Origin: a virus
IMG/VR virus record: IMGVR_UViG_3300025732_000017
Direction: 5' to 3' (one strand)
DNA: 64,000 nucleotides
Made by a program: the position numbers and the translations under genes. This document shows, one piece after another, positions 1-64,000 of the stretch. Numbering within the stretch: the first letter of the stretch is position 1; each line of letters starts with the position of its first letter. The notes beneath the pieces are model-generated. The model worked only from the letters and a program-made list of their open reading frames with translations, was not told where the DNA came from and ran no database searches.

Positions 1-176
1 ATTCGCAGAATCAACAAAAAGTGAGAACTATCGCACCTGTTGCAGCGGCTACTTTAGTAGGGCTTACCGATATTTCAATTGTAGATTCCGTAAATAATGC
101 CACAGTTGTATACAATACAAATACATCAAAATATGAAATAAAAGCACTTCCTGTAATATTTGGCGGTACGTTCTAA
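1..176 (+). CDS. 3' end of a virion/fibre-associated protein (partial, starts before the window)
   Basis: Open frame from position 3 (SQNQQKVRTI...LVGLTDISIVDSVNNATVVYNTNTSKYEIKALPVIFGGTF*). Its stop overlaps the next ATG (TAATG). Confidence 0.7.
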   Translation, partial: SQNQQKVRTIAPVAAATLVGLTDISIVDSVNNATVVYNTNTSKYEIKALPVIFGGTF

Positions 177-1198
177 TGGCAAATACCACCACTATAATTT
201 TAAAGAATTCAGGAACTATAGGCAATACACCAACTGCAGCTAATTTACAGTTTGGAGAACTTGCGCTAAACTATGCTGATGGTTTGTTATTTTATAAATC
301 AGCAAATGGAACAGTTCTTAGCATAAGTGGAAGTGGGGGTGGTGGCGGTACAGGTAATGGTCAGGCTGCATTTGATCAGGCCAACTTAGCATATAATCAA
401 GCAAATACATCCGCGTTAGTAGCAAACTTAGCATTCGACAAAGCAAATACGGCTAACGTTATTGCTTCTGCAGCATTTGATGCTGCCAATGCTGCTGGTT
501 CGTCTGCTACAGTTACTGCAGCATTTAACAAAGCAAATAGCGCAAACATAATTGCAGATGCTTCTTTTGCTCGCGCTAACGCAGCTAACTTGATTGCCAA
601 TCTTGCATTCGACAAAGCAAATACGGCTAACGTTATTGCTTCTGCAGCATTTGATGCAGCCAATGCTGCTGGTTCACCTGCTGTAGTTGCTGCAGCATTT
701 GATAAAGCAAATACAGCAAACATAATTGCAGATGCTTCTTTTGCAAAAGCAAATGCAGTAAACTTGATTGCTAATCTAGCATTTGACAAAGCAAACACAG
801 CCAACATAATTGCAAATGCTTCCTTTGCTCGCGCTAACGCAGCTAACTTGATCGCAAATCTTGCATTTGACAAAGCAAATACAGCTAACGTATTTGCAGT
901 TTCGGCATTTGCGGCACAAAACGTCACATCTGGTGTAGCAAATGCAGCATTCAATGCAGCAAACACTATGGTGATGAAGACTGGTAACACCATGACTGGA
1001 CAACTGGTCATGGCTGTTGGAGTACCTTCAACATCACAAAATACAGGTTCAATAATTATAAATGGTGGACTTGGTTTATCTGGAAATGTCTATGTAAGTA
1101 ATTCATCATACTATGGATTTGCAAACACATCAAACGTTTCTGTTGCAAAAATTCAATACAATGCTGCTTGTAATTCTATTGACTTTGTGTTTGGCTAA
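176..1198 (+). CDS. Tail fibre-like protein with an Mtd_N-like N-terminus and 14-aa Ala/Asn repeats
   Basis: N-terminal IILKNSGTIGNTPTAANLQFGELALNYADGLLFYK resembles the major-tropism-determinant N-terminal motif. It carries repeats such as AFDKANTANVIASA and a MKTGNTMTGQLVM fibre motif. Confidence 0.75.
   Translation: MANTTTIILKNSGTIGNTPTAANLQFGELALNYADGLLFYKSANGTVLSISGSGGGGGTGNGQAAFDQANLAYNQANTSALVANLAFDKANTANVIASAAFDAANAAGSSATVTAAFNKANSANIIADASFARANAANLIANLAFDKANTANVIASAAFDAANAAGSPAVVAAAFDKANTANIIADASFAKANAVNLIANLAFDKANTANIIANASFARANAANLIANLAFDKANTANVFAVSAFAAQNVTSGVANAAFNAANTMVMKTGNTMTGQLVMAVGVPSTSQNTGSIIINGGLGLSGNVYVSNSSYYGFANTSNVSVAKIQYNAACNSIDFVFG
400..960 (+). repeat. Degenerate 42-bp (14-codon) coding repeats
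   Basis: Recurring gcattcgacaaagcaaatacggctaacgttattgct and gcatttgacaaagcaaatacagc units; the protein period is 14 aa, occasionally 16. Confidence 0.85.
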
Positions 1199-2199
1199 TG
1201 TCAGTAAATGCAAGATTATTCAACACGGGTGTTTTTAATTCAAACACATACTTTGATGAGATAACATCTACAGGTAAGTTTCAAGTTACTACAGCTGCAT
1301 CTCTCGCGTCTACATTTGATGAAATCTCTTCTATAGATGTTCCACTAAGAGTTTTGGGGGATGGTATATTGACATCAAATAATTATTTTGATGAGATAAA
1401 TGTCATTACTAACCCTGTTCCTATAGCAATTACTGATTCTCCATATTTGGTTCTTGAAACTGTAGCAACTTATCTTAGAGACTACTTAAGCACAAGTTTA
1501 AGAACTCCAAACTTCAATGCATATAGTCTTGATGGACCATCATCGTTTACAACATATGAAATTAGTCCATATTTTATTCTTGATGGTGGTGGTGACATGT
1601 TTGATAGTGGAAATTATACTGCACCATGGCTATATTCAAACACAAATTATACCTCAAGTTCAGCAATTCCTACCAATTTGTGTATAAACTACGGTAATAC
1701 AAAATCAAACATTACTGATACTAATTTTTACTACACAAGTTTGGGATATTCGAATACCGCCAGACCTCTGACAGTTATTGGTGCTAGAAGCAACACCGGT
1801 TCTCCTGTGGGATTTCAAAAAGCAGGAAATAGTGGTGCGGATGGTGCCGGCCTAAGAGCAAACGGTGAAATTTATGCGGGCAATACAGTAAACGGATTTA
1901 CTGTATATGCAACATATACACAGAGTTATAATACAACTGATCCTATCGTTTGTGATGTTTTTATTCTTTTAGGTCATTCATATTGGAACTCTACATTTGA
2001 TAAAATTAGAAGAATTGAAGTTTCGGGTACTGGTGCTCAAAGTGGAGCACTTGTTGCTTTTGGAGCAAACACAGCAAACGTTATGGCTATCACGACATTG
2101 ATTTCAAAGCCGGCAACTACACAAATACCAGTTGGCGACATACAAAATCTAGTAAATACTTACACTACTCTTGTTGGACAATCGCTAAACTTTTTCTAA
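1198..2199 (+). CDS. Putative virion structural or receptor-binding protein of unknown function
   Basis: 333-aa ORF coupled to the upstream stop (TAATG), with three FDEI motifs in the N-terminus, inside the fibre cluster. Confidence 0.65.
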   Translation: MSVNARLFNTGVFNSNTYFDEITSTGKFQVTTAASLASTFDEISSIDVPLRVLGDGILTSNNYFDEINVITNPVPIAITDSPYLVLETVATYLRDYLSTSLRTPNFNAYSLDGPSSFTTYEISPYFILDGGGDMFDSGNYTAPWLYSNTNYTSSSAIPTNLCINYGNTKSNITDTNFYYTSLGYSNTARPLTVIGARSNTGSPVGFQKAGNSGADGAGLRANGEIYAGNTVNGFTVYATYTQSYNTTDPIVCDVFILLGHSYWNSTFDKIRRIEVSGTGAQSGALVAFGANTANVMAITTLISKPATTQIPVGDIQNLVNTYTTLVGQSLNFF

Positions 2200-2230
2200 T
2201 AAATAGTAAAAATATTTTTTGGGCAAATAA

Positions 2231-5200
2231 ATGGCATTACTTAAAGACGGCACGCGAATATTTGGTACGTTGAATGTAAACACCGAAATTGTGGTAAGCA
2301 ATACATCTATTCTTGCTACAGTAAATAGTGTTTTTATTCTTGCGAATAATACAAATACAATCACAATTTCTTCATTTTCAAAAGCAAACTCCGCCTTTGA
2401 TATTGGCAATGCTGCGTTTAATCAAGCAAACACATCTTATAATGTTTCAAATTCAGCTTTTGACAAGGCAAATGTATCGACCAGCATTGCAAGCGCAGCT
2501 TTTAACGCTGCCAATTCGGCATCCGGCGGTAGCATAACTGATGCATATGATCAAGCAAATACGGCAAGAAATCAAGCCAACGCGGCATATGATGCCGCAA
2601 ATAATTTTAGCGCAATAACATCATCATCTTTCGACAAGGCAAATAGCGCAATCACAGTTGCAATATCATCATATGATTATGCAAATACCAGATTATCAGC
2701 CAATGGTGGTACAATATTTGGTAGTTTGATTGTTTCTGGTAATCTTACTATTTCTGGAAATACAGTATTCAATAATGTTCAATCATATAGAATTGATGAC
2801 CCATTAATTTATCTTGCAGCGAACAACTATACAGCAGATCTAGTAGATATAGGATTTATTGCAAATTATGTAAATACGACAGGATCTAATGTTCATACTG
2901 GTTTGATGCGTGATGCCGGATCTAAAGAATACTATCTATTTCAGGGATACGATCAAGAACCCCAAAATAATCATATAGATCCTTCAGGTAATAATTTTAC
3001 GATTGCATTCCTAAATGCAAATGTTCGTTCAACTAATATTATATTAAATGGAATAAATGTTTCTAGTATATTGATATCTTCATATGATCAAGCAAACATA
3101 GCAAGATCACATGCAAATGCTGCTTTTGTAAATTCAAACTCTTCTGGTATAATTGCTTCAGCATCATTTGATCAGGCTAATGTATCAAGAACACACGCCA
3201 ATGGTGCATTTGGTCAAGCCAACGTAACTGCTGCCATAGCAAACGCGGCATTTGATAAGGCCAATTTAGCGTCAACAATTGCATCCGCATCATATGATCA
3301 AGCAAATACAGCTTCGTTAGCATTTAATAAAGCAAATGATTCATCTTTAATTTCTTCTTCCGCATTTAATCAAGCCAATACCGCAAGAGATCAATCAAAC
3401 ACTTTTTCAATTGTTGCTCAAGCAGCATTTAATCAAGCAAATACTGATCTTTTAATTGCTAATCTTGCGTTCGATAAAGCAAATAGTGCAAGTGTTATAA
3501 GTAGTGCTGCATTTGGTCAAGCCAATACGGCAACAGATAACGCCGCAGGTTCATTAATTGTTGCCATAGCTGCTTTTGACAAAGCAAATCTGGCTTCGGC
3601 TAATGCGGGTACCGAATTAGCAACTGCAGCGTACAATCAAGCCAATACTGCAAGATTACACGCCAATGGTGCATTTGCAAATGCAAATAGTGCTGGAATT
3701 ATTGCGTCGGCAGCTTTTGATGCTGCTAATGCTGCTGGTTCATCTGCTACAGTTGCTGCAGCATTTGATAAAGCAAATAGTGCAAATATTATTGCGTCGG
3801 CAGCTTTTGATGCTGCTAATGCTGCTGGTTCATCTGCTACAGTTGCTGCAGCATTTGATAAAGCAAATAGTGCAAATATTATTGCGTCTAATGCATATGA
3901 TAAAGCAAATACGGTCAATACAACTGCAGATTCGGCTTATGCACAATCAAATACTGCAAGATCACACGCCAATGGTGCATTTGCAAATGCAAATAGTGCT
4001 GGAATTATTGCGTCGGCAGCTTTTGATGCAGCCAATACTTCATCAACAATTGCATATGCATCATTTGATCAGGCTAATGTATCAAGATCACACGCGAATG
4101 GTGCATTTGGTCAAGCCAATGTAACTGCTGCCATAGCAAACGCGGCATTTGATAAATCTAACGCAGCATCCACGATAGGATCAGCCGCATTTGATCAAGC
4201 AAATACAGCCAGAAATTTAGCAAATACGTCTACTGTTAATGGCGGTGCGTCATTTGATCAAGCAAATACGGCAAGAGATCAAGCAAATGCTGCATCCACG
4301 ATAGGATCAGCCGCATTTGATCAAGCAAATACAGCAAGAACACACGCCAATGGTGCATTTGGTCAAGCCAACGTAACTGCTGCCATAGCAAATGCTGCAT
4401 TTGACAAGGCTAATTCTGGATCAACAATTGCATCTGCATCATTCGATCAAGCAAATACAGCAAGAGATTTGGCAAATACATCGACAGTAAATGGTGGTGC
4501 ATCATATGATCAGGCTAATACAGCCAGAGATCAAGCCAATACAGCAAGAACACATGCAAACTCAGCATTTGACAAGGCTAATTCTGGGTCAACAATTTCA
4601 TCTGCATCATATGATCAAGCAAATACAGCAAGAACACATGCTAATGGTGCATTTGGTCAAGCCAATGTAACTGCTGCCATAGCAAATGCAGCATTTGATC
4701 AAGCCAACACAGCTAGAACACAAGCCAACACAGCTAGAACACATGCCAATGGTGCATTTGGTCAAGCCAATGTAACTGCTGCTATAGCAAACGCGGCATT
4801 TAACAAAGCCAATACTGCAAATACAATTGCTGTCTTGGCATATGATCATGCTAATATAAAATTAAATATTAGCGGTGGCATAATTACTGGCGATTTAACT
4901 GTTTCTGGTAATCTTACTATTTCTGGAAATACAGTATTCAACAACGTTACGACGTATCGCATTGATGATCCATTAATTTATCTTGCGGCAAACAACTATA
5001 CAGCAGATCTAGTAGATATAGGATTTATTGCAAATTATGTAAATACGACAGGATCTAATGTTCATACTGGTTTGATGCGTGATGCTGGATCCAAGGAATA
5101 TTATCTATTTTTTGGATATGATAAAGAACCAGAAAACAATCATATAGATCCTAATGCAAACAATTTTACCATTGCATTCCTAAATGCAAATGTTCGTTCA

Positions 5201-6031
5201 ACTAATATCATACTTAATAATACACCAGTATCAAGTTGGATAAAATCATCATATGATCAAGCAAATACGGCAAGAGATTTAGGAAATACATCTACTATAA
5301 ACGGTGGTGCATCATACGATCAAGCAAATACAGCAAGAACACACGCCAATGGTGCATTTGGTCAAGCCAATGTAACTGCTGCTATAGCAAATGCAGCATT
5401 TGATAAGGCCAATTTAGCGTCAACAATTGCATCTGCATCATTTGATCAAGCAAATACAGCAAGAACACATGCTAATGGTGCATTTGGTCAAGCCAATGTA
5501 ACTGCTGCTATAGCAAACGCGGCATTTGATAAGGCTAATTCTGGATCAACAATTGCATCTGCATCATACGATCAAGCAAATACAGCAAGAACACACGCCA
5601 ATGGTGCATTTGGTCAAGCCAATCTAGCATTTGATCGTGCAAATACGGCTAATCTACTTCCAGTTCAGAAGTCGGGTACTATAATTGGAACTAGAAATGC
5701 CCTAAACTTTATTGAAGGCGGAAATGTAACGTTAACGATTACTGATGATAGTATCGGCAATAGGATCAATGTTACAGTAGCAGCTGCCGGTGGTGGCGGA
5801 ACTTCTACAAATTCTGTCGTGTTTATTTCGGATACGGCACCAAGTGATGTTGCAAACGGAACACTATGGTGGAATTCAGATGATGGCTCACTATATATTA
5901 AATATCCAGATAGTAATAGCACTCAATGGGTTGTTACGTCTTCTGGTGGTGATGGTGGTGGCGGTAGCAGTGGTGGCGGTGGAGTCACTACAGGTAAAGC
6001 AATAGCAATGGCAATAGTTTTCGGAGGATAA
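2231..6031 (+). CDS. Long tail-fibre-like protein (1266 aa) with Ala/Asn coiled-coil repeats
   Basis: Many AFDQANTAR and AFGQANVTAAIANA repeats, two copies of a beta-rich SGNLTISGNTV...IDDPLIYLA domain, a NGTLWWNSDDGSLYI module, and a C-terminal TTGKAIAMAIVFGG. Confidence 0.8.
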   Translation: MALLKDGTRIFGTLNVNTEIVVSNTSILATVNSVFILANNTNTITISSFSKANSAFDIGNAAFNQANTSYNVSNSAFDKANVSTSIASAAFNAANSASGGSITDAYDQANTARNQANAAYDAANNFSAITSSSFDKANSAITVAISSYDYANTRLSANGGTIFGSLIVSGNLTISGNTVFNNVQSYRIDDPLIYLAANNYTADLVDIGFIANYVNTTGSNVHTGLMRDAGSKEYYLFQGYDQEPQNNHIDPSGNNFTIAFLNANVRSTNIILNGINVSSILISSYDQANIARSHANAAFVNSNSSGIIASASFDQANVSRTHANGAFGQANVTAAIANAAFDKANLASTIASASYDQANTASLAFNKANDSSLISSSAFNQANTARDQSNTFSIVAQAAFNQANTDLLIANLAFDKANSASVISSAAFGQANTATDNAAGSLIVAIAAFDKANLASANAGTELATAAYNQANTARLHANGAFANANSAGIIASAAFDAANAAGSSATVAAAFDKANSANIIASAAFDAANAAGSSATVAAAFDKANSANIIASNAYDKANTVNTTADSAYAQSNTARSHANGAFANANSAGIIASAAFDAANTSSTIAYASFDQANVSRSHANGAFGQANVTAAIANAAFDKSNAASTIGSAAFDQANTARNLANTSTVNGGASFDQANTARDQANAASTIGSAAFDQANTARTHANGAFGQANVTAAIANAAFDKANSGSTIASASFDQANTARDLANTSTVNGGASYDQANTARDQANTARTHANSAFDKANSGSTISSASYDQANTARTHANGAFGQANVTAAIANAAFDQANTARTQANTARTHANGAFGQANVTAAIANAAFNKANTANTIAVLAYDHANIKLNISGGIITGDLTVSGNLTISGNTVFNNVTTYRIDDPLIYLAANNYTADLVDIGFIANYVNTTGSNVHTGLMRDAGSKEYYLFFGYDKEPENNHIDPNANNFTIAFLNANVRSTNIILNNTPVSSWIKSSYDQANTARDLGNTSTINGGASYDQANTARTHANGAFGQANVTAAIANAAFDKANLASTIASASFDQANTARTHANGAFGQANVTAAIANAAFDKANSGSTIASASYDQANTARTHANGAFGQANLAFDRANTANLLPVQKSGTIIGTRNALNFIEGGNVTLTITDDSIGNRINVTVAAAGGGGTSTNSVVFISDTAPSDVANGTLWWNSDDGSLYIKYPDSNSTQWVVTSSGGDGGGGSSGGGGVTTGKAIAMAIVFGG
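2731..3040 (+). repeat. Copy 1 of a ~310-bp internal duplication (copy 2 at 4900-5209)
   Basis: Near-identical DNA starting tgtttctggtaatcttactatttctggaaatacagtattcaa; offset 2169 bp. Confidence 0.9.
3701..3888 (+). repeat. Exact 90-bp tandem duplication (two copies plus a partial third)
   Basis: attgcgtcggcagcttttgatgctgctaat... starts at 3701 and 3791; a partial copy starts at 3881. Confidence 0.95.
4900..5209 (+). repeat. Copy 2 of the ~310-bp internal duplication
   Basis: Matches 2731-3040 over long exact stretches. Confidence 0.9.
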
Positions 6032-6034
6032 TAT

Positions 6035-6394
6035 ATGGCGGCGCCAAATATAGTAAATGTAGCAACAATAAATGGTAAAACTGCGGTGGCTAATGTGTCT
6101 ACTATTGCAGCCGATATTGTAACCAATTCTGCTGCCAGTGGTAAAGTTTTCAAGATAAATTCATTGGTTGTTTCAAACATTGATGGTTCAGCAGCTGCGG
6201 ATATAACTGCAAGTGTATACAGATCTACTGTAGAATATAAACTTGCACACACAATTGCAGTACCAGCTGATGCTGCATTGGTTGTAATATCTAAAGACAC
6301 ATCAATTTATTTGGAAGAAGGTGATTCAATTAGATTAACTGCTAGTGCAAATGGTGATTTGCAAGCTGTATGTTCTTATGAGGAAATTAGCTGA
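6035..6394 (+). CDS. Small virion/fibre accessory beta protein
   Basis: 119 aa (MAAPNIVNVATINGKTA...SYEEIS), RBS GGAG, translationally coupled between the fibre and the LamG gene. Confidence 0.7.
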   Translation: MAAPNIVNVATINGKTAVANVSTIAADIVTNSAASGKVFKINSLVVSNIDGSAAADITASVYRSTVEYKLAHTIAVPADAALVVISKDTSIYLEEGDSIRLTASANGDLQAVCSYEEIS

Positions 6395-7182
6395 TGCGTA
6401 ATAACTCAGGAATTATTGGTTCAAGACAAACTCCTTCTACATCTGCTGCTTCTGGTTTTTTTTCTTTAATTGATCAACAGGTAATTCGTGGCGCAGGGCT
6501 TTGGCCGTCAGCGCCGTCACAAGATCCTGCATACAGCATTTTTTTTGATGGTACTGCCGATTGGATAGAATTTCCGGCATCAGGTGATTTTGCTAAAGAT
6601 ACTTTTTTTGGTTCGGGAAAAACATTTACTATTGAAACCTGGATCTACCCTACGTCTTTGGTTACTGCAACAAATTATGCTAGCATAGTACTTGGAGATG
6701 GAGCCCCTACCAGTTTTCAAATGTGTTGGAGTGTAGGCATGAGTGATGCCAGAAAACCACATTTTTTCTGGTATGATGGTAGTTCTAGATCTGCATCTGT
6801 TAGCACAGCACTTACTTTAAACACCTGGACACATTTGGCTTGGGTGGCATCGGCGGGTTCGGTATCTATCTACGTCAATGGAGTTAGCCAGGCTCTTACG
6901 GGAACTACATCATTAACCAATGCCAGTGAAACTATAAAAATGGAGATTGGTGTAGATCGTAGCCAAACTTGGGCCGGGTATCTATCCAATCTGCGAGCTG
7001 TCAGAGGAACTGCAATATATACCAGTAATTTTACACCACCAACTACAACTCTTCAAGCAGTAACAGGTACTTCATTACTATTAGGAACAACTAATTCGTT
7101 AACTGACGCAAGTTCACCACCAAAAACGCTTACGATTCAGGGTCAGGTTGCCATTTCAGCAAATGTTGTTCCATGGGTTTAG
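6394..7182 (+). CDS. LamG/concanavalin A-like lectin-domain protein (putative receptor binding)
   Basis: FTIETWIYP, LNTWTHLAWV, YVNGV and GYLSNLRAVRGTAIYTSNFTPPT motifs typical of LamG-like folds. Confidence 0.8.
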   Translation: MRNNSGIIGSRQTPSTSAASGFFSLIDQQVIRGAGLWPSAPSQDPAYSIFFDGTADWIEFPASGDFAKDTFFGSGKTFTIETWIYPTSLVTATNYASIVLGDGAPTSFQMCWSVGMSDARKPHFFWYDGSSRSASVSTALTLNTWTHLAWVASAGSVSIYVNGVSQALTGTTSLTNASETIKMEIGVDRSQTWAGYLSNLRAVRGTAIYTSNFTPPTTTLQAVTGTSLLLGTTNSLTDASSPPKTLTIQGQVAISANVVPWV

Positions 7183-7191
7183 GAGTAAAAA

Positions 7192-7611
7192 ATGTATTAC
7201 ACAAAAAATGGCGAATATCCAAAACTACTACCAAATAGAATAAGATTGTTAAACGGTCAAACTAGAACTTTGCCTTTTACCGAAGAAGACATTAGTTTTG
7301 CTGGTTATAGATTAGTAGATCCACCGCCAAACGTAGATATTTCACAAAAACTAGAATGGACAGGTGTCAATTGGTTAGTATCAAACAAGTCACAGCAAGA
7401 AATTGACTCTCATTGGAATGAAGTAAGAAGACAACGTGATGAAAAAATCAAAGAAGTTGAATGGCGTTACAATAGATTTTATAGACATGAAAGATTAGGT
7501 CTTGCTCAAGTTGATTCTATACAAAATCTAGATGCATATGTACAGGCTTTGGCAGATATTACGAAACAAGAAAATCCTTTTAGCATAGTTTGGCCGAGTT
7601 TACAGGATTGA
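7192..7611 (+). CDS. Tail-fibre assembly chaperone-like protein
   Basis: W.EVRRQRDEKIKEVEW...YVQALADITKQ..PFSIVWP motif, directly after a receptor-binding gene. Confidence 0.7.
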   Translation: MYYTKNGEYPKLLPNRIRLLNGQTRTLPFTEEDISFAGYRLVDPPPNVDISQKLEWTGVNWLVSNKSQQEIDSHWNEVRRQRDEKIKEVEWRYNRFYRHERLGLAQVDSIQNLDAYVQALADITKQENPFSIVWPSLQD

Positions 7612-7616
7612 CATAG

Positions 7617-8840
7617 ATGGCAATTAATTTTCCTAATTCACCAATAGCAGGAGAGTATTTTGTAACTGGTAATTTGACATACCAGTATACAGGAACAGTT
7701 TGGGTATCAGTAAATACAAAGACAAACAATGCTTTCAATCAAGCAAATACTGCATTTGATAAAGCAAATACTGCAAATGTAATTGCGTCGGCTGCTTTTA
7801 ATAAAGCGAATGGTGCTGCTCAACTATCATTTACTACTATAGTTGCAAATGGCACATCACTTGTAGCTGATTCTAACGCAGACACATTGACAATTAGAAC
7901 GACAGGAAACGTTGCCATAACTGCCGACGCATCTGGTGACAATCTAACATTTGATTTGACAACTACTGGTGTTACTGCTACCACATATGGTAATGCAACA
8001 ATAATACCTGTTATTACAGTTGATTCACGCGGTCGTTTAACTTCTGTAAGCAATGTTACAGTTGTTAGTTCTACACCAACAAATTCAATAGTATACGTTT
8101 CTGATACAGCACCAAGTGGTGTTTCAAATGGTACTCTGTGGTGGAATTCAAATAGTGCTACCCTATACATAAACTATGGAGATGGAGATACAACGCAATG
8201 GATCTCAACATCTGAAGGTGCTTTTGGTACTATAACAATTAGTTCAAATGCAATTGCTGTTGCCGCATTTGATAAAGCAAATGCCGCGGTATTGAAAACA
8301 GGAAATACCATGACAGGAAATCTTGTCATGTCGAGTGCAAACATTGCTTTTGCTACGTCAGTCAATAATGGTATATACTGGAATGGCACTTCGTTTATTC
8401 ATTCACCAGAGGCAAATGTATTAATATTTGGAACTTCTGCAGTTGAAGATTTTCGTATTGATTCTAACGGAAATTTAAATGTTGCAGTTGGTTTGTATGT
8501 TACAGGTACAGTTAGTGATTCAAAAGCAAATGTTTTATCACAAACATTGTCTGATAGCGCATCAATTTCATGGGATGCATCTTTAGGTAGAATAGCAATA
8601 GTAACATTGGGTGGCGCAAGAACGCTTGCAAACGCAACCAATATTCGTGTGGGCACATACGTTCTTAAAGTACAACAAAATACTACTGGTAATAGCACTT
8701 TGACTTTTGGAACACAATATAAGTTTACTGCAAACGTAACACCAACTTTGACATCGGCTGCAAATAGTGTAGATATATTTTCGTTTGTTTGTGATGGAAC
8801 AAATATGTATGGCGCAATGATACCAGATGTTAGATCATAA
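7617..8840 (+). CDS. Modular fibre/adapter protein (MAINFP family)
   Basis: MAINFPNSP start, ITVDSRGRLTS knob-like motif, NGTLWWNS module, and C-terminal FSFVCDGTNMYGAMIPDVRS. Confidence 0.7.
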   Translation: MAINFPNSPIAGEYFVTGNLTYQYTGTVWVSVNTKTNNAFNQANTAFDKANTANVIASAAFNKANGAAQLSFTTIVANGTSLVADSNADTLTIRTTGNVAITADASGDNLTFDLTTTGVTATTYGNATIIPVITVDSRGRLTSVSNVTVVSSTPTNSIVYVSDTAPSGVSNGTLWWNSNSATLYINYGDGDTTQWISTSEGAFGTITISSNAIAVAAFDKANAAVLKTGNTMTGNLVMSSANIAFATSVNNGIYWNGTSFIHSPEANVLIFGTSAVEDFRIDSNGNLNVAVGLYVTGTVSDSKANVLSQTLSDSASISWDASLGRIAIVTLGGARTLANATNIRVGTYVLKVQQNTTGNSTLTFGTQYKFTANVTPTLTSAANSVDIFSFVCDGTNMYGAMIPDVRS

Positions 8841-8851
8841 TAGGTAAAAAA

Positions 8852-9586
8852 ATGGCAATCAATTTTCCCAATTCACCAAACGTCGGAGATGTTTTTACAG
8901 TCAATGATTTGCAATATGAGTGGAATGGATCCGCATGGATTTCAATCAATTTAGTTCTACAATCCTCATTTGATAAAGCAAACTCAGCTAATATTTCTGC
9001 TGATGCTGCTGTAAAAAAAGTTGGCAATACCATGACAGGAAATCTTGTCATGTCAGGTGCCAATATTGCATTTGTTGATGCAACTAATTCTGGAATATAT
9101 TGGAGTGGAACTGGTTCTTCTTTTATACATTCACCATTAGCAAATACGTTAGTATTTGGTACAGCATTTGCTGAAGATATGAGATTAGATTCTAGTGGTA
9201 GACTTGGTATTGGAGTATCTTCTCCTCGCTCAAAATTTGACATCATAGGCGCTGCTGCTGGCGGCGTAACTACATTGACTGATGGCGCAACGATTACACC
9301 AGACTTTGCATCAAATAACAGCTTTACAGTAACATTGGGCGGTAATAGAACATTGGCAAATGCAACAAATACGACTATAGGTCAATCTGGTGTGATATAT
9401 GTTGCACAAGATGGCACTGGTAGTAGAACATTATCGTTTGGGCTAGCATACAAGTTTGTGGATAATTCAGCACCAACATTGACAACGACTGCAAATGCTG
9501 TTGATGCGATCATATATTCTGTGCGTACAACGAATTCATATGTATGTCAAGTTCTATTGAATGTTGGTAATATAAATGATACTTGA
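8852..9586 (+). CDS. Modular fibre/adapter protein (MAINFP family)
   Basis: MAINFPNSP start, KVGNTMTGNLVM motif, and a TLTDGATITPDF...TLGGNRTLAN...QDGTGSRTL C-terminal domain. Confidence 0.7.
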   Translation: MAINFPNSPNVGDVFTVNDLQYEWNGSAWISINLVLQSSFDKANSANISADAAVKKVGNTMTGNLVMSGANIAFVDATNSGIYWSGTGSSFIHSPLANTLVFGTAFAEDMRLDSSGRLGIGVSSPRSKFDIIGAAAGGVTTLTDGATITPDFASNNSFTVTLGGNRTLANATNTTIGQSGVIYVAQDGTGSRTLSFGLAYKFVDNSAPTLTTTANAVDAIIYSVRTTNSYVCQVLLNVGNINDT

Positions 9587-9595
9587 GGTTATGAA

Positions 9596-12500
9596 ATGAT
9601 TCCGGGCAGTGTTCATCCTCTTCTTGCAGGTGGAACGAGTTATTCTATAGCATATTCAATGCGTTTTAGACCAGGCAGTAGTGTTTTGTCTAGAAGTTTG
9701 GCTGCAAGTGGAAATCTTGATAAATGGACATGGAGTTGTTGGATCAAGCGAGGTGGTCCTTTTGCAACTTTTTATCCTTTATTAGCTGGAACAATAGGTG
9801 GAAGCACATATTATCAATCTGTTTTTGGTATAAATTCATCAGATCAACTTTGGTATTATCAATTTACAAATGCTGTTGGTTACTATGTAAACGTAACAAG
9901 CACTGGAGTTTTACGGGATCCATCAGCTTGGTATCATATCGTTTTGAAGTATGATCGTCTTGGATCAAATATGGTGGCTTGGGTAAACAATCAAGAATAT
10001 ATAAACACATCTTCATATACCACAACAGTTCAGTATATAAATTCTTCTTCAGCCACTCAATATTATGGTAACTACACATATCAGAGTAATCCTGGCGGTG
10101 TTTATGATGGCTATATGTCTGATTTACATTTCATTGATAATCAAGCATTGACGCCGTCTTCTTTTGCTGAAACAGATCCCGTAACTGGTGTTTGGAGACC
10201 AAAAAAATATCTTGGAACTTATACAGGAACAAGTCATAGACTAGAGTTTGCAAATAGTTCAAACTTTGGCGTAGACACCAGCGGAAATGCAAACAATTGG
10301 ACTCAAAGTGCTGGTGTTGCATCAACTGATCAAATGACTGATACACCCACATTGAATTATGCTATTTTAAACGTTGTAGATAAAGGTACTAGCATAACAA
10401 CAGCGAATGGTAATTTACAAGTAAAAAATTCTAGTGGTGGTTCCTTTGAAAGAATAAGATCGTCTATTGGTATGACCACAGGAAAATGGTATGCTGAGTT
10501 TGTAATTAATTCAGAAGGTAATCCGAGTAGAATTCAGTCAGGTTTAATGTCGGGTTCGGCCAGTATTACTATAAGTTATCTTGGCAACGGCGATGCTCTA
10601 TCCTGGTCAATATTGGAAAGCGTCGGAAGTCTTTATAAAATAACTAATAGTACTACAACATTGTATGTTTCTGGAGGAACTTTAGATCCTGGAGATATAC
10701 ACATGTTAGCCTATGACGCGGATGCTGGAAAATTTTGGTACGGAAAAAATGGCTCTTGGTTTGCTAGTGGAAATCCCGCCGCAGGAACTAATGAAATGTT
10801 TTCTGGTGTTTCTGTTTCAGGTCAAGCCATATTTTTTGCATCAAGTGCTTATAATACATCGGACTCTGGTACTTGGAATTTTGGTCAAAGACCCTTCGTT
10901 TATACCCCACCAACAGGATTTGTGGCACTAAATTCAAATAATCTTTTAGCACCAACAATCAAAAAAGGCAATACATATTTTGATGTAATCACATATACAG
11001 GTAATGGATCAACATCAAATGTTAGTATTACAGGTACAGCTTTTACACCAGATTTTATTTGGTTCAAGAGAAGAAATTCAACAACGAATGGTGATCATGT
11101 AATAATAGACAGTTCACGTTTTAGTGGATTGACTGCAGCAAATACATTTATTTCTAATACAGGATTGAATTGGGCTGGTGATACTGCAAATTGGCAATGG
11201 GGTATTGACACAGCAAATTCTGGTGTGAGAGGTGGCGGATCTCTTGGAACAAATGTAAGAACTGGCATATATTATGATGTTGATATTGATGCAAATACTC
11301 CATTTGAAGTTGAATATCAATTAAGAGGTATTGACGCAGCAAATTCTGCGGGTATAGTTGCAATTTATAGAAAAGAAGATCAGGGAAATATAGGAACTAC
11401 CGGTAATCGCTTTGCATTAGGCATGTTTTCTCAAACATCTACTCATTGGGTCGGTGGTGTAGATCCTGCGCCAACTATTGGACTTTCATTTCAGCATTCA
11501 AGTACACCAGCGGCTGAAGCAGCTGAAGAAAAGTACGCAAATGTTGTCTCGTTGACATCAAATGTCGCAACGACTAACGTGTTTGTACTTACTCGCGAAG
11601 CCGATGGTAACTTGAGAGCGTATAGAACAAACTCATCCGGAAATCGTATTTTGGTCAAGACACATTATGAAAAAACAAATTCAGCAATGAGGGTTGCCAT
11701 AGGATCTGGTTCAGAAGGTAATTTCTTAGGTCTTCAATATCTAAAAATAAATCTAGTTGGTGCAAGTTCTACGGCCACAAGATATTCTTCTCAATACACA
11801 AATCTTACTACATTTGACAAGATTGAAGAAGAGTTTGTTTCATTTAACTCAAATGGATTTACAATTAAAAATAATGGAATTAATGCTGCAGCTGATGGTG
11901 CTAGAATAACTTCACGATTAAATATAAACACAGCAACTATGGTGTCGTGGGCATGGAAAAAAAGTCCTACATCAGGATTTGACATTGTCACATATACGGG
12001 AACTGGGGCAAACACAAATGTAAGTCATTCTCTTGGTGTTGCACCATCAATGATAATTGTCAAACAACGCGCATCAAATACAACAACTAATTGGGCTGTT
12101 TGGCACACCAGCATTGCAAACACAAATTATCTTTTGTTGAATGGCACTGCTGCAGCAGCCGCGGGAGCGACATATTGGAATAATATAACTGCAAATTCTA
12201 CAACGTTTAGTCTAGGTACTCATCTTGATGTAAATTTCAATAATGCCAGATATGTTGCTTATCTTTGGTCTGAGGTTGCAGGATTTAGTAGATTTGGATC
12301 ATATGTTGGAAATAATAGTACAGATGGTCCGTTTGTTTGGTGTGGATTTAGACCAAGATTTTTACTTCTTCGCACAAACGCATTGGCAAATTGGGTTTTA
12401 GTTGATGCTGTAAGAAGTACAACAAATCCTATATCATTGTCTCTACAAGCCGATAACACTACTGTAGAGACAAGTTTCGCATATTTAGATATTTTATCTA

Positions 12501-12610
12501 ATGGATTTAAAATTAAAAGTACATCTGGTGGCGGAATAAATTCAGCATCAACAACAACATTTTTTGCAGCATTTGCTGAGACACCATTCAAATATGCAAG
12601 AGCAAGATAA
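9596..12610 (+). CDS. Large receptor-binding/fibre-tip protein with LamG-like and SPRY-like domains and YTGNG/YTGTG repeats
   Basis: KWTWSCWIKRG and AWYHIV (LamG-like); GKWYAEF and DADAGKFWYGKNGSW (SPRY-like); ITYTGNG, VTYTGTG and FGSYVGNN repeats. Confidence 0.75.
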   Translation: MIPGSVHPLLAGGTSYSIAYSMRFRPGSSVLSRSLAASGNLDKWTWSCWIKRGGPFATFYPLLAGTIGGSTYYQSVFGINSSDQLWYYQFTNAVGYYVNVTSTGVLRDPSAWYHIVLKYDRLGSNMVAWVNNQEYINTSSYTTTVQYINSSSATQYYGNYTYQSNPGGVYDGYMSDLHFIDNQALTPSSFAETDPVTGVWRPKKYLGTYTGTSHRLEFANSSNFGVDTSGNANNWTQSAGVASTDQMTDTPTLNYAILNVVDKGTSITTANGNLQVKNSSGGSFERIRSSIGMTTGKWYAEFVINSEGNPSRIQSGLMSGSASITISYLGNGDALSWSILESVGSLYKITNSTTTLYVSGGTLDPGDIHMLAYDADAGKFWYGKNGSWFASGNPAAGTNEMFSGVSVSGQAIFFASSAYNTSDSGTWNFGQRPFVYTPPTGFVALNSNNLLAPTIKKGNTYFDVITYTGNGSTSNVSITGTAFTPDFIWFKRRNSTTNGDHVIIDSSRFSGLTAANTFISNTGLNWAGDTANWQWGIDTANSGVRGGGSLGTNVRTGIYYDVDIDANTPFEVEYQLRGIDAANSAGIVAIYRKEDQGNIGTTGNRFALGMFSQTSTHWVGGVDPAPTIGLSFQHSSTPAAEAAEEKYANVVSLTSNVATTNVFVLTREADGNLRAYRTNSSGNRILVKTHYEKTNSAMRVAIGSGSEGNFLGLQYLKINLVGASSTATRYSSQYTNLTTFDKIEEEFVSFNSNGFTIKNNGINAAADGARITSRLNINTATMVSWAWKKSPTSGFDIVTYTGTGANTNVSHSLGVAPSMIIVKQRASNTTTNWAVWHTSIANTNYLLLNGTAAAAAGATYWNNITANSTTFSLGTHLDVNFNNARYVAYLWSEVAGFSRFGSYVGNNSTDGPFVWCGFRPRFLLLRTNALANWVLVDAVRSTTNPISLSLQADNTTVETSFAYLDILSNGFKIKSTSGGGINSASTTTFFAAFAETPFKYARAR

Positions 12611-12621
12611 AAACAATTCAT

Positions 12622-12629
12622 TATAAATA
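12622..12629 (+). promoter_or_regulatory. T4-type late promoter TATAAATA
   Basis: Exact gp55 consensus in the intergenic gap before 12654. Confidence 0.75.
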
Positions 12630-12653
12630 TAAAAAGAAATAAAAAGGTAAAAT

Positions 12654-13109
12654 ATGTTTGTATTAGATGGAAAACCGCTACAAGTTGATGTTCCTTTCAT
12701 ACACAATGGTATTCAATATCCAGCAAATTGGCTAAGACTTACCACATGGGAAGAAAAATCAGCAATTGGTATTACTGAAGTTTCAGATCCTGTAAGACCC
12801 GATGATCGCTTTTATTATGTTAGTATGCAAGGTGATCCTGTACCAAAAGACCTAGATTCATTGAAAGAAACTTTTAAAAACCAAGTAAATACTACTACAT
12901 ACGCAATATTACAAACAACTGATTGGTATGTAATTAGAAAGCAAGAAACAGGAGTTGAAATACCAGAAAAGATTGCAACTCATAGAAGTGCTGTTAGAGC
13001 TGCTTCAGAAGCAAACAAAACTGCGCTAAACGCAGCAACGAATCTAGAAGAGTTTATTGCTGCCGTTGAACAGATATATTCATCTTGGCCTGTTTTAGAA
13101 CCAAAGTAA
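12654..13109 (+). CDS. Tail-fibre chaperone-like protein
   Basis: YPANWLRL...KSAIGITEV and TDWYVIRKQETG..IP.KI..HR.AVR motifs; follows the large RBP. Confidence 0.65.
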   Translation: MFVLDGKPLQVDVPFIHNGIQYPANWLRLTTWEEKSAIGITEVSDPVRPDDRFYYVSMQGDPVPKDLDSLKETFKNQVNTTTYAILQTTDWYVIRKQETGVEIPEKIATHRSAVRAASEANKTALNAATNLEEFIAAVEQIYSSWPVLEPK

Positions 13110-13125
13110 AAAAGAAAAATGACAC

Positions 13126-13992
13126 ATGGCAATTAATTTCCCTATTAATCCTGTAGACGGTGATAGATTTACTCAGAGCGGTTTATCTTTCACATATAGT
13201 GCTACAATCGGAGCATGGGAAAAAACCCCTAAGATTTTGATATCCGACGAAGCACCTGCCAATACATCAAACGGCACATTATGGTGGAATTCAAATGATG
13301 GTGCATTATATATTAATTATAACGATAGCAATAGTTCACAATGGGTTGTGACATTTCCGCGAGGTAGCGGATCAACATCAAATAGTCCTAATTCAAATGG
13401 AGTCTATTTGACTGTTTCTAGTGCGGTATTAAAGACAGGCAACACCATGACAGGTGATCTTGTCATGTCTTCTGCAAACATCACATTTTTAACAACATCA
13501 AATAGCGGTGTATACTGGAATAATACTTCATTTATTCATTCACCTTCGGCAAATGTAGTAGTTTTAGGAACATCTTCTACCGAAGACATTAGAATAGATT
13601 CAACAGGTAATGTTGGCATAAAAACATCATCACCTGCCGCAAGTCTTGATGTAGTTGGATCAATATCTGATGCGAAAGCCAATAACATATCTCAAACCTT
13701 GACGGATGGTGTGTCAATAACATGGGATGGTTCCCTAGGCAGAATAGCGACTGTAACATTAGGCGGAAATAGAACACTTGCAAATGCAACAAACCTGAGA
13801 GTTGGTACATACATTCTTCATGTTATACAAGATTCAGTTGGTAGTCGAACATTAACATTTTCAAATCAATACAAGTTTACTGCAAATGTTCAACCAACTT
13901 TGACAACTGCAGCAAATAGTAGAGATCTTTTCTCGTTTGTTTCAGACGGAACAAACATGTATGGCGCAATGATACCAGACGTTAGATCTTGA
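13126..13992 (+). CDS. Modular fibre/adapter protein (MAINFP family), paralogue of 7617..8840
   Basis: MAINFP start, NGTLWWNSNDGALYI module, and the same C-terminus DGTNMYGAMIPDVRS. Confidence 0.7.
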   Translation: MAINFPINPVDGDRFTQSGLSFTYSATIGAWEKTPKILISDEAPANTSNGTLWWNSNDGALYINYNDSNSSQWVVTFPRGSGSTSNSPNSNGVYLTVSSAVLKTGNTMTGDLVMSSANITFLTTSNSGVYWNNTSFIHSPSANVVVLGTSSTEDIRIDSTGNVGIKTSSPAASLDVVGSISDAKANNISQTLTDGVSITWDGSLGRIATVTLGGNRTLANATNLRVGTYILHVIQDSVGSRTLTFSNQYKFTANVQPTLTTAANSRDLFSFVSDGTNMYGAMIPDVRS

Positions 13993-14005
13993 GGTTAAAC
14001 CCACA

Positions 14006-14920
14006 ATGTTTGTAACGATAATATCAAGACCTTATGCACTACTGAATATAACATCAACTTCAAATAATTATAATCTTAGGTCGGCAACAGGAACTGCGAT
14101 AGGAGTACCTCATCCTAATTTTCCAATAAATGTAATTTCATTTATTACTGCAAATGTTTCGGGAAATTCAAATACAGTTCCCGCATATAGAACGGCAAAT
14201 GGTTGGCATGGCGGAACTTCAATATTTGTTAGAAATAGAGCAACAATAACTGGAGCAACGGGACCAACTGGAGTTGCTGGCACAGGCGGTGCCGGAGGCG
14301 GTGGATCTGGTTATCCTACTAATCCAGGTTCAGCAGGTTCATCTGGTGGTACTGGTGGAATTGGAAATTTAGGCGGATCTGCTTTTACTGCTGATGCTGC
14401 AAATAATGTTAAAATTATAGTTGATAATTTGGGAACAATTACAGGAGGTGCCGGTGGTCCAGGCGGTCCTGGTGGTGGCGGTGGCGGTGGCGGCGGTGTT
14501 TTGGGATATCTATTGGTTCCTAGTAAAGGCGTGCCATATTATAACTATTATGGCGGTGGCGGTGGTGGTGGCGGTGCTGGTATTCCTGGTGGAACTGGTG
14601 GCGTTGGCGGAGGTTCTTTATTTGTACCAAATGGATCGACAGGATCAAACGGAACGGCATCACTAGGTGGTGCAGGTGGTGCAGCGTCTCCAGGCGGAAG
14701 TCCTGCTGCTGGTGCTGGCGGCCCTGGTGGTAATACAGCACAAGCAGGATTTGGTGGTGCAAATGGCGGTGGTGGTTACGCATTCAATACAACATACGGT
14801 GCAAAACCTGGAGGTGCCGCAGGAGCAACTGGTAACATAGGCGATACAGGATTTGCTGTTACAGGTAACACAAATATCATTTACATTACTTTAGGAACAA
14901 GAAACGGACCAGTTTCTTAA
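14006..14920 (+). CDS. Polyglycine adhesin resembling T-even gp38
   Basis: VRNRATITGATG, VDNLGTITGGAGG..GGGGGGGGG and further Gly tracts; C-terminal AVTGNTNIIYITLGTRNGPVS is gp38-like. Confidence 0.65.
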   Translation: MFVTIISRPYALLNITSTSNNYNLRSATGTAIGVPHPNFPINVISFITANVSGNSNTVPAYRTANGWHGGTSIFVRNRATITGATGPTGVAGTGGAGGGGSGYPTNPGSAGSSGGTGGIGNLGGSAFTADAANNVKIIVDNLGTITGGAGGPGGPGGGGGGGGGVLGYLLVPSKGVPYYNYYGGGGGGGGAGIPGGTGGVGGGSLFVPNGSTGSNGTASLGGAGGAASPGGSPAAGAGGPGGNTAQAGFGGANGGGGYAFNTTYGAKPGGAAGATGNIGDTGFAVTGNTNIIYITLGTRNGPVS

Positions 14921-14930
14921 AATAAATATA

Positions 14931-15077
14931 ATGAAAAATAAAATTGTAATTGAACTTTCGATAGAAGAACTAAACCAGATATTGGGTGCTTTGGCTAAAT
15001 TACCATATGAAGTATCCGTAAGTATTATAAACAAATTAGTAAAAATAGCACAAGAGCAACTAAAAAACAATGAATAG
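14931..15077 (+). CDS. 48-aa helical protein absent from the ORF track
   Basis: Read directly: MKNKIVIELSIEELNQILGALAKLPYEVSVSIINKLVKIAQEQLKNNE*. It fills the gap before gp13 and follows AATAAATA. Confidence 0.65.
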   Translation: MKNKIVIELSIEELNQILGALAKLPYEVSVSIINKLVKIAQEQLKNNE

Positions 15078-15085
15078 GTAATAAA

Positions 15086-16045
15086 ATGGCAACACCAAGT
15101 TCTCGTACCGCACTCATAGATTATTGCAAGCGTCGTCTTGGATTTCCCGTCATTGAAATCAATGTTGATGACGATCAAGTTGAAGATCGTATTGATGATG
15201 CACTACAATACTTTCAAGATTATCACTACGATGCAATTCAAAAAGTCTATCTAAAGCATCTTGTAACTCAAACGGATGTTGATCGTCAATATATTGACAT
15301 GACTCAAGCATCTGGTGCTGCTACAGTTGTTTCTGGAAATGCAACAGTTACTGGTTCGGGTACAAATTTTGCCGCAGAATTTACCGCAGGTGTAACACAG
15401 CTTACGATCAACGGTGAAACAAAAACCGTGTCTACAATAAATGACAAGGGTTCAATGGTGATGAACTCCGTGTTCTCATCAAGTGCAAATTCAGTTCCTA
15501 TTACAATTTATGGCGCGTCTGATCTAATTACAGGTGTAACAAGAATATTTCCGTTGTCATCAACAAATGCAACTGTCAATATGTTTGATCTTCGTTATCA
15601 GCTTCGCCTACACGAACTATATGACTTCACATCAACATCATATGTCAATTATGTATTGACGCAGCAACATCTTCGCACGTTGGATATGCTATTTTCTGGC
15701 GAGCAACCAATTCGCTTCAATCGTCATCAGAATAGATTGTATATCGATCTTCAATGGGGAACGGATATACAGACAAATGAATACTTGATCATAGAAGCAT
15801 ATAGAATTGTTGATCCGGATTCATATAATGATGTATATAATGATCGTTGGTTGAAGAGATACTCAACCGCATTGATCAAGCGTCAATGGGGATTGAACTT
15901 GAAGAAGTTTGGTGGTATTCAATTACCCGGTGGTGTTCAGTTGAATGGTCAGCAAATATATGACGAAGCTGAATCTGAAATTGCTACACTAGAACAAGAG
16001 ATGCAAGACAAGTACGAAGTTCCACCAGAGTTTATACTGGGCTAA
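15086..16045 (+). CDS. gp13: Neck protein gp13
   Basis: LIDYCKRRLGFPVIEINVDDDQVEDRIDDALQYF and LIKRQWG.NLKKFGGIQLPGGV.LNG; T4 synteny. Confidence 0.92.
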   Translation: MATPSSRTALIDYCKRRLGFPVIEINVDDDQVEDRIDDALQYFQDYHYDAIQKVYLKHLVTQTDVDRQYIDMTQASGAATVVSGNATVTGSGTNFAAEFTAGVTQLTINGETKTVSTINDKGSMVMNSVFSSSANSVPITIYGASDLITGVTRIFPLSSTNATVNMFDLRYQLRLHELYDFTSTSYVNYVLTQQHLRTLDMLFSGEQPIRFNRHQNRLYIDLQWGTDIQTNEYLIIEAYRIVDPDSYNDVYNDRWLKRYSTALIKRQWGLNLKKFGGIQLPGGVQLNGQQIYDEAESEIATLEQEMQDKYEVPPEFILG

Positions 16046-16053
16046 GGCACTCG

Positions 16054-16938
16054 ATGGCAACCAATCATTATTTTCATAACTATCCTGGTGTTGTTACACC
16101 CGAACAGCTTCTTGTAGAAGATTTGATAATAGAATCAATCAAGCAGTATGGTTCTGACGTTTATTACATTCCAAGAAAATCTTTAAGTGATGAAGATGGA
16201 ATATACGGTGAAGATCCTGTAAAATTATATGATGCTGCATATCCTATGGAAATGTATTTGCAGTCAGTTGCTGGATTTGAAGGACCTGGTGAATTCTTTA
16301 GTAAGTTTGGTCTTGAAATTCGTGACTCCATGCGTGTTGTTGTTGCAAGACGAGTATATGAAAAGTATGCACCAACTTCTGTTTATCCAAGACCACGTGA
16401 AGGAGATCTTGTTTATATTCCGGCTCTTTCAAACATGTTTGAAATAAAATATGTGGAAGAAGAAAGAAATTTCTACACATTAGGTCGTCGTCCACCTTTA
16501 TTCTATTATTATGAACTATCTCTTGAACTATATAAATTTTCTAATGAAAGATTTAATACTGGTGTGAATGAGATTGATGAAATTGCTCGTAAATATTCTT
16601 ATACACAAAATATGGCAATGACTGCTGGTGGAACAGGTGCATTTACACAAGGTGAAACGGTATATCAAGGTGCAAATCTTTCTTCGTCTTCTGTTACTGC
16701 AATTGTCAAAAATTGGTTTCCTGCCAATAATACACTACAACTAATAAACATGAAAGGCATCTTCTCTACAGCAACAGCTATTCGTGGCGCAACATCAAAT
16801 GCAAACTTTACATTGTCATCGTTTGATAGACAGAACTTTGATGGCATATCTGATGAATTGACAAACAATCTTGAAATACAAACAGATGCAAATGGCATCA
16901 TTGACTTTACGGAAACCAATCCGTTCGGAGAACCTTGA
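16054..16938 (+). CDS. gp14: Neck protein gp14
   Basis: ESIKQYG.DVYYIPR, FFSKFGLEIRD, RPREGDLVY, FEIKYVE and DFTETNPFGE motifs. Confidence 0.92.
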   Translation: MATNHYFHNYPGVVTPEQLLVEDLIIESIKQYGSDVYYIPRKSLSDEDGIYGEDPVKLYDAAYPMEMYLQSVAGFEGPGEFFSKFGLEIRDSMRVVVARRVYEKYAPTSVYPRPREGDLVYIPALSNMFEIKYVEEERNFYTLGRRPPLFYYYELSLELYKFSNERFNTGVNEIDEIARKYSYTQNMAMTAGGTGAFTQGETVYQGANLSSSSVTAIVKNWFPANNTLQLINMKGIFSTATAIRGATSNANFTLSSFDRQNFDGISDELTNNLEIQTDANGIIDFTETNPFGEP

Positions 16939-17996
16939 TGTCAGGTGTATTCGGTAATCATTTCTATCATCGCATAACACGCAAGATTGTTGTTGCATTT
17001 GGTTCACTATTCAATGACATTCAGTTGATAAGATATAACAAAGCAGGAACAACTGAACTTGAACGTATGCTTGTTCCAATCGTTTATGCACAAAAGGAAA
17101 AATTTTATAATCGTATCAAAGGTGATCCAAATTTGACTAAGGATATTCAGGTTACTTTACCTAGAATTTCTTTTGAAATCATTGGCGTTGAATATGATCC
17201 GACAAGAAAACAAAATAGTTTGATACGCAATACAAACATAGCCACTGCTACAAGTACAACGCAAAAAACTCAATATATGGGTGTTCCATACAACTATGAG
17301 TTTAGTTTGTCAATTTATGTTAGAAACATTGAAGACGGATGGCAAATAGTTGAACAAATACTTCCTATTTTCAATCCTGATTATACATTGACTTTGGATC
17401 TTGTGAGCACAATGGGAATCAAAAAAGATGTCCCAATCATGTTGAATTCGGTCGCATATACTGTTGATTATGAAAGTTCACACGACGAAGATACTACAAG
17501 AATGGTAATATTTGATCTTACGTTTACTGTAAGAGCAATGCTATTTGGACCAATTTCAGATTCAAAGATCATCACAAAAGCAAATACAAATATCTATGGA
17601 TCATTCAATTCAGGTACTTCTGGTGGACTACCAATATACGTTCTTGATCTTCAATCTGGTGGATTTAGTGTGTTTAAGGAAGGAGAGTTGATATGGCAAG
17701 GTGGCACATATCAGTTTCCTGATGCAAAAGCTGAGGTCATTGAACACGATACGTCAAATAGAAAACTCTATATAAAAGATGTTTATGGTTCAAAAAATGG
17801 TCTTGGTGCATTTAGGTCAAACGTAGAAATAACTGGAGCATCTTCTGGTGCATCATGGAATGTTGCAAGTTCATATGTTTCAAATATCAAACTTGTTATT
17901 GGATCAGTTACACCAGATCCATTGACTGCAAATGTAAATAGTGACTTCGGCTTTACCGAAACAATTATAGAATTTCCAAATACGTTAGGTCAGTAA
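16938..17996 (+). CDS. gp15: Tail sheath stabiliser/terminator gp15 with C-terminal extension
   Basis: FYHRITRKIVVAFGSLFNDI, LPRISFEI, EQILPIFNP motifs. ATG at 16938 overlaps the gp14 stop. Confidence 0.92.
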   Translation: MSGVFGNHFYHRITRKIVVAFGSLFNDIQLIRYNKAGTTELERMLVPIVYAQKEKFYNRIKGDPNLTKDIQVTLPRISFEIIGVEYDPTRKQNSLIRNTNIATATSTTQKTQYMGVPYNYEFSLSIYVRNIEDGWQIVEQILPIFNPDYTLTLDLVSTMGIKKDVPIMLNSVAYTVDYESSHDEDTTRMVIFDLTFTVRAMLFGPISDSKIITKANTNIYGSFNSGTSGGLPIYVLDLQSGGFSVFKEGELIWQGGTYQFPDAKAEVIEHDTSNRKLYIKDVYGSKNGLGAFRSNVEITGASSGASWNVASSYVSNIKLVIGSVTPDPLTANVNSDFGFTETIIEFPNTLGQ

Positions 17997-18406
17997 TGAG
18001 CAAAATTGATGATAATCTAAGTGAAATATTGAATATAGAACCAATAACAAAAACAAGTCAAGAAGTTGTTCCAGTTATTGAGCCAACTAACGACGCACAA
18101 ACCGATTATGATTTGACACGACAAACCATTCGTAGTCTTATGCGTAAAGGTGAAGAAGCACTTGATGAATTACTCTTTGTAGCAAAACAAAGCGAATCAC
18201 CTAGAGCATACGAAGTCGTTGCTGGTATGATCAAGAACATTTCAGAAGTGACAAAAGAACTTATAGATCTACAAAAGAAAATGAAAGATCTAAACGAAGA
18301 AACTTCAAAGTCTTCTTCTGGTGTAAATGTACAAAATGCAGTATTTGTTGGATCAACTGCAGAATTGCAAAAGCTGCTAAGACAAAGCAAAGAACAAGAT
18401 GGCTGA
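17996..18406 (+). CDS. gp16: Terminase small subunit
   Basis: DYDLTRQTI, ESPRAYEV and NAVFVGSTAELQKLL motifs. Confidence 0.9.
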   Translation: MSKIDDNLSEILNIEPITKTSQEVVPVIEPTNDAQTDYDLTRQTIRSLMRKGEEALDELLFVAKQSESPRAYEVVAGMIKNISEVTKELIDLQKKMKDLNEETSKSSSGVNVQNAVFVGSTAELQKLLRQSKEQDG

Positions 18407-20066
18407 AATTACCTCATACATGTCTAATCCCAATCTAAAACGCGCAGGCGTAAAGATTGAGTGGACACAAGATCAAATCAAGGAATATGTAAAGTGTTCG
18501 GAAGATCCCGTATACTTTGCATTGAACTACATGCGTATCGTCAATGTAGATACTGGTCTTGTTCCATTTAGAATGTGGGACTTTCAAAAACACATGTTGG
18601 AAACATTTCACAAGAATCGTTTCGTCGTGTGTAAGATGCCTCGTCAGGTTGGTAAGTCAACGACAATCATTGCATATCTCCTACATCAAATTCTATTTCG
18701 CGATAATACAAGCGTTGCGATGCTTGCAAACAAAGGATCAACTGCAAGAGAATTATTGAGTCGCCTACAGCTCGCATATGAAAATCTACCTATTTGGTTG
18801 CAACAAGGTATCGTGACTTGGAACAAGGGTAACATTGAACTAGAGAACGGGTCCAAGGTTCTTGCAGCTGCAACATCATCAAGTGCAGTTCGTGGTGGTT
18901 CATATAATATCCTGTTCCTTGACGAATATGCATTCGTGCCAAACAATCAGGCAGACCAGTTCTTCAATTCGGTTTATCCTACAATTTCTTCTGGTAAGAC
19001 ATCACAGGTTCTTGTCGTTTCTACACCAAACGGTTTGAATCATTTCTATCGCATGTGGTCTGATGCAACGAATAAGAGAAGCAATTATGTGCCTATTGAA
19101 GTTCATTGGTCACAAGTTCCCGGTCGTGACGAGAGATGGAAAGAAGAAACGATACGCAATACGTCGCTTGATCAATTCCGAGTTGAGTTTGAAACAGAAT
19201 TTGTTGGTTCGTCTCACACATTGATCTCTGGTGCTAAACTCAAAACACTTGTATTCAATAACCCAATTCGTCAAGACAATAAACTTGACATTCTTGAAGA
19301 GCCACAAAAAGACCACACATATGTCGTGACTGTTGACGTTTCTCGTGGACAGGGTCTTGATTATTCGGCATTTTCAATTATGGATGTGACAAGCATACCC
19401 TATAAACAAGTTGCAAAGTATCGCGATAAAGATATATCACCTCTTCTTTATCCTACACTAATATTCAATGCAGCTACGGCTTATAACAATGCTTACATTT
19501 TGGTTGAAATCAATGACATTGGTCAACAGATAGCTGACATTCTACATCATGAACTTGAATACGAAAATCTAGTCAAGATACAGATAAAACCGCGCCAGGG
19601 TCAGCAGATGTCTTACGGACACACAAAAAAGATTCAGTTTGGTGTCAAGACATCTGTGGCTACAAAACGAATTGGGTGTTCAAACTTGAAAACTCTTGTC
19701 GAGAGCGATAAGTTACTAATAAATGACGCTGATACGATCATGGAATTGATGACTTTTGTTGCTTCCCGTGAATCGTTTGCTGCCGAAGAGGGTAGTCATG
19801 ATGATCTAGCCATGACACTTGTTCTATTTGCATGGTTCATTGCACAGAGAAACTTTAGGGAATCATTGAATGGGGATATACGATCTGTGCTACAAAGAGA
19901 GCAATTGAACATTGCTCAAGAAGATTTGGTGCCCTTTGGGGTCATTGATGATGGTATAAATGATAGAGATATGGAAGTGGTCGATATAGAAAGACAGTGG
20001 CTTGAGGAAAGAAAATTGAAAGCGCCATTGGATAGTTATGATTATGACTGGAGAAGTCGTTTTTGA
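18399..20066 (+). CDS. gp17: Terminase large subunit
   Basis: Walker A PRQVGKST, Walker B ILFLDEYAF, VSTPNG, nuclease DVSRGQGLDYS and HDDLAM. Confidence 0.97.
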   Translation: MAEITSYMSNPNLKRAGVKIEWTQDQIKEYVKCSEDPVYFALNYMRIVNVDTGLVPFRMWDFQKHMLETFHKNRFVVCKMPRQVGKSTTIIAYLLHQILFRDNTSVAMLANKGSTARELLSRLQLAYENLPIWLQQGIVTWNKGNIELENGSKVLAAATSSSAVRGGSYNILFLDEYAFVPNNQADQFFNSVYPTISSGKTSQVLVVSTPNGLNHFYRMWSDATNKRSNYVPIEVHWSQVPGRDERWKEETIRNTSLDQFRVEFETEFVGSSHTLISGAKLKTLVFNNPIRQDNKLDILEEPQKDHTYVVTVDVSRGQGLDYSAFSIMDVTSIPYKQVAKYRDKDISPLLYPTLIFNAATAYNNAYILVEINDIGQQIADILHHELEYENLVKIQIKPRQGQQMSYGHTKKIQFGVKTSVATKRIGCSNLKTLVESDKLLINDADTIMELMTFVASRESFAAEEGSHDDLAMTLVLFAWFIAQRNFRESLNGDIRSVLQREQLNIAQEDLVPFGVIDDGINDRDMEVVDIERQWLEERKLKAPLDSYDYDWRSRF

Positions 20067-20079
20067 AAAACTGCTTTTC

Positions 20080-20087
20080 TATAAATA
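20080..20087 (+). promoter_or_regulatory. T4-type late promoter TATAAATA
   Basis: Exact consensus upstream of gp18. Confidence 0.85.
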
Positions 20088-20133
20088 TTATCATATAAGT
20101 ATCAAAATTCTCTACTTCTGAAAGGAGTAAACA

Positions 20134-21885
20134 ATGCCATTTCAATTGAGTCCGGGCGTAGTTACTACTGAAATTGATCTAACAACCGTCATTCCTGCCG
20201 TTTCTACTACAAACGGTGGCTTCGTAGGCGATTTTCCTTGGGGTCCAGCAAATACGGTAGTTACTGTAGATAGCGAAAACACTCTTGCTGCTATTTTTGG
20301 CAAGCCAGACAATACGACATTTATTCCATTCATGACTGCAGCAAGTTTCTTGGCTTACGGAAACAATTTGAAACTTGTTCGTGCAATCAATACAAGTTCT
20401 AAGAATGCAACTGCAAATGGAACTGGACTATTGATCGAAAATAACGATTCTTGGTTCAACAATTATAGAACTTCCGTAACTGCAAATAGTGGTTGGGCAA
20501 GCACTAATTTCTTGGGTGTTGCAGCTAAACATCCTGGTACGCTAGGAAACTCAATTAAAGTTGCATATGTTTCAGCAGGAAACGCTGCTGTGTTCTCCTC
20601 ATGGGCTTACGCATCATTCTTTGATGATGCTCCAGGAACATCTCTATATGCAAGTTCTCGTGGTGCATCAAATGACGAAATTCATATTGCGGTGATTGAT
20701 GCTACAGGAACGATTGCCCAAGGTGGTACACCAGCGGGAACAAATGCTGCCGGAGCAGTTCTAGAAACATTTCCAAATCTATCAGTAGCATCTGATGCAA
20801 AGAATTCTGATGGTTCACCAAACTTCTACGTTGATGTTCTTGCCACACGTTCAAATTGGATTCGTTGGCTTGCACATCCAGCTAACACATCAAACTGGGG
20901 TGTTGCTACAGCGAACGGTGTAACGTATGTTGGTGTTGGTGGAATGAGTCCAGCTGTTGCAAACGGAACAACGCTTTCTGGCGGTGCATATACAGCAGCG
21001 ACTGATGCAGACAAGCAAACTGCTTGGGGTAAACTAAGAAATGCTGATGAAGTTGATGTTTCCTTACTTGTTACCGGAGATGCAAGCGGAACTCTAGCAC
21101 AATACATTATCGATAATGTTGCTGAATATAGAAAAGATTGCGTTGCTTTCATTTCTCCAGCCTCAGCAAACGTTGTTAATAATCCAGGTAACGAAGTAAC
21201 AGCGATAACAACGCAAAAGAATACAAACATTAATCGCTCAAGTTCTTATGCAGTATTTGATTCTGCATGGAAATATATGTTTGACAAGTATAATAACACG
21301 TATCGTTATGTTCCTCTAAATGGAGATATTGCAGGTCTATGTGTTCGCACAGACAATACAAATGATCCATGGTTCTCTCCTGCAGGATTGAATAGAGGAC
21401 AAATTAAAAATGTTGTCAAGTTGTCTTGGAATCCAAATAAGACAAATAGAGATGATCTCTACAAGGTTGGAGTAAATCCTGTTGTGTCCTTCCCTGGTGA
21501 AGGTACTGTATTGTTTGGCGATAAAACAATGTTGACAAAACCTAGCGCGTTTGACCGCATCAATGTTCGTCGTCTATTCATTGTACTTGAAAAGGCAATT
21601 GCAACTGCAGCAAAGTATTCACTGTTTGAGTTCAATGACGAATTTACACGTTCACAGTTTGTATCTCTAGTAGATCCATATCTTCGTGACGTTCAAGGTC
21701 GTCGCGGAATCTTTGACTATAGAGTTGTCTGTGACGAAACAAACAATACTCCAGAAATAATTGATCGCAACGAGTTTGTAGGTGACATCTATATTAAACC
21801 AGCACGTTCAATCAACTTTATTCAGTTGAACTTTGTTGCTGTAAGAACTGGTGTTTCATTTGACGAAATTGTTGGAAGATTCTAA
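20134..21885 (+). CDS. gp18: Tail sheath protein
   Basis: LSPGVVTTEIDLT, WFSPAGLNRG, GDKT, AFDRINVRRLF and KPARSINFIQLNF motifs. Confidence 0.97.
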   Translation: MPFQLSPGVVTTEIDLTTVIPAVSTTNGGFVGDFPWGPANTVVTVDSENTLAAIFGKPDNTTFIPFMTAASFLAYGNNLKLVRAINTSSKNATANGTGLLIENNDSWFNNYRTSVTANSGWASTNFLGVAAKHPGTLGNSIKVAYVSAGNAAVFSSWAYASFFDDAPGTSLYASSRGASNDEIHIAVIDATGTIAQGGTPAGTNAAGAVLETFPNLSVASDAKNSDGSPNFYVDVLATRSNWIRWLAHPANTSNWGVATANGVTYVGVGGMSPAVANGTTLSGGAYTAATDADKQTAWGKLRNADEVDVSLLVTGDASGTLAQYIIDNVAEYRKDCVAFISPASANVVNNPGNEVTAITTQKNTNINRSSSYAVFDSAWKYMFDKYNNTYRYVPLNGDIAGLCVRTDNTNDPWFSPAGLNRGQIKNVVKLSWNPNKTNRDDLYKVGVNPVVSFPGEGTVLFGDKTMLTKPSAFDRINVRRLFIVLEKAIATAAKYSLFEFNDEFTRSQFVSLVDPYLRDVQGRRGIFDYRVVCDETNNTPEIIDRNEFVGDIYIKPARSINFIQLNFVAVRTGVSFDEIVGRF

Positions 21886-21916
21886 TCTAAATAGATAAAA
21901 GATAGGAGTATCTTAG

Positions 21917-22483
21917 ATGGCTTTTAATATCACGGATTTTCGTTCAACGCTAACTAGAGATGGTGCTAGACCAAATCTATTTGAAGTTACGATGAATTTT
22001 CCTACTAATGTCGTTACAAATGGCGCGATTGCATCAAGAAAATTTACTTTCATGTGTAGATCTGCACAACTACCAGGATCAAGTATTGGATCTGTAGTAG
22101 TTCCATACTTCGGAAGAGAAGTAAAACTTGCAGGTAATCGCGTATTTGCTGACTGGACCGTAACAATCATAAATGATGAAGATTTTGCTATCAAAAATGC
22201 ATTTGAATTGTGGATGAATGGAATCAATAGTCATTTTGGAAATAGAAGAAATGGTTCTTTTGCATCGGCAACTTCTTACACCAGTGATGCTACTGTCAAA
22301 CAGTATGGAAAAACTGGAAGTAGAATAAAAGATTATCAGTTTGTTGGTATGTTTCCGATTGATCTTGCTCCAATTGATCTTGATTGGGGTGCAAATGATG
22401 CGATTGAAGAATACGCAGTAACATTCCAATATCAGTATTGGTTGTCAAATACTACAGATAGAAGATCTTCGGTTTTTGGCTAA
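21917..22483 (+). CDS. gp19: Tail tube protein
   Basis: GARPNLFEV, VPYFGREVKLAGNRVFADWTVTIINDEDF and IEEYAVTFQYQYW motifs. Confidence 0.95.
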   Translation: MAFNITDFRSTLTRDGARPNLFEVTMNFPTNVVTNGAIASRKFTFMCRSAQLPGSSIGSVVVPYFGREVKLAGNRVFADWTVTIINDEDFAIKNAFELWMNGINSHFGNRRNGSFASATSYTSDATVKQYGKTGSRIKDYQFVGMFPIDLAPIDLDWGANDAIEEYAVTFQYQYWLSNTTDRRSSVFG

Positions 22484-22531
22484 GATATAATAAAAAGTTT
22501 TATATCATGATATTTTTGAAGGGAAAAGTAA

Positions 22532-24301
22532 ATGGCTAATTGGAAGTTATTTGGATTCCAGATAACGAACGAAAAAACCAAGAAGCAGGAAGGGCAACAG
22601 GACGCCAAGAATATAACAGAAAAGTCCTTTGCCCTTCCTCAAAACGACGATGGTGCCGTTACGCTTCAGACCGGAGCGTATTTTGGCACCTACGTTGATT
22701 TGGAAGGTGTTGTTCGTAACGAAATAGAACTCATTACACGTTATCGTGAAATGGCAATGCAGCCTGAACTGGAGACTGCAATTGACGATATTGTCAATGA
22801 AGCCATTGTCATGCAAGGACACACTCAACCACTAACAATCAATCTTGATGATCTCAAGCAACCAGATTCAATCAAGAAAAAGATTCGCGAAGAATTTTCA
22901 AACGTTCTCAAGATGTTGAACTTTGGTAACATGGGTTCAGAACTATTTCGTCGTTGGTACATTGACGGAAGAATGTTCTATCATGTGATCATTGATGAAT
23001 CTAGACCAAGAGATGGTATCAAGGAACTCCGTTATATTGATCCAAGACGCATTCGTAAAGTGCGTGAAATTCAAAAGACAAAAGATGCAGCAACTGCTGC
23101 AGATATTATCAAGACAGTAAGAGAGTATTATCTCTACAATGAACGCGGTATCATTGGCGCACACTCAAACTTGGGCATGAGAATTGCTCCAGACTCTGTC
23201 ATCAATGTGAATTCTGGATTGATGGATTCTCGTCGTGCAATGGTTCTATCATACTTACACAAGGCAATCAAGCCATTGAATCAGCTTCGTATGGTTGAAG
23301 ATGCTACAGTCATCTATCGTCTATCAAGAGCACCAGAACGTCGTGTATTCTACATCGACGTTGGTAATCTACCAAAGGTCAAGGCTGAGCAATATCTTCG
23401 TGACTTGATGGTCAAGTATCGTAACAAACTTGTGTATGATTCAAGCACAGGTGAAATCAGAGATGATCGCAAGCATCTATCAATGCTTGAAGACTTTTGG
23501 CTACCCCGCCGTGAGGGTGGCAAAGGTACCGAGATCCAAACTCTTCCAGGCGGACAGAATCTTGGTGAAATGGAAGATGTCAAGTACTTTGAACGCAAAC
23601 TATACAAGTCATTAAGCATTCCTATTTCTCGTCTTGAGATGCAACAGGGCTTCTCAATTGGCCGCACATCGGAAATTACTAGAGATGAATTGAAATTCTC
23701 AAAGTTTGTGTTTAGGCTTCGTAACAAGTTTTCCACACTATTTGACGAAGCACTCCGTGTTCAATTGTCACTAAAAGGTATTTGCACAGTTGAGGAGTGG
23801 GAAGACTTTAAAGAAAACATCTATTATGATTTCATTACGGATAACAACTTCGATGAGTTGAAGAAGGCAGAACTTATCCAGAATCGTATCACGGTTCTAC
23901 AATTGGCAGATCCATACATTGGCAAATACTTCTCGATTGAATGGGCTCGCAAGAACATTCTCAATCAAACAGATGATGAAATTGCTGAAATCAAGAAGCA
24001 AATTGAAGAAGAACAAGAAGAAATGATGGTAATGGCGCAGAAACAAGCCGAATTAGCACAAGCAGCTACGCCACAAGATCCTCAAGCACAACAGCAACAA
24101 CAAGCTGATCCAAACAATCCTATTGCACCACAACAAGATGGTCAACAACAGCAGCTTGATGTAGACACAGCATTTCAAAACACGACATCTCCAGGAGTCT
24201 CTCCATTGGATGATGCGGCATCTCAGCAATTGAAAGTTGAGAATAAAACCAATCTAAATAATATACTAAGAATAATCAAAGATCGGAGAAATGTTCTATG
24301 A
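22532..24301 (+). CDS. gp20: Portal vertex protein with Gln-rich C-terminal tail
   Basis: SYLHKAIKPLNQLRMVEDA, RAPERRVFYIDVGNLPK and EDFWLPRREGGKGTEI motifs. Confidence 0.97.
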   Translation: MANWKLFGFQITNEKTKKQEGQQDAKNITEKSFALPQNDDGAVTLQTGAYFGTYVDLEGVVRNEIELITRYREMAMQPELETAIDDIVNEAIVMQGHTQPLTINLDDLKQPDSIKKKIREEFSNVLKMLNFGNMGSELFRRWYIDGRMFYHVIIDESRPRDGIKELRYIDPRRIRKVREIQKTKDAATAADIIKTVREYYLYNERGIIGAHSNLGMRIAPDSVINVNSGLMDSRRAMVLSYLHKAIKPLNQLRMVEDATVIYRLSRAPERRVFYIDVGNLPKVKAEQYLRDLMVKYRNKLVYDSSTGEIRDDRKHLSMLEDFWLPRREGGKGTEIQTLPGGQNLGEMEDVKYFERKLYKSLSIPISRLEMQQGFSIGRTSEITRDELKFSKFVFRLRNKFSTLFDEALRVQLSLKGICTVEEWEDFKENIYYDFITDNNFDELKKAELIQNRITVLQLADPYIGKYFSIEWARKNILNQTDDEIAEIKKQIEEEQEEMMVMAQKQAELAQAATPQDPQAQQQQQADPNNPIAPQQDGQQQQLDVDTAFQNTTSPGVSPLDDAASQQLKVENKTNLNNILRIIKDRRNVL

Positions 24302-24681
24302 GCAATGCAGTTGTAAGAACAATCGTAGAAAATATTGTCAATGACAAGTTTGAAAGTCTAAAAGAAGATCTTTCCAAAGCAGTTTCTGCCAAAGCAGTAA
24401 ATGTTCTTGAAAGCAAGAAAGCAATGATTGGTAAAACATTCTTTGAAGAAAAAAAAAAGATAAATGAAGGCTTTAAGATAGGTGACAATGTAAAAATTCA
24501 TCAAGATTTGAACGACACTGGTAAAATTGTAGGATCTGATGATCACAATTATCATGTTGATGTTGGTTCAAAATTGAGAAGACATTTTGTTGGAGATCCG
24601 CGTAGCAACGTTATACACATGCCAAAAAATAATATTCATCAATTAAATAAATATCGCGCAGGAATTCCGCATAATAATTAA
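24298..24681 (+). CDS. Prohead core protein (gp67-like N-terminus) fused to a small SH3/KOW-like domain
   Basis: Position after gp20, helical N-terminus, then INEGFKIGDNVKI. Confidence 0.5.
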   Translation: MSNAVVRTIVENIVNDKFESLKEDLSKAVSAKAVNVLESKKAMIGKTFFEEKKKINEGFKIGDNVKIHQDLNDTGKIVGSDDHNYHVDVGSKLRRHFVGDPRSNVIHMPKNNIHQLNKYRAGIPHNN

Positions 24682-24699
24682 GATAGAAGACTATAAGAA

Positions 24700-25197
24700 A
24701 TGAAGACACTAAGCAAATTTTTTTCTGAAACCGAGCAATCAAATATTGATGATTCTATAGTCATGGAAGATCTTTCTTTCAAGTCAGATCCCCCAAACAT
24801 CATTATGTTGAAACGCAAGGCTATTCGCGTTTTTCCGGACGGAAGAAAAGTTGCTTTATATTATGCAGATAAGATTCATCAGTATGTAACAATACCTTAT
24901 TCTGACATGATGCACGGAAATAAAGGCATTGTTCAAGTGCATGAAGCAAAACAAGATCGTAGAGGCAACATGCCTGCTCTTCAAGATATAGTTCAAAAAG
25001 GTAATCCTGGAATGTTGACATTTGATAACGGCGGTCAACAAAAAGTTGATGTCATGACTGCACAAGCAATCATCAATGTTTACAACAAAGTAAATTTGAC
25101 CAATCGCTACAAGATTGAAAGAATGATTAATAAAGATCAAAATAACTTTGCCAAAGTTGCAGCATTTGCACATGGCGCACATACGGATGGAATGTAA
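24700..25197 (+). CDS. Putative internal head protein
   Basis: N-terminal MKTLSKFFSE resembles the T4 capsid-targeting sequence; lies in the prohead cluster. Confidence 0.5.
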   Translation: MKTLSKFFSETEQSNIDDSIVMEDLSFKSDPPNIIMLKRKAIRVFPDGRKVALYYADKIHQYVTIPYSDMMHGNKGIVQVHEAKQDRRGNMPALQDIVQKGNPGMLTFDNGGQQKVDVMTAQAIINVYNKVNLTNRYKIERMINKDQNNFAKVAAFAHGAHTDGM

Positions 25198-25199
25198 AG

Positions 25200-25670
25200 A
25201 TGGCAAATACATCACAGAAACTTGTGGATTCTGAAAGAAGAGTTGTATACAAGTGGACAGGTAATACTGCTGAATCTGCTGTATTAAAAATTGATGCGGG
25301 TGCGTTGAATTTTTCATTGAATGCAAACAATCAACTTCTTGGCAGTGGCACGGATCGTAAAACAGCATATAGATTATCATTGAAAAAAGTTATCTATGAT
25401 GTTGTAGCAGGTCAAGCAGGAAATGGTTACGTTGAACTTTATTGGACCGGTACACCAAATCAAACTTTGGTAACTTTGTCTGGTCAAGGTCAAATGGATT
25501 TTGCTGAAGGTGGTGATGGCATCATAATATTGAACAACGCATCTGGTGCTGGTTCAAATGGAAATGTAGGATTGCAAACTGTAAATTTTGCTGCTACAGG
25601 TTGCTCTTATACAATTGTTGCTGATTTTAGAAAACATTCTGAAGACTATTCAACCTTTGATAGGGACTAA
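25200..25670 (+). CDS. Hypothetical virion/prohead-region protein
   Basis: 156-aa beta-rich ORF with tight spacing to its neighbours. Confidence 0.65.
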   Translation: MANTSQKLVDSERRVVYKWTGNTAESAVLKIDAGALNFSLNANNQLLGSGTDRKTAYRLSLKKVIYDVVAGQAGNGYVELYWTGTPNQTLVTLSGQGQMDFAEGGDGIIILNNASGAGSNGNVGLQTVNFAATGCSYTIVADFRKHSEDYSTFDRD

Positions 25671-25674
25671 ATAA

Positions 25675-26139
25675 ATGTCATCAACTAAAAAAATAATAGA
25701 ATCTATCATACTAGATGACTTTAATAGCGCAAATGAAAGTCTTTCAGAATCATTTGTTGAAATTTTGAAAGACAAACTTTCAGAGGCAAAGAAGATTGTT
25801 GCTGCAAAGTATGGTGTAGCTGAACTTGCTGAAGCACTAGAATCAATTGATGAAGAAAATCTTGATGAAGGAACAAGAATTAGAATTGTAAAAGCGCGTT
25901 TGCGTAGAAAAAATGGAAAAATTGTTGTACAACGTCGCAAAAAAGTTCTTGGTTCTGGTTTGAAAGGCAAAGGCTACAAGATGGGGCCAGATGGTAGACC
26001 AGTTCGCATGTCTGCCGGCGAAAGACTTCGTCGTCGTCGCGCAAGACTAAAGGCCGAAAGAAAAAGAAAAAGTATTCTTGCCAGAATACGAAGAAATAGA
26101 AAAATGACTATGAGAAAAAGAACAGGTATGGGACTATGA
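25675..26139 (+). CDS. gp68: Prohead core protein, gp68-like
   Basis: Acidic N-half ending NLDE, very Arg/Lys-rich C-half (RMSAGERLRRRRARLKAERKRK); immediately before gp21. Confidence 0.7.
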   Translation: MSSTKKIIESIILDDFNSANESLSESFVEILKDKLSEAKKIVAAKYGVAELAEALESIDEENLDEGTRIRIVKARLRRKNGKIVVQRRKKVLGSGLKGKGYKMGPDGRPVRMSAGERLRRRRARLKAERKRKSILARIRRNRKMTMRKRTGMGL

Positions 26140-26783
26140 AACTCATAAAAGAAGTCGTAGAAGAAGTTCGTTATTTGACTGAAGAAGGTCCTGCAGGAAA
26201 TAAAGAACACTTCATTGAAGGTGTTTTCTTGCAAGCCGAGCGTCAAAATCGTAATGGTAGAGTATATCCAATGGATATCCTACAAAGAGAAGTATCTCGT
26301 TATACTACAAACTATATCATGCAAAATCGTGCATTTGGTGAACTGGGTCATCCAGATACACCAACAATCAATCTTGATCGTGTATCACACATGATCAAGG
26401 ATTTGAAACAAGAAGGCACAAATTATGTGGGTAAAGCCAAGATTTTGGATACTCCTTATGGAAAGATTGTGAAGAATCTAATTGATGAGGGCGCCAGATT
26501 GGGCGTATCTTCTAGAGGACTGGGATCGCTAAAGCCTAAGAATGGTGTAAATCTCGTACAGGATGATTTTTATTTGGCTACAGCGGCAGACATAGTTGCA
26601 GATCCTTCTGCACCTGATGCTTTTGTTAGAGGTATCATGGAAGGCAAAGAATGGATTATTGAAAATGGTCAATGGAAAGAAGTTGACTACGATCATGCAA
26701 AAAAGGCTTTGAATGAGGCTAATAGAAGAGACATGGAAGATGTCAAACTTCGCCTATTCAAAAATTTTCTCTCAAAACTCTAA
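26136..26783 (+). CDS. gp21: Prohead protease
   Basis: NRNGRVYP, GELGHP, RVSH, GVSSRGLGS and DIVADPSAPDAF motifs. Confidence 0.97.
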   Translation: MKLIKEVVEEVRYLTEEGPAGNKEHFIEGVFLQAERQNRNGRVYPMDILQREVSRYTTNYIMQNRAFGELGHPDTPTINLDRVSHMIKDLKQEGTNYVGKAKILDTPYGKIVKNLIDEGARLGVSSRGLGSLKPKNGVNLVQDDFYLATAADIVADPSAPDAFVRGIMEGKEWIIENGQWKEVDYDHAKKALNEANRRDMEDVKLRLFKNFLSKL

Positions 26784-26787
26784 AATA

Positions 26788-26795
26788 TATAAATA
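26788..26795 (+). promoter_or_regulatory. T4-type late promoter TATAAATA
   Basis: Exact consensus upstream of gp22. Confidence 0.85.
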
Positions 26796-26821
26796 GTCTA
26801 ATATAAAGGAGCAAAAACAAA

Positions 26822-28027
26822 ATGGCAAAGAAAAATCTAGCAGAAGCAGCTGCCGCAATTCTTTCAGGCAACATGGCTTCTCTAAAACCAATGTCAAAGG
26901 GTGGCGAGGCTTTCGGTCAAGCCGGTGCTACACCAGCTGTAGCCACACCTGGTCAAGAAGGTTCACCACAAACAATTCAGCCTGCTATTGCATCAGCTGA
27001 CGAAGCCGGCGTATCAAAGGCTACCGCTGCTGCTCCAACAGCAACTCCTCCAGGAGCAAAGCCAGCTCCAGCTGAGCCAATGCAGAAGGCTCCACCTCAA
27101 GTCAATGAAGAAGACGATGAGGAAGAAAAGAAAATGCATAATGAAGAATCTGATGATATGAAAAAAGAAACATATCACATGAAAAATGAAGAGAAAGACG
27201 AAGACGAGGAAGAAGAGAAGTCTGAAAAAGACGAAGACGAGAAAGAAGACGATGAAGACGACAAGAAGGCCATGAAAGAAGATCTTGACGCTCTTTTCCA
27301 CGGCGAAAATCTTTCCGAAGATTTCATGAACAAGGCTGCAACCATTTTTGAAGCTGCTGTAACTGCAAGAGTCAATTCTCTTGAAGAGAAGATCCAGGAA
27401 CAGTATGCTGAAATCCTTGAGCAAGTAACAGAAGAACTCAAGGAAGAACTAACAACAAAGGTTGACGACTATCTAAATTATGTCGTTGAAGAATGGGTTA
27501 AGGAAAACGAATTGGCAGTAGAGTCTGGTCTACGTTCAGAGTTGACCGAAGACTTCATTGCTGGTCTCCGCAACCTATTCGTTGAACACTACATTGACAT
27601 TCCAGAAGAGAAAGTTGATGTAGTTGAGGAAATGACCTCAAAGGTCGTTGAACTTGAAAGCAAATTGAATGAACAGATCTCTTCTGCAGTTGAGATGAGA
27701 AAACTAATCATCGAATACGCAAAGAGAGAAGCATTCCATGATATTTGTGAAGGACTAACATCAACTCAAGTTGAGAAGATGAAGTCATTGTCTGAAGGTG
27801 TTGAATTCTCAACAGTTGAAGACTACACACAAAGTCTCTTGACTCTTCGCGAAAATTATTTCCCAACAAAGTCTCCAGCAAAGTCAAACAACGAAAGACT
27901 TGATGAAGAAACTGATGTTGTGGAAGAGACACAGAGAACGAGTCTTGAAGAAGCAAAGGCTAACAAGATTGCTGACCCAGTAATGGAAGCATATGTTAAG
28001 TCAATCAGTCGCACAATAGTAAAATAA
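26822..28027 (+). CDS. gp22: Prohead core scaffold protein
   Basis: LSEDFMNKAATIFEAAV, KVDDYLNYVVEEW and LFVEHYIDIPEEKVDVV motifs; long low-complexity N-terminus. Confidence 0.93.
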   Translation: MAKKNLAEAAAAILSGNMASLKPMSKGGEAFGQAGATPAVATPGQEGSPQTIQPAIASADEAGVSKATAAAPTATPPGAKPAPAEPMQKAPPQVNEEDDEEEKKMHNEESDDMKKETYHMKNEEKDEDEEEEKSEKDEDEKEDDEDDKKAMKEDLDALFHGENLSEDFMNKAATIFEAAVTARVNSLEEKIQEQYAEILEQVTEELKEELTTKVDDYLNYVVEEWVKENELAVESGLRSELTEDFIAGLRNLFVEHYIDIPEEKVDVVEEMTSKVVELESKLNEQISSAVEMRKLIIEYAKREAFHDICEGLTSTQVEKMKSLSEGVEFSTVEDYTQSLLTLRENYFPTKSPAKSNNERLDEETDVVEETQRTSLEEAKANKIADPVMEAYVKSISRTIVK

Positions 28028-28050
28028 ATTTTTTAAAGGAGTTAACTTAA

Positions 28051-29388
28051 ATGCAACTTACTGAACAATTAGTACAAAAGTGGGGTCCAGTTCTGGAACA
28101 TCCAGATCTCCCAAAGATTGCCGATCCGTATAAGAGAGCTGTTACGGCTATGGTACTTGAGAACCAACAGATTGCTTCTGCTCAGCAGGCAGCATTCATG
28201 GGTGGTGATCGTAGTTTCCTAGCAGAATCAGCACCAACAAACGCAACCGGCGCATCAATCAGCAACTACGATCCAATCCTAATCTCATTGGTTCGTCGTG
28301 CGCTTCCAAACTTGATCGCATACGATATCTGCGGCGTTCAGCCAATGACAGGCCCAACAGGCTTGATTTTCGCAATGCGCGCAAAGTACGATTCACAGAC
28401 TGGTACAGAAGCCCTGTTCACAGAAGCAAATACCAAGTTCTCTGCTGCTAACAAACTTGGTGCAAATGGTGCATCTCAGAATCATCAGTCTTCTGGTGGC
28501 GAAGGTTATGTTGACTATACTCTTGCCAACACAGGTAACGGTATGACAACAGCCCAGGGTGAAGCACTAGGTGACTCTGGTACAAATCTATTTGCTGAAA
28601 TGGCATTCTCAATCGAGAAAGTTACAGTAACTGCTCGTGAGCGTGCATTGAAGGCAGAATACACTCTAGAACTTGCACAAGACTTGAAGGCAATTCATGG
28701 TCTTGATGCTGAGACAGAACTTGCAAACATTCTGTCAACAGAAATTCTAGCAGAAATCAACCGTGAAGTTATCCGCACAATCTATGCAACAGCAAAGTTG
28801 GGCTGCTCTTCAGGTACAACAACTGCCGGTACATTTGACTTGGATACCGACTCAAATGGTCGTTGGTCAGTTGAAAAGTTCAAGGGTCTTATCTTCCAGA
28901 TCGAACGCGAAGCAAACGTAATTGCTCGTGCAACTCGTCGTGGCAAGGGTAACATCGTAGTATGCTCATCTGACGTTGCTTCTGCAATGGCAATGGCTGG
29001 CGTTCTACAGTACACCCCAGCACTTCAGGCCGATCTACAGGTAGACGACACAGGTAACACATTTGCTGGTCTTCTACACAACCGTATCAAGGTCTACATT
29101 GATCCTTACTACGGTCAGACATCTGGTGCAACAAATGCAGCAGAACTTGTAACAGTTGGTTATAAGGGAACATCACCTTATGACGCTGGCTTGTTCTACT
29201 GCCCATACGTTCCACTACAGATGGTTCGTGCAATCGGACAAGACACATTCCAGCCACGTATCGGATTCAAGACACGTTACGGAATGGTAGCAAATCCGTT
29301 CGCAGAAGGTGCAACAGCAGGTTTGGGCGTGCTTTCAAATCGCTCAAACAACTACTATCGTATCTTCAGAGTTACAAACTTGATGTAA
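28051..29388 (+). CDS. gp23: Major capsid protein
   Basis: GVQPMTGPTGLIFAMR, RALKAEYTLELAQDLKAIHGLDAE and FQPRIGFKTRYG motifs; likely processing site FLAE/SAPTN. Confidence 0.98.
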   Translation: MQLTEQLVQKWGPVLEHPDLPKIADPYKRAVTAMVLENQQIASAQQAAFMGGDRSFLAESAPTNATGASISNYDPILISLVRRALPNLIAYDICGVQPMTGPTGLIFAMRAKYDSQTGTEALFTEANTKFSAANKLGANGASQNHQSSGGEGYVDYTLANTGNGMTTAQGEALGDSGTNLFAEMAFSIEKVTVTARERALKAEYTLELAQDLKAIHGLDAETELANILSTEILAEINREVIRTIYATAKLGCSSGTTTAGTFDLDTDSNGRWSVEKFKGLIFQIEREANVIARATRRGKGNIVVCSSDVASAMAMAGVLQYTPALQADLQVDDTGNTFAGLLHNRIKVYIDPYYGQTSGATNAAELVTVGYKGTSPYDAGLFYCPYVPLQMVRAIGQDTFQPRIGFKTRYGMVANPFAEGATAGLGVLSNRSNNYYRIFRVTNLM

Positions 29389-29422
29389 TTCTAAGAACAA
29401 AAAGAAAGCAAGACTACAACTT

Positions 29423-29451
29423 GAGGGGGAACTTCGGTTCCCCCTCTTTTT
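29423..29451 (+). terminator. Intrinsic terminator with a CUUCGG tetraloop
   Basis: gagggggaac-ttcg-gttccccctc perfect 10-bp stem followed by a T run, after gp23. Confidence 0.92.
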
Positions 29452-29454
29452 GTT

Positions 29455-29462
29455 TATAAATA
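29455..29462 (+). promoter_or_regulatory. T4-type late promoter TATAAATA
   Basis: Exact consensus upstream of gp3. Confidence 0.85.
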
Positions 29463-29477
29463 TCGTAGAGGTAAAAC

Positions 29478-29996
29478 ATGGCAAAACTAAACAAGCAACC
29501 AGAAAATACAAGTTTTCTACAACCAACAAAATTTCAGTTGACATTCACAAGAATGCCACACTTGACTTATTTTTGCCAAACGTTCAATCTACCTGGTTTG
29601 TCAATGTCAGAAATTGTGCAAAACACTCCATTTGTAGATCTATATGTACATGGTGACAAAGTTCAATATGAACCATTGGATTTGACTTTCATGGTAGATG
29701 AAGATCTTCGTTCGTGGTTGGAGATGCACAACTGGATAACTGGACTTACATTTCCTAAAAACTTTGAACAGTATCGTCGTCTATTGAAAGACAATCAAGA
29801 CTATGGTGGCACTGTATCAGATGCAATCATGACGATAATGTCAAATAAGAATACACCGAATATTCGTATAACATTTAGAGACTGTTTTCCTACCATGGTA
29901 TCTTCAGTCTCATTTGATTACACGATGGATGCAAGCATGACACTAACAGCTTCTGCAACATTCCGATATAACTATTTTGATGTTGACATTCTTTGA
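29478..29996 (+). CDS. gp3: Tail tube terminator/completion protein
   Basis: FLQPTKFQL, YFCQTFNLPG, FMVDEDLRSWLEMHNWI and FRDCFPT motifs. Confidence 0.88.
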   Translation: MAKLNKQPENTSFLQPTKFQLTFTRMPHLTYFCQTFNLPGLSMSEIVQNTPFVDLYVHGDKVQYEPLDLTFMVDEDLRSWLEMHNWITGLTFPKNFEQYRRLLKDNQDYGGTVSDAIMTIMSNKNTPNIRITFRDCFPTMVSSVSFDYTMDASMTLTASATFRYNYFDVDIL

Positions 29997-30011
29997 TTTA
30001 TAGTGTATAGT
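29983..30011 (+). promoter_or_regulatory. sigma70-type promoter TTGACA-17-TATAGT
   Basis: Near-consensus with 17-bp spacer upstream of uvsY. Confidence 0.75.
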
Positions 30012-30037
30012 CACTATATTTCCAAGAATGGTGGATT

Positions 30038-30481
30038 ATGATCAGAAACATTGATGACTTGATGGAAGCATGGAAGAAAGATTCACAGATTGATAGCACC
30101 GAGTTGGGCACAGAGTCCATTCGTCTATCGTCTCTACATGCCAAATACATAGAAGTATATAAGCATCAGAAGATGCGCGAACAGAAACTTCAGTTTGATC
30201 TCAACAAATTGACCAAGTTGAAATGGAGATATTATGATGGCAAACTCAATGGCACAGAAGAACTTGAGCAACTTGGTTGGGAACCCATGCGTGAAAAGTA
30301 TCTTCGCGCCGACATTGGCACCATGATTGATGGTGACGATGACGTTCTTGAGATCAAGAACAAGTTATCATATACGGAACTTTTCGTTGACTGTTGCGAA
30401 AAGATCATCAAGGAAATCCACCAGCGTTCATTCAATTTGAAGAATGCTATAGAATGGCAGAAGTTTACGCAAGGTGTCTGA
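30038..30481 (+). CDS. uvsY: Recombination mediator UvsY
   Basis: LHAKY, KWRYYDGK and RSFNLKNAIEW motifs; precedes uvsW. Confidence 0.88.
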   Translation: MIRNIDDLMEAWKKDSQIDSTELGTESIRLSSLHAKYIEVYKHQKMREQKLQFDLNKLTKLKWRYYDGKLNGTEELEQLGWEPMREKYLRADIGTMIDGDDDVLEIKNKLSYTELFVDCCEKIIKEIHQRSFNLKNAIEWQKFTQGV

Positions 30482-31961
30482 GAAAATAATCGTTGCAAAA
30501 AAGAATGAAGCATACATAATGATCTCTTGCGAGCGTAGTGTCGCACGGGAAATTTCTGACTACTTCACATTCTATGTTCCAGGATATCAATTTACTCCAG
30601 CGTTTCGCAATCGTCTCTGGGACGGCAAGATACGCATGTATGACACTAGAGATTCTACTCTCTATTATGGTCTAATACCGCATCTACAATCTTTTGCCGA
30701 AGAACGCAACTACAAGATTATCTTTGATGACAAGGTTCTTCAAACAACTTCTTTCTCTTTGCATGAAGCAAAAGAATATGCTGAGTCTTTGCAAATACAA
30801 AGCCGCAACAAGGATATTGAGGCTAGAGATTATCAAATAGAAGCATTTGCACATTGTATTCGTAATCGTAGACAAATGTTGATATCTCCAACAGCATCAG
30901 GTAAATCACTTATTGCATATCTTATCACGCGACATATGACAGATCAAGATAAAAAAGGATTGATCATTGTTCCTACGACATCTCTAGTTGAGCAGTTATA
31001 TACAGATTTCCAAGATTACTCAACGAAAAATGGTTGGAGTGTTGAAGATAATATTCATAGAATCTATTCTGGTCGTGAAAAGTCTTCCGATAAACTTGTG
31101 ACAATATCTACTTGGCAATCTCTATATACTTTGCCAAAAAACTATTTCAATTATGAATGGGTTATCGGAGACGAAGCACATAACTTCAAGGCCAAGTCGC
31201 TCACAACGATCATGACCAATCTAGACAATGCTTCTCTACGCATTGGCATGACTGGAACACTTGATGGAACAAAGACGCACAAACTTGTTCTTGAAGGTCT
31301 GTTTGGTCCTGTACGCAAGACAGTAACCACAAAAGAACTTATTGACAAGAAACAACTGTCCGACTTTGAGATCAAGTGTCTCGTCCTAAAATATCCAGAA
31401 GAGATCTCTCGTCTTCTCAAGGATGCAAAATATATTGACGAGATGAAATATATCGTGACGAGCGATGCACGAAACAAGTTCATTCGGAATCTTGTTCTAT
31501 CGCTTGAGGGCAATACTCTCATTCTTTTCCAATATGTTGACAATCATGGAAAAGGATTGCATAAATTGATTGAAGAAAAAGCTGAAGGTAGAAAAGTCTT
31601 TTTTGTCCATGGTGGAACAGAAACGGAAACCAGAGAAGAGATTCGTGCAATCGTTGAAAAGGAAAACAATGCAATCATAGTTGCATCATATGGCACATTC
31701 TCCACTGGTATCAATGTTCGCAATCTTCACAACATCATCTTTGCCTCACCATCCAAGAGTCGCATTCGCAATCTGCAGTCCATTGGTCGTGGATTGAGAC
31801 TTGGTGACAACAAGAAAAAGGCTGTACTTTTTGATATAGCTGATGATCTACGATACAAGAAACATGAGAACTTTACCTTGAAACATTTCCGGGATCGTGT
31901 TAGAATATACAATGAAGAGCGTTTTGAATACAAACTATATAACATAGAACTCAAGGTATAA
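30474..31961 (+). CDS. uvsW: SF2 DNA helicase UvsW
   Basis: WDGKIR, SPTASGKS, GDEAH, GMTGT and LQSIGRGLR motifs. Confidence 0.96.
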   Translation: MSEKIIVAKKNEAYIMISCERSVAREISDYFTFYVPGYQFTPAFRNRLWDGKIRMYDTRDSTLYYGLIPHLQSFAEERNYKIIFDDKVLQTTSFSLHEAKEYAESLQIQSRNKDIEARDYQIEAFAHCIRNRRQMLISPTASGKSLIAYLITRHMTDQDKKGLIIVPTTSLVEQLYTDFQDYSTKNGWSVEDNIHRIYSGREKSSDKLVTISTWQSLYTLPKNYFNYEWVIGDEAHNFKAKSLTTIMTNLDNASLRIGMTGTLDGTKTHKLVLEGLFGPVRKTVTTKELIDKKQLSDFEIKCLVLKYPEEISRLLKDAKYIDEMKYIVTSDARNKFIRNLVLSLEGNTLILFQYVDNHGKGLHKLIEEKAEGRKVFFVHGGTETETREEIRAIVEKENNAIIVASYGTFSTGINVRNLHNIIFASPSKSRIRNLQSIGRGLRLGDNKKKAVLFDIADDLRYKKHENFTLKHFRDRVRIYNEERFEYKLYNIELKV

Positions 31962-31963
31962 CC

Positions 31964-32323
31964 ATGGAAATACTTTATATAAAACTAAAGAATGGTACGG
32001 ATCTCATCTCCAATACCTCAATAAAGGGAAAGAATGTTACCCTTGAGAATCCTATGGCTGTGCGTCAATATGCAGATCAGACTGGACGTATTTCTCTTTC
32101 ATTTCATGAATGGGTACCATCTGATTTCGTGGATGTATCTTCCTTTGTTATTGATAAGGAAGAAACGCTCATCATCTGCAGCACCTCTGTTAGAATAAAG
32201 GAATTCTACAAGGAGTGTATCAAGCCAGCAGATACAACAGATGAAGACGGTGAAGAAGCATCAACCGATGCATATTCAAGTCTCATGAAGTTACTGAGTA
32301 GTAATAGAAAACTATTGCATTGA
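31964..32323 (+). CDS. Conserved T4-like hypothetical protein (Sm-like beta fold)
   Basis: IKLKNGTDLI start; sits between uvsW and gp55 as in related phages. Confidence 0.6.
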   Translation: MEILYIKLKNGTDLISNTSIKGKNVTLENPMAVRQYADQTGRISLSFHEWVPSDFVDVSSFVIDKEETLIICSTSVRIKEFYKECIKPADTTDEDGEEASTDAYSSLMKLLSSNRKLLH

Positions 32324-32376
32324 GCTGAACATTACAAATGTACCGCTTTGTCAAGTGAAAGTCAAGAGAAATCGTC

Positions 32377-32952
32377 ATGAAAAAAACCCCATCCAATCAC
32401 TACATAGATAACAATGAGTTCCTAGCAGTTCTGGTCAAGTACCAGAAAGATGTGCGAAGAGCAAAACGCAATAAGGAAAACAAACCGCCCATACCAAACT
32501 ACATAGGCGAATGTTTCATGAAGATTGCGGAACATCTATCGTATCGTCCCAACTTTGCGAACTATTCGTATCGTGATGAGATGATAGCCGATGCGATTGA
32601 AAATTGTCTCATGTATTTCGAGAACTTTGATCCAAAGAAATCAAAGAATCCTTTTGCATACTTCACGCAAATAGTGTATTATGCATTCATTCGTAGAATA
32701 TCTAAAGAGAAGAAACAACAGTATGTGAAATACAAGTCTTTGGAGAACTCAAGAATATTTGATGAAATTACTGGTGAGGATCTTGAATTATTGGGATCTG
32801 AACTCAAATCTAATATCGTCAAAGGTCAAGAGATCTACGACAACATGGCAGAGTTCATAGAGAACTTTGAACAGACACGCAAGGTAAAGAAAGAAAAGTC
32901 GTCCAAGAAAGTAGGAATAGAAAAGTTTTACGAAGGAGATACCAATGGCTGA
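32377..32952 (+). CDS. gp55: Late sigma factor
   Basis: HYIDNNEF, YIGECFMKIAEHLS.RPNF.NYSYRDEMI.DAIENC and NPFAYFTQI motifs. Confidence 0.96.
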   Translation: MKKTPSNHYIDNNEFLAVLVKYQKDVRRAKRNKENKPPIPNYIGECFMKIAEHLSYRPNFANYSYRDEMIADAIENCLMYFENFDPKKSKNPFAYFTQIVYYAFIRRISKEKKQQYVKYKSLENSRIFDEITGEDLELLGSELKSNIVKGQEIYDNMAEFIENFEQTRKVKKEKSSKKVGIEKFYEGDTNG

Positions 32953-33151
32953 ACAGGAGCCACTACCAGCATCAATAGAATACTTGATCAAGAACATGTT
33001 GGATTCAAACCAAGATGTGTGGCGTCGTCAACCGTTTCGTCAACGTCTTGCCAGAATGCGCGATTTGATTGATGAAAAGATCGTCAAGTATGATGCTGAA
33101 TATACAAAAGCAAATAAAAATGTGACTCCGTTCAAGAGAGTATCTAAGTGA
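32945..33151 (+). CDS. Hypothetical protein
   Basis: 68 aa, RBS GGAG, overlaps both neighbours. Confidence 0.6.
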   Translation: MAEQEPLPASIEYLIKNMLDSNQDVWRRQPFRQRLARMRDLIDEKIVKYDAEYTKANKNVTPFKRVSK

Positions 33152-34215
33152 AGATTGCCATCATCAACGATACTCATGCAGGCGCAAGAAATGACTCTCT
33201 TGCGTTTGATGATTATTTTTTTCGTTTTTGGGATAATGTTTTCTTTCCATACTTGAAAGAGAATAATATCACCACTGTGTTTCATCTTGGCGATATCGTT
33301 GATCGGCGCAAGTTCATCAATTATGTGATTCTCAATCGCTGGAGAAACAAGTTCTTTGGTCGCATGAAAGACATGGATCTCAAGCTGCATGTCTTGGTGG
33401 GAAATCACGATGTGCCATACAAGAACACGAACGACATCAATGCGATTGAAGAATTGTTTGAACAGAATGAATACATTCAAGTTTATAAAGAACCGCGCGA
33501 CATAGTTGTCGATGGTGTTGAGATTTGTTTATTGCCATGGATCAATGTCGAGAATCATCAGAGAACAGTTGAGCATATCAAGTCCAGTAGAGCACAGATA
33601 GCATTTGGGCATCTGGAGATTGCTGGATTTGAAATGGATCGTGGTAATATTTGCCATGATGGCATGAGTCGTTCCGTGTTCGACAAGTTTGAAACTGTAT
33701 TGTCTGGTCATTTTCATCACAAGTCATCAGATGGTCATATCACATATCTCGGAAATCAATATCAAATGACATGGGCAGACTATGGTGACAAGCGTGGCTT
33801 TCATGTGTTTGATACAAACACCAGAGAGTTGTCATTTGTAGAAAATCCATATCAGATGTTCTACAAGATATCATATGACGACAAGAGTGATTTGGACTTT
33901 GATAAGTTGAAGACGATTGATTTTTCACAATATTCTGGAACATATGTGAAAGTATTGGTGCTAAACAAGACCAATCCATTTCTATTTGAGAGATTCATGC
34001 AGAAGTTGACTGATGCTGCACCATTGGACATAAGCATCGTGGAAGACTTTTCCGAATTGACAAATGGTGCTGATGACGATATAATAAATGAAGGTGAAGA
34101 TACGATGACCATACTAGACAAGTATGTAGACGGTCTTCAAATGGAATCATCGGACAAACTCAAGTCTATTCTTAGAGAGTTGTATCTTGAAGCGGTAAAT
34201 TTGGAAAAAGTATGA
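33148..34215 (+). CDS. gp47: Recombination nuclease subunit (Mre11/SbcD-like)
   Basis: DTHAG, HLGDIVDRR, VGNHD and SGHFH metallophosphoesterase motifs. Confidence 0.95.
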   Translation: MKIAIINDTHAGARNDSLAFDDYFFRFWDNVFFPYLKENNITTVFHLGDIVDRRKFINYVILNRWRNKFFGRMKDMDLKLHVLVGNHDVPYKNTNDINAIEELFEQNEYIQVYKEPRDIVVDGVEICLLPWINVENHQRTVEHIKSSRAQIAFGHLEIAGFEMDRGNICHDGMSRSVFDKFETVLSGHFHHKSSDGHITYLGNQYQMTWADYGDKRGFHVFDTNTRELSFVENPYQMFYKISYDDKSDLDFDKLKTIDFSQYSGTYVKVLVLNKTNPFLFERFMQKLTDAAPLDISIVEDFSELTNGADDDIINEGEDTMTILDKYVDGLQMESSDKLKSILRELYLEAVNLEKV

Positions 34216-35927
34216 TCTTCTTTGAAACCATCCGTTGGAAGAACTTTCTCAGTACGGGAAACGACTTCACGGAGATAAAACTCAACAAGTCATCCACGAC
34301 ATTGATCGTGGGTAACAACGGTAGCGGAAAGTCAACACTCTTGGATGCGTTGACTTTCGCGCTATTTGGTAAGCCATTTCGTGGCATCAACAAACCAGGG
34401 CTATTGAATAGCGTCAATGAAAAAGACTGTGTTGTAGAGATTGAGTTCAAGATCGGAAAAAAGTCATACAAGATTGTTCGTGGCATAAAGCCGGGGAAAT
34501 TTGAAATCTATTGCGACGATCAACTTGTCAATCAGGATGCTTCATCCAGAGACTACCAAGAACACCTGGAGAAGTTCATTCTCAAGATGAATTTCAAATC
34601 GTTCACGCAGATCGTTGTTCTTGGCTCATCTACATTCGTGCCATTCATGCAGTTGTCTGCATCTGATCGTCGTGCAATCATTGAAGATCTTTTGGATATT
34701 CAAATCTTTTCGTCCATGAATGCTGTGCTCAAGCAGAAACTTGTTGCACTCAAGGACATGATGAATGATGTCTCACATCGTCGTGAATTGACTAAGGTGA
34801 AGATTGAATCGACCAAGAAGTTGATTGAAGAATTGGACAATACAAATGTTATTCAGATTGAAAAGATCAATCGTGATATTGCAAATAGCAATGTTCAAAT
34901 AACAACATTGACAACTGAATACAATGATCTTCAGGCTGAGATTGAAGAATTGAGCAAGTCAATCTCTGACGAGAGAAAGACAAACAACAAGTTGTCCAAA
35001 CTAAATGATCTATCGGTCAAGATCAACTACAATATCTCAAAGACTCAAACCGATATTGATTTCTATCATGAAAATGATAATTGTCCAACATGTCGTCAAT
35101 CAATTGAAGAAGACTTCAAGGCCGAACAAATCAAGTCGTATGACGAGAAGATTCTGGAGTACAAAAGAGGTCTCGGCGATATTGACAAGGAAATGAAGAA
35201 GGTCAATGATAGGATTGACGAGATAAAGAAGATTGCAAAGAAGATAGTTGACAAGTCGTCGGAAATGCACAAGAAAACTGCAACCATAACTGCTGTTCGT
35301 GGTTATATTGATCGTCTTGTCAAGGACAAGGAAAACATTGAAACCAATAGAACGATTGATACTACGCACACGGATGACTTGAAGAACTTGGAAAACAAGT
35401 TGTTGGAACTTGATGAAGAAGAAAAGAAGATCGTGAATGACAAGCATCATCACGAACAAGTTGCCATTCTTCTAAAAGATAGTGGCATCAAGACAAAGAT
35501 CATCAAGCAATATTTGCCAATCATGAACAAGCTGATCAACAAGTATTTGGCTTCGATGGAATTCTTTGTCAACTTCAACATCAATGAGAACTTTGAGGAA
35601 GTCATCAAGAGTCGTCATCGTGACGAATTCTCCTATGAGAATTTTTCTGAAGGCGAGAAGCAGAAGATTGATTTGTCGCTATTGTTCACTTGGCGCGCGA
35701 TAGCAAAGATGAAGAATAGTGTTAGCACCAATCTTCTTGTGTTGGACGAGATCTTTGATAGTTCTCTGGATTCAAATGGTACGGAAGAACTTCTAAAGAT
35801 CTTGAATTCCATAAGCACGGATACGAATGTATTTGTGATCTCACACAAGGGTGATATTCTTTTTGACAAGTTTAGATCAGTTGTTAGATTTGAAAAGGTA
35901 AATAACTTCTCAAGGATAATGAAATGA
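34212..35927 (+). CDS. gp46: Recombination ATPase subunit (Rad50/SbcC-like)
   Basis: GNNGSGKST, zinc hook CPTC, FSEGEKQKIDL, LDEIFDSSLD and ISHK motifs. Confidence 0.96.
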   Translation: MIFFETIRWKNFLSTGNDFTEIKLNKSSTTLIVGNNGSGKSTLLDALTFALFGKPFRGINKPGLLNSVNEKDCVVEIEFKIGKKSYKIVRGIKPGKFEIYCDDQLVNQDASSRDYQEHLEKFILKMNFKSFTQIVVLGSSTFVPFMQLSASDRRAIIEDLLDIQIFSSMNAVLKQKLVALKDMMNDVSHRRELTKVKIESTKKLIEELDNTNVIQIEKINRDIANSNVQITTLTTEYNDLQAEIEELSKSISDERKTNNKLSKLNDLSVKINYNISKTQTDIDFYHENDNCPTCRQSIEEDFKAEQIKSYDEKILEYKRGLGDIDKEMKKVNDRIDEIKKIAKKIVDKSSEMHKKTATITAVRGYIDRLVKDKENIETNRTIDTTHTDDLKNLENKLLELDEEEKKIVNDKHHHEQVAILLKDSGIKTKIIKQYLPIMNKLINKYLASMEFFVNFNINENFEEVIKSRHRDEFSYENFSEGEKQKIDLSLLFTWRAIAKMKNSVSTNLLVLDEIFDSSLDSNGTEELLKILNSISTDTNVFVISHKGDILFDKFRSVVRFEKVNNFSRIMK

Positions 35928-36268
35928 CATCAAATATTGATTGGACTTCGCCCCGGGCGACACTTCAAACTTATCAAGACTTTGCTAAAGGCAATGATCG
36001 GTTTGAGTCTTTGACTGTCGACACAAAGATGATTACTGTTACGCACAAGGTTACTGAATTTGAAGATATAACAAAAGATGAAAAGCGTTATGAACAATAC
36101 ATCAAGGAAAAAATGGCACTTGAGATTGCCAATTTGATCTTGAAAGACGATCTTGTTTTGTTTACGAAACAAAACGATGTTGCAACATACACAAAAACAT
36201 ATCGTGCGCGAGCATTCTTGGCAAACAAAGATATTGTATCTATTCTCGTAAAGTCCGATATAAAATAA
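35924..36268 (+). CDS. Hypothetical protein
   Basis: 114-aa ORF coupled to gp46 (ATGA overlap). Confidence 0.6.
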   Translation: MTSNIDWTSPRATLQTYQDFAKGNDRFESLTVDTKMITVTHKVTEFEDITKDEKRYEQYIKEKMALEIANLILKDDLVLFTKQNDVATYTKTYRARAFLANKDIVSILVKSDIK

Positions 36269-36281
36269 AGGAAAGTAAAAA

Positions 36282-36857
36282 ATGATAGAAGGTGGTATGC
36301 TAAAAATCAATACGGCGGCGCAAACGATTCGTCCGTATGAAATCTATGATCTTGTGAAATCAACTGATCCAGTTCTCAAGCAAATCTGCAAGCCATTTGA
36401 TTTTGCAAATCCCCCTATTGATCCAATTCATCTCTCATCGTCTTTGTTTGAGACGATGTTCAAGCATAGTGGTCTTGGATTGTCTGCGCCACAAGTTGGA
36501 ATACCATATCGTGTATTTGTCATTGGATATGATAACACGAACAAGCAAGTGTTTTTCAATCCAGAGATCATTGAGAAATCAGAGCGTGAAGACGATCATC
36601 TTGAAGGATGCTTATCATTCAAAAGATTGTTTTTCAAGATTTCTCGTCCGCAAGAAATCAAGATCAAGTATCAGCATGTTAGCGGCAAATGGGATGAAAC
36701 TAAGTTCGTAGGCTTGACCGCTAGATGTATTCAGCATGAGATGGATCATCTTGATGGCATTTGTTTTACGGATAGAGTTGGTAAGACAACTCTTATGATG
36801 GCAAGAGAAAAAGAACGCAAATTGAGAATAAAGATGACCAGAGATGCTAGAAAGTGA
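36282..36857 (+). CDS. def: Peptide deformylase
   Basis: All three motifs present: GLGLSAPQVG, EGCLS, QHEMDHLDG. Confidence 0.93.
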   Translation: MIEGGMLKINTAAQTIRPYEIYDLVKSTDPVLKQICKPFDFANPPIDPIHLSSSLFETMFKHSGLGLSAPQVGIPYRVFVIGYDNTNKQVFFNPEIIEKSEREDDHLEGCLSFKRLFFKISRPQEIKIKYQHVSGKWDETKFVGLTARCIQHEMDHLDGICFTDRVGKTTLMMAREKERKLRIKMTRDARK

Positions 36858-37050
36858 TTGGAGATACTGGGAGAAGCATGACATGAAAGATAGTGAGTTT
36901 CTTTTTTGGTTGAGAGATAGACTCATCAATGTCTACGGTGAAGATCCACATATCGACTATGTTCAAAAACTATATTCCATAGCCAGAAAAGTGGAAGATG
37001 ATGAGAACTATTGGAATAGAGTAATAGATAGTTCTAGACAAACAGACTAA
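36844..37050 (+). CDS. Hypothetical protein
   Basis: 68-aa aromatic-rich ORF overlapping def. Confidence 0.55.
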   Translation: MLESDWRYWEKHDMKDSEFLFWLRDRLINVYGEDPHIDYVQKLYSIARKVEDDENYWNRVIDSSRQTD

Positions 37051-37084
37051 ATCATGTTATGATTGTTTTTTATCATAGGATATC

Positions 37085-38320
37085 GTGATGTACCAAAAAT
37101 ATACCGTTGATGATGTAAAGAAGTCTTCCGCTCGTAAATTGTTCAATGTGATTTCCACGTTTGCTGGCGGCGGTGGCTCTTCTACTGGATATCGTCTTGC
37201 TGGTGGTAATATCATCGCAATCAATGAATTCGTTGAAGAAGCAATCAAGACATACTCAACGAACTTTCCTGACACCAAGATCATACCCGGCGACATCAAG
37301 AAATTGACTGCAAAAGACTTTCTTGATACAGCTGGACTCAAGCCTGGCGAACTTGATATTCTTGATGGATCTCCACCGTGTTCAGCATTCTCTGTTGCAG
37401 GTAAGCGCGAGAAGGGTTGGGCTGGACATGTCACAGATACACGCAAGTCATACTTTGACGATGATGGTAATATCATTGAAGAAGGCGAACTTCTTGTTCA
37501 AGAAGGTATCAAGAAGTACTCTGATGGCAAGACCGTAGAAGCCATTGAAGATCTATTTTTGGAATTCATTCGTATCGCAAAAGAGATCAAGCCAAAGGTA
37601 ATCGTTGCCGAGAACGTCAAAGGCATCACGTTTGGTGAAGCCAAAAGCAAACTATATGAGTTTGTCAATTCGTTTGAAAAGATTGGATATCAAGTTACAT
37701 ATCAGGTATTGAATGCAGCAGATTTTGGTGTGCCACAAGCAAGAGAGCGTACTCTATTTGTCTGCATACGCGAAGATGTATGTGATGCAATTGGCTTGAA
37801 CTTCCTCAATATTCACTCTACTGTTTTTCCTAATGCAACATATGCAAAGCACATATCTTTGCGCGAGGCAATTGAAGACATAGAGAATGATCCGAACGAA
37901 TTGCAGGAACTCTATGACTATGTGCAAAATGGCTTTCAAAAAGATTGGATCACGAAACTACCTTTCAATCCAACAAGACATACAAAGCCATCGGACAAGG
38001 AATTTCGCGATTGGAATCCCAAGGCATCATGCTTCAACATGATTCGCCCATGTCCAGATCTTCCGTCTCCAACTTTGACTCAGCGCGGACAACAGAAGTC
38101 CGTATCTGGCGTGTTTCACTATGCCGAGAATAGAAAGTTCACGATCAAGGAATTGAAGCGTATCATGAGTCTACCCGAAGACTTTGTTCTTACAGGCACG
38201 TTTGATCAACAGGCTGAGAGAATTGGACGCATGGTTGCACCAAAGATGATGGCTGCTCTTGCAGGTAGCATCTATGAAAATGTTTTGAAGCCATATAATG
38301 ATAGCCAAGTTACTAAGTGA
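37085..38320 (+). CDS. C5-cytosine DNA methyltransferase homologue, probable carboxymethyltransferase (likely ATG at 37088)
   Basis: Motif I FAGGGG, motif IV GSPPC, motif VI ENV, motif VIII QARER. Motif X reads GRMV instead of GNAV/GNSV. Confidence 0.88.
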   Translation: MMYQKYTVDDVKKSSARKLFNVISTFAGGGGSSTGYRLAGGNIIAINEFVEEAIKTYSTNFPDTKIIPGDIKKLTAKDFLDTAGLKPGELDILDGSPPCSAFSVAGKREKGWAGHVTDTRKSYFDDDGNIIEEGELLVQEGIKKYSDGKTVEAIEDLFLEFIRIAKEIKPKVIVAENVKGITFGEAKSKLYEFVNSFEKIGYQVTYQVLNAADFGVPQARERTLFVCIREDVCDAIGLNFLNIHSTVFPNATYAKHISLREAIEDIENDPNELQELYDYVQNGFQKDWITKLPFNPTRHTKPSDKEFRDWNPKASCFNMIRPCPDLPSPTLTQRGQQKSVSGVFHYAENRKFTIKELKRIMSLPEDFVLTGTFDQQAERIGRMVAPKMMAALAGSIYENVLKPYNDSQVTK

Positions 38321-39089
38321 AGAAATAGAAAAAGCATCAAACGATATCAACGTCGCTGTACTTTTGTCTGGCGGCGTTGATAGCATTTCTGTGGCATTAG
38401 CAGCACATCGTGTTGGTAAGAAGATTACTGCATACACGTTTCATCTAAAAGACCAGCCGACATATGATGCAAGTAAAGCACAAGAAATAAGTAAGATCAT
38501 GGGTTGGTCGTGCAAGACGATTGAAATTCCTGTTGACAATGTTATACGGGATTTCATTCGCCTTCGTCGTGAAGTAGATTGTCAGAAGAAGACACACTAT
38601 GAATGCTGCTTTCCTTTTCTATATGTCTATCCGCAAATAGAAGAGAAAGAAGTGCTTAGTGGATGGGCTGCCGATGGTTACTATGGCGTATCCAAGAAAG
38701 CCAATCTACACTACAAGCATACGATGGAAAAGTTCAACGAATTTCGTGAAGATTATTTTCTGCTTGATCACTGTGCTGGCTATCTTTGGCACAAGAGGAT
38801 TGCTGATATGCACAACAAGATCTTTATCACACCATATCTAACCGAGCCAGTAAAACAGTTTTTTTGGACCAAAGACTGGTATGAATTGAATCAGCCATTT
38901 CAGAAACACCATGTAGTAGAAGCATTTGATGAATTTTCTAGATTTGGTGCCGTAAAGAAACACATCAATCTGCAATTGGGCTCAGGTGTTGACAAACTGT
39001 TTGAATCTGTTATAATACCTGACAAGACGATCAACTATCGTAATAGAAAACGCATCATGGATATTTGCAAGGATTGGAGAAATAGATGA
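38298..39089 (+). CDS. Asparagine-synthetase-like PP-loop ATP-dependent ligase without a glutaminase domain
   Basis: VLLSGGVDS PP-loop, VLSGWAADGYYG (compare SGEGADE) and FITPYL motifs; only 263 aa. Confidence 0.75.
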   Translation: MIAKLLSEEIEKASNDINVAVLLSGGVDSISVALAAHRVGKKITAYTFHLKDQPTYDASKAQEISKIMGWSCKTIEIPVDNVIRDFIRLRREVDCQKKTHYECCFPFLYVYPQIEEKEVLSGWAADGYYGVSKKANLHYKHTMEKFNEFREDYFLLDHCAGYLWHKRIADMHNKIFITPYLTEPVKQFFWTKDWYELNQPFQKHHVVEAFDEFSRFGAVKKHINLQLGSGVDKLFESVIIPDKTINYRNRKRIMDICKDWRNR

Positions 39090-39772
39090 CACAAAAATTT
39101 ACATTTGCCCAGCGCGAAGAGGGTTTTGACAATCACATTAGCCAGTCCATTCGCGGATACAACGACTTGATTGGTGATGTCATCAATCTCTCGCAGTATT
39201 TTGTAGAGAACGATACTGTCGTCTATGATATCGGCTGTTCAACTGGCAAGATGCTTCGTGCAATGATTGGTCAGAACGAGAAAATTGCACCTCGTGCCAA
39301 TTATGTAGGAATTGAGATTGAAGAAGATTTCTTCAAGTTCTTTGATGAGAATGTTCAGAGTAATTTGGAGTTCATTCGGAATGATGTGCGTGATGTAAGT
39401 TTTGCTGTCAATACATCTTTGATCACTTCTATTTTCACTCTTCAGTTCATGCCCAGACAAGATCGTCAGGATGTCATCAATCAAATCTATAACTGTTTGA
39501 TTCCCGGTGGGGCGTTCATCTTTGCCGAGAAGACGATTGGCAACAATCCGATGATTCATGAGATGCGTACATTCACCTACTATGATTTCAAGAAACTCAG
39601 TTTCACCTATGACGATATCATGACGAAGGAAAAGAAACTGCGTTCCATGTTGAAGTCCAATAGTCGTCAGGAATTGATTGAAATGTGTGAGATTGCTGGA
39701 TTCAATCCCAATTCAATTGATTCGTTCTGGCAAAACTTTGCGTTTACTGGATTCATTGCAATCAAGAACTGA
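39086..39772 (+). CDS. cmoA: CmoA-like carboxy-SAM synthase / class I SAM enzyme
   Basis: Collinear with E. coli CmoA as I recall its sequence: FTF..REEGFDNHISQSIRGY, VYDIGCSTG, IFTLQFM, LIPGGAFIFAEK, YDFKK, AGF...FWQNFAF.GFIAIK. Confidence 0.8.
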   Translation: MTQKFTFAQREEGFDNHISQSIRGYNDLIGDVINLSQYFVENDTVVYDIGCSTGKMLRAMIGQNEKIAPRANYVGIEIEEDFFKFFDENVQSNLEFIRNDVRDVSFAVNTSLITSIFTLQFMPRQDRQDVINQIYNCLIPGGAFIFAEKTIGNNPMIHEMRTFTYYDFKKLSFTYDDIMTKEKKLRSMLKSNSRQELIEMCEIAGFNPNSIDSFWQNFAFTGFIAIKN

Positions 39773-39840
39773 TTGGGAATTCCAATATACATATGTGGTA
39801 GATGCATAGCTGCTATGCATTGGGAAAACAAAGATTGTCC

Positions 39841-39869
39841 TTGTTTCCAAGAAACGATCAGAGTATACT
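39841..39869 (+). promoter_or_regulatory. sigma70-type early promoter TTGTTT-17-TATACT
   Basis: 17-bp spacer, 6 nt before the ATG at 39876. Confidence 0.55.
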
Positions 39870-39875
39870 GACCAC

Positions 39876-42134
39876 ATGATCGAGAAAAAGACACCCACCA
39901 TTCACCGGGAAGCCAAGTCACAGCTTGCGCGTCTCATGGCCAACGAGAACCTCACGGTCGAGCATCGTGCAGTTCGTACAGCGTCCTTCGACACGAATAA
40001 TCGTGTTCTGACGCTTCCAATCTGGACTGACATGACTGGCGATATCTATGATACGCTGGTTGGTCACGAGGTTGGACATGCGCTGGATACTCCAGCGGGT
40101 GTCGATGCCATTCTTTCCGCAATCAAGGCGATTGACGCCAACAACATGCATGGCGCCAAGATGTTCCTCAATGTGGTTGAGGATGCTCGCATTGAAAAGA
40201 TGGTGCGTCGTCGTTATCCTGGTATGCGTCGTTCCTTCTCTCTCGGCTACAAGCAGCTGTTGGATCGGAACTTCTTTGGCACGATTGGTCGTGACCTGAA
40301 GACGTACAAGCTGATTGACCGCGTCAATCTGTACTTCAAGCTGGGTTCGGCTGCGATCATTGACTTCTCTCCCAAGGAGATGGAGTTGGTTCGCATGGTT
40401 GACAACAGCGAATCCTTTGAGGACGTTGTCGCCGCAGCCAAGGCGCTCTATCAATATGCCAAGGATCATAAGGAAGACCAGCCTGATCAGGACGGCGATC
40501 AGGACGAAGACTATGACATGTATCCGGATGACGACGGAAACTATTACATGGAGAGCGAGTCTTCTGACGAAAATGACGAGGAGGATGAGTCTGACGACGA
40601 GACTGGTTCTCCTTCCGATCGGGACGATGAGGACGACGAGTCCATGTCCAAGTCCGAGGCTGAAGATGGTGAGGATGGGTCCGATGATGAGGACTCAGAT
40701 TCTGAGGATGCCTCTGACTCTGAGGATGAGCCGATTGATGATGTAGGCACTTCGGAAAACAATCCGACTTCCGAGACTCAGGAGTCTTGGGAAAACCAGA
40801 AGGACAAGCTGCTCTCTGGTGCGGTTCGCGGTTACCTTTACTGCAACATTCCCGAGATTGATGGTCATAATTGGATTGTGCCTTACAAGCAGATCCATTA
40901 TGGAAATGGTAAGACTGGCGAGGGGCGCATCGACGGCCTGTCTACGGTTGTTCAAGCGGAAGGCTGGAATGGTCTTCGTGGTCCGAACGAGGCCGAGCGT
41001 TTTGCCATGCTCAACAAGTTCAAGAGCGAAAATGCACCCATCATTTCCTTCATGGTGAAGGAGTTTGAAATGCGTAAGGCTGCTGAGCAGTATGCTCGTC
41101 AGTCTATCGCCAAGACTGGCGTGATCAACACCAACAAACTCCATACCTACAAGTACAATGACGATATCTTCCGTCGCATCACCAATGTGCCGACTGGCAA
41201 GAATCATGGTCTTGTTCTTATTCTGGATTGGTCTGGTTCCATGGGTCAGCAGATTACGGGCACCATTGAGCAGCTTCTGAACATGGCACTCTTCTGCCGT
41301 CGTGTCCAGATTCCGTTTGAGGTGTTTGCATTCAGCGATGGTTATCACCCGCATCCTGAAGGGGCAAGTAATTTCAAGTATGATAATGGCGATATGATGA
41401 TCACCTATGGACTCTCGCTTCTTCAGCTTCTGTCCTCTACCATGAAGCCGAAGGAACTCAATGATGCCATGGGCAATCTTCTCGCTCTTGGAGAAAACTT
41501 CAGGCCGGGTAATCGCAATACTCGTCCCATGGGGTACTTCCATCTCAATGGAACTCCGCTTGATGGTGCGTTGCTTTGCCTTCCGAGCATCGTGAATGCT
41601 TTCCGCAAGCGTAACAAGCTGCAGATCGTCAATACGATCATCCTTACCGATGGTGAGAATTCCTATAGTCCCGAGATCAATGACAAGGAATATGCCCGTT
41701 GGGGTAATAAGGTTCTTGTGGTTCGCGACAAGGTGACCAAGGCTGAGTATACCTGTTCTATGCATGGTGGTGAAGAACTTACCAAGATTCTCCTCAAGAA
41801 CCTTGAGGATCGTACCAATGCAAACGTCATTGGTTACTATCTGGTCAGTGGATCTTCTCGTACCCTGAGGCAGGCTATTAGTCCGTATTTTCCTGACGAT
41901 ATTGAGAATGCGTTCAATAAGTTCAATGAAAAGAGGTACGTGGAGATCACCAGTAGGGGTTACACCTACTACTATGTGATCAAGGGTAACAATCTTCAGA
42001 TTGAAACTGAGGAGCTGGATATCGGTCGTGCAACTTCTGCCAAGGCTATTGCCAAGGCATTTGGAAAGTACTCCAAGAACAAGTTGGACAATCGTGTCAT
42101 GCTTTCCAGGTTCATTGAAAAGATTTCGGCTTGA
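39876..42134 (+). CDS. vWA/MIDAS-domain protein with an N-terminal HExxH metallopeptidase-like domain and acidic linker (CobT-like)
   Basis: HEVGH motif, NVVEDARIE, a long D/E tract, MIDAS LDWSGSM, GTPL and ILTDGE. Confidence 0.85.
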   Translation: MIEKKTPTIHREAKSQLARLMANENLTVEHRAVRTASFDTNNRVLTLPIWTDMTGDIYDTLVGHEVGHALDTPAGVDAILSAIKAIDANNMHGAKMFLNVVEDARIEKMVRRRYPGMRRSFSLGYKQLLDRNFFGTIGRDLKTYKLIDRVNLYFKLGSAAIIDFSPKEMELVRMVDNSESFEDVVAAAKALYQYAKDHKEDQPDQDGDQDEDYDMYPDDDGNYYMESESSDENDEEDESDDETGSPSDRDDEDDESMSKSEAEDGEDGSDDEDSDSEDASDSEDEPIDDVGTSENNPTSETQESWENQKDKLLSGAVRGYLYCNIPEIDGHNWIVPYKQIHYGNGKTGEGRIDGLSTVVQAEGWNGLRGPNEAERFAMLNKFKSENAPIISFMVKEFEMRKAAEQYARQSIAKTGVINTNKLHTYKYNDDIFRRITNVPTGKNHGLVLILDWSGSMGQQITGTIEQLLNMALFCRRVQIPFEVFAFSDGYHPHPEGASNFKYDNGDMMITYGLSLLQLLSSTMKPKELNDAMGNLLALGENFRPGNRNTRPMGYFHLNGTPLDGALLCLPSIVNAFRKRNKLQIVNTIILTDGENSYSPEINDKEYARWGNKVLVVRDKVTKAEYTCSMHGGEELTKILLKNLEDRTNANVIGYYLVSGSSRTLRQAISPYFPDDIENAFNKFNEKRYVEITSRGYTYYYVIKGNNLQIETEELDIGRATSAKAIAKAFGKYSKNKLDNRVMLSRFIEKISA

Positions 42135-42159
42135 CATTCCCAATCTTGTATTGTATTCT
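42131..42159 (+). promoter_or_regulatory. sigma70-type promoter TTGACA-17-TATTCT
   Basis: Upstream of the AAA ATPase gene. Confidence 0.75.
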
Positions 42160-42184
42160 TAGATCATAACCTGAGAGGAAATAA

Positions 42185-43396
42185 ATGTCTCTGACCAACA
42201 AGCAGATTGCCTTCATCAAGCTGGCAAACGCAAACGGTTTTACCAGCACGATTTCCCGCAAGGACGCAAAGGCGCTTTGCAAGGCTAATGACTTCAAGTG
42301 GCCGCGATGGATTGCGATTGACGACCAGTATCGTCACGCTCGCGGCGTCTATAGGCTTCCCAAGATTGATAGTGAGGTAAGTGTGCCTAAGGTTTCTCGG
42401 ATTGATACGCCCGTGCAGCAGGCTCCTGCACCGACCATGAATCTTCAGGTTCTTGGTACGAATGTGGCGGAATCGCTCATTCCAATGCCCAATCGCAAGT
42501 ATGTGCCATTTGGCAACTTTGCCGATGTTGAGGCTATCATTTCTTCCACTCTATTCTATCCGATCTATGTCACGGGTCTGTCTGGCAACGGCAAGACCAT
42601 GATGATTGAGCAGGTCTGTGCCAAGGCTCGGCGCGAGATGGTTCGCGTCAATATCACGGCCGAGACTGACGAAGACGATCTTATCGGCGGCTTCCGTCTG
42701 ATTGATGGTCAGACCGTGTGGCATAATGGTCCTGTGGTCATGGCCATGGAGCGTGGTGCTGTACTGCTCCTGGACGAGGTTGACCTTGGTTCAATTAAGC
42801 TGATGTGCCTTCAGCCCGTGCTTGAGGGTAAGCCGATCTTCATCAAAAAGATCAACAAGCTGGTTCAGCCTGCCAAGGGCTTCACGGTTGTTGCTACTGC
42901 AAACACCAAGGGTAAGGGTTCAGACGATGGTCGCTTCATTGGCACCAACGTGATGAACGAGGCTTTCCTTGAGCGTTTTTCCATCACCCTTGAGCAGGAG
43001 TATCCGCCTGCTGTAACCGAGAAGAAGATCCTTCTCAACATCCTGGATCGCTCTGCGGACAATGACAAGGAGTTTGCCGAGCTGCTTATCAAGTGGGCAG
43101 AGGCAATTCGCCGCACCTATTATGATGGTGGTGTGACCGAGATCATTTCCACTCGTCGTTTGGTGCATATCTGCGAGGCGTATAACATCTTCTCCAAGGA
43201 TCGCAAGAAGGCGATTCAGCTCTGTCTCAATCGGTTTGATGCGGACACCAAGAATTCGTTCATGGATCTGTATACCAAGATTGATGCTGAGGTCAATCCT
43301 CCTGTGGTTGCTGCGCCTGGCACCGACAGCCCGACTGTTCAGGCTGAGATGTCGCTTGAGGACAAGATCAAGGCGGCTGACGAAATTCCCTTCTGA
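42185..43396 (+). CDS. MoxR/CobS-like AAA+ ATPase
   Basis: GLSGNGKT, DLIGG, LLLDEVD, ATANTKG and NEAFLERF motifs; adjacent to the vWA gene. Confidence 0.9.
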   Translation: MSLTNKQIAFIKLANANGFTSTISRKDAKALCKANDFKWPRWIAIDDQYRHARGVYRLPKIDSEVSVPKVSRIDTPVQQAPAPTMNLQVLGTNVAESLIPMPNRKYVPFGNFADVEAIISSTLFYPIYVTGLSGNGKTMMIEQVCAKARREMVRVNITAETDEDDLIGGFRLIDGQTVWHNGPVVMAMERGAVLLLDEVDLGSIKLMCLQPVLEGKPIFIKKINKLVQPAKGFTVVATANTKGKGSDDGRFIGTNVMNEAFLERFSITLEQEYPPAVTEKKILLNILDRSADNDKEFAELLIKWAEAIRRTYYDGGVTEIISTRRLVHICEAYNIFSKDRKKAIQLCLNRFDADTKNSFMDLYTKIDAEVNPPVVAAPGTDSPTVQAEMSLEDKIKAADEIPF

Positions 43397-43403
43397 AAAT
43401 ACT

Positions 43404-43432
43404 TGACATTCCATTTCAACATTGATATAATG
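43404..43432 (+). promoter_or_regulatory. Perfect sigma70 consensus promoter TTGACA-17-TATAAT
   Basis: Exact -35 and -10 hexamers with a 17-bp spacer. Confidence 0.9.
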
Positions 43433-43511
43433 TTGAATAATGGAGCGACGTTCTTGGTTGCTCGTCACTCCGTTTCTCTCTAGTGCAACCTTTTGTTATG
43501 GAGTAAAATAT

Positions 43512-43781
43512 ATGGCTAAGATCTCTGCTAAGACTCGTATGCTTCAGGCTCTCAAGGGCAATGGCGCATACAACACCTTCTCGGTTGCTCAGGGTCGCAA
43601 TCGTTTCGGTGTGACGAATGTTTCAGCTCGTATCGCTGAGCTGCGTCAGGATGGTCATTCCATCTATACGAACGTTCGTCGTCGTGGCGATGGCAGCAAG
43701 GTCCGCGTCTATCGTCTTGGCACTCCGACCAAGGCCATGAAGGCTGCGGCTCGCAAGACGAAGACTCGTCGTTCTGCCTGA
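43512..43781 (+). CDS. Small basic winged-helix-like DNA-binding protein (89 aa from the ATG at 43512)
   Basis: GGAG RBS before 43512; NVSARIAELRQDGHSIYT...YRLG HTH-wing pattern and a Lys/Arg tail. Confidence 0.65.
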   Translation: MAKISAKTRMLQALKGNGAYNTFSVAQGRNRFGVTNVSARIAELRQDGHSIYTNVRRRGDGSKVRVYRLGTPTKAMKAAARKTKTRRSA

Positions 43782-43805
43782 TTCAATAGTTCATATTGAG
43801 TCCAT

Positions 43806-43838
43806 GAAGGGGAAGAGAAATCTTCCCCTTCTTCATTT
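43806..43838 (+). terminator. Intrinsic terminator-like hairpin
   Basis: gaaggggaaga-gaaa-tcttccccttc 11-bp stem with a GNRA loop, then a pyrimidine-rich tail; GC content drops right after it. Confidence 0.8.
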
Positions 43839-43891
43839 GCTAACTAAATAGGAGTATGGTTTAGTAATTACTTTTTTGATTGGAGTACACT

Positions 43892-44707
43892 ATGGAAATT
43901 TCTATCTCTGTTGACGAACTACGCAAAAGAAAGTTGTTTATCGCCACACCAATGTATGGTGGTATGGCAAATGGACTTTACATGAAGTCCTGTCTAGATC
44001 TACAGTCTATACTAAATCAATATGGCGTTGAAGCCAAGTTTTCATTTCTATTCAACGAATCCCTCATCACTCGCGCAAGAAATTATTTGACTGATGAGTT
44101 TTTGAGAAATGAACAGTTTACTCATCTTCTATTTTTGGATTCGGATATTCACTTTAATCCACAAGATGTTGTCACGATGCTTGCACTTGACAAGGACATC
44201 ATTGGTGGACCATATCCCAAGAAGTCAATCAATTGGGGTAATGTTGCAAACGCCGTAAGAAGCAAGCCTGATATTGAGGCTGGAGAACTTGAAGGATTGG
44301 TTGGCGAATTTGTATTCAATCCTGTTGCTGGAACAAAGCAGTTCTCTATTACTGAACCACTTGAAGTCATGGAAATCGGAACAGGTTTCATGATGATCAA
44401 GCGAGAGGTCTTCAAGAAGTTTGAAGACGCATATCCAGAGTATCGTTACAAGCCAGATCATGTTGGTCAAAAGCATTTTGACGGCTCGCGATACATTCAT
44501 GCATATTTTGATACGATCATTGATCGTGGACCAAATGCTCCTGGCTCATCCGAGAGATACCTTTCAGAAGATTATTTCTTCTGTCAGATGAGCCGTAAAA
44601 TCGGCATCAAGATTTGGTTGTGCCCGTGGATGAAGACGCAACACGTTGGCACATATGCGTTTACTGGTGATCTTCCAAGAATTGCACAGTATACGGGACG
44701 TATATGA
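43892..44707 (+). CDS. GT-A-fold glycosyltransferase-like protein
   Basis: LFIATPMYGG, SLITRARN, LLFLDSDI (DxD), GTGFMMIKREVF and LSEDYFFC motifs; ATG 43892 follows GGAG. Confidence 0.7.
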   Translation: MEISISVDELRKRKLFIATPMYGGMANGLYMKSCLDLQSILNQYGVEAKFSFLFNESLITRARNYLTDEFLRNEQFTHLLFLDSDIHFNPQDVVTMLALDKDIIGGPYPKKSINWGNVANAVRSKPDIEAGELEGLVGEFVFNPVAGTKQFSITEPLEVMEIGTGFMMIKREVFKKFEDAYPEYRYKPDHVGQKHFDGSRYIHAYFDTIIDRGPNAPGSSERYLSEDYFFCQMSRKIGIKIWLCPWMKTQHVGTYAFTGDLPRIAQYTGRI

Positions 44708-45312
44708 TTATTGGATTTGTTGGTACTATCGGTAGCGGTAAAGGAACTGCTGGCGATATATTGGCGCAGCGGGGCTTCTTTACTGAAAGTTTCGCTGCGC
44801 CTCTAAAGGATATAACTGCAAGTCTTTTCGGTTGGCCAAGACATCTTGTCGAAGGTGATACAACTGAGTCTCGCGAATTTCGTGAAACAAGAGACGAGTG
44901 GTGGTCCAATAGATTCGGCAAAGATATCACTCCGCGTTTGATATTGCAGCTCATTGGTACTGAGTGTATGCGCGAGTGTATACACTCAGACTTCTGGGTT
45001 GCGTGTCTCGAAAGACGAATAAAGCAGAATCACGATTATGTGATTACAGATGTTCGTTTTCCTAACGAGATTGATTCCATTCACAAGATGGGTGGAAAGA
45101 TTGTAGAGATTCAACGCGGAAAACCTGCGGATTGGTATGTACATGCTTGCATGTATAACAATGGCGATTCTGGTGTAAAGCCTAGTGCTCATTATTCGGA
45201 GTGGGCATGGATGGGATACAAGACTGACTACACATTGAACAATGATGGGTCTTTGGAAGACCTTGAAAATGACATTGAATTGATGCTTGAGTGCTTGACA
45301 CCACCAAGGTAA
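44704..45312 (+). CDS. gp1: Deoxynucleoside monophosphate kinase
   Basis: IIGFVGTIGSGKGT, FAAPLK, PRLILQLIGTE, ITDVRFPNE and HYSE motifs. Confidence 0.9.
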   Translation: MIIGFVGTIGSGKGTAGDILAQRGFFTESFAAPLKDITASLFGWPRHLVEGDTTESREFRETRDEWWSNRFGKDITPRLILQLIGTECMRECIHSDFWVACLERRIKQNHDYVITDVRFPNEIDSIHKMGGKIVEIQRGKPADWYVHACMYNNGDSGVKPSAHYSEWAWMGYKTDYTLNNDGSLEDLENDIELMLECLTPPR

Positions 45313-45323
45313 AGTGATACTAT
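45295..45323 (+). promoter_or_regulatory. sigma70-type promoter TTGACA-17-TACTAT with extended -10 TG
   Basis: Upstream of gp45. Confidence 0.75.
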
Positions 45324-45351
45324 TATCTTCATACAACTATGGAGTTTTGTT

Positions 45352-46017
45352 ATGAAATTCTCACAAGAGACGATGAATGTCTTGAAGAACTTCTCCCAAA
45401 TCAATCAGGGAATCTTCTTCAAGAAGGGTGATGTAGTTTCAACTATCTCACCTCAGAAAAACATTTTGGCCGAGGCTACAATCAAGGAAAGTTTTCCAAG
45501 AGACTTCGGCATCTATGATCTTCCAAACTTTCTGAGTGTGCTTTCTCTTAGCAAGGAAGATCCAGAAGTTGCTTTTGAAGACAAGCAGCTTACCCTCATT
45601 GGCAACAATGGTCGTGCGACGATCACCTATCGTTATACTGATGCATCTATGATTGTTTGTCCGCCAGACAAGAAGCTGACTGTACCATCTGCAACGGTAT
45701 CGTTTGATCTTACTGAAGTTGATCTTGCTTGGGTATCTCGTTGTGCTGCAGTACTTCAGCAGCCAAACGTATCCATCGAGAGTGATGGTGAAAAGGTGTA
45801 TGTGTCTACATTCGATTCAACAAATGATTCCACACATACACAGAAACTCACGATTGCTGATGGCAATGGTGAGACATACAAGTTTGTTCTTCGCACCGAA
45901 AACCTGAAGCTGCTGCCAGCAGATTACAAGGTTGAGGCTACCAAGGGAATTATCACATTCTCCGCGAAGAACTCGGCAATCAAGTATTGGATTGCAACTG
46001 AAAAGACAAAGGAGTGA
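45352..46017 (+). CDS. gp45: Sliding clamp
   Basis: LKNFSQINQGI, FGIYDLPNFL and YWIATE motifs. Confidence 0.95.
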   Translation: MKFSQETMNVLKNFSQINQGIFFKKGDVVSTISPQKNILAEATIKESFPRDFGIYDLPNFLSVLSLSKEDPEVAFEDKQLTLIGNNGRATITYRYTDASMIVCPPDKKLTVPSATVSFDLTEVDLAWVSRCAAVLQQPNVSIESDGEKVYVSTFDSTNDSTHTQKLTIADGNGETYKFVLRTENLKLLPADYKVEATKGIITFSAKNSAIKYWIATEKTKE

Positions 46018-46020
46018 TCA

Positions 46021-46302
46021 ATGTCTACAATTGGAAACAATAGTGGTGTTCCTTCTCTGGATCCAGAGGAGATCAAGAAGATTGTTGATGCCGTCAATGT
46101 CATCAATGATAGCATGACGCGAGTTGCTGCCGAGCGTGATCTTGTAAAAGAGACAGTCAATAGGATTCATGAGGAAACAGGTTTTCCTAAGAAGCTGTTG
46201 CGTCGTATTGCAAAGACACATTATCAGAGATCCTTTGAAATGGATCTACAAGAAAATCGTGACTTTGAAAGCACATACGAGACGATCACCAACAAGAAGT
46301 AA
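46021..46302 (+). CDS. T4 DsbA-like dsDNA-binding protein
   Basis: SMTRVAAERDLVKE...GFPKKLLRRIAKTHY...FESTYE helical pattern. Confidence 0.6.
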   Translation: MSTIGNNSGVPSLDPEEIKKIVDAVNVINDSMTRVAAERDLVKETVNRIHEETGFPKKLLRRIAKTHYQRSFEMDLQENRDFESTYETITNKK

Positions 46303-46307
46303 GTTCT

Positions 46308-46727
46308 ATGGCTAAACAGAGATACGCCACATGCACTTGTGAAGGTTGTTACGTCAGATTGCCAAAAAATGAGGCATATTATGATGATGTAACAGTTGAA
46401 ATAGGTGGATGGGAAGGATCTTCTGAAGGCTCTTACTCTGGAAGTGGGCGTAGATCATCCAAAAATAATTATGGTTGGTCTAGTTATGGGTCTACTCGTA
46501 GTTCCAGTTCCAGTAGAACACATTATCGGCATCGTAGATTGTGGTACTGTTTTGACTGCTACAATAATCTGCTAGAAGCAAGAGTAAAGGCCGAAGAGGA
46601 AAGAGAAGAGCGAGAAAGACGAGAAGCTGAAAGAAGAAGACTTGAAAAAGAGCAGAGAAGACCCTTTGTTATCTTCATTTGGTTCTGTATAATAACCCTC
46701 ATCATCATGTTGTTCGCAAAGCCGTAG
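46308..46727 (+). CDS. Putative Zn-ribbon protein with C-terminal transmembrane helix
   Basis: CxCxxC and CxxC motifs, a Ser/Gly/Arg-rich spacer, charged coil, and FVIFIWFCIITLIIMLF. Confidence 0.55.
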   Translation: MAKQRYATCTCEGCYVRLPKNEAYYDDVTVEIGGWEGSSEGSYSGSGRRSSKNNYGWSSYGSTRSSSSSRTHYRHRRLWYCFDCYNNLLEARVKAEEEREERERREAERRRLEKEQRRPFVIFIWFCIITLIIMLFAKP

Positions 46728-46737
46728 GAGATTTGGA

Positions 46738-47679
46738 ATGTCTAATAATGATCAATTCTTGTGGACCGAGAAGTATCGCCCACAGAAAGTTGCAGATTGC
46801 ATTCTACCAGAAAGCATCAAGAGTGCATTTCAGGAATATGTAAATCAAAAAAACATTCCAAATCTTCTTTTGACAGGTGGTCCTGGCGTTGGTAAGACGA
46901 CTATCGCCAAGGCCATGTGCAATGAAGTTGGTTGTGACTTCATGGTCATCAATGGTTCGGATGAACGAGGCATTGATGTTCTTCGTACCAAGATCAAGAC
47001 GTATGCATCTTCCATGAGTTTTTCTGGCGGCAGAAAAGTCGTCATCATTGATGAAGCGGACTATCTAACGCCAGAAGCACAAGCAGCCATGCGAGCTGCT
47101 ATTGAAGAGTTTGCATCCAATTGTTCTTTCATCTTTACCTGCAATTACAAGGCTCGCTTGATTGAAGCCATTCATTCACGTTGTTCCGTGATTGAGTTCA
47201 AGATCAAGAATGGCAACAAGGTGAAGATGGCGGCTGGCTTTCTAAAAAGAATTCAGAGTATTCTTGATCAGGAAAAGATCAAGTATGACAATGGTGCTCT
47301 TGTTCAGATCATTCAAAAGCACTTTCCAGACTATCGTCGCGTATTGAATGAGTTGCAGAGATATGCCGTTCGTGGCGAGATTGACTCTGGCGTACTTGCA
47401 CAAGTTGGTGATGTCAACCTCAAGGAACTTGTTGGTTTCTTGAAGGAGAAAGACTTCACGGCTATGCGTAAGTGGGTTGCGACAAACTCTGATGCTGATC
47501 AAAACAAGATCTTCCGTCAGATCTATGATGCGATGTATGATACCATGCAGCCACAGTCTATTCCACAGGCTGTGATCGTGTTGGCTGATTATCAATACAA
47601 GTCGGCGTTTGTTGCTGATCAAGAAATCAACATGGTTGCATGTTTGACAACCATCATGATGGAGTGTTCGTTTAAATAA
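46738..47679 (+). CDS. gp44: Clamp loader large subunit
   Basis: LWTEKYRP, GGPGVGKTT, IIDEAD, IHSRC and FPDYRR motifs. Confidence 0.96.
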   Translation: MSNNDQFLWTEKYRPQKVADCILPESIKSAFQEYVNQKNIPNLLLTGGPGVGKTTIAKAMCNEVGCDFMVINGSDERGIDVLRTKIKTYASSMSFSGGRKVVIIDEADYLTPEAQAAMRAAIEEFASNCSFIFTCNYKARLIEAIHSRCSVIEFKIKNGNKVKMAAGFLKRIQSILDQEKIKYDNGALVQIIQKHFPDYRRVLNELQRYAVRGEIDSGVLAQVGDVNLKELVGFLKEKDFTAMRKWVATNSDADQNKIFRQIYDAMYDTMQPQSIPQAVIVLADYQYKSAFVADQEINMVACLTTIMMECSFK

Positions 47680-48254
47680 TGCTAAATCCTAGACAGCTTA
47701 AAGTATTAAAGTCGTTTAATTGGAATAATATATTTTCCGATGCTCTTGCATGTGATGCCTTAAACGAGGCTCAAAATAGATTTTTGAAAGGTAGAATCAT
47801 AGAGAAATCGATTGAATGGAATAGTAATGGTCATTTGACATACATTGGTGATAAGCATAAGGATTTTGATTGGGTCGAAGAGAAATTTGAAGTTGAAATG
47901 AAAAGTGTAACATCTTATAGGATTTATGGTAAAAAAGGTCAGATAAAAGGAAAATTTGAAATACTACTTAGCAGTGTGATGGGCAATAAGAAACAGACAC
48001 CTATTGAATCCGAAATATGCGATCTTATATTGATACTTTATCGTGATGGTGCATTTGTTCTTGAGAAAGAAAATGTACTTAAAAACATACAATCTTATGA
48101 GGATGGATTACGAGTTAGAGGACATACGTCATGCTTGATTCCATTGACTGGATTAATTCAAGAGAAAAATATTGTAAAGAATCCAAAGTTTTTGAATTTT
48201 CCTATTCACTTGAATAAATTGATAGAGAGTGCTATAAAAGATTCATATGCTTGA
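47679..48254 (+). CDS. Putative PD-(D/E)xK nuclease inserted between gp44 and gp62
   Basis: GRIIEKSIE...KDFD...EVEMKS pattern; AT-rich. Confidence 0.45.
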   Translation: MLNPRQLKVLKSFNWNNIFSDALACDALNEAQNRFLKGRIIEKSIEWNSNGHLTYIGDKHKDFDWVEEKFEVEMKSVTSYRIYGKKGQIKGKFEILLSSVMGNKKQTPIESEICDLILILYRDGAFVLEKENVLKNIQSYEDGLRVRGHTSCLIPLTGLIQEKNIVKNPKFLNFPIHLNKLIESAIKDSYA

Positions 48255-48265
48255 GGTTTATGATA

Positions 48266-48694
48266 ATGGACTTGTTTAAAGATATTTTACCATCAATTCA
48301 AAAGACAAAGAAGGATTTGTCAGATGAGCCAGACTTTAAAAAGTCGTATAATGCATTTGTGGTCAATCGTGCGCTATCATATCATGTGGATTCTATACTC
48401 CACGCCAATGAAATGAATAGTAGGCATGGATTGGACGAAAATCTACAATATCATTTTTATCTAAATAGTATACGATCTATGAAACGCAAGTTTCAGCCGT
48501 GGGTCAAAAAAGAGAAGAATGATATTCTGGAGGCCGTAAAAGAGTACTACCAGTTTTCCAGCGCAAAGGCATTAGAGGCGATGCGTCTTCTCTCCACTGA
48601 TCAGGTTGATCATATAATAAGTATAACAAAAAAAGGTGGAGTGGGTAATGTGGAGCGTAGAAGACATGGTGGAGGTGACGCTAAAAGAGCGTGA
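48266..48694 (+). CDS. gp62: Clamp loader small subunit
   Basis: FVVNRALS, ANEMN, QYHFYLNSI..KRKF.PW and KEYYQFS..KA.EA motifs; GAGG RBS favours ATG 48266. Confidence 0.93.
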   Translation: MDLFKDILPSIQKTKKDLSDEPDFKKSYNAFVVNRALSYHVDSILHANEMNSRHGLDENLQYHFYLNSIRSMKRKFQPWVKKEKNDILEAVKEYYQFSSAKALEAMRLLSTDQVDHIISITKKGGVGNVERRRHGGGDAKRA

Positions 48695-49055
48695 TGACTT
48701 CCTAAAGGTCAAGGAAACATTGACCAGAATTGGCGTAGCCTCAAAGAAGGATCAGACACTCTATCAATCTTGTCATATTCTTCACAAGCAGGGTAAGTAC
48801 TATATCGCACATTTCAAGGAGTTATTTGCACTTGATGGCAAGCCAACAAATTTCTCCGAAGGCGATATTGCAAGAAGAAACTCAATTGCAAATCTATTGG
48901 CTGAATGGGGTCTTGTTGGGCTAGTAAAGCCAGAGAGAACAGCAGATCCAGTATCGCCACTAAATCAAATCAAGATACTGGCCTTCAAAGACAAAAATGA
49001 TTGGCAACTTGTAGCAAAATATAATATTGGTAAGAAAAAGATTGAAACTGAATAA
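48648..49055 (+). CDS. regA: Translational repressor RegA
   Basis: DDFLKVKETLTRIGVASKK..LYQSCHILHKQGKYYI.HFKELFALDGK. Confidence 0.96.
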   Translation: MWSVEDMVEVTLKERDDFLKVKETLTRIGVASKKDQTLYQSCHILHKQGKYYIAHFKELFALDGKPTNFSEGDIARRNSIANLLAEWGLVGLVKPERTADPVSPLNQIKILAFKDKNDWQLVAKYNIGKKKIETE

Positions 49056-49072
49056 TTGAAGGAGTTTATATC

Positions 49073-49618
49073 ATGGCAACAAAATTGAAGTACTACAAGA
49101 TACATCCGCAAGTACAAGCACCAGTCTATTCAACGACTGATGCTGCTTGTTTTGATATCTTTCTATGTACATTTGGTGTAATGTCGTTTGAAGGATATGA
49201 TGATACGGGAAAGAAGTTTAGTCGGCTATTAACAAGCGATGGTGGTGTAACGATATGTCCAAGAGATCGTGTGCTTGCACCCACTGGATTGATCTTTGAT
49301 ATTCCAAAAGAATACTCAGTACGCATTCATCCTCGCTCGGGTCTTTCCTTGAAAGAGGGTCTAACGCTTGCAAATGCTGAAGGTGTAATTGATTCTGATT
49401 ATATGGAAGAAACTTTCGTCATGTTGACAAACATTACAACTAGAAACATAGTTGTACCCAATCTATCTAGAATTTGTCAAGGTGAACTTGTACGCAATAA
49501 TAGAGCAGCATTTGAAGAAGTAAAGGCAAGACCAACACGCGATAACACAAATCGTAAGGGCGGATTTGGTTCTACAGGCACAAAGGTACTTGACAATCCT
49601 ACTGCGAATACTATATAA
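49073..49618 (+). CDS. dut: Trimeric dUTPase
   Basis: ACFDI, PRSGLS, GVIDSDY, QGE and RKGGFGSTG motifs. Confidence 0.93.
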   Translation: MATKLKYYKIHPQVQAPVYSTTDAACFDIFLCTFGVMSFEGYDDTGKKFSRLLTSDGGVTICPRDRVLAPTGLIFDIPKEYSVRIHPRSGLSLKEGLTLANAEGVIDSDYMEETFVMLTNITTRNIVVPNLSRICQGELVRNNRAAFEEVKARPTRDNTNRKGGFGSTGTKVLDNPTANTI

Positions 49619-49619
49619 T
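49590..49619 (+). promoter_or_regulatory. sigma70-type promoter TTGACA-18-TATAAT
   Basis: Consensus hexamers upstream of the hsp20 leader. Confidence 0.7.
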
Positions 49620-49675
49620 ATACAGACTAGCGCCAAATGGGCTAGTCGTTTTCAACTTGCTTAAAAGGAGTTAAC

Positions 49676-50128
49676 ATGACATTCGCATACGGTCGTAATC
49701 TGCTTCCTTCAACTGTTGGTTTTGATAGACTTCTATCTACTCTAGATGAAGCACTAAATATTCCCGAGAAGGTACTTACCTCTTATCCTCCATACAACAT
49801 CGCTAAAGTTAGCGAAGACAAGTATGTAATTGAATTGGCAGTTGCCGGATTCAAGAGAGAAGAGATTGATATCACTCTTGAGGATAGCAAACTAACAATT
49901 CAGGGAAACGCAAAGAAAGATGAGGACGGAAGTAAAACTTATTACCATCGTGGCATTGCTCTTCGTAATTTTACCCGTGTATTTACTCTCGCTGATACGG
50001 TAGTAGTAAATAGTGCTGATCTTGTTGATGGAATGCTTGTAGTTGAACTACAGAATATCATTCCAGAAAGCAAGAAGCCAAGAAAGATTTCCTTGGGCGG
50101 CACACAAAAAGTTCTCGCTTCAGAATAA
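49676..50128 (+). CDS. hsp20: Small heat-shock protein (Hsp20/IbpA-like)
   Basis: VGFDRL, YPPYNI, IELAVAGF, HRGIALRNFTRVFTL and IPESKKPRKI motifs. Confidence 0.95.
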   Translation: MTFAYGRNLLPSTVGFDRLLSTLDEALNIPEKVLTSYPPYNIAKVSEDKYVIELAVAGFKREEIDITLEDSKLTIQGNAKKDEDGSKTYYHRGIALRNFTRVFTLADTVVVNSADLVDGMLVVELQNIIPESKKPRKISLGGTQKVLASE

Positions 50129-50222
50129 TTTCTGAATAAATAATCACACTTATTTCAACAACTAACCAGTCACCGTGGGCAATATCGTTCACGGTGACTT
50201 TCTATCTAGAAAGGATACTTTG

Positions 50223-50579
50223 ATGGAACAATACTGGGGTTATCACGCCATGCTTGATTGTCGCGCCTGCGATATTGAGTCAATCAAGAGTTATGATAAT
50301 GTCTATAATTTTGCCAAAAGTCTTGTGAATGCCATTGATATGAAAGCCTTTGGAGAACCCCAGATTGTTCATTTTGGTGAGGGAAACAAAGCAGGATTTA
50401 CTCTTGTTCAGCTCATTGAAACAAGCAATATCTGTGCTCATTTCTGCAATGACACGGGCGATGCCTACATTGATGTATTTTCTTGCAAGCCATATGATCG
50501 TGATGTAGTTCGCGACGAGATCATCAAGTTCTTCAAGCCTCGTCAGATTACAGTAAACTATCTTGAAAGACAGGCATGA
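50223..50579 (+). CDS. Pyruvoyl-dependent AdoMet-decarboxylase-like protein, divergent ETSNI type
   Basis: GYHAMLDC, QLIETSNICAHF and IDVFSCK motifs; AGAAAGGA RBS favours ATG 50223. Confidence 0.75.
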   Translation: MEQYWGYHAMLDCRACDIESIKSYDNVYNFAKSLVNAIDMKAFGEPQIVHFGEGNKAGFTLVQLIETSNICAHFCNDTGDAYIDVFSCKPYDRDVVRDEIIKFFKPRQITVNYLERQA

Positions 50580-50582
50580 GAG

Positions 50583-50930
50583 ATGAGCGGTGTATCATAT
50601 ATGGGTCGGCATGTTATTGCTGATCTACATGATGTATCGGCTGAAGTTCTTGGCTCAATTGATTTTTGGAAAGAAATCCTAATCGATGGAGCCAAGAAAT
50701 CAGGTGCAACAGTTCTAAGCGATCACTTTCATCATTTTGGTGAGGGTTATGGCATTACTGGTGTAATTGTCTTGGCCGAGAGTCATATTTCAATTCATAC
50801 ATGGCCTGAAAAAAACTATGCTGCAATTGATGTGTTTATGTGTGGTACTTGTGATCCTGAAGTTGCAGTAGATCATATTACGAGCAAGATAAATACTTTT
50901 GTCAAGAAAGACTTGATTTATCGTAAGTGA
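50583..50930 (+). CDS. speD: S-adenosylmethionine decarboxylase proenzyme (SpeD/SpeH type)
   Basis: MGRHVIADL, LAESHISIHTWPE and IDVFMCG motifs. Confidence 0.88.
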   Translation: MSGVSYMGRHVIADLHDVSAEVLGSIDFWKEILIDGAKKSGATVLSDHFHHFGEGYGITGVIVLAESHISIHTWPEKNYAAIDVFMCGTCDPEVAVDHITSKINTFVKKDLIYRK

Positions 50931-50966
50931 TTTGATATACTGCATTTGAGTTTTGGAGATTTTATC

Positions 50967-51290
50967 ATGAGATATATTGGATACTCAGTCTCTCGTTGTA
51001 TACGCGACATAGTAAAGAAGCGTGTCAATATCTACGCAGTAGAAGTTATCATTGGTCGTACCTCAATAGAAAATGAGCAGCATGTAGCAGAAGTTGCTCG
51101 CGGATATCACAGTCTACCAAAGGGCGATTATCGTTCTTGGAATGATTTGGATTATGATGCATGTCATGGAGTTCTTCTGGAACTGTATCGTGATGGTAAG
51201 TTACATCAGCCAAGATTGTTTGGTAAGTATCCAATTCGCATGGACAATCATTGGGGTGTGATTGCTCCGTTTCCCATGAGCGCATTCTGA
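50967..51290 (+). CDS. Hypothetical protein
   Basis: GGAG RBS and ATG at 50967; coupled to the next gene. Confidence 0.6.
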   Translation: MRYIGYSVSRCIRDIVKKRVNIYAVEVIIGRTSIENEQHVAEVARGYHSLPKGDYRSWNDLDYDACHGVLLELYRDGKLHQPRLFGKYPIRMDNHWGVIAPFPMSAF

Positions 51291-52015
51291 TGAGAGCCGT
51301 TGTTATAATTCCAACAACAGGCGACAAAAAAGTCCTAGAAGCAATCAAGAGCGTCGAAAATCAAACTTATGCTGATACGAGTTATCTCGTCGTTGTTGAT
51401 GGTAACAAGTTCAAGCATAAGTTTGATGATCTGTTTGTAAATTCTGATCCATACATGCCACCTAAAGATGTCGTGTATCTAAAGCACAACACAGGTGCTG
51501 ATGGATTCTACGGTCATCGCATATATGCAGGATTCTCGCATCTGGTGAATGAAGATATTGTTCTCTTTCTTGATCAGGACAATTGGTTTGAGCCAGATCA
51601 TGTTGAAAAACTTATAAGCATAATTCAAACTGAAAATCTTACATGGGCTCATAGCCTTCGCAACATCTATGACAAAGACAACAATTTTCTTTGTCGTGAT
51701 GATTGCGAAAGTTTAGGTAAATGGCCTGTGTGGAATGGTCTAGATAATTTTCATGTAGACACATCTGCATATGCATTTCGTCGTGAATTCATATCTCAAG
51801 TCGCATCGCTTTGGCACTCTGGTTATGCTGGTGATCGTCGCTTTTTCAATATGGTTAGAACAATACCAAATGCGCCATATGGCACAAGTGGTGCATACAC
51901 ATTGAATTATAGACTTGATGGTAATCCAAATTCAGCGTCACCCGACTTCTTTCTTCATGGCAATAGAGTCATGGAGCAAAAATATTATGGAAAATATCCT
52001 TGGAGAAAAGCATGA
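51290..52015 (+). CDS. Glycosyltransferase family 2
   Basis: VIIPT, SVENQTY, VVVDG and LFLDQDNW (DxD) motifs. Confidence 0.85.
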   Translation: MRAVVIIPTTGDKKVLEAIKSVENQTYADTSYLVVVDGNKFKHKFDDLFVNSDPYMPPKDVVYLKHNTGADGFYGHRIYAGFSHLVNEDIVLFLDQDNWFEPDHVEKLISIIQTENLTWAHSLRNIYDKDNNFLCRDDCESLGKWPVWNGLDNFHVDTSAYAFRREFISQVASLWHSGYAGDRRFFNMVRTIPNAPYGTSGAYTLNYRLDGNPNSASPDFFLHGNRVMEQKYYGKYPWRKA

Positions 52016-52590
52016 GTAACATAAAAATTGAATATATGCAACAGTATGGCTCTGGTAAGATATTTGTAGAGACTGGAACATATCTTGGAGATACCGTTGA
52101 ACTTGCATTGAATGCAGGATTTGAGTATGTACATACTATTGAAGTGGATCAAGGTATGTATGATAAGTGTCACGCACGATTCAAGGATAATTCTAAGGTC
52201 AAGTTGTGGCTTGGTGATTCGGTAGATATCATTCCACAGATTGTTGATGAATTGATAGAACCAGCAACATTTTGGCTTGATGCTCATGCAAGTGGTCCAC
52301 TTCAAGGTGGTCGTTATGCACCATGTCCACTTGTGCTGGAACTTGAAGCAATCTATGGAAAGAAGAAGTTGCGTTTTACTGAACGTGGCTCTGAAATGTT
52401 TCGCGAAAAGTCTTCAATAGATACACACACGATCATGATTGATGATCGGCGTCTATTGGGTTCTGCTGAATGGGGATATGTGCAAGAGAAGCAGATCATG
52501 GATCTTCTATTTGCAATCAATCCAAACTATAAGATTCATTATCTTGATGGTCATCAAGCCAATGATATCATTTGTGCTACGGTGAGATAA
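52012..52590 (+). CDS. Class I SAM-methyltransferase-like protein
   Basis: FVETGTYLGDT, IEVD, GDS, FWLDAH and IDD motifs. Confidence 0.7.
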   Translation: MSNIKIEYMQQYGSGKIFVETGTYLGDTVELALNAGFEYVHTIEVDQGMYDKCHARFKDNSKVKLWLGDSVDIIPQIVDELIEPATFWLDAHASGPLQGGRYAPCPLVLELEAIYGKKKLRFTERGSEMFREKSSIDTHTIMIDDRRLLGSAEWGYVQEKQIMDLLFAINPNYKIHYLDGHQANDIICATVR

Positions 52591-52591
52591 C

Positions 52592-53455
52592 ATGAAAGAT
52601 CTTATTTTAGGATGCATCACAAATTACACTTTTGACAAGATTGCAAACTGGGTCAATTCAATTGAACGTTCGGGCTTTACTGGACACAAAGTTGTCATTG
52701 CATATAATGTTGGATTTGACATTGTAGATGAACTAACAAAAAGAAACTTTACTGTAGTCACTTTCAATCGTGATGACGCGAATAGACGATTTACATATCG
52801 TGAAAATTTCAATATTGTCGTTGATCGTTTCTATCATTCTTGGAAAGTATTGAGTGATATTGAAAACGAGGTGCGATATGTGATAGCCACGGATGTTAGA
52901 GATGTTGTTTTTCAAACAAATCCTACAGAATGGTTAGATAGTCTTTTGCCCTCAGAATTTAATACGTTAATTGCATCAACCGAAGGGATTAGATATAAGA
53001 ATGAAGTTTGGGGAAACAACAATATGAAGTTGAGTTTTCCTTTCGTTCATGAATACATGATGAATAGGGGCATTTATAATGCGGGTGTCATGGCAGGAAA
53101 AGTGTCTGTAATCAAGGATTTGTTCTTGAATATATTCATGATCTGTGCTAATATGCCTCATACTATTCCTGGTGGAGGTGGACCAGATCAAGCTGCATAT
53201 AACGTATTGCTAACAATGAATCAGTATGAAAATATCACACGATTTACTATTGCCAAAGATGCATGGGCAGCACAACTTGGAACAGTTGCTGATCCAAACA
53301 AGATAAATCAGTACAGACCATACTTGACAGACTTTGAGCCAGTCATTCAAAACGGCGAAGTCTTCAATAACGAAGGTCGTAAGTACTGCATTGTTCATCA
53401 ATACGATAGAGTGCCGAATCTTCTTCCACTAATTAATTCAAAATATGGAACATGA
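52592..53455 (+). CDS. Nucleotide-diphospho-sugar transferase (GT-A-like)
   Basis: VIATDVRDVVFQTNP, NAGVMAG and DQAAYN motifs. Confidence 0.72.
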   Translation: MKDLILGCITNYTFDKIANWVNSIERSGFTGHKVVIAYNVGFDIVDELTKRNFTVVTFNRDDANRRFTYRENFNIVVDRFYHSWKVLSDIENEVRYVIATDVRDVVFQTNPTEWLDSLLPSEFNTLIASTEGIRYKNEVWGNNNMKLSFPFVHEYMMNRGIYNAGVMAGKVSVIKDLFLNIFMICANMPHTIPGGGGPDQAAYNVLLTMNQYENITRFTIAKDAWAAQLGTVADPNKINQYRPYLTDFEPVIQNGEVFNNEGRKYCIVHQYDRVPNLLPLINSKYGT

Positions 53456-54092
53456 CATGTCAGATGTAATTAGAATCAATACTGCAACAAACGCTTTTCA
53501 AAAAGTTGAAAGACCATTAACGATTGCCGAATATAAAGAGCAAGGAAAATGGCCATTTGATTTTATTTCTGGAAAAGGTCTTGTTAGTGTAATCAACAAT
53601 CTATCTGTAAGTCTAGATAGAAATGTTGTTGGACTAGAAATTGGTATTTGTAAAGGTGAAAACATTGTTCACTTCTTTGAACAGACAAATAGAATCGACA
53701 AGATTCATTGTATTGATCCATATCTACCATACATGGATTGGGTTGGACCAGTAACGCAAGAGGATATGGATCTATGGTATGATATCACGATGAAGAATTT
53801 TGCTCCGTACATGGACAAGATCGTGATGTACAAGGACACATCAGACAATTGCGTAAGCAAGTTTAAAGATGGACAATTTGACTACATCTTCATAGATGGC
53901 GATCATTCATATGAAGGTGTTATTAAAGACTTATATAATTATTATGACAAGTTAAGAGTTGGTGGTATTTTTTCTGGTCATGATATTAATCTTCCAGACG
54001 TTCAAAGAGCATTGAAAGAGTTTAGATCAATAAAGGGTATTGAAAAAGAAATGAAGTTTACTGATGTAAACGTTTGGTACTGGGTAAAGTAA
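53445..54092 (+). CDS. SAM-dependent methyltransferase (sugar O-methyltransferase-like)
   Basis: GLEIG, IDPY, DYIFIDGDHSYEGV and GGIFSGHD motifs. Confidence 0.85.
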   Translation: MEHDMSDVIRINTATNAFQKVERPLTIAEYKEQGKWPFDFISGKGLVSVINNLSVSLDRNVVGLEIGICKGENIVHFFEQTNRIDKIHCIDPYLPYMDWVGPVTQEDMDLWYDITMKNFAPYMDKIVMYKDTSDNCVSKFKDGQFDYIFIDGDHSYEGVIKDLYNYYDKLRVGGIFSGHDINLPDVQRALKEFRSIKGIEKEMKFTDVNVWYWVK

Positions 54093-54961
54093 TGCAAAAG
54101 AAACCATTGAAACTTGGATTTGTTGACGTATGCACATCCGAGTTTTATGAGACGATTCTATCTCAAAGATATGACTTGACGATAGATAATGAAAATCCAG
54201 ATTTTCTTTTCTTTGGTGATGAAAACTTTGGAACAAAAAATCTCCAATACTCAAAAGATAAGTGCATAAAGATTTTTCATACTGGCGAAAATCGTAGACC
54301 AGAAAATTATGATTGTCATTATGCCACGACTTTTGATCATAATCCTAATCCATGGCATTATAGATTACCTGGTTATGCTTTGGTTCCATTCTTCTATAAG
54401 AAATTTGAGTTTACACATATTTTTAATGCACACAACATCAAGCATCTAAAAACAAAGTTTTGTGTGTTTATACATCGCAATCCAAACAACAATGTGCGAA
54501 ATGCTGTATTTCATGAACTATGCAAGTATAAGAAAGTTGATAGTGCCGGACCATTATTTAATAATATTGGACATGTAATTAGTCCAGACTATGATGCAAA
54601 ACTTGATTTTATCAAGAACTACAAGTTTGTTCTTTCATTTGAGAATAGTCCACATCCAGGATATGTGACTGAAAAGATAATGGATGGATTCTATGTCAAT
54701 TCGGTTCCAATCTACTGGGGTTCATCTACGATAGATCTAGACTTCAATGAAGCATCTTTCATCAATGCGGGAAATTTTGATTCAATGGAATCATTCATCA
54801 ATTATGTAATCAAGATTGATAACGATGATACACTATACAACAACATGATTTCACAACCAAAACTAAAGCATGGTCTTCCCCCTTCGTGCATGATTTATGA
54901 TAATTTCTTGAATTGGTTTGATGCTATTGTATACAATAAATTATATCCGAGAGTGAAATGA
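54092..54961 (+). CDS. Glycosyltransferase family 10 (alpha-1,3/4-fucosyltransferase-like)
   Basis: IFHTGEN, KKVDSAG, YKFVLSFENS, YVTEKI and PIYWG motifs. Confidence 0.85.
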   Translation: MQKKPLKLGFVDVCTSEFYETILSQRYDLTIDNENPDFLFFGDENFGTKNLQYSKDKCIKIFHTGENRRPENYDCHYATTFDHNPNPWHYRLPGYALVPFFYKKFEFTHIFNAHNIKHLKTKFCVFIHRNPNNNVRNAVFHELCKYKKVDSAGPLFNNIGHVISPDYDAKLDFIKNYKFVLSFENSPHPGYVTEKIMDGFYVNSVPIYWGSSTIDLDFNEASFINAGNFDSMESFINYVIKIDNDDTLYNNMISQPKLKHGLPPSCMIYDNFLNWFDAIVYNKLYPRVK

Positions 54962-55935
54962 AAAAGCACAAGAAGATCATTGTATGGGGTGCAAAATATG
55001 AAACGGGACACACTCATGCATTTACACATGCAGCTTTTGTCAAAGGCGCACAATACCTAAATGAAGAAGTCTATTGGCTTGACGATACAGACAATGTTGA
55101 TCCTTCATTCTTTGACGATTCGCTAATCGTATCAGAACATTGGATAGCAACAACACACCCAAGAAGTCATCGTCTACCACTAAGAAAGTCATCAACATAT
55201 GTGATGAATTACTTGGGCAACAAGAAAGGCACCGACAATCCGGGCGCTTCATATTATCTTGGTAGAGTTGGAAGAATCATAGATTTTAGATTTGCAAACA
55301 ATTGGTCTGACAAATATTGGGAATACAAATACGAACCTGAAAAGTATATCCCAATAAATGATGGTGTTTCTCATCTAGAAAGAGGATCTGAATACGATAA
55401 TTTCTATAGCATGTGGGCTACAGATCTCATGCCAAACGAGATCAATTTTGATGATTGCTTGACACCATGGAAAGAACCAAAGCACGTTTTCTTTTCTGGT
55501 ACAATTCGTGAAGACAATCGTGATCAATTTGAGCCATTTATTCGTGCATGTTCAGAAAATAAAATGAATTTTTACTTCAATGATGTGTGGCGTCAAGTTC
55601 TAACGATTGAATCCGTTAAGAGAGCATCACTTGATGCGTTTCTTGCTCTTGAACTTCGTCCAAAGTTTCATGTTGATATTGGATACAAGTCATGTCGCGC
55701 ATTCAAGGTCATTAGTTATGGGCAACTTGGCATGACAAACTCTCGCGCTGTTTATGATTTCTTTGATCAGGAAATTGCATTTCATGAAGATCCGTATCAG
55801 CTATTCCATGTAGCATCAGAGATGCGAAACAATCCAAAGACAAAAGATCTTGTTCTCAATCAAATGAAGAAGGTAAAAGAGAAGCATACATATGCTAGTA
55901 GGATGAAGGATATTATTACTGCTTGTGAAATGTGA
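54958..55935 (+). CDS. Putative glycosyltransferase (GT-B-like)
   Basis: HTHAFTH, FFSGTI, SCRAFKVISYG and EKHTYASR motifs; context in the island. Confidence 0.5.
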   Translation: MKKHKKIIVWGAKYETGHTHAFTHAAFVKGAQYLNEEVYWLDDTDNVDPSFFDDSLIVSEHWIATTHPRSHRLPLRKSSTYVMNYLGNKKGTDNPGASYYLGRVGRIIDFRFANNWSDKYWEYKYEPEKYIPINDGVSHLERGSEYDNFYSMWATDLMPNEINFDDCLTPWKEPKHVFFSGTIREDNRDQFEPFIRACSENKMNFYFNDVWRQVLTIESVKRASLDAFLALELRPKFHVDIGYKSCRAFKVISYGQLGMTNSRAVYDFFDQEIAFHEDPYQLFHVASEMRNNPKTKDLVLNQMKKVKEKHTYASRMKDIITACEM

Positions 55936-56885
55936 GGTTTATTATGGGCACCATTCTGGTTACTGGCGGCGCTGGTTATATTGGTAGTATTTTCGTAGAA
56001 CAATTATTGAAAATAGGCGGTCATAGAGTTTGTGTTCTTGACAATCTATATTACAATAATCAATCATCTCTAAATCACTTGATGCATGATCCATATTTGG
56101 AAGTCAGACGCGGAGATGTTCGCAAGCCAAGTGACATAGATCCACTGCTCAAGAAAGCAGACATTATCGTCCCACTTGCCGCTCTCGTTGGCGCACCAAT
56201 ATGCAATAGAGATCCAGTTGCAGCATCTTCCACAAATAAAGACGCAATATTTGAAATGCTGGACAAGATTAGTCCAGAACAAACTATCATCATGCCTACG
56301 ACAAATAGTGCATATGGTTCTGGTGACAAGGATAATTTTTGTACGGAAGAGTCGCCTCTGAATCCAATCTCACTTTATGCCAGAGACAAGGTTGAAGTAG
56401 AAAAGAGGTTGATGCAGCATAAGAATGCAATTAGCCTAAGGCTTGCTACCGTGTTTGGCATGTCGCCTCGTATGCGTCTTGATTTGCTTGTAAATGATTT
56501 CACATATCGTGCTGTGCATGATGGATTTGTCGTTCTATTTGAAAGTCACTTCAAGAGAAACTATATTCATGTTCGCGATGTATCAAATGCATTTATTCAT
56601 TGCATGAATAACTTTGAAAAGATGAATGGTCAAATCTACAATGTCGGTCTTTCAAATGCAAATATATCCAAACTTGAATTGTGCAAGATGATCAAGAGTC
56701 TTGTTCCAAAGTTTACTTTCATGGAAGCACCATATGGACAAGATCCAGATCAACGCAACTACATAGTATCAAACGCTAAGATTGAAGCAACTGGATTCAA
56801 GCCAGAATACTATCTACAGGATGGTCTTGTTGAATTGATCAAGGGCTATGAACTTATTCGTAATACTCGTCATGGAAATGTGTGA
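55932..56885 (+). CDS. NAD-dependent epimerase/dehydratase (likely ATG 55944)
   Basis: TGGAGYIGS, YARDK (YxxxK), LRLATVFG and QIYNVG motifs. Confidence 0.9.
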   Translation: MRFIMGTILVTGGAGYIGSIFVEQLLKIGGHRVCVLDNLYYNNQSSLNHLMHDPYLEVRRGDVRKPSDIDPLLKKADIIVPLAALVGAPICNRDPVAASSTNKDAIFEMLDKISPEQTIIMPTTNSAYGSGDKDNFCTEESPLNPISLYARDKVEVEKRLMQHKNAISLRLATVFGMSPRMRLDLLVNDFTYRAVHDGFVVLFESHFKRNYIHVRDVSNAFIHCMNNFEKMNGQIYNVGLSNANISKLELCKMIKSLVPKFTFMEAPYGQDPDQRNYIVSNAKIEATGFKPEYYLQDGLVELIKGYELIRNTRHGNV

Positions 56886-57868
56886 TGATCATAATAAGAA
56901 CTCCGTATAGAATTTCATTCTTTGGTGGCGGCACGGATTATCCTGCTTGGTATAGGGAGCATGGTGGCTGTGTCTTGTCCACCTCCATAAACAAGTGCAG
57001 TTTTCTTGTTCTTAGAAAGTTGCCGGAAATATTCGACTATAGATACAAGATTCGTTACTTTGCTGATGAAACAACAAAGTGCGTGGACGACATCCAGATA
57101 CCAGTCATTCGCGAGGCAATCAAATACATGAATTTTGAAGACGGATTGGACATCACACATCATGGTGATCTTCCAAATCGCACAGGCATCGGATCAAGTT
57201 CAAGTTTTACTGTATCACTAATTCACGGATTGGCTACTCTCAAGAATGAACAAATTACCAAGAGAGATCTTGCTCGCAAGTCGATCTATCTGGAGCAAAA
57301 TGTTCTTCGTGAAGCTGTTGGATCGCAAGATCAAGTTGCCGCTGCATTTGGCGGTTTCAATAGAATTGAATTTGGCGGATATACGGATTTTACTTGCTAC
57401 TCGTTGCATCTCAAGAAGGATATTCTACAGGAACTTGAGTCGTGGGTTCAATTATTCTTTACAGAGAAACTTCGCAATTCATTTGATATCGCCGAGAAGA
57501 AGATAACAAATATTAGTTCAAAAAAAGTTGATCTAAACATCATGAAGGACTTGACACATGAAGCAGAGCGTGTATTATATGAACATAGAATATATGACTT
57601 TGCAAATCTTCTCAATGATCAATGGAAACTAAAGAAAAGCATGGAGTCATCAATCACAAACACCGAGATTGATGATATCTACGACAAAGGCATTCAGGCT
57701 GGTGCTGTAGGAGGAAAGTTGTTGGGTGCTGGTGGTGGTGGATTCATTCTATTCTTGACACCGCCACATATGCAAAAGAAAGTTGCTGAGAAGTTGAAAC
57801 TCAGACAAGTACCATTGAACTTTGACTATCTTGGAAGTCAATTGATTTATCACGATTATCAGAATTGA
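56882..57868 (+). CDS. GHMP sugar kinase (HddA-like heptose-7-phosphate kinase)
   Basis: TPYRISFFGGGTD, GIGSSSS, GSQDQ and GKLLGAGGGGF motifs. Confidence 0.85.
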   Translation: MMIIIRTPYRISFFGGGTDYPAWYREHGGCVLSTSINKCSFLVLRKLPEIFDYRYKIRYFADETTKCVDDIQIPVIREAIKYMNFEDGLDITHHGDLPNRTGIGSSSSFTVSLIHGLATLKNEQITKRDLARKSIYLEQNVLREAVGSQDQVAAAFGGFNRIEFGGYTDFTCYSLHLKKDILQELESWVQLFFTEKLRNSFDIAEKKITNISSKKVDLNIMKDLTHEAERVLYEHRIYDFANLLNDQWKLKKSMESSITNTEIDDIYDKGIQAGAVGGKLLGAGGGGFILFLTPPHMQKKVAEKLKLRQVPLNFDYLGSQLIYHDYQN

Positions 57869-57875
57869 GGTTATC

Positions 57876-58826
57876 ATGAAAAAGATTTATGTTGCTGGGC
57901 ATAGCGGTCTCGTAGGGTCTGCTATTGTTAGAATGTTGCGTGAGCATGGTGAAACAAACATTGTCACACGCACATCAAAAGAACTTGACTTGACAAATCC
58001 TATTGCAGTTGAAGAATTCTTCACGCAAGAAAAGCCAGATGAAGTCTATCTTGCTGCTGCAAAAGTTGGTGGTATCGTAGCAAATAATACTTTTCCTGCG
58101 GACATGATTAACATCAATCTACGCATACAAACGAATGTAATTGATACAGCATATCGTCATGGCGTGCAAAAGTTGTTGTTCTTGGGATCAACGTGCATCT
58201 ATCCTCGCGAATGCCCACAACCGATCAAGGAAGAATATCTACTCACAGGTCATCTTGAAATTACAAATGATGCATATGCAATCGCAAAGATTGCAGGAAT
58301 AAAGATGTGTCAAGCATATAATCGTCAACATGGAACTGATTATCGTGCTGTAATGCCGAGCAATGTATACGGACCTGGCGATAATTTTCATCCAGAAAAC
58401 AATCATCTCGCGGCTGGGCTAATGCGTAAGTTTCATGAAGCAAAGTTCAACGAAACAAAAGCGGTTTTATGGGGAACTGGAACACCTCGTCGCGAATTTC
58501 TATATTGCGATGATCTTGCTCGTGGATGCATTCATGTATTGAATGCTCCAAAAGATGAGTTTGCAAAGACGGGTGGATTCGTCAATCTTGGTCCGGGATA
58601 CGATCTAGAGATTCGCGATTTTGCTGAGATACTTGCAAAAGTCGTTGGATATAATGACGACTTCTTGTATGATTCATCTCGTCCTGACGGTACTATGCGT
58701 AAGCTGACGGACGTATCAAAAGCACATGCACTTGGCTGGAGACCTCAGATTTCTCTTGAAGATGGACTAAGAAGAATGTATAATTGGTACGTTGATGGTC
58801 TCAAGAATGGAACAGTAAGAACATGA
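57876..58826 (+). CDS. fcl: GDP-L-fucose synthase
   Basis: VAGHSGLVGSA, AAAKVGGI, GSTCIYP, YAIAKIAG, WGTGTPRREF and PDGT motifs. Confidence 0.92.
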   Translation: MKKIYVAGHSGLVGSAIVRMLREHGETNIVTRTSKELDLTNPIAVEEFFTQEKPDEVYLAAAKVGGIVANNTFPADMININLRIQTNVIDTAYRHGVQKLLFLGSTCIYPRECPQPIKEEYLLTGHLEITNDAYAIAKIAGIKMCQAYNRQHGTDYRAVMPSNVYGPGDNFHPENNHLAAGLMRKFHEAKFNETKAVLWGTGTPRREFLYCDDLARGCIHVLNAPKDEFAKTGGFVNLGPGYDLEIRDFAEILAKVVGYNDDFLYDSSRPDGTMRKLTDVSKAHALGWRPQISLEDGLRRMYNWYVDGLKNGTVRT

Positions 58827-59794
58827 AGTATGTTGTGACTGGTGGAGCAGGTTATATCGGTAGTCATGTAGTTGATGAACTATTAAGACGTGGTCATGAA
58901 GTTGTGGCAATTGATAATCTATCCACTGGTCAAATGAGATTTATTGAGCATAATCTAGATAACAAGAACTTTACATTTGTTCGGGGTGATATCAATGGGA
59001 ATCTTTCTTTTCTTGGCGATACTGACGCGGTATACCATTTTGCTGCGAATGCTGACATAAGAAAGGGGTTCAAGAATCCAAATCTTGACTTCAAGAACAA
59101 CATTGAAGGAACAATGAATCTATTGCAATCCATGAACTACCATGGAGTCAAGAGGATGATATTTGCATCAACTTCGGCAGTTCTTGGAGAAGTTGATAGA
59201 GAAAGATTGCCTGCTTCCGAGAGAGTTGCCATGCCAGAGCAAACCTCGTTGTATGGCGCATCAAAGTTGGCGGGTGAAGGTTTGATTTCTGCATTTTGCG
59301 AAGGCTTTGATTTTGAAGCATATGTATTTCGTTTCGTGACTGTTCTTGGTCCAAGATATCCACACGGCTTTGCATTTGACTTCGTCAAGAAACTCTTGAA
59401 TAATCCATATTATCTAGAAGTTCTTGGTGATGGCACAGGAATAAAGAGTTCCATTCATGTGTCAGATGTTGTTTCGGCCGTGACTATGATTGGTGAAGAT
59501 ATCAGACCAGCAAGAGACAAGAAGCGACGATATGAAGTATTCAATATTGGTAATGATGTCACATATCGAGTCTCTGATGCAGCACAATGGGTTGCGAATG
59601 CGATGGGCGTGACTCCAGACATCGTATATGGAAATACGTTAAAGGGTTGGCCTGGTGATATTCCTTATATTCATCTGGATACATCAAAGATCAAATTGTA
59701 TGGATGGAAGTCAAATTATACACCAAAGCAAGCCATACATGAAACTGTTGATTGGCTTCTTCACAATCGCTGGATATATGAGGTTCGTCAATGA
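58823..59794 (+). CDS. NAD-dependent epimerase/dehydratase (GalE-like)
   Basis: TGGAGYIGSH, DNLSTG, YGASK and FNIG motifs. Confidence 0.9.
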   Translation: MKYVVTGGAGYIGSHVVDELLRRGHEVVAIDNLSTGQMRFIEHNLDNKNFTFVRGDINGNLSFLGDTDAVYHFAANADIRKGFKNPNLDFKNNIEGTMNLLQSMNYHGVKRMIFASTSAVLGEVDRERLPASERVAMPEQTSLYGASKLAGEGLISAFCEGFDFEAYVFRFVTVLGPRYPHGFAFDFVKKLLNNPYYLEVLGDGTGIKSSIHVSDVVSAVTMIGEDIRPARDKKRRYEVFNIGNDVTYRVSDAAQWVANAMGVTPDIVYGNTLKGWPGDIPYIHLDTSKIKLYGWKSNYTPKQAIHETVDWLLHNRWIYEVRQ

Positions 59795-60231
59795 GCACGA
59801 TTGTAATCGTGAGTGGCGGATTTGATCCGATTCACTCTGGTCATATCGAATACTTCAAGTCCGCAAGAATGTTTGGCATGAGATTGTATGTTGGTGTCAA
59901 CTCTGATAATTGGTTAACACGCAAGAAGGGTAACTTCTTCATGCCATTTGAAGAGCGTTTGAAGATTGTTCAAAGCATACGATACGTTGATCAAGCAATG
60001 GGCTTCAATGACGACGACGATAGTGCTGCAAGTTTGATTAGAAACATACGCAGAGATAATCCTGATGCATTGCTAATCTTTGCCAATGGTGGTGATAGAA
60101 TCGGCGGCACTCGTCAAAGTGAACTTGAAATGCAGGCGGCAGATGACAAGATTATATTTGCAGTCGGCGTCGGTGGAATCAAGAAGATAAATTCTTCTTC
60201 CGATATTCTCAAAAGATGGAAAACTTCATGA
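59791..60231 (+). CDS. Cytidylyltransferase-like nucleotidyltransferase (HldE/RfaE-II-like)
   Basis: SGGFDPIHSGH, VGVNSD, ER, FANGGD and SSS motifs. Confidence 0.85.
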   Translation: MSTIVIVSGGFDPIHSGHIEYFKSARMFGMRLYVGVNSDNWLTRKKGNFFMPFEERLKIVQSIRYVDQAMGFNDDDDSAASLIRNIRRDNPDALLIFANGGDRIGGTRQSELEMQAADDKIIFAVGVGGIKKINSSSDILKRWKTS

Positions 60232-60965
60232 AAAAGGCAATAGTATTTGTTCCTACAGGAAATAATCCTGATACATTTGACGATAGATATGACAAGAATG
60301 CACATTGGCGATCAAAGCATTTAGAGAGAACATACGAGATAGTTGGATCTATTTACAAGGAGGGATTTATTCCAGATCCTAGTTCATACGATTATATCTA
60401 TGATATTCGTGGTCACAAGTGGCAAATGATTCGTGAAGTATTCAAGCAATTTGATTATTCAAAGTATGATTATGTTTGTTGTATTGATGACGATCAAATT
60501 ACGGATGTATGGAATCTAAACAAAGGTCTTGAACTGGCTCGTCGTTTTGATTTTCGCATATGGCAATTGTCAATGGCAGAAGGGTCTGACCTATTTTATA
60601 ATATCTTGAGACAAGATAAATCATGTGATTTTTCTGAGACAAATTTTGTCGAGATTGGTGTTCCTTGTTTTCGTGTAGATGTCTTTGAAAAGATCCTTCG
60701 TGTTCTAGACAAATGGGATTTTACCATAGGCTATGGTCTGGACAAGGCTTTTTGTGATATAGCACAAACAATGGCAAATGTTGTTCATTGTGCATCAATA
60801 TATCATCCACCTCGTCATAGATATTATGACAAGACAAATGCAATGAGAGAACATGATCAATTTCTGTATAGCGATTATCCGAGAATATGCAGAGAATTAT
60901 TCAATCGTGAACCATTAGTGATAGATAGACAATATACGACAAACAAATATAAAATTGCGGAGTGA
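60216..60965 (+). CDS. Putative GT-A glycosyltransferase-like protein
   Basis: YDYVCCIDDD, NFVEIGVPCF and GYGLD motifs. Confidence 0.55.
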   Translation: MENFMKKAIVFVPTGNNPDTFDDRYDKNAHWRSKHLERTYEIVGSIYKEGFIPDPSSYDYIYDIRGHKWQMIREVFKQFDYSKYDYVCCIDDDQITDVWNLNKGLELARRFDFRIWQLSMAEGSDLFYNILRQDKSCDFSETNFVEIGVPCFRVDVFEKILRVLDKWDFTIGYGLDKAFCDIAQTMANVVHCASIYHPPRHRYYDKTNAMREHDQFLYSDYPRICRELFNREPLVIDRQYTTNKYKIAE

Positions 60966-60970
60966 TAAAA

Positions 60971-61519
60971 ATGATTATTGATTTAGGTGCTGGTCCATGG
61001 CCAAAGGCTGATGCAACAGTATGTGTGGATGTCAACAAGTGGAGAGACAACTATATCATACACGATCTATCATCTTTACCGTATCCATTTGAATCAAATG
61101 TAGCAGATAAGATCTACTTTGGCGATGTGATTGAACATCTCTCAAAGTTCATTGTTGATGATGTTCTAAAAGAGATTCATCGTGTTCTAAAACCAGGAGG
61201 ATTTCTAGAGATCACAACACCCGACATTGAATGGGTTGCTGAGAGAATCTACAAGAAAGACTGGCATATCATGGCAAATGTAGATTGGCTCAACAAGAAC
61301 AAGGATCCATTTGAAGATGCTATGGAAGTAATTTATGCTGGATGGCTTCATGAGACGGATCACAAGATTCCTGGCATGGGTCATATCAATGGTTTCAATC
61401 AAGAAAAATTGACAAAATATTTGACTCGTGCTGGATTCAAGAGTACAATGAGAGTTCCTGATATGAGAAATCCCGAACCTGCTCGTGGTTCTGTATTGAA
61501 GATGTTGGCCTATAAATGA
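60971..61519 (+). CDS. SAM-dependent methyltransferase
   Basis: IDLGAG, PYPFESNVADKI, VIEHL and RVLKPGG motifs. Confidence 0.85.
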   Translation: MIIDLGAGPWPKADATVCVDVNKWRDNYIIHDLSSLPYPFESNVADKIYFGDVIEHLSKFIVDDVLKEIHRVLKPGGFLEITTPDIEWVAERIYKKDWHIMANVDWLNKNKDPFEDAMEVIYAGWLHETDHKIPGMGHINGFNQEKLTKYLTRAGFKSTMRVPDMRNPEPARGSVLKMLAYK

Positions 61520-62460
61520 GAAAACTTCTTGTTACTGGTGGTGCTGGATTTATTGGCATCAACTTCATAAAGCATATACTTGATGTTGACAAAGTTGACA
61601 TTGTTGTTGCTGATAGATTCACATATGCAAGTAATCCAGAAGAACTCATCAATAATATGAAGATTGACACCCATTGCATGGACTTATCGGACGCGACATC
61701 TGTTGAAAGTCTATTCAAGATGCATGAGATTACCCATGTCGTGCATTTTGCCGCAGAGAGCCACGTTGATAGATCAATCAAGGACTGTCAACCTTTCATA
61801 CAATCAAATATCATTGCAACAGTCAATCTACTAAATGAAGCAATGAAATATAAAGTTCAAAAGTTCGTTCACATATCTACGGATGAAGTTTTTGGCGAAA
61901 TTGCGATACCAGGTAAATTCAATGAACTTTCAAATATATGTCCAAGAAATCCATACTCTGCTAGCAAGGCTTCAGCCGAACATTTTGTAGAAGCATATGG
62001 TAATACATATGGATTTCCATATACTATAATCAATTCATCAAACAATTATGGTCCATGGCAGTATCCCGAAAAGTTTATTCCTCTAGCGATTAATCGTATT
62101 CTAAAAAAGCAAAAAGTTCCGGTATATGGAACTGGTAGTCAGATTCGCGATTGGATCTTTGTCAAGGATGCAGCTGAAGCAATTCGTCGTGTACTTCATC
62201 ATGGGAACACACATGATAGATATTGCATCGGTGGCGAACAAGAAATAAGAAACATTGATCTTCTTCGCATGATAATTCAAAAAATGAACGTAGATGAAAA
62301 TCTAATAGAGTACGTTACTGATCGTCCTGGGCATGATGCAAGATATGCCACATCAATACTCAAGATTAAAAGAGAGTTGAAGTGGGTGCCAGAGTACAAT
62401 CTATCTGATGGATTGAATGAAACGATAGAGTGGATAAAGAAACATGAAAATAGGATTTAA
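61516..62460 (+). CDS. rmlB: dTDP-glucose 4,6-dehydratase
   Basis: TGGAGFIG, HFAAESHVDRSI, HISTDEV, PYSASKA, NNYGP.QYPEKFIP and DRPGHD motifs. Confidence 0.95.
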   Translation: MRKLLVTGGAGFIGINFIKHILDVDKVDIVVADRFTYASNPEELINNMKIDTHCMDLSDATSVESLFKMHEITHVVHFAAESHVDRSIKDCQPFIQSNIIATVNLLNEAMKYKVQKFVHISTDEVFGEIAIPGKFNELSNICPRNPYSASKASAEHFVEAYGNTYGFPYTIINSSNNYGPWQYPEKFIPLAINRILKKQKVPVYGTGSQIRDWIFVKDAAEAIRRVLHHGNTHDRYCIGGEQEIRNIDLLRMIIQKMNVDENLIEYVTDRPGHDARYATSILKIKRELKWVPEYNLSDGLNETIEWIKKHENRI

Positions 62461-62923
62461 TTGTAGTAGTTTTGATCTGCTTCATGCAGGTCATGTTACC
62501 ATGCTAAAGATGGAAAAAGAATTGTGTGATTACTTGAAGGTCGCACTTCAGGTTGATCCTACAATTGATAGACCCGGAATAAAGAACAAACCAATTCAAA
62601 GCATCTATGAGAGATATGTTCAGCTTCAAGCATGTAAATATGTAGATGAGATATTGGTGTATGAAACTGAGTTTGATCTACTCCAGTTGTTAATGACACA
62701 GACAATTCATGTTCGTTTTCTTTCTGATGAGTATTTGAATCGGGACTTCACAGGAAAACAGTGGTGTATTGACAACGGTATTGAATTGCATTATCATAAA
62801 CGTCAGCACATTTATGGCTCATCCGAATTGAGAAAACGCACATACGAAATGGAAAAGAAAAGACTTGATGAAGTCATCAAGAAAGAAATACCGCAACATC
62901 ATCCGGAGTTGTTGAACACATGA
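62444..62923 (+). CDS. Glycerol-3-phosphate cytidylyltransferase-like (TagD-like)
   Basis: FDLLHAGH, LQVDP, ERY and SSELR motifs. Confidence 0.82.
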   Translation: MKIGFNCSSFDLLHAGHVTMLKMEKELCDYLKVALQVDPTIDRPGIKNKPIQSIYERYVQLQACKYVDEILVYETEFDLLQLLMTQTIHVRFLSDEYLNRDFTGKQWCIDNGIELHYHKRQHIYGSSELRKRTYEMEKKRLDEVIKKEIPQHHPELLNT

Positions 62924-63702
62924 TTACATTGATTGGGCATGGTTATATTGGACAAGCAATATGGAAGAAACTAGAATTTCATAGTTACATTTCTTCATAT
63001 TGGATCTCACACAAAGACAAGATTCCAAATGACACAAGAGTAATAATCAACGCAGCAGGGTATACAGGATCTCCGAATGTTGATGCTTGCGAACTATACA
63101 AGGAAGACACGATTGCAGGAAATGTATTATGGCCAATTGAACTTGAAAGAAGAAGTCTGCACATTCCTGTAGTTCATATTTCAAGCGGATGCGTATATAC
63201 AGGATATCAAAAAGACTTTACGGAAGAAGATGAGCCAAACTTCAATTTTGATAATGGTAGTTTCTATAGTGGATCAAAGGCTTTGGGGCAAAAACTTCTT
63301 GCGCCATACATGAACAAGTCATATCTTTTGAGAATTCGTATGCCATTTGATTCAGAAAAACATCCAAAGAACTTCTTGACCAAGTTGGAAAAATATGCGA
63401 AGTTGATAGATTTCCGCAATAGTCTAAGTCACGTTGATGATGTTGCTGATGTAGCATTATTTTTTGCTACAAATAAGCCAAAGCCGGGAATCTATAATGT
63501 CACAAATGGTGGTAGCAAGACGACAAAAGAAATTGCCGACATGATGGGATTAAACAAGAATTGGTTTACGGAAGATCAGTTTCGTGCTGCAGTTACGGCA
63601 CCAAGATCAAACTGTGTTCTTGACAATACAAAACTAAAGAACATATTTCCAATCCGTGATATAGATGTCGCATTGAAGGATGCGATTGACAAATATCAAT
63701 GA
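62920..63702 (+). CDS. NDP-4-keto-6-deoxysugar reductase (RmlD or NRS/ER-like)
   Basis: GHGYIG, NAAGYTGSPNVDACE, SSGC, YSGSK, LRIRMP and RSNCVLD motifs. Confidence 0.85.
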   Translation: MITLIGHGYIGQAIWKKLEFHSYISSYWISHKDKIPNDTRVIINAAGYTGSPNVDACELYKEDTIAGNVLWPIELERRSLHIPVVHISSGCVYTGYQKDFTEEDEPNFNFDNGSFYSGSKALGQKLLAPYMNKSYLLRIRMPFDSEKHPKNFLTKLEKYAKLIDFRNSLSHVDDVADVALFFATNKPKPGIYNVTNGGSKTTKEIADMMGLNKNWFTEDQFRAAVTAPRSNCVLDNTKLKNIFPIRDIDVALKDAIDKYQ

Positions 63703-63956
63703 AAAAAACTGCAATTGTAGCATCCAGTTTCTCAGAAAACGGAAGCAAAAGTCTTGCAAAATTGTTGACAAAGAAGTATGGATGCACTATAATCAAGGAA
63801 TCTACATATGATAAAGATCGTGGTATGTGGATGCTCACATACACAGATCCATTGTTGGAGATCGTAGATGAAATTCAAAGTTCTAAAAATGAACGCACTC
63901 GCAGAAGCACTAGACAAAGTAAAAATAAAAGACCCCGTCGCTCTTCCATGGAATGA
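63699..63956 (+). CDS. Hypothetical protein
   Basis: ORF coupled by ATGA; its 3' part overlaps another plausible ORF. Confidence 0.45.
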   Translation: MKKTAIVASSFSENGSKSLAKLLTKKYGCTIIKESTYDKDRGMWMLTYTDPLLEIVDEIQSSKNERTRRSTRQSKNKRPRRSSME

Positions 63957-64000
63957 ATGGAAAAATTGGGAAGAAGAGCAAAAGAAAACTCGTCCAATAA
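63868..64000 (+). CDS. Partial ORF running off the window
   Basis: GGAG RBS then MKFKVLKMNALAEALDKVKIKDPVALPWNEWKNWEEEQKKTRP; no stop before the end. Confidence 0.45.
   Translation, partial: MKFKVLKMNALAEALDKVKIKDPVALPWNEWKNWEEEQKKTRPI

Follow-up and report, generated by a model that had tools for sequence, protein, structure and literature searches.

Do three overlapping genes of an uncultured cyanophage form a pathway that carboxymethylates cytosine in the phage's own DNA and then derivatises it, and, if they do, is the pathway a new one? The window analysed here is a stretch of 64,000 nucleotides (IMG/VR record IMGVR_UViG_3300025732_000017), taken from a 142-kb record that is about 79% complete and that derives from a T4-like cyanophage of freshwater or estuarine origin. 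The preliminary description of the locus, made from the letters, had pointed to a comparable CmoA/CmoX/amide-ligase system in a Synechococcus phage, and that system does exist, in phage S-B43 (Yang et al., Nat Commun 2025;17:281, December 2025; SpCmoX structure PDB 8YF3; PMC12783734). In S-B43, CmoA makes carboxy-SAM (Cx-SAM), CmoX writes 5-carboxymethylcytosine (5cxmC) at GC sites and CmoY ligates glycine, the final base being 5-glycylcarboxymethylcytosine at GC sites (PMC12783734). Judged by homology, the three genes of the window very probably constitute a CmoA-CmoX-CmoY-type cassette for cytosine carboxymethylation and amidation, with a probability of about 0.8. Since the same three-enzyme set has already been proven in S-B43, the cassette represents no new system but another instance of an anti-restriction DNA modification already known, and its chemistry in this phage is assigned from the likeness of its products to the S-B43 enzymes.

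Organisation of the locus

The genes are as follows.
37088-38320, plus strand: cmoX, DNA cytosine C5-carboxymethyltransferase homologue (410 aa from ATG; 411 aa from GTG at 37085)
38298-39089, plus strand: cmoY, AsnB-type amide ligase, ATP-dependent, in a stand-alone form without glutaminase domain (263 aa)
39086-39772, plus strand: cmoA, carboxy-SAM synthase homologue (228 aa; homology to TIGR00740, 4GEK and SpCmoA)

The open reading frame listing gives three plus-strand frames at 37085-38320 (411 aa), 38298-39089 (263 aa) and 39086-39772 (228 aa), and these overlap as first described, by 23 nt between cmoX and cmoY and by 4 nt (ATGA) between cmoY and cmoA. The first frame had been taken to begin at 37085; the frame stands but the start probably does not, ATG at 37088 being likelier than GTG at 37085 because the ATG is preceded by AGGA at a distance of 7 nt. 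The gene order is X-Y-A (cmoX-cmoY-cmoA), with cmoA downstream of cmoX at a distance of 766 nt within one coupled cluster, and the cassette is flanked by a peptide deformylase on one side and a CobT/CobS-like pair on the other. S-B43, also a T4-like cyanophage, likewise has all three enzyme families together in a single coupled cluster; it differs in its gene order (A-Y-X), in its gene neighbourhood and in its coastal marine habitat.

Related stretches in IMG/VR number at least 96, and 80 loci were examined. Gene order among these 80 was Y-X-A in 48, X-Y-A in 12 and X-A-Y in 4, and the linkage of CmoX to CmoA was kept in nearly all of them. That the trio stays together despite the changed order argues for functional linkage and not just inherited synteny.

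CmoX, a homologue of the S-B43 carboxymethyltransferase

Three features of cmoX bear on its function.
37370-37381, plus strand: codons of the SPPC catalytic motif with the nucleophile Cys98 (ATG numbering), aligned with SpCmoX S95-C98
38228-38230, plus strand: motif-X Arg codon CGC (R382 in GTG numbering, R381 in ATG numbering), equivalent to SpCmoX R350
37421-37504, plus strand: inserted segment of about 19-28 residues that follows the catalytic loop, a gap in the SpCmoX and S-CRM01 alignments

CmoX matches PF00145 (E 6e-58), scores above the cut-off of TIGR00675 (165 bits, cut-off 100.65 bits) and carries every canonical C5-methyltransferase motif. PDB 8YF3, which is SpCmoX with Cx-SAM, is its best match both by sequence (E 1e-110) and by fold (AF2 model, TM 0.93 normalised by target), and SpCmoX and the window protein share 49% identity over their full length (E 7e-130). 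The sequence GSPPCS occupies residues 94-99, and SPPC is invariant in all 69 of 69 distinct CmoX sequences. The insertion, found in about 43 of these 69 relatives, is modelled as short beta strands with low confidence (pLDDT 46-72).

Motif X of C5-cytosine methyltransferases normally has Asn. The Arg382 reported earlier at this position is encoded by CGC, and the alignment bears it out: opposite ERIGRMV of the window protein stand ERVGRMV in 8YF3 and IGNAV in M.HaeIII, so that the Arg faces the M.HaeIII Asn. This Arg occurs in 67/67 distinct relatives covering the column, and SPPC, ENV and ERxGRMV are all invariant in 67-69 distinct relatives. In SpCmoX the equivalent R350 binds the Cx-SAM carboxylate, and the wild-type, Arg-bearing enzyme accepts Cx-SAM and does not accept SAM (PMC12783734). 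The precedent invoked in the preliminary description, engineered M.MpeI N374K, is likewise documented, a basic residue in place of the motif-X Asn letting a C5-methyltransferase use Cx-SAM (PMC12783734); unlike the window CmoX, it is not a natural phage enzyme and has Lys where the window enzyme has Arg; it targets CG and comes without a dedicated CmoA or ligase. The window enzyme would follow the normal C5-methyltransferase mechanism, with Cys98 attacking C6 of a flipped-out cytosine, and its motif-X Arg would bind the cofactor carboxylate, leading to transfer of a carboxymethyl group and to 5cxmC in the phage DNA.

CmoY, an AsnB-type ligase

38367-38384, plus strand: codons of the PP-loop SGGVDS (S24-S29), the ATP pyrophosphatase signature, in conserved columns

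The second gene had been called an ATP ligase, and its product is indeed an AsnB-type PP-loop protein without a glutaminase domain. CmoY matches Asn_synthase (PF00733) in the PP-loop part only (E 5e-12), and its TIGR01536 match is confined to positions 250-369 of 517, so that the glutamine-hydrolysing domain is absent. Every relative covering those columns has S24 and G26, and D28 and S29 do not vary among 47 distinct CmoY sequences, one of which is SpCmoY. The window protein is 51% identical to SpCmoY over its full length (E 3e-97).

A sequence search of CmoY against PDB chains gave nothing at E <= 0.1, and the fold search alone was informative. The AF2 model (pLDDT 91.6) matched the synthetase domains of beta-lactam synthetase, carbapenam synthetase and asparagine synthetases, including 1MC1, 1Q19, 1CT9 and 6GQ3, with TM 0.65-0.78 normalised by the model, the longer targets being aligned over no more than about 40% of their length (TM by target 0.37-0.44). 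These domains share with CmoY the PP-loop ATP pyrophosphatase fold and the expected mechanism, formation of an acyl-adenylate followed by attack of an amine. CmoY differs from asparagine synthetase B and the beta-lactam and carbapenam synthetases in lacking the N-terminal glutaminase domain and in its identity to them of only 13-17%; moreover, the carboxyl substrate of the S-B43 homologue is, unlike theirs, a modified base in DNA, namely 5cxmC (PMC12783734). By homology to SpCmoY, the window enzyme is predicted to couple an amine to the carboxymethyl group left by CmoX, and the finished mark would probably serve to shield the phage genome against restriction by the host.

The search criteria of Yang et al. 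included the SPPC motif and gathered 5,615 CmoX sequences, which were sorted, like the ligases, at network thresholds of 1e-70 for CmoX and 1e-56 for CmoY (about 30% identity) (PMC12783734). The window record falls within their stated CmoX criteria. With E values of 7e-130 (CmoX) and 3e-97 (CmoY), the window proteins would be linked directly to SpCmoX and SpCmoY at these thresholds, and the CmoY score, judged from the pairwise comparison, lies within the SpCmoY cluster threshold of 1e-56.

CmoA, a carboxy-SAM synthase homologue

39629-39643, plus strand: codons of CmoA E182 to R186, a Glu/Arg pair swapped relative to E. coli CmoA R199/E203

The third gene had been described as collinear with CmoA, in agreement with its end-to-end alignment to TIGR00740 (14-239 of 239) and its match to the E. 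coli CmoA structure 4GEK (E 1.5e-20). Its TIGR00740 score of 98 bits is under the 193-bit cut-off; because the active SpCmoA, at 116 bits, fails this cut-off too, the value defines bacterial CmoA and not activity. SpCmoA and the window protein are 46% identical over their full length (E 8e-72). E. coli CmoA (PDB 4GEK/4IWN) resembles the window protein in its fold, in full-length collinearity, with about 28% identity and an hhalign probability of 99.9, and in its predicted reaction, by which the phage enzyme would convert SAM and prephenate into Cx-SAM. The E. coli enzyme has CmoB as a partner in the tRNA cmo5U34 pathway, whereas no CmoB was found in the record of the window phage, and its cofactor would go to a DNA enzyme. 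The proposal that this phage writes 5cxmC and then derivatises it is supported, at the level of sequence, by the 49%, 51% and 46% identities of CmoX, CmoY and CmoA to their S-B43 counterparts and by the retention of SPPC and the motif-X Arg.

The preliminary description had attached one caveat, that E. coli CmoA R199, which forms a salt bridge with the cofactor carboxylate (PMC3663124), aligns with Glu in the phage protein. As a fact of alignment this is true: HMMER, MAFFT and profile-profile alignment agree in placing R199 opposite Glu182, with Arg186 four residues on, and the hhalign profile-profile pairing sets E. coli R199 against E182 and E203 against R186, so that the carboxylate-binding pair appears swapped in the phage enzymes. 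The caveat does not weaken the case, since the active SpCmoA has the same KEKxLR sequence and the same Glu/Arg arrangement, and since E182 and R186 are, with K181 and L185, invariant in 56 distinct phage CmoAs. Arg186, one helical turn later, may take over the role of R199, and the swapped pair offers a testable explanation of how these more active phage synthases grip the carboxylate. An alternative alignment, shifting Arg186 onto R199 by way of a shared RSML, was rejected because MAFFT, HMMER and hhalign prefer the gapless alignment and the lengths of the flanking helix-loop-helix agree.

The textbook role of CmoA is in tRNA cmo5U synthesis. A search of the 142-kb record gave no match to CmoB (PF08003) and hence no sign of a tRNA cmo5U pathway encoded by the phage; nor was there a match in this record to PF01555 (N6/N4 methyltransferase), PF02086 (Dam-type methyltransferase) or ParB (PF02195), absences that are not proven for any of the four because the record is about 79% complete. 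CmoX is the sole DNA methyltransferase gene in the record among the families searched (PF00145, PF01555 and PF02086). A rival reading makes CmoX an ordinary SAM-dependent 5-methylcytosine methyltransferase, with CmoA and CmoY as chance neighbours that serve, for example, in tRNA or small-molecule modification. Such a reading would accommodate the complete set of canonical motifs in CmoX, the textbook role of CmoA and its score under the family cut-off, but it is very improbable: SpCmoX, with the same Arg, took Cx-SAM only (PMC12783734), the Arg is invariant in 67 relatives, the trio has remained linked through several rearrangements of order, no CmoB was found in the record, and SpCmoY acts on 5cxmC in DNA.

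Conservation and distribution

The dN/dS ratio is 0.04 for cmoX against its closest relatives, 0.08-0.09 for cmoY and 0.04 for cmoA, and this range of 0.04-0.09 across all three genes indicates purifying selection. Together with the intact, coupled frames and the retained catalytic residues, it speaks against the cassette being a decaying remnant that is non-functional in this phage, as do near-identical copies of the cassette in metagenomes of several independent studies. The sequence is a metagenome assembly, and RNA runs contain only small shares of the stretch, which leaves some room for decay; we nevertheless consider it the least probable reading, slightly below that of an ordinary methyltransferase. 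On the preferred reading, that of a carboxymethylation and amidation cassette, the phages with predicted 5cxmC-derived DNA gain a lineage of T4-like cyanophages from freshwater and estuarine habitats, and the 96 or more related IMG/VR stretches back the published view of a widespread modification, leaving the basic 2025 picture unchanged.

CmoX clades and target motif

A quick IQ-TREE run, which gave long-branch warnings, separated CmoX into two deep clades (SH-aLRT 100), a division that rests on this run together with domain-wise identities. The CmoX proteins of S-B43 and S-CRM01 belong to clade I; that of the window belongs to clade II, which is the clade without a characterised member. The clade I enzyme of S-B43 is without the insertion of about 19-28 residues that the window enzyme carries, and the two phages otherwise agree in SPPC, the Cx-SAM-binding Arg, a glutaminase-less ligase and the KEKxLR helix of CmoA. 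In S-CRM01 (HQ615693, annotated only as methyltransferases), which is likewise a T4-like cyanophage of freshwater, CmoA lies next to an Arg-type CmoX, and the two are 51% and about 51-53% identical to the window proteins. S-CRM01 differs in its clade I CmoX and in having no CmoY adjacent to the pair; its pathway would be expected to end at 5cxmC unless a ligase is encoded at another place.

One CmoX of each clade sits in tandem in at least seven contigs (L075-L078, L080, L082 and L083), and both copies keep intact SPPC and GRMV, which suggests that they are not redundant. Relative to SpCmoX, the window enzyme is 64% identical in the catalytic domain and 35% identical in the target-recognition region, and GC specificity is not to be assumed for it because of the latter value. 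Both observations, and the remark of Yang et al. that specificity in the remaining CmoX enzymes and the amine used by the remaining ligase clusters are still to be determined (PMC12783734), leave space for a variant of the same pathway in which clade II CmoX acts in a context other than GC, CmoY uses an amine other than glycine, or both. We give this somewhat less than an even chance, for the tandem paralogues could differ, for instance, in timing or in substrate form and not in motif, and the tree comes from a quick search. On the same tentative footing, the window CmoX might represent a second natural clade of DNA carboxymethyltransferases with a specificity unlike the GC of SpCmoX, and the CmoY amine might differ from glycine; phages with tandem clades (L075-L083 type) would in that case place carboxymethyl-derived marks on two motifs that differ from each other. 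As clade II is uncharacterised and co-resident with the S-B43 type, the window CmoX is a sensible next candidate in the search for new carboxymethylation specificities, which are of interest to DNA-labelling and sequencing chemistry. The clade split is a point beyond the published S-B43 work (PMC12783734).

Palindrome statistics were considered as a stand-in for the target motif and rejected, since restriction-site statistics of the 142-kb genome showed no pattern setting GC-containing sites apart from others. Among 4-bp palindromes the GC-containing AGCT and GGCC are under-represented and GCGC and TGCA are not, and among 6-bp palindromes GC occurs in 8 of the 15 that are avoided most strongly and in 20 of the full 59. 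Many 6-bp palindromes, some of them GC-containing, are still avoided, so modification is clearly not the only answer of this phage to restriction.

Candidate promoters

37035-37063, plus strand: candidate sigma70-like promoter, TAGACA-17-TATGAT with TG before the -10 (10/12 consensus matches)
38989-39016, plus strand: promoter matching the sigma70 consensus perfectly, TTGACA-16-TATAAT with TG, within the cmoY 3' end

The genes are translationally coupled and are probably early, expressed from sigma70-type promoters, with cmoA having a putative perfect promoter of its own. The candidate ahead of cmoX, a consensus match, ends 22-25 nt before the start of the gene, in a region where promoter-like sites are no more frequent than in shuffles. 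The internal site, also recognised by its consensus, lies about 70 nt upstream of the cmoA start and is one of five perfect sigma70 sites in the window, all on the plus strand, where 0.16 are expected and none of 100 shuffles reaches five. This promoter within cmoY is a second point beyond the published S-B43 work (PMC12783734); it is retained in relatives L005-L008 and degenerate in L009-L016.

Identity of the cassette

The cassette of cmoX, cmoY and cmoA, which the preliminary description interpreted as a route to cytosine carboxymethylation and further derivatization, is a further example of a known system, whose description appeared in December 2025. In Synechococcus phage S-B43, CmoA produces carboxy-SAM (Cx-SAM), and CmoX, a C5-methyltransferase homologue accepting Cx-SAM as its only cofactor, converts cytosine at GC sites to 5-carboxymethylcytosine. 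CmoY is homologous to asparagine synthetase but lacks the glutaminase domain; it ligates glycine to yield 5-glycylcarboxymethylcytosine, which was detected in S-B43 virion DNA (Yang et al., Nat Commun 2025;17:281, PMC12783734). This is the CmoA/CmoX/amide-ligase system of a Synechococcus phage to which the preliminary description correctly pointed. The same study collected 5,615 CmoX, 4,257 CmoA and 2,251 ligase candidates from IMG/VR, UniProt and MGnify (PMC12783734); a literature search for later CmoX papers found none.

The three overlapping genes were confirmed as follows:

37085-39772, + strand, ORFs 1-3 (cmoX, cmoY and cmoA; 411, 263 and 228 aa)

The first pair overlaps by 23 nt and the second by 4 nt, and an AGGA 7 nt upstream makes ATG 37088 the more likely cmoX start. 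All three products align over their full length with those of the S-B43 locus, at 49% identity for CmoX (E 7e-130), 51% for CmoY (E 3e-97) and 46% for CmoA (E 8e-72), and dN/dS values of 0.04-0.09 show strong purifying selection on each of the three genes. ORF 1 belongs to the C5-cytosine methyltransferases (PF00145, E 6e-58; TIGR00675, 165 bits), and its best match among solved structures is that of S-B43 CmoX, SpCmoX (8YF3; sequence E 1e-110, fold TM 0.93 by target). ORF 2 aligns with asparagine synthase in the PP-loop synthetase region only and lacks the glutaminase domain. The fold predicted for it by AlphaFold (pLDDT 91.6) can be superposed on the corresponding synthetase domains of four enzymes, namely beta-lactam synthetase, carbapenam synthetase, E. 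coli AsnB and human ASNS (TM 0.65-0.78). ORF 3 is collinear with CmoA, as proposed, matching positions 14-239 of 239 in TIGR00740 and the E. coli CmoA structure 4GEK (E 1.5e-20). At the level of sequence, the carboxymethylation and derivatization reading is supported for this cassette.

Cofactor-binding residues

The motif-X Arg of CmoX (CGC, 38228-38230), located where C5-methyltransferases normally have Asn, aligns with SpCmoX R350 and with the Asn of M.HaeIII IGNAV, as had been noted. In the SpCmoX crystal structure (PDB 8YF3), R350 contacts the cofactor carboxyl group (PMC12783734). Relatives were gathered from 80 IMG/VR loci (CmoX identity 62-95%), and SPPC, ENV and ERxGRMV are invariant across 67-69 distinct CmoX sequences.

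In E. coli CmoA (EcCmoA), R199 forms a salt bridge with the cofactor carboxylate (PMC3663124). The caveat that this Arg is replaced by Glu is real as a matter of alignment: pairwise HMMER, MAFFT and profile-profile comparisons all place R199 opposite Glu182 of the window CmoA, and E203 opposite Arg186, an i/i+4 charge swap on one helix face. Among 56 distinct phage CmoAs, none departs from K181, E182, L185 or R186. The S-B43 enzyme, SpCmoA, with about 10 times the activity of EcCmoA (PMC12783734), shares the Glu/Arg arrangement and also falls below the CmoA NCBIfam cut-off of 193 bits (116 bits; window CmoA, 98), so the substitution does not argue against CmoA function. We infer that Arg186 takes the place of R199 as carboxylate ligand.

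CmoX clades and specificity

Two CmoX clades, a CmoX insertion and embedded sigma70 promoters go beyond the findings of Yang et al. In a rapid maximum-likelihood analysis, which gave long-branch warnings, 68 distinct CmoX sequences fall into two deep clades (SH-aLRT 100), clade I comprising S-B43, S-CRM01 and second copies from several contigs, and clade II the window enzyme and 60 others. At least seven contigs (L075-L078, L080, L082 and L083) carry a clade-II and a clade-I gene in tandem, the second cmoX about 1150 nt after the first and SPPC and GRMV intact in both copies. Diverged tandem duplicates within clade II occur in three further groups (L059, L064 and L070-L072), again with SPPC and the motif-X Arg in both copies. 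Co-resident paralogues usually differ in specificity, and these pairs suggest two carboxymethylation specificities within one phage. For the same reason, the GC motif should probably not be simply transferred to the window CmoX, which is 64% identical to SpCmoX in the catalytic domain and only 35% in the target-recognition region. The insertion in the window CmoX is about 19-28 residues long and directly follows the catalytic loop; it is common to about 43 of 69 relatives and is predicted with low confidence to form short beta strands.

Gene order and promoters

The S-B43 order is A-Y-X, whereas that of the window is X-Y-A; S-CRM01 carries A-X. Among related loci, Y-X-A occurs 48 times, X-Y-A 12 times, in the window's own clade, and X-A-Y four times. 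That the trio remains together despite changing order supports a functional unit. Eleven X-A loci have no adjacent ligase, at least seven of them with flanks sufficient for a real absence within about 4 kb. In locus L006, whose CmoX is 95% identical to that of the window, a 478-aa ORF (5337-6773, +) is inserted between cmoX and cmoY; it has weak, sub-threshold matches to an HNH nuclease and to the N-terminal domain of GmrSD (DUF262-type). This ORF may encode a nuclease that is mobile or related to modification. Two X-A-Y loci (L026:2933-4584; L074:2200-3899, +) have two ORFs between cmoA and cmoY, of about 367-383 aa and 184 aa, with no Pfam match, which could be additional cassette components.

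The window contains five perfect sigma70 promoters (TTGACA-N16-18-TATAAT), all on the coding strand, where 0.16 were expected; five were reached in 0 of 100 shuffles:

34057-34085, + strand, sigma70 consensus promoter
38989-39016, + strand, sigma70 consensus promoter
43403-43431, + strand, sigma70 consensus promoter
49590-49619, + strand, sigma70 consensus promoter
63765-63793, + strand, sigma70 consensus promoter

The three with neighbours examined (34057, 38989 and 43403) each lie shortly upstream of a gene start, the first two within the 3' end of the preceding gene. The promoter at 38989-39016 lies inside cmoY, with the cmoA start about 70 nt further on; the four nearest relatives retain it and the next subclade does not. 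Where relatives have the genes in a different order, similar perfect promoters are embedded ahead of cmoX or cmoA. This lineage seems to use exact sigma70 consensus promoters within coding sequence, a pattern that fits early expression from the host RNA polymerase and an additional boost to cofactor synthesis.

Genomic context

The 142-kb record containing the window is about 79% complete, and within it no match was found to CmoB, a ParB-domain gene or the other DNA methyltransferase families searched for. Three 6-bp palindromes are absent from the record (expected numbers in brackets), ACGCGT (8.3), ACTAGT (9.3) and GACGTC (10.1); TGCGCA and AAGCTT occur once each (22.3 and 12.2) and GCATGC three times (20.2), and TCGA is at 0.41 of expectation. 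With several palindromes nearly absent, the phage therefore avoids restriction sites in addition to carrying the modification system. Restriction-site frequencies gave no indication of the CmoX target motif.

Within the 103 nt that separate cmoA from the following gene is a perfect 19-bp palindrome (9+1+9; 39802-39820), which was rejected as a typical intrinsic terminator since no T-run follows it. The two genes after the cassette (39876-43396) are clearly GC-richer (about 49% against 38-41%). One encodes a 752-aa protein that has no Pfam match and contains a long acidic region of low complexity, the other an AAA_5/CbbQ_C ATPase of 403 aa; together they are similar to a CobT/CobS-like gene pair that is common among cyanophages. 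A 191-aa ORF at 47679-48254 has no Pfam match at E <= 0.01. The recombination genes of the record match T4-like cyanophages (Kyanoviridae) at nucleotide identities of at most 68%, and several independent studies have yielded near-identical DNA in metagenomes of freshwater, estuary, lagoon and aquaculture origin.

Follow-up and report, generated by a model that had tools for sequence, protein, structure and literature searches.

A predicted CmoY-type amide ligase gene between cmoX and cmoA in an uncultured T4-like phage

The window, a 64,000-nucleotide stretch of a 142,041-bp viral record from IMG/VR, contains three consecutive, overlapping genes on one strand, with two promoter-like matches. 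The features of this cassette are as follows:

37035..37063, plus strand: match to a sigma-70-like promoter, TAGACA-17-TATGAT, 5' of cmoX (consensus scan only, 10/12)
37085..38320, plus strand: cmoX, homologue of C5-cytosine DNA carboxymethyltransferase (PF00145, E 5.9e-58; SPPC and motif-X Arg)
38298..39089, plus strand: predicted cmoY-type ATP-dependent amide ligase, 263 aa, an AsnB-like synthetase domain alone (SpCmoY homology, fold)
38361..38384, plus strand: PP-loop LLSGGVDS, residues 22-29, an ATP pyrophosphatase motif read off the translation
38664..38666, plus strand: codon of W123, aligned to Tyr348 of beta-lactam synthetase (HMM alignment to 1JGT; subgroup compositions)
38989..39016, plus strand: perfect TTGACA-16-TATAAT within the 3' end of cmoY, ~70 nt ahead of cmoA
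39086..39772, plus strand: cmoA, homologue of carboxy-SAM synthase (TIGR00740 at E 6.2e-28, below the equivalog cut-off; 46% identity to SpCmoA)

The probable start of cmoX is the ATG at 37088. The end of cmoX overlaps the start of cmoY by 23 nt, the TGA of cmoY overlaps the ATG of cmoA as ATGA, and the three genes are translationally coupled. Perfect TTGACA-N16-18-TATAAT sites occur five times in the window, always on the plus strand, compared with 0.16 expected from shuffled sequences; those outside the cassette lie at 34057, 43403, 49590 and 63765. Since the site in the 3' end of cmoY is preserved in three of four close IMG/VR relatives, cmoA may have an early promoter of its own.

The cassette is embedded in a T4-like region for replication and recombination, with uvsY, uvsW, gp55, gp47/46 and peptide deformylase (PDF) genes on its 5' side and a gene for a CobT-like protein of 752 aa, a CobS-like AAA gene, dNMP kinase, gp45 and gp44 on its 3' side. 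The CobT-like (phrog_459) and CobS-like genes directly 3' of cmoA (39876-43781) are richer in G+C than the remaining window (~49% versus ~38%). The sliding clamp shares only ~40-42% identity with its counterparts in cyanophages and Pelagibacter phage HTVC008M; the source is an uncultured, distant T4-like virus. At the nucleotide level the cassette matched nothing among cultured phage genomes, and matches there came from protein-level comparison. The GpC observed/expected ratio of 1.16, which reveals no depletion, is uninformative on CmoX specificity.

The CmoX homologue has both the SPPC motif and the motif-X Arg (ERIGRMV). Among PDB entries it matches the SpCmoX crystal structure 8YF3 best (E 1.2e-110). 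It also contains additional residues right after SPPC (37403-37519, residues ~107-145), with 58 residues between conserved anchors versus 19 in SpCmoX; this is the catalytic-loop region of the C5-methyltransferase (MTase) fold.

The protein encoded between these two genes matches the Pfam Asn_synthase domain at residues 5-150 (E 5.3e-12, 46.5 bits versus a cut-off of 21), with weaker, sub-threshold matches to QueC, tRNA_Me_trans and NAD_synthase. An AlphaFold2 model built with 52 homologues as input has a mean pLDDT of 94.3 and a pTM of 0.90. In this model, residues 1-263 superpose on residues 225-484 of the beta-lactam synthetase chain (Z 23.4), 233-523 of human ASNS (Z 23.1) and 210-503 of E. 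coli AsnB (Z 20.2), and the superposition with carbapenam synthetase reaches Z 21.9; PP-loop enzymes outside the AsnB group score at most 11.3, compared with 17-23 within it. Because the regions aligned in AsnB, beta-lactam synthetase and ASNS are their C-terminal synthetase domains only, the modeled protein is a complete AsnB-type synthetase domain that lacks the Ntn glutaminase domain. Searched in six frames, the complete record (142,041 bp) yielded no GATase_7 domain and no Asn_synthase gene other than this one. All of these results bear out the first-pass annotation, which had read from the sequence a PP-loop SGGVDS in an AsnB-like core, the lack of an N-terminal Ntn glutaminase domain, and a gene wedged between a methyltransferase gene and cmoA.

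The catalytic core appears intact. The window protein has every residue whose column reaches at least 90% conservation among 122 family representatives, namely S24, G26, D28, S29, D57, K98, E102, G122, D126, R150, K203 and Q226, among which the PP-loop residues S24, G26, D28 and S29 are 95-99% conserved. Its feature neighbours in the ESM Atlas are other viral and archaeal Asn_synthase proteins without a glutaminase. Assignments to other families were considered and rejected. Asparagine synthetase B (TIGR01536) is matched with 45.7 bits versus a cut-off of 267.1, over model positions 250-369 only and with no glutaminase domain. The scores for QueC (27.0), LarE (26.6), NadE (23.3) and MnmA (19.2) fall below the curated cut-offs of 150.3, 150, 255 and 284, respectively. 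A profile search of residues 120-263 against solved structures, aimed at the counterparts of Glu382 and Lys443 of beta-lactam synthetase, returned a single chance-level match, to SOX-18 (E 0.62), and residue-by-residue equivalence to solved structures is established up to position 126 only.

A pathway with the same three components was published in December 2025 for Synechococcus phage S-B43 (Yang et al., Nat Commun 2025; PMC12783734). In this phage CmoA produces carboxy-SAM, and CmoX converts cytosines at GC sites to 5-carboxymethylcytosine (5cxmC), with Arg350 touching the carboxyl group; CmoY (SpCmoY), a glutaminase-less homologue of asparagine synthetase, ligates glycine to 5cxmC in DNA (PMC12783734). 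The SpCmoY reaction needs ATP and glycine in vitro and acts on double-stranded DNA; it also works in E. coli, and its product was found in virion DNA (PMC12783734). The authors also modelled SpCmoY together with 5cxmC-AMP and glycine (PMC12783734). The same authors clustered 2,251 CmoX-associated ligases, mined from viral metagenomes including IMG/VR, at a threshold of E 1e-56 (about 30% identity); the largest cluster includes SpCmoY and is said to retain the glycine-carboxylate-binding residues (PMC12783734).

All three proteins of the window are homologous to those of S-B43. Over 99% of its length CmoY shares 51% identity with SpCmoY (273 bits, E 3e-97), CmoA is 46% identical to SpCmoA (E 8e-72) and CmoX is 49% identical to SpCmoX (E 7e-130). 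Among cultured phage genomes searched in translation, those of S-B43, S-B05 and RB11-B match CmoY best (51.1% identity, 99% coverage), and the S-B43 gene at 147774-148589 is SpCmoY, as checked against the coordinates in the source data of PMC12783734. In reciprocal searches each of the two proteins is among the other's matches. As E 3e-97 lies far beyond the published threshold, the window protein would fall in the SpCmoY cluster by a wide margin, and since the authors mined IMG/VR and the window record is of this type, the gene is probably already in their network. Thus, judged by homology, the pathway is not new and the window gene joins the published CmoY family.

The family is large, with 481 clusters at 90% identity (E <= 1e-5), 630 clusters at 50% identity (E <= 1e-3) and 463 loci in IMG/VR. 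Within the best 80 of these 463 loci, cmoX and cmoA adjoin cmoY in 17; adjacent genes are ordered X-Y-A, with PDF upstream as in the window, or Y-X-A. In 62 of the best 80 loci (L011-L081) cmoY is detached from the cmoX-cmoA pair. In the one such locus with annotated surroundings (L012), the lone gene (5001-5810) directly follows that of the gp43 DNA polymerase, and uvsX and gp41 come next. In all three long records (157 kb, 30 kb and 31 kb) the cmoX-cmoA pair is located 10-17 kb upstream of the lone cmoY. The other lone-cmoY records, fragments with a completeness of 4-29%, say nothing about a distant pair; likewise, whole-record searches of 39 further lone-cmoY records from IMG/VR, uninformative fragments that are 4-21% complete, yielded no cmoA.

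An exhaustive search of metagenomic proteins identified natural fusions of the two enzymes in both orders, MTase-ligase (P0238 and P0302) and ligase-MTase (P0242, P0262 and P0260), and the SPPC motif and the motif-X Arg are present in all four fusions that have a complete MTase part. These fusions and the co-occurrence of the genes even at a distance of ~17 kb are new support for a functional link between CmoX and CmoY. In one further protein, P0294, a CmoY-like domain is joined to a weak match to the UDG superfamily (22.2 bits, below the cut-off). The 142-kb record encodes no protein with a ParB_N domain, which is carried by many CmoX contigs (PMC12783734).

Residue-by-residue comparisons of 83 and then 274 CmoY sequences allow us to distinguish two subgroups. 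The SpCmoY subgroup comprises 32 clusters that all share at least 64% identity with SpCmoY, and the majority, including the window protein, comprises 241 sequences. At 58 positions both subgroups have the identical residue with at least 95% conservation, among them the PP-loop, K97, K98, D126, K133, R150, K203, H222, R250, R252, D255 and D259. The subgroups differ at the following positions (SpCmoY subgroup, n=32; majority, n=241):

Position 123: I in 100% of the SpCmoY subgroup; W in 82% of the majority
Position 164: Q in 100% of the SpCmoY subgroup; W in 80% of the majority
Position 165: I or L in the SpCmoY subgroup; H in 81% of the majority
Position 174: varied in the SpCmoY subgroup, with I in 17/32; K in 97% of the majority
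Position 204: Q or N in the SpCmoY subgroup; H in 90% of the majority
Position 205: mostly I or V in the SpCmoY subgroup; H in 93% of the majority
Position 221: D or E in the SpCmoY subgroup; K in 69% of the majority
Position 260: Y in the SpCmoY subgroup; W in 99.6% of the majority

Residue 123, an Ile in the SpCmoY subgroup and a Trp in the window protein, aligns with Tyr348 of beta-lactam synthetase, a member of the Tyr348-Glu382 catalytic dyad of that enzyme; in E. coli AsnB this position holds Glu348. It covaries most with Y162, H165, C159 and W164, all in the segment 159-165. Positions 204 and 205 flank the invariant K203, and position 221 flanks the invariant H222. Across the 122 representatives of the wider family, the positions that differ between the subgroups are the most variable ones and the catalytic core is fixed. 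With the differences at 123, 164/165, 204/205 and 221 lying near catalytic residues, the amine pocket of the majority may not match the one in SpCmoY; possible contacts of these residues are the amine, the flipped base and the DNA.

In a quick maximum-likelihood tree, midpoint-rooted with the homologue from an Erwinia jumbo phage outermost, SpCmoY nests inside the family within the I123/Q164 subgroup, on a long branch (0.96 versus a median of 0.19), so that its residue signature looks derived. The window protein belongs to a clade of 21 rows that is sister to the SpCmoY clade (SH-aLRT 89; support below 95 is tentative).

The homology and fold of the protein, its conserved catalytic core, the structure of the operon, and the co-occurrence with CmoX and fusion to it together lead us to interpret the window gene as encoding, in all likelihood, a CmoY-type ligase that modifies 5cxmC in DNA. 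In the proposed pathway, CmoA would convert SAM and prephenate to carboxy-SAM, and CmoX would use it to add a carboxymethyl group to C5 of cytosines in the phage DNA. The 263-aa ligase would hold ATP at its PP-loop and adenylate the 5cxmC carboxylate in DNA, and the attack of an amine on the acyl-adenylate would give an amide. With free glycine as the amine the product would be 5-glycylcarboxymethylcytosine, which may shield the DNA from host nucleases.

For the window enzyme we infer the same activity and the same amine as for its S-B43 orthologue. We regard it as a CmoY-family enzyme for the second step of cytosine hypermodification and mildly favour glycine as its amine. The proposals of the first-pass annotation can be assessed on this ground. 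Its proposal that the enzyme activates the 5cxmC carboxyl and forms an amide gains support from full-length homology to SpCmoY and from the conserved linkage and fusion with CmoX, and the association with cmoA and the methyltransferase that it expected is found in 17/80 adjacent loci, in 3/3 long records and in the fusion proteins. Its conditional suggestion of a ligase family different from those already characterised is not supported, as this is the SpCmoY family (51% identity over 99% of the length). Membership in that family also makes 5-glycylcarboxymethylcytosine the expected product, a base that has already been described (PMC12783734) and not the undescribed one that had been considered possible. 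The amine donor, which it had listed as unknown, is glycine for the type member of the family, SpCmoY (PMC12783734); for the subgroup of the window it is the likeliest candidate.

The amine is also the point on which the most substantial alternative turns. The enzyme could perform the same chemistry on 5cxmC in DNA with another alpha-amino acid, with ammonia taken directly, or with a cationic amine such as a polyamine, and we consider this a tangible, if tentative, possibility. It would fit the subgroup-specific differences beside invariant catalytic residues: W123 versus I at the position of beta-lactam synthetase Tyr348, W164/H165 versus Q/I, H204/H205 versus Q/I adjoining the invariant K203, and K221 versus D/E, a charge reversal adjoining the invariant H222. 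The differing positions are also the most variable across the 122 representatives. Moreover, the majority signature occurs in no cultured phage of the phage collection, where the marine isolates matched are S-B43, S-B05 and RB11-B only. On the other hand, R250 and R252, the candidate carboxylate binders, do not vary at all between the subgroups, nor do the other basic residues; identity to SpCmoY reaches 51%, SpCmoY itself nests within the family, and the differing residues might touch the flipped base or the DNA instead of the amine. Nor was any gene for amine biosynthesis found linked to the cassette. The broader proposition, that the dominant uncultured subgroup with W123/W164/H165/K174/H204/H205/K221/W260, including the window protein, attaches an amine other than glycine, seems to us less likely than not.

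A substrate other than DNA, such as a nucleotide, a tRNA base (e.g., a cmo5U-type carboxyl) or a small metabolite adenylated by a PP-loop enzyme, appears improbable. The weak sub-threshold matches to QueC, LarE, NadE and MnmA could be read in this direction, but they score far under the curated cut-offs, and although cmoY is not adjacent to cmoX and cmoA in most of the related fragments, the longer records contain cmoX-cmoA elsewhere. In addition, the ligase is found fused to CmoX-type MTase domains, and the closest characterised homologue works on double-stranded DNA in vitro (PMC12783734). Nothing was found in favour of an inactive remnant without function, which is very improbable given an intact reading frame with all universally conserved core residues, hundreds of conserved homologues and a high-confidence structure model.

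The finding in the window is one more copy of the hypermodification pathway published in December 2025 (PMC12783734). As an annotation it implies that the DNA of this phage very probably contains amide-modified carboxymethylcytosine, a modification that matters for sequencing, cloning and restriction of phage DNA. The characterised enzyme SpCmoY represents a divergent minority subgroup, and the majority type differs from it beside the catalytic residues. If the majority uses another amine, many aquatic T4-like phages would carry an undescribed amide of 5cxmC, and SpCmoY would have a derived minority specificity. At stake is whether glycine is general among CmoY enzymes or whether there is a second natural cytosine amide.

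Among enzymes of known structure, AsnB (1CT9), ASNS (6GQ3), beta-lactam synthetase (1JGT, 1MC1) and carbapenam synthetase (CarA, 1Q15) share the fold and the PP-loop with the window protein. The synthetase domains of these class II amidotransferases match its model with Z 20-23 and rmsd 2.5-3.3 A over about 250 residues at an identity of 14-18% only. The acyl-adenylate mechanism is probably common to them and the window enzyme. Unlike these amidotransferases, the window protein lacks an N-terminal glutaminase domain; its predicted carboxylate substrate is a modified DNA base and not aspartate or a beta-amino acid, and it has a Trp at the position occupied by Glu348 in AsnB and Tyr348 in beta-lactam synthetase.

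The ligases of the A0A7T0Q3R0 cluster also associate with CmoA and CmoX and were proposed to amidate 5cxmC, but they retain a domain that hydrolyses glutamine, and ammonia is their proposed amine source (PMC12783734), whereas the window protein and its genome lack such a domain. The CmoY-like proteins of the Erwinia, Dickeya, Pseudomonas PaBG and Yersinia jumbo phages are full-length homologues but much more distant (29-34% identity, E 2e-41 at best to 4e-17), and their residues at the variable positions differ from those of the window protein. In Erwinia phage pEa_SNUABM_7, the sole jumbo-phage neighbourhood inspected, a cmoA homologue lies ~2.3 kb upstream of the ligase gene. Two additional genes (420 and 358 aa) are located between them (L091, MZ475896 12547-16506), and the PP-loop of this ligase is altered to S-S-G-L-D-G. 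In Synechococcus phage S-CRM01 cmoA adjoins cmoX (L092, HQ615693 115080-116917), and RN05-S has a cmoA match; as no CmoY-like gene was detected in either phage at E <= 1e-5, their DNA modification may stop at 5cxmC.

The closest known system is that of S-B43. SpCmoY (UniProt A0A514ABJ0, QDH50619; 271 aa) and the window protein (263 aa) both consist of the synthetase domain only, and have in common the PP-loop, the 58 near-invariant positions, the CmoX and CmoA partners and a T4-like phage as carrier. They differ in gene order, X-Y-A in the window versus A-Y-X in S-B43, and in neighbourhood, the PDF gene upstream and the CobT/CobS-like genes downstream being features of the window. Finally, they differ in the signature at positions 123/164/165/174/204/205/221/260, which reads W,W,H,K,H,H,K,W in the window protein and I,Q,I,I,Q,I,D,Y in SpCmoY.
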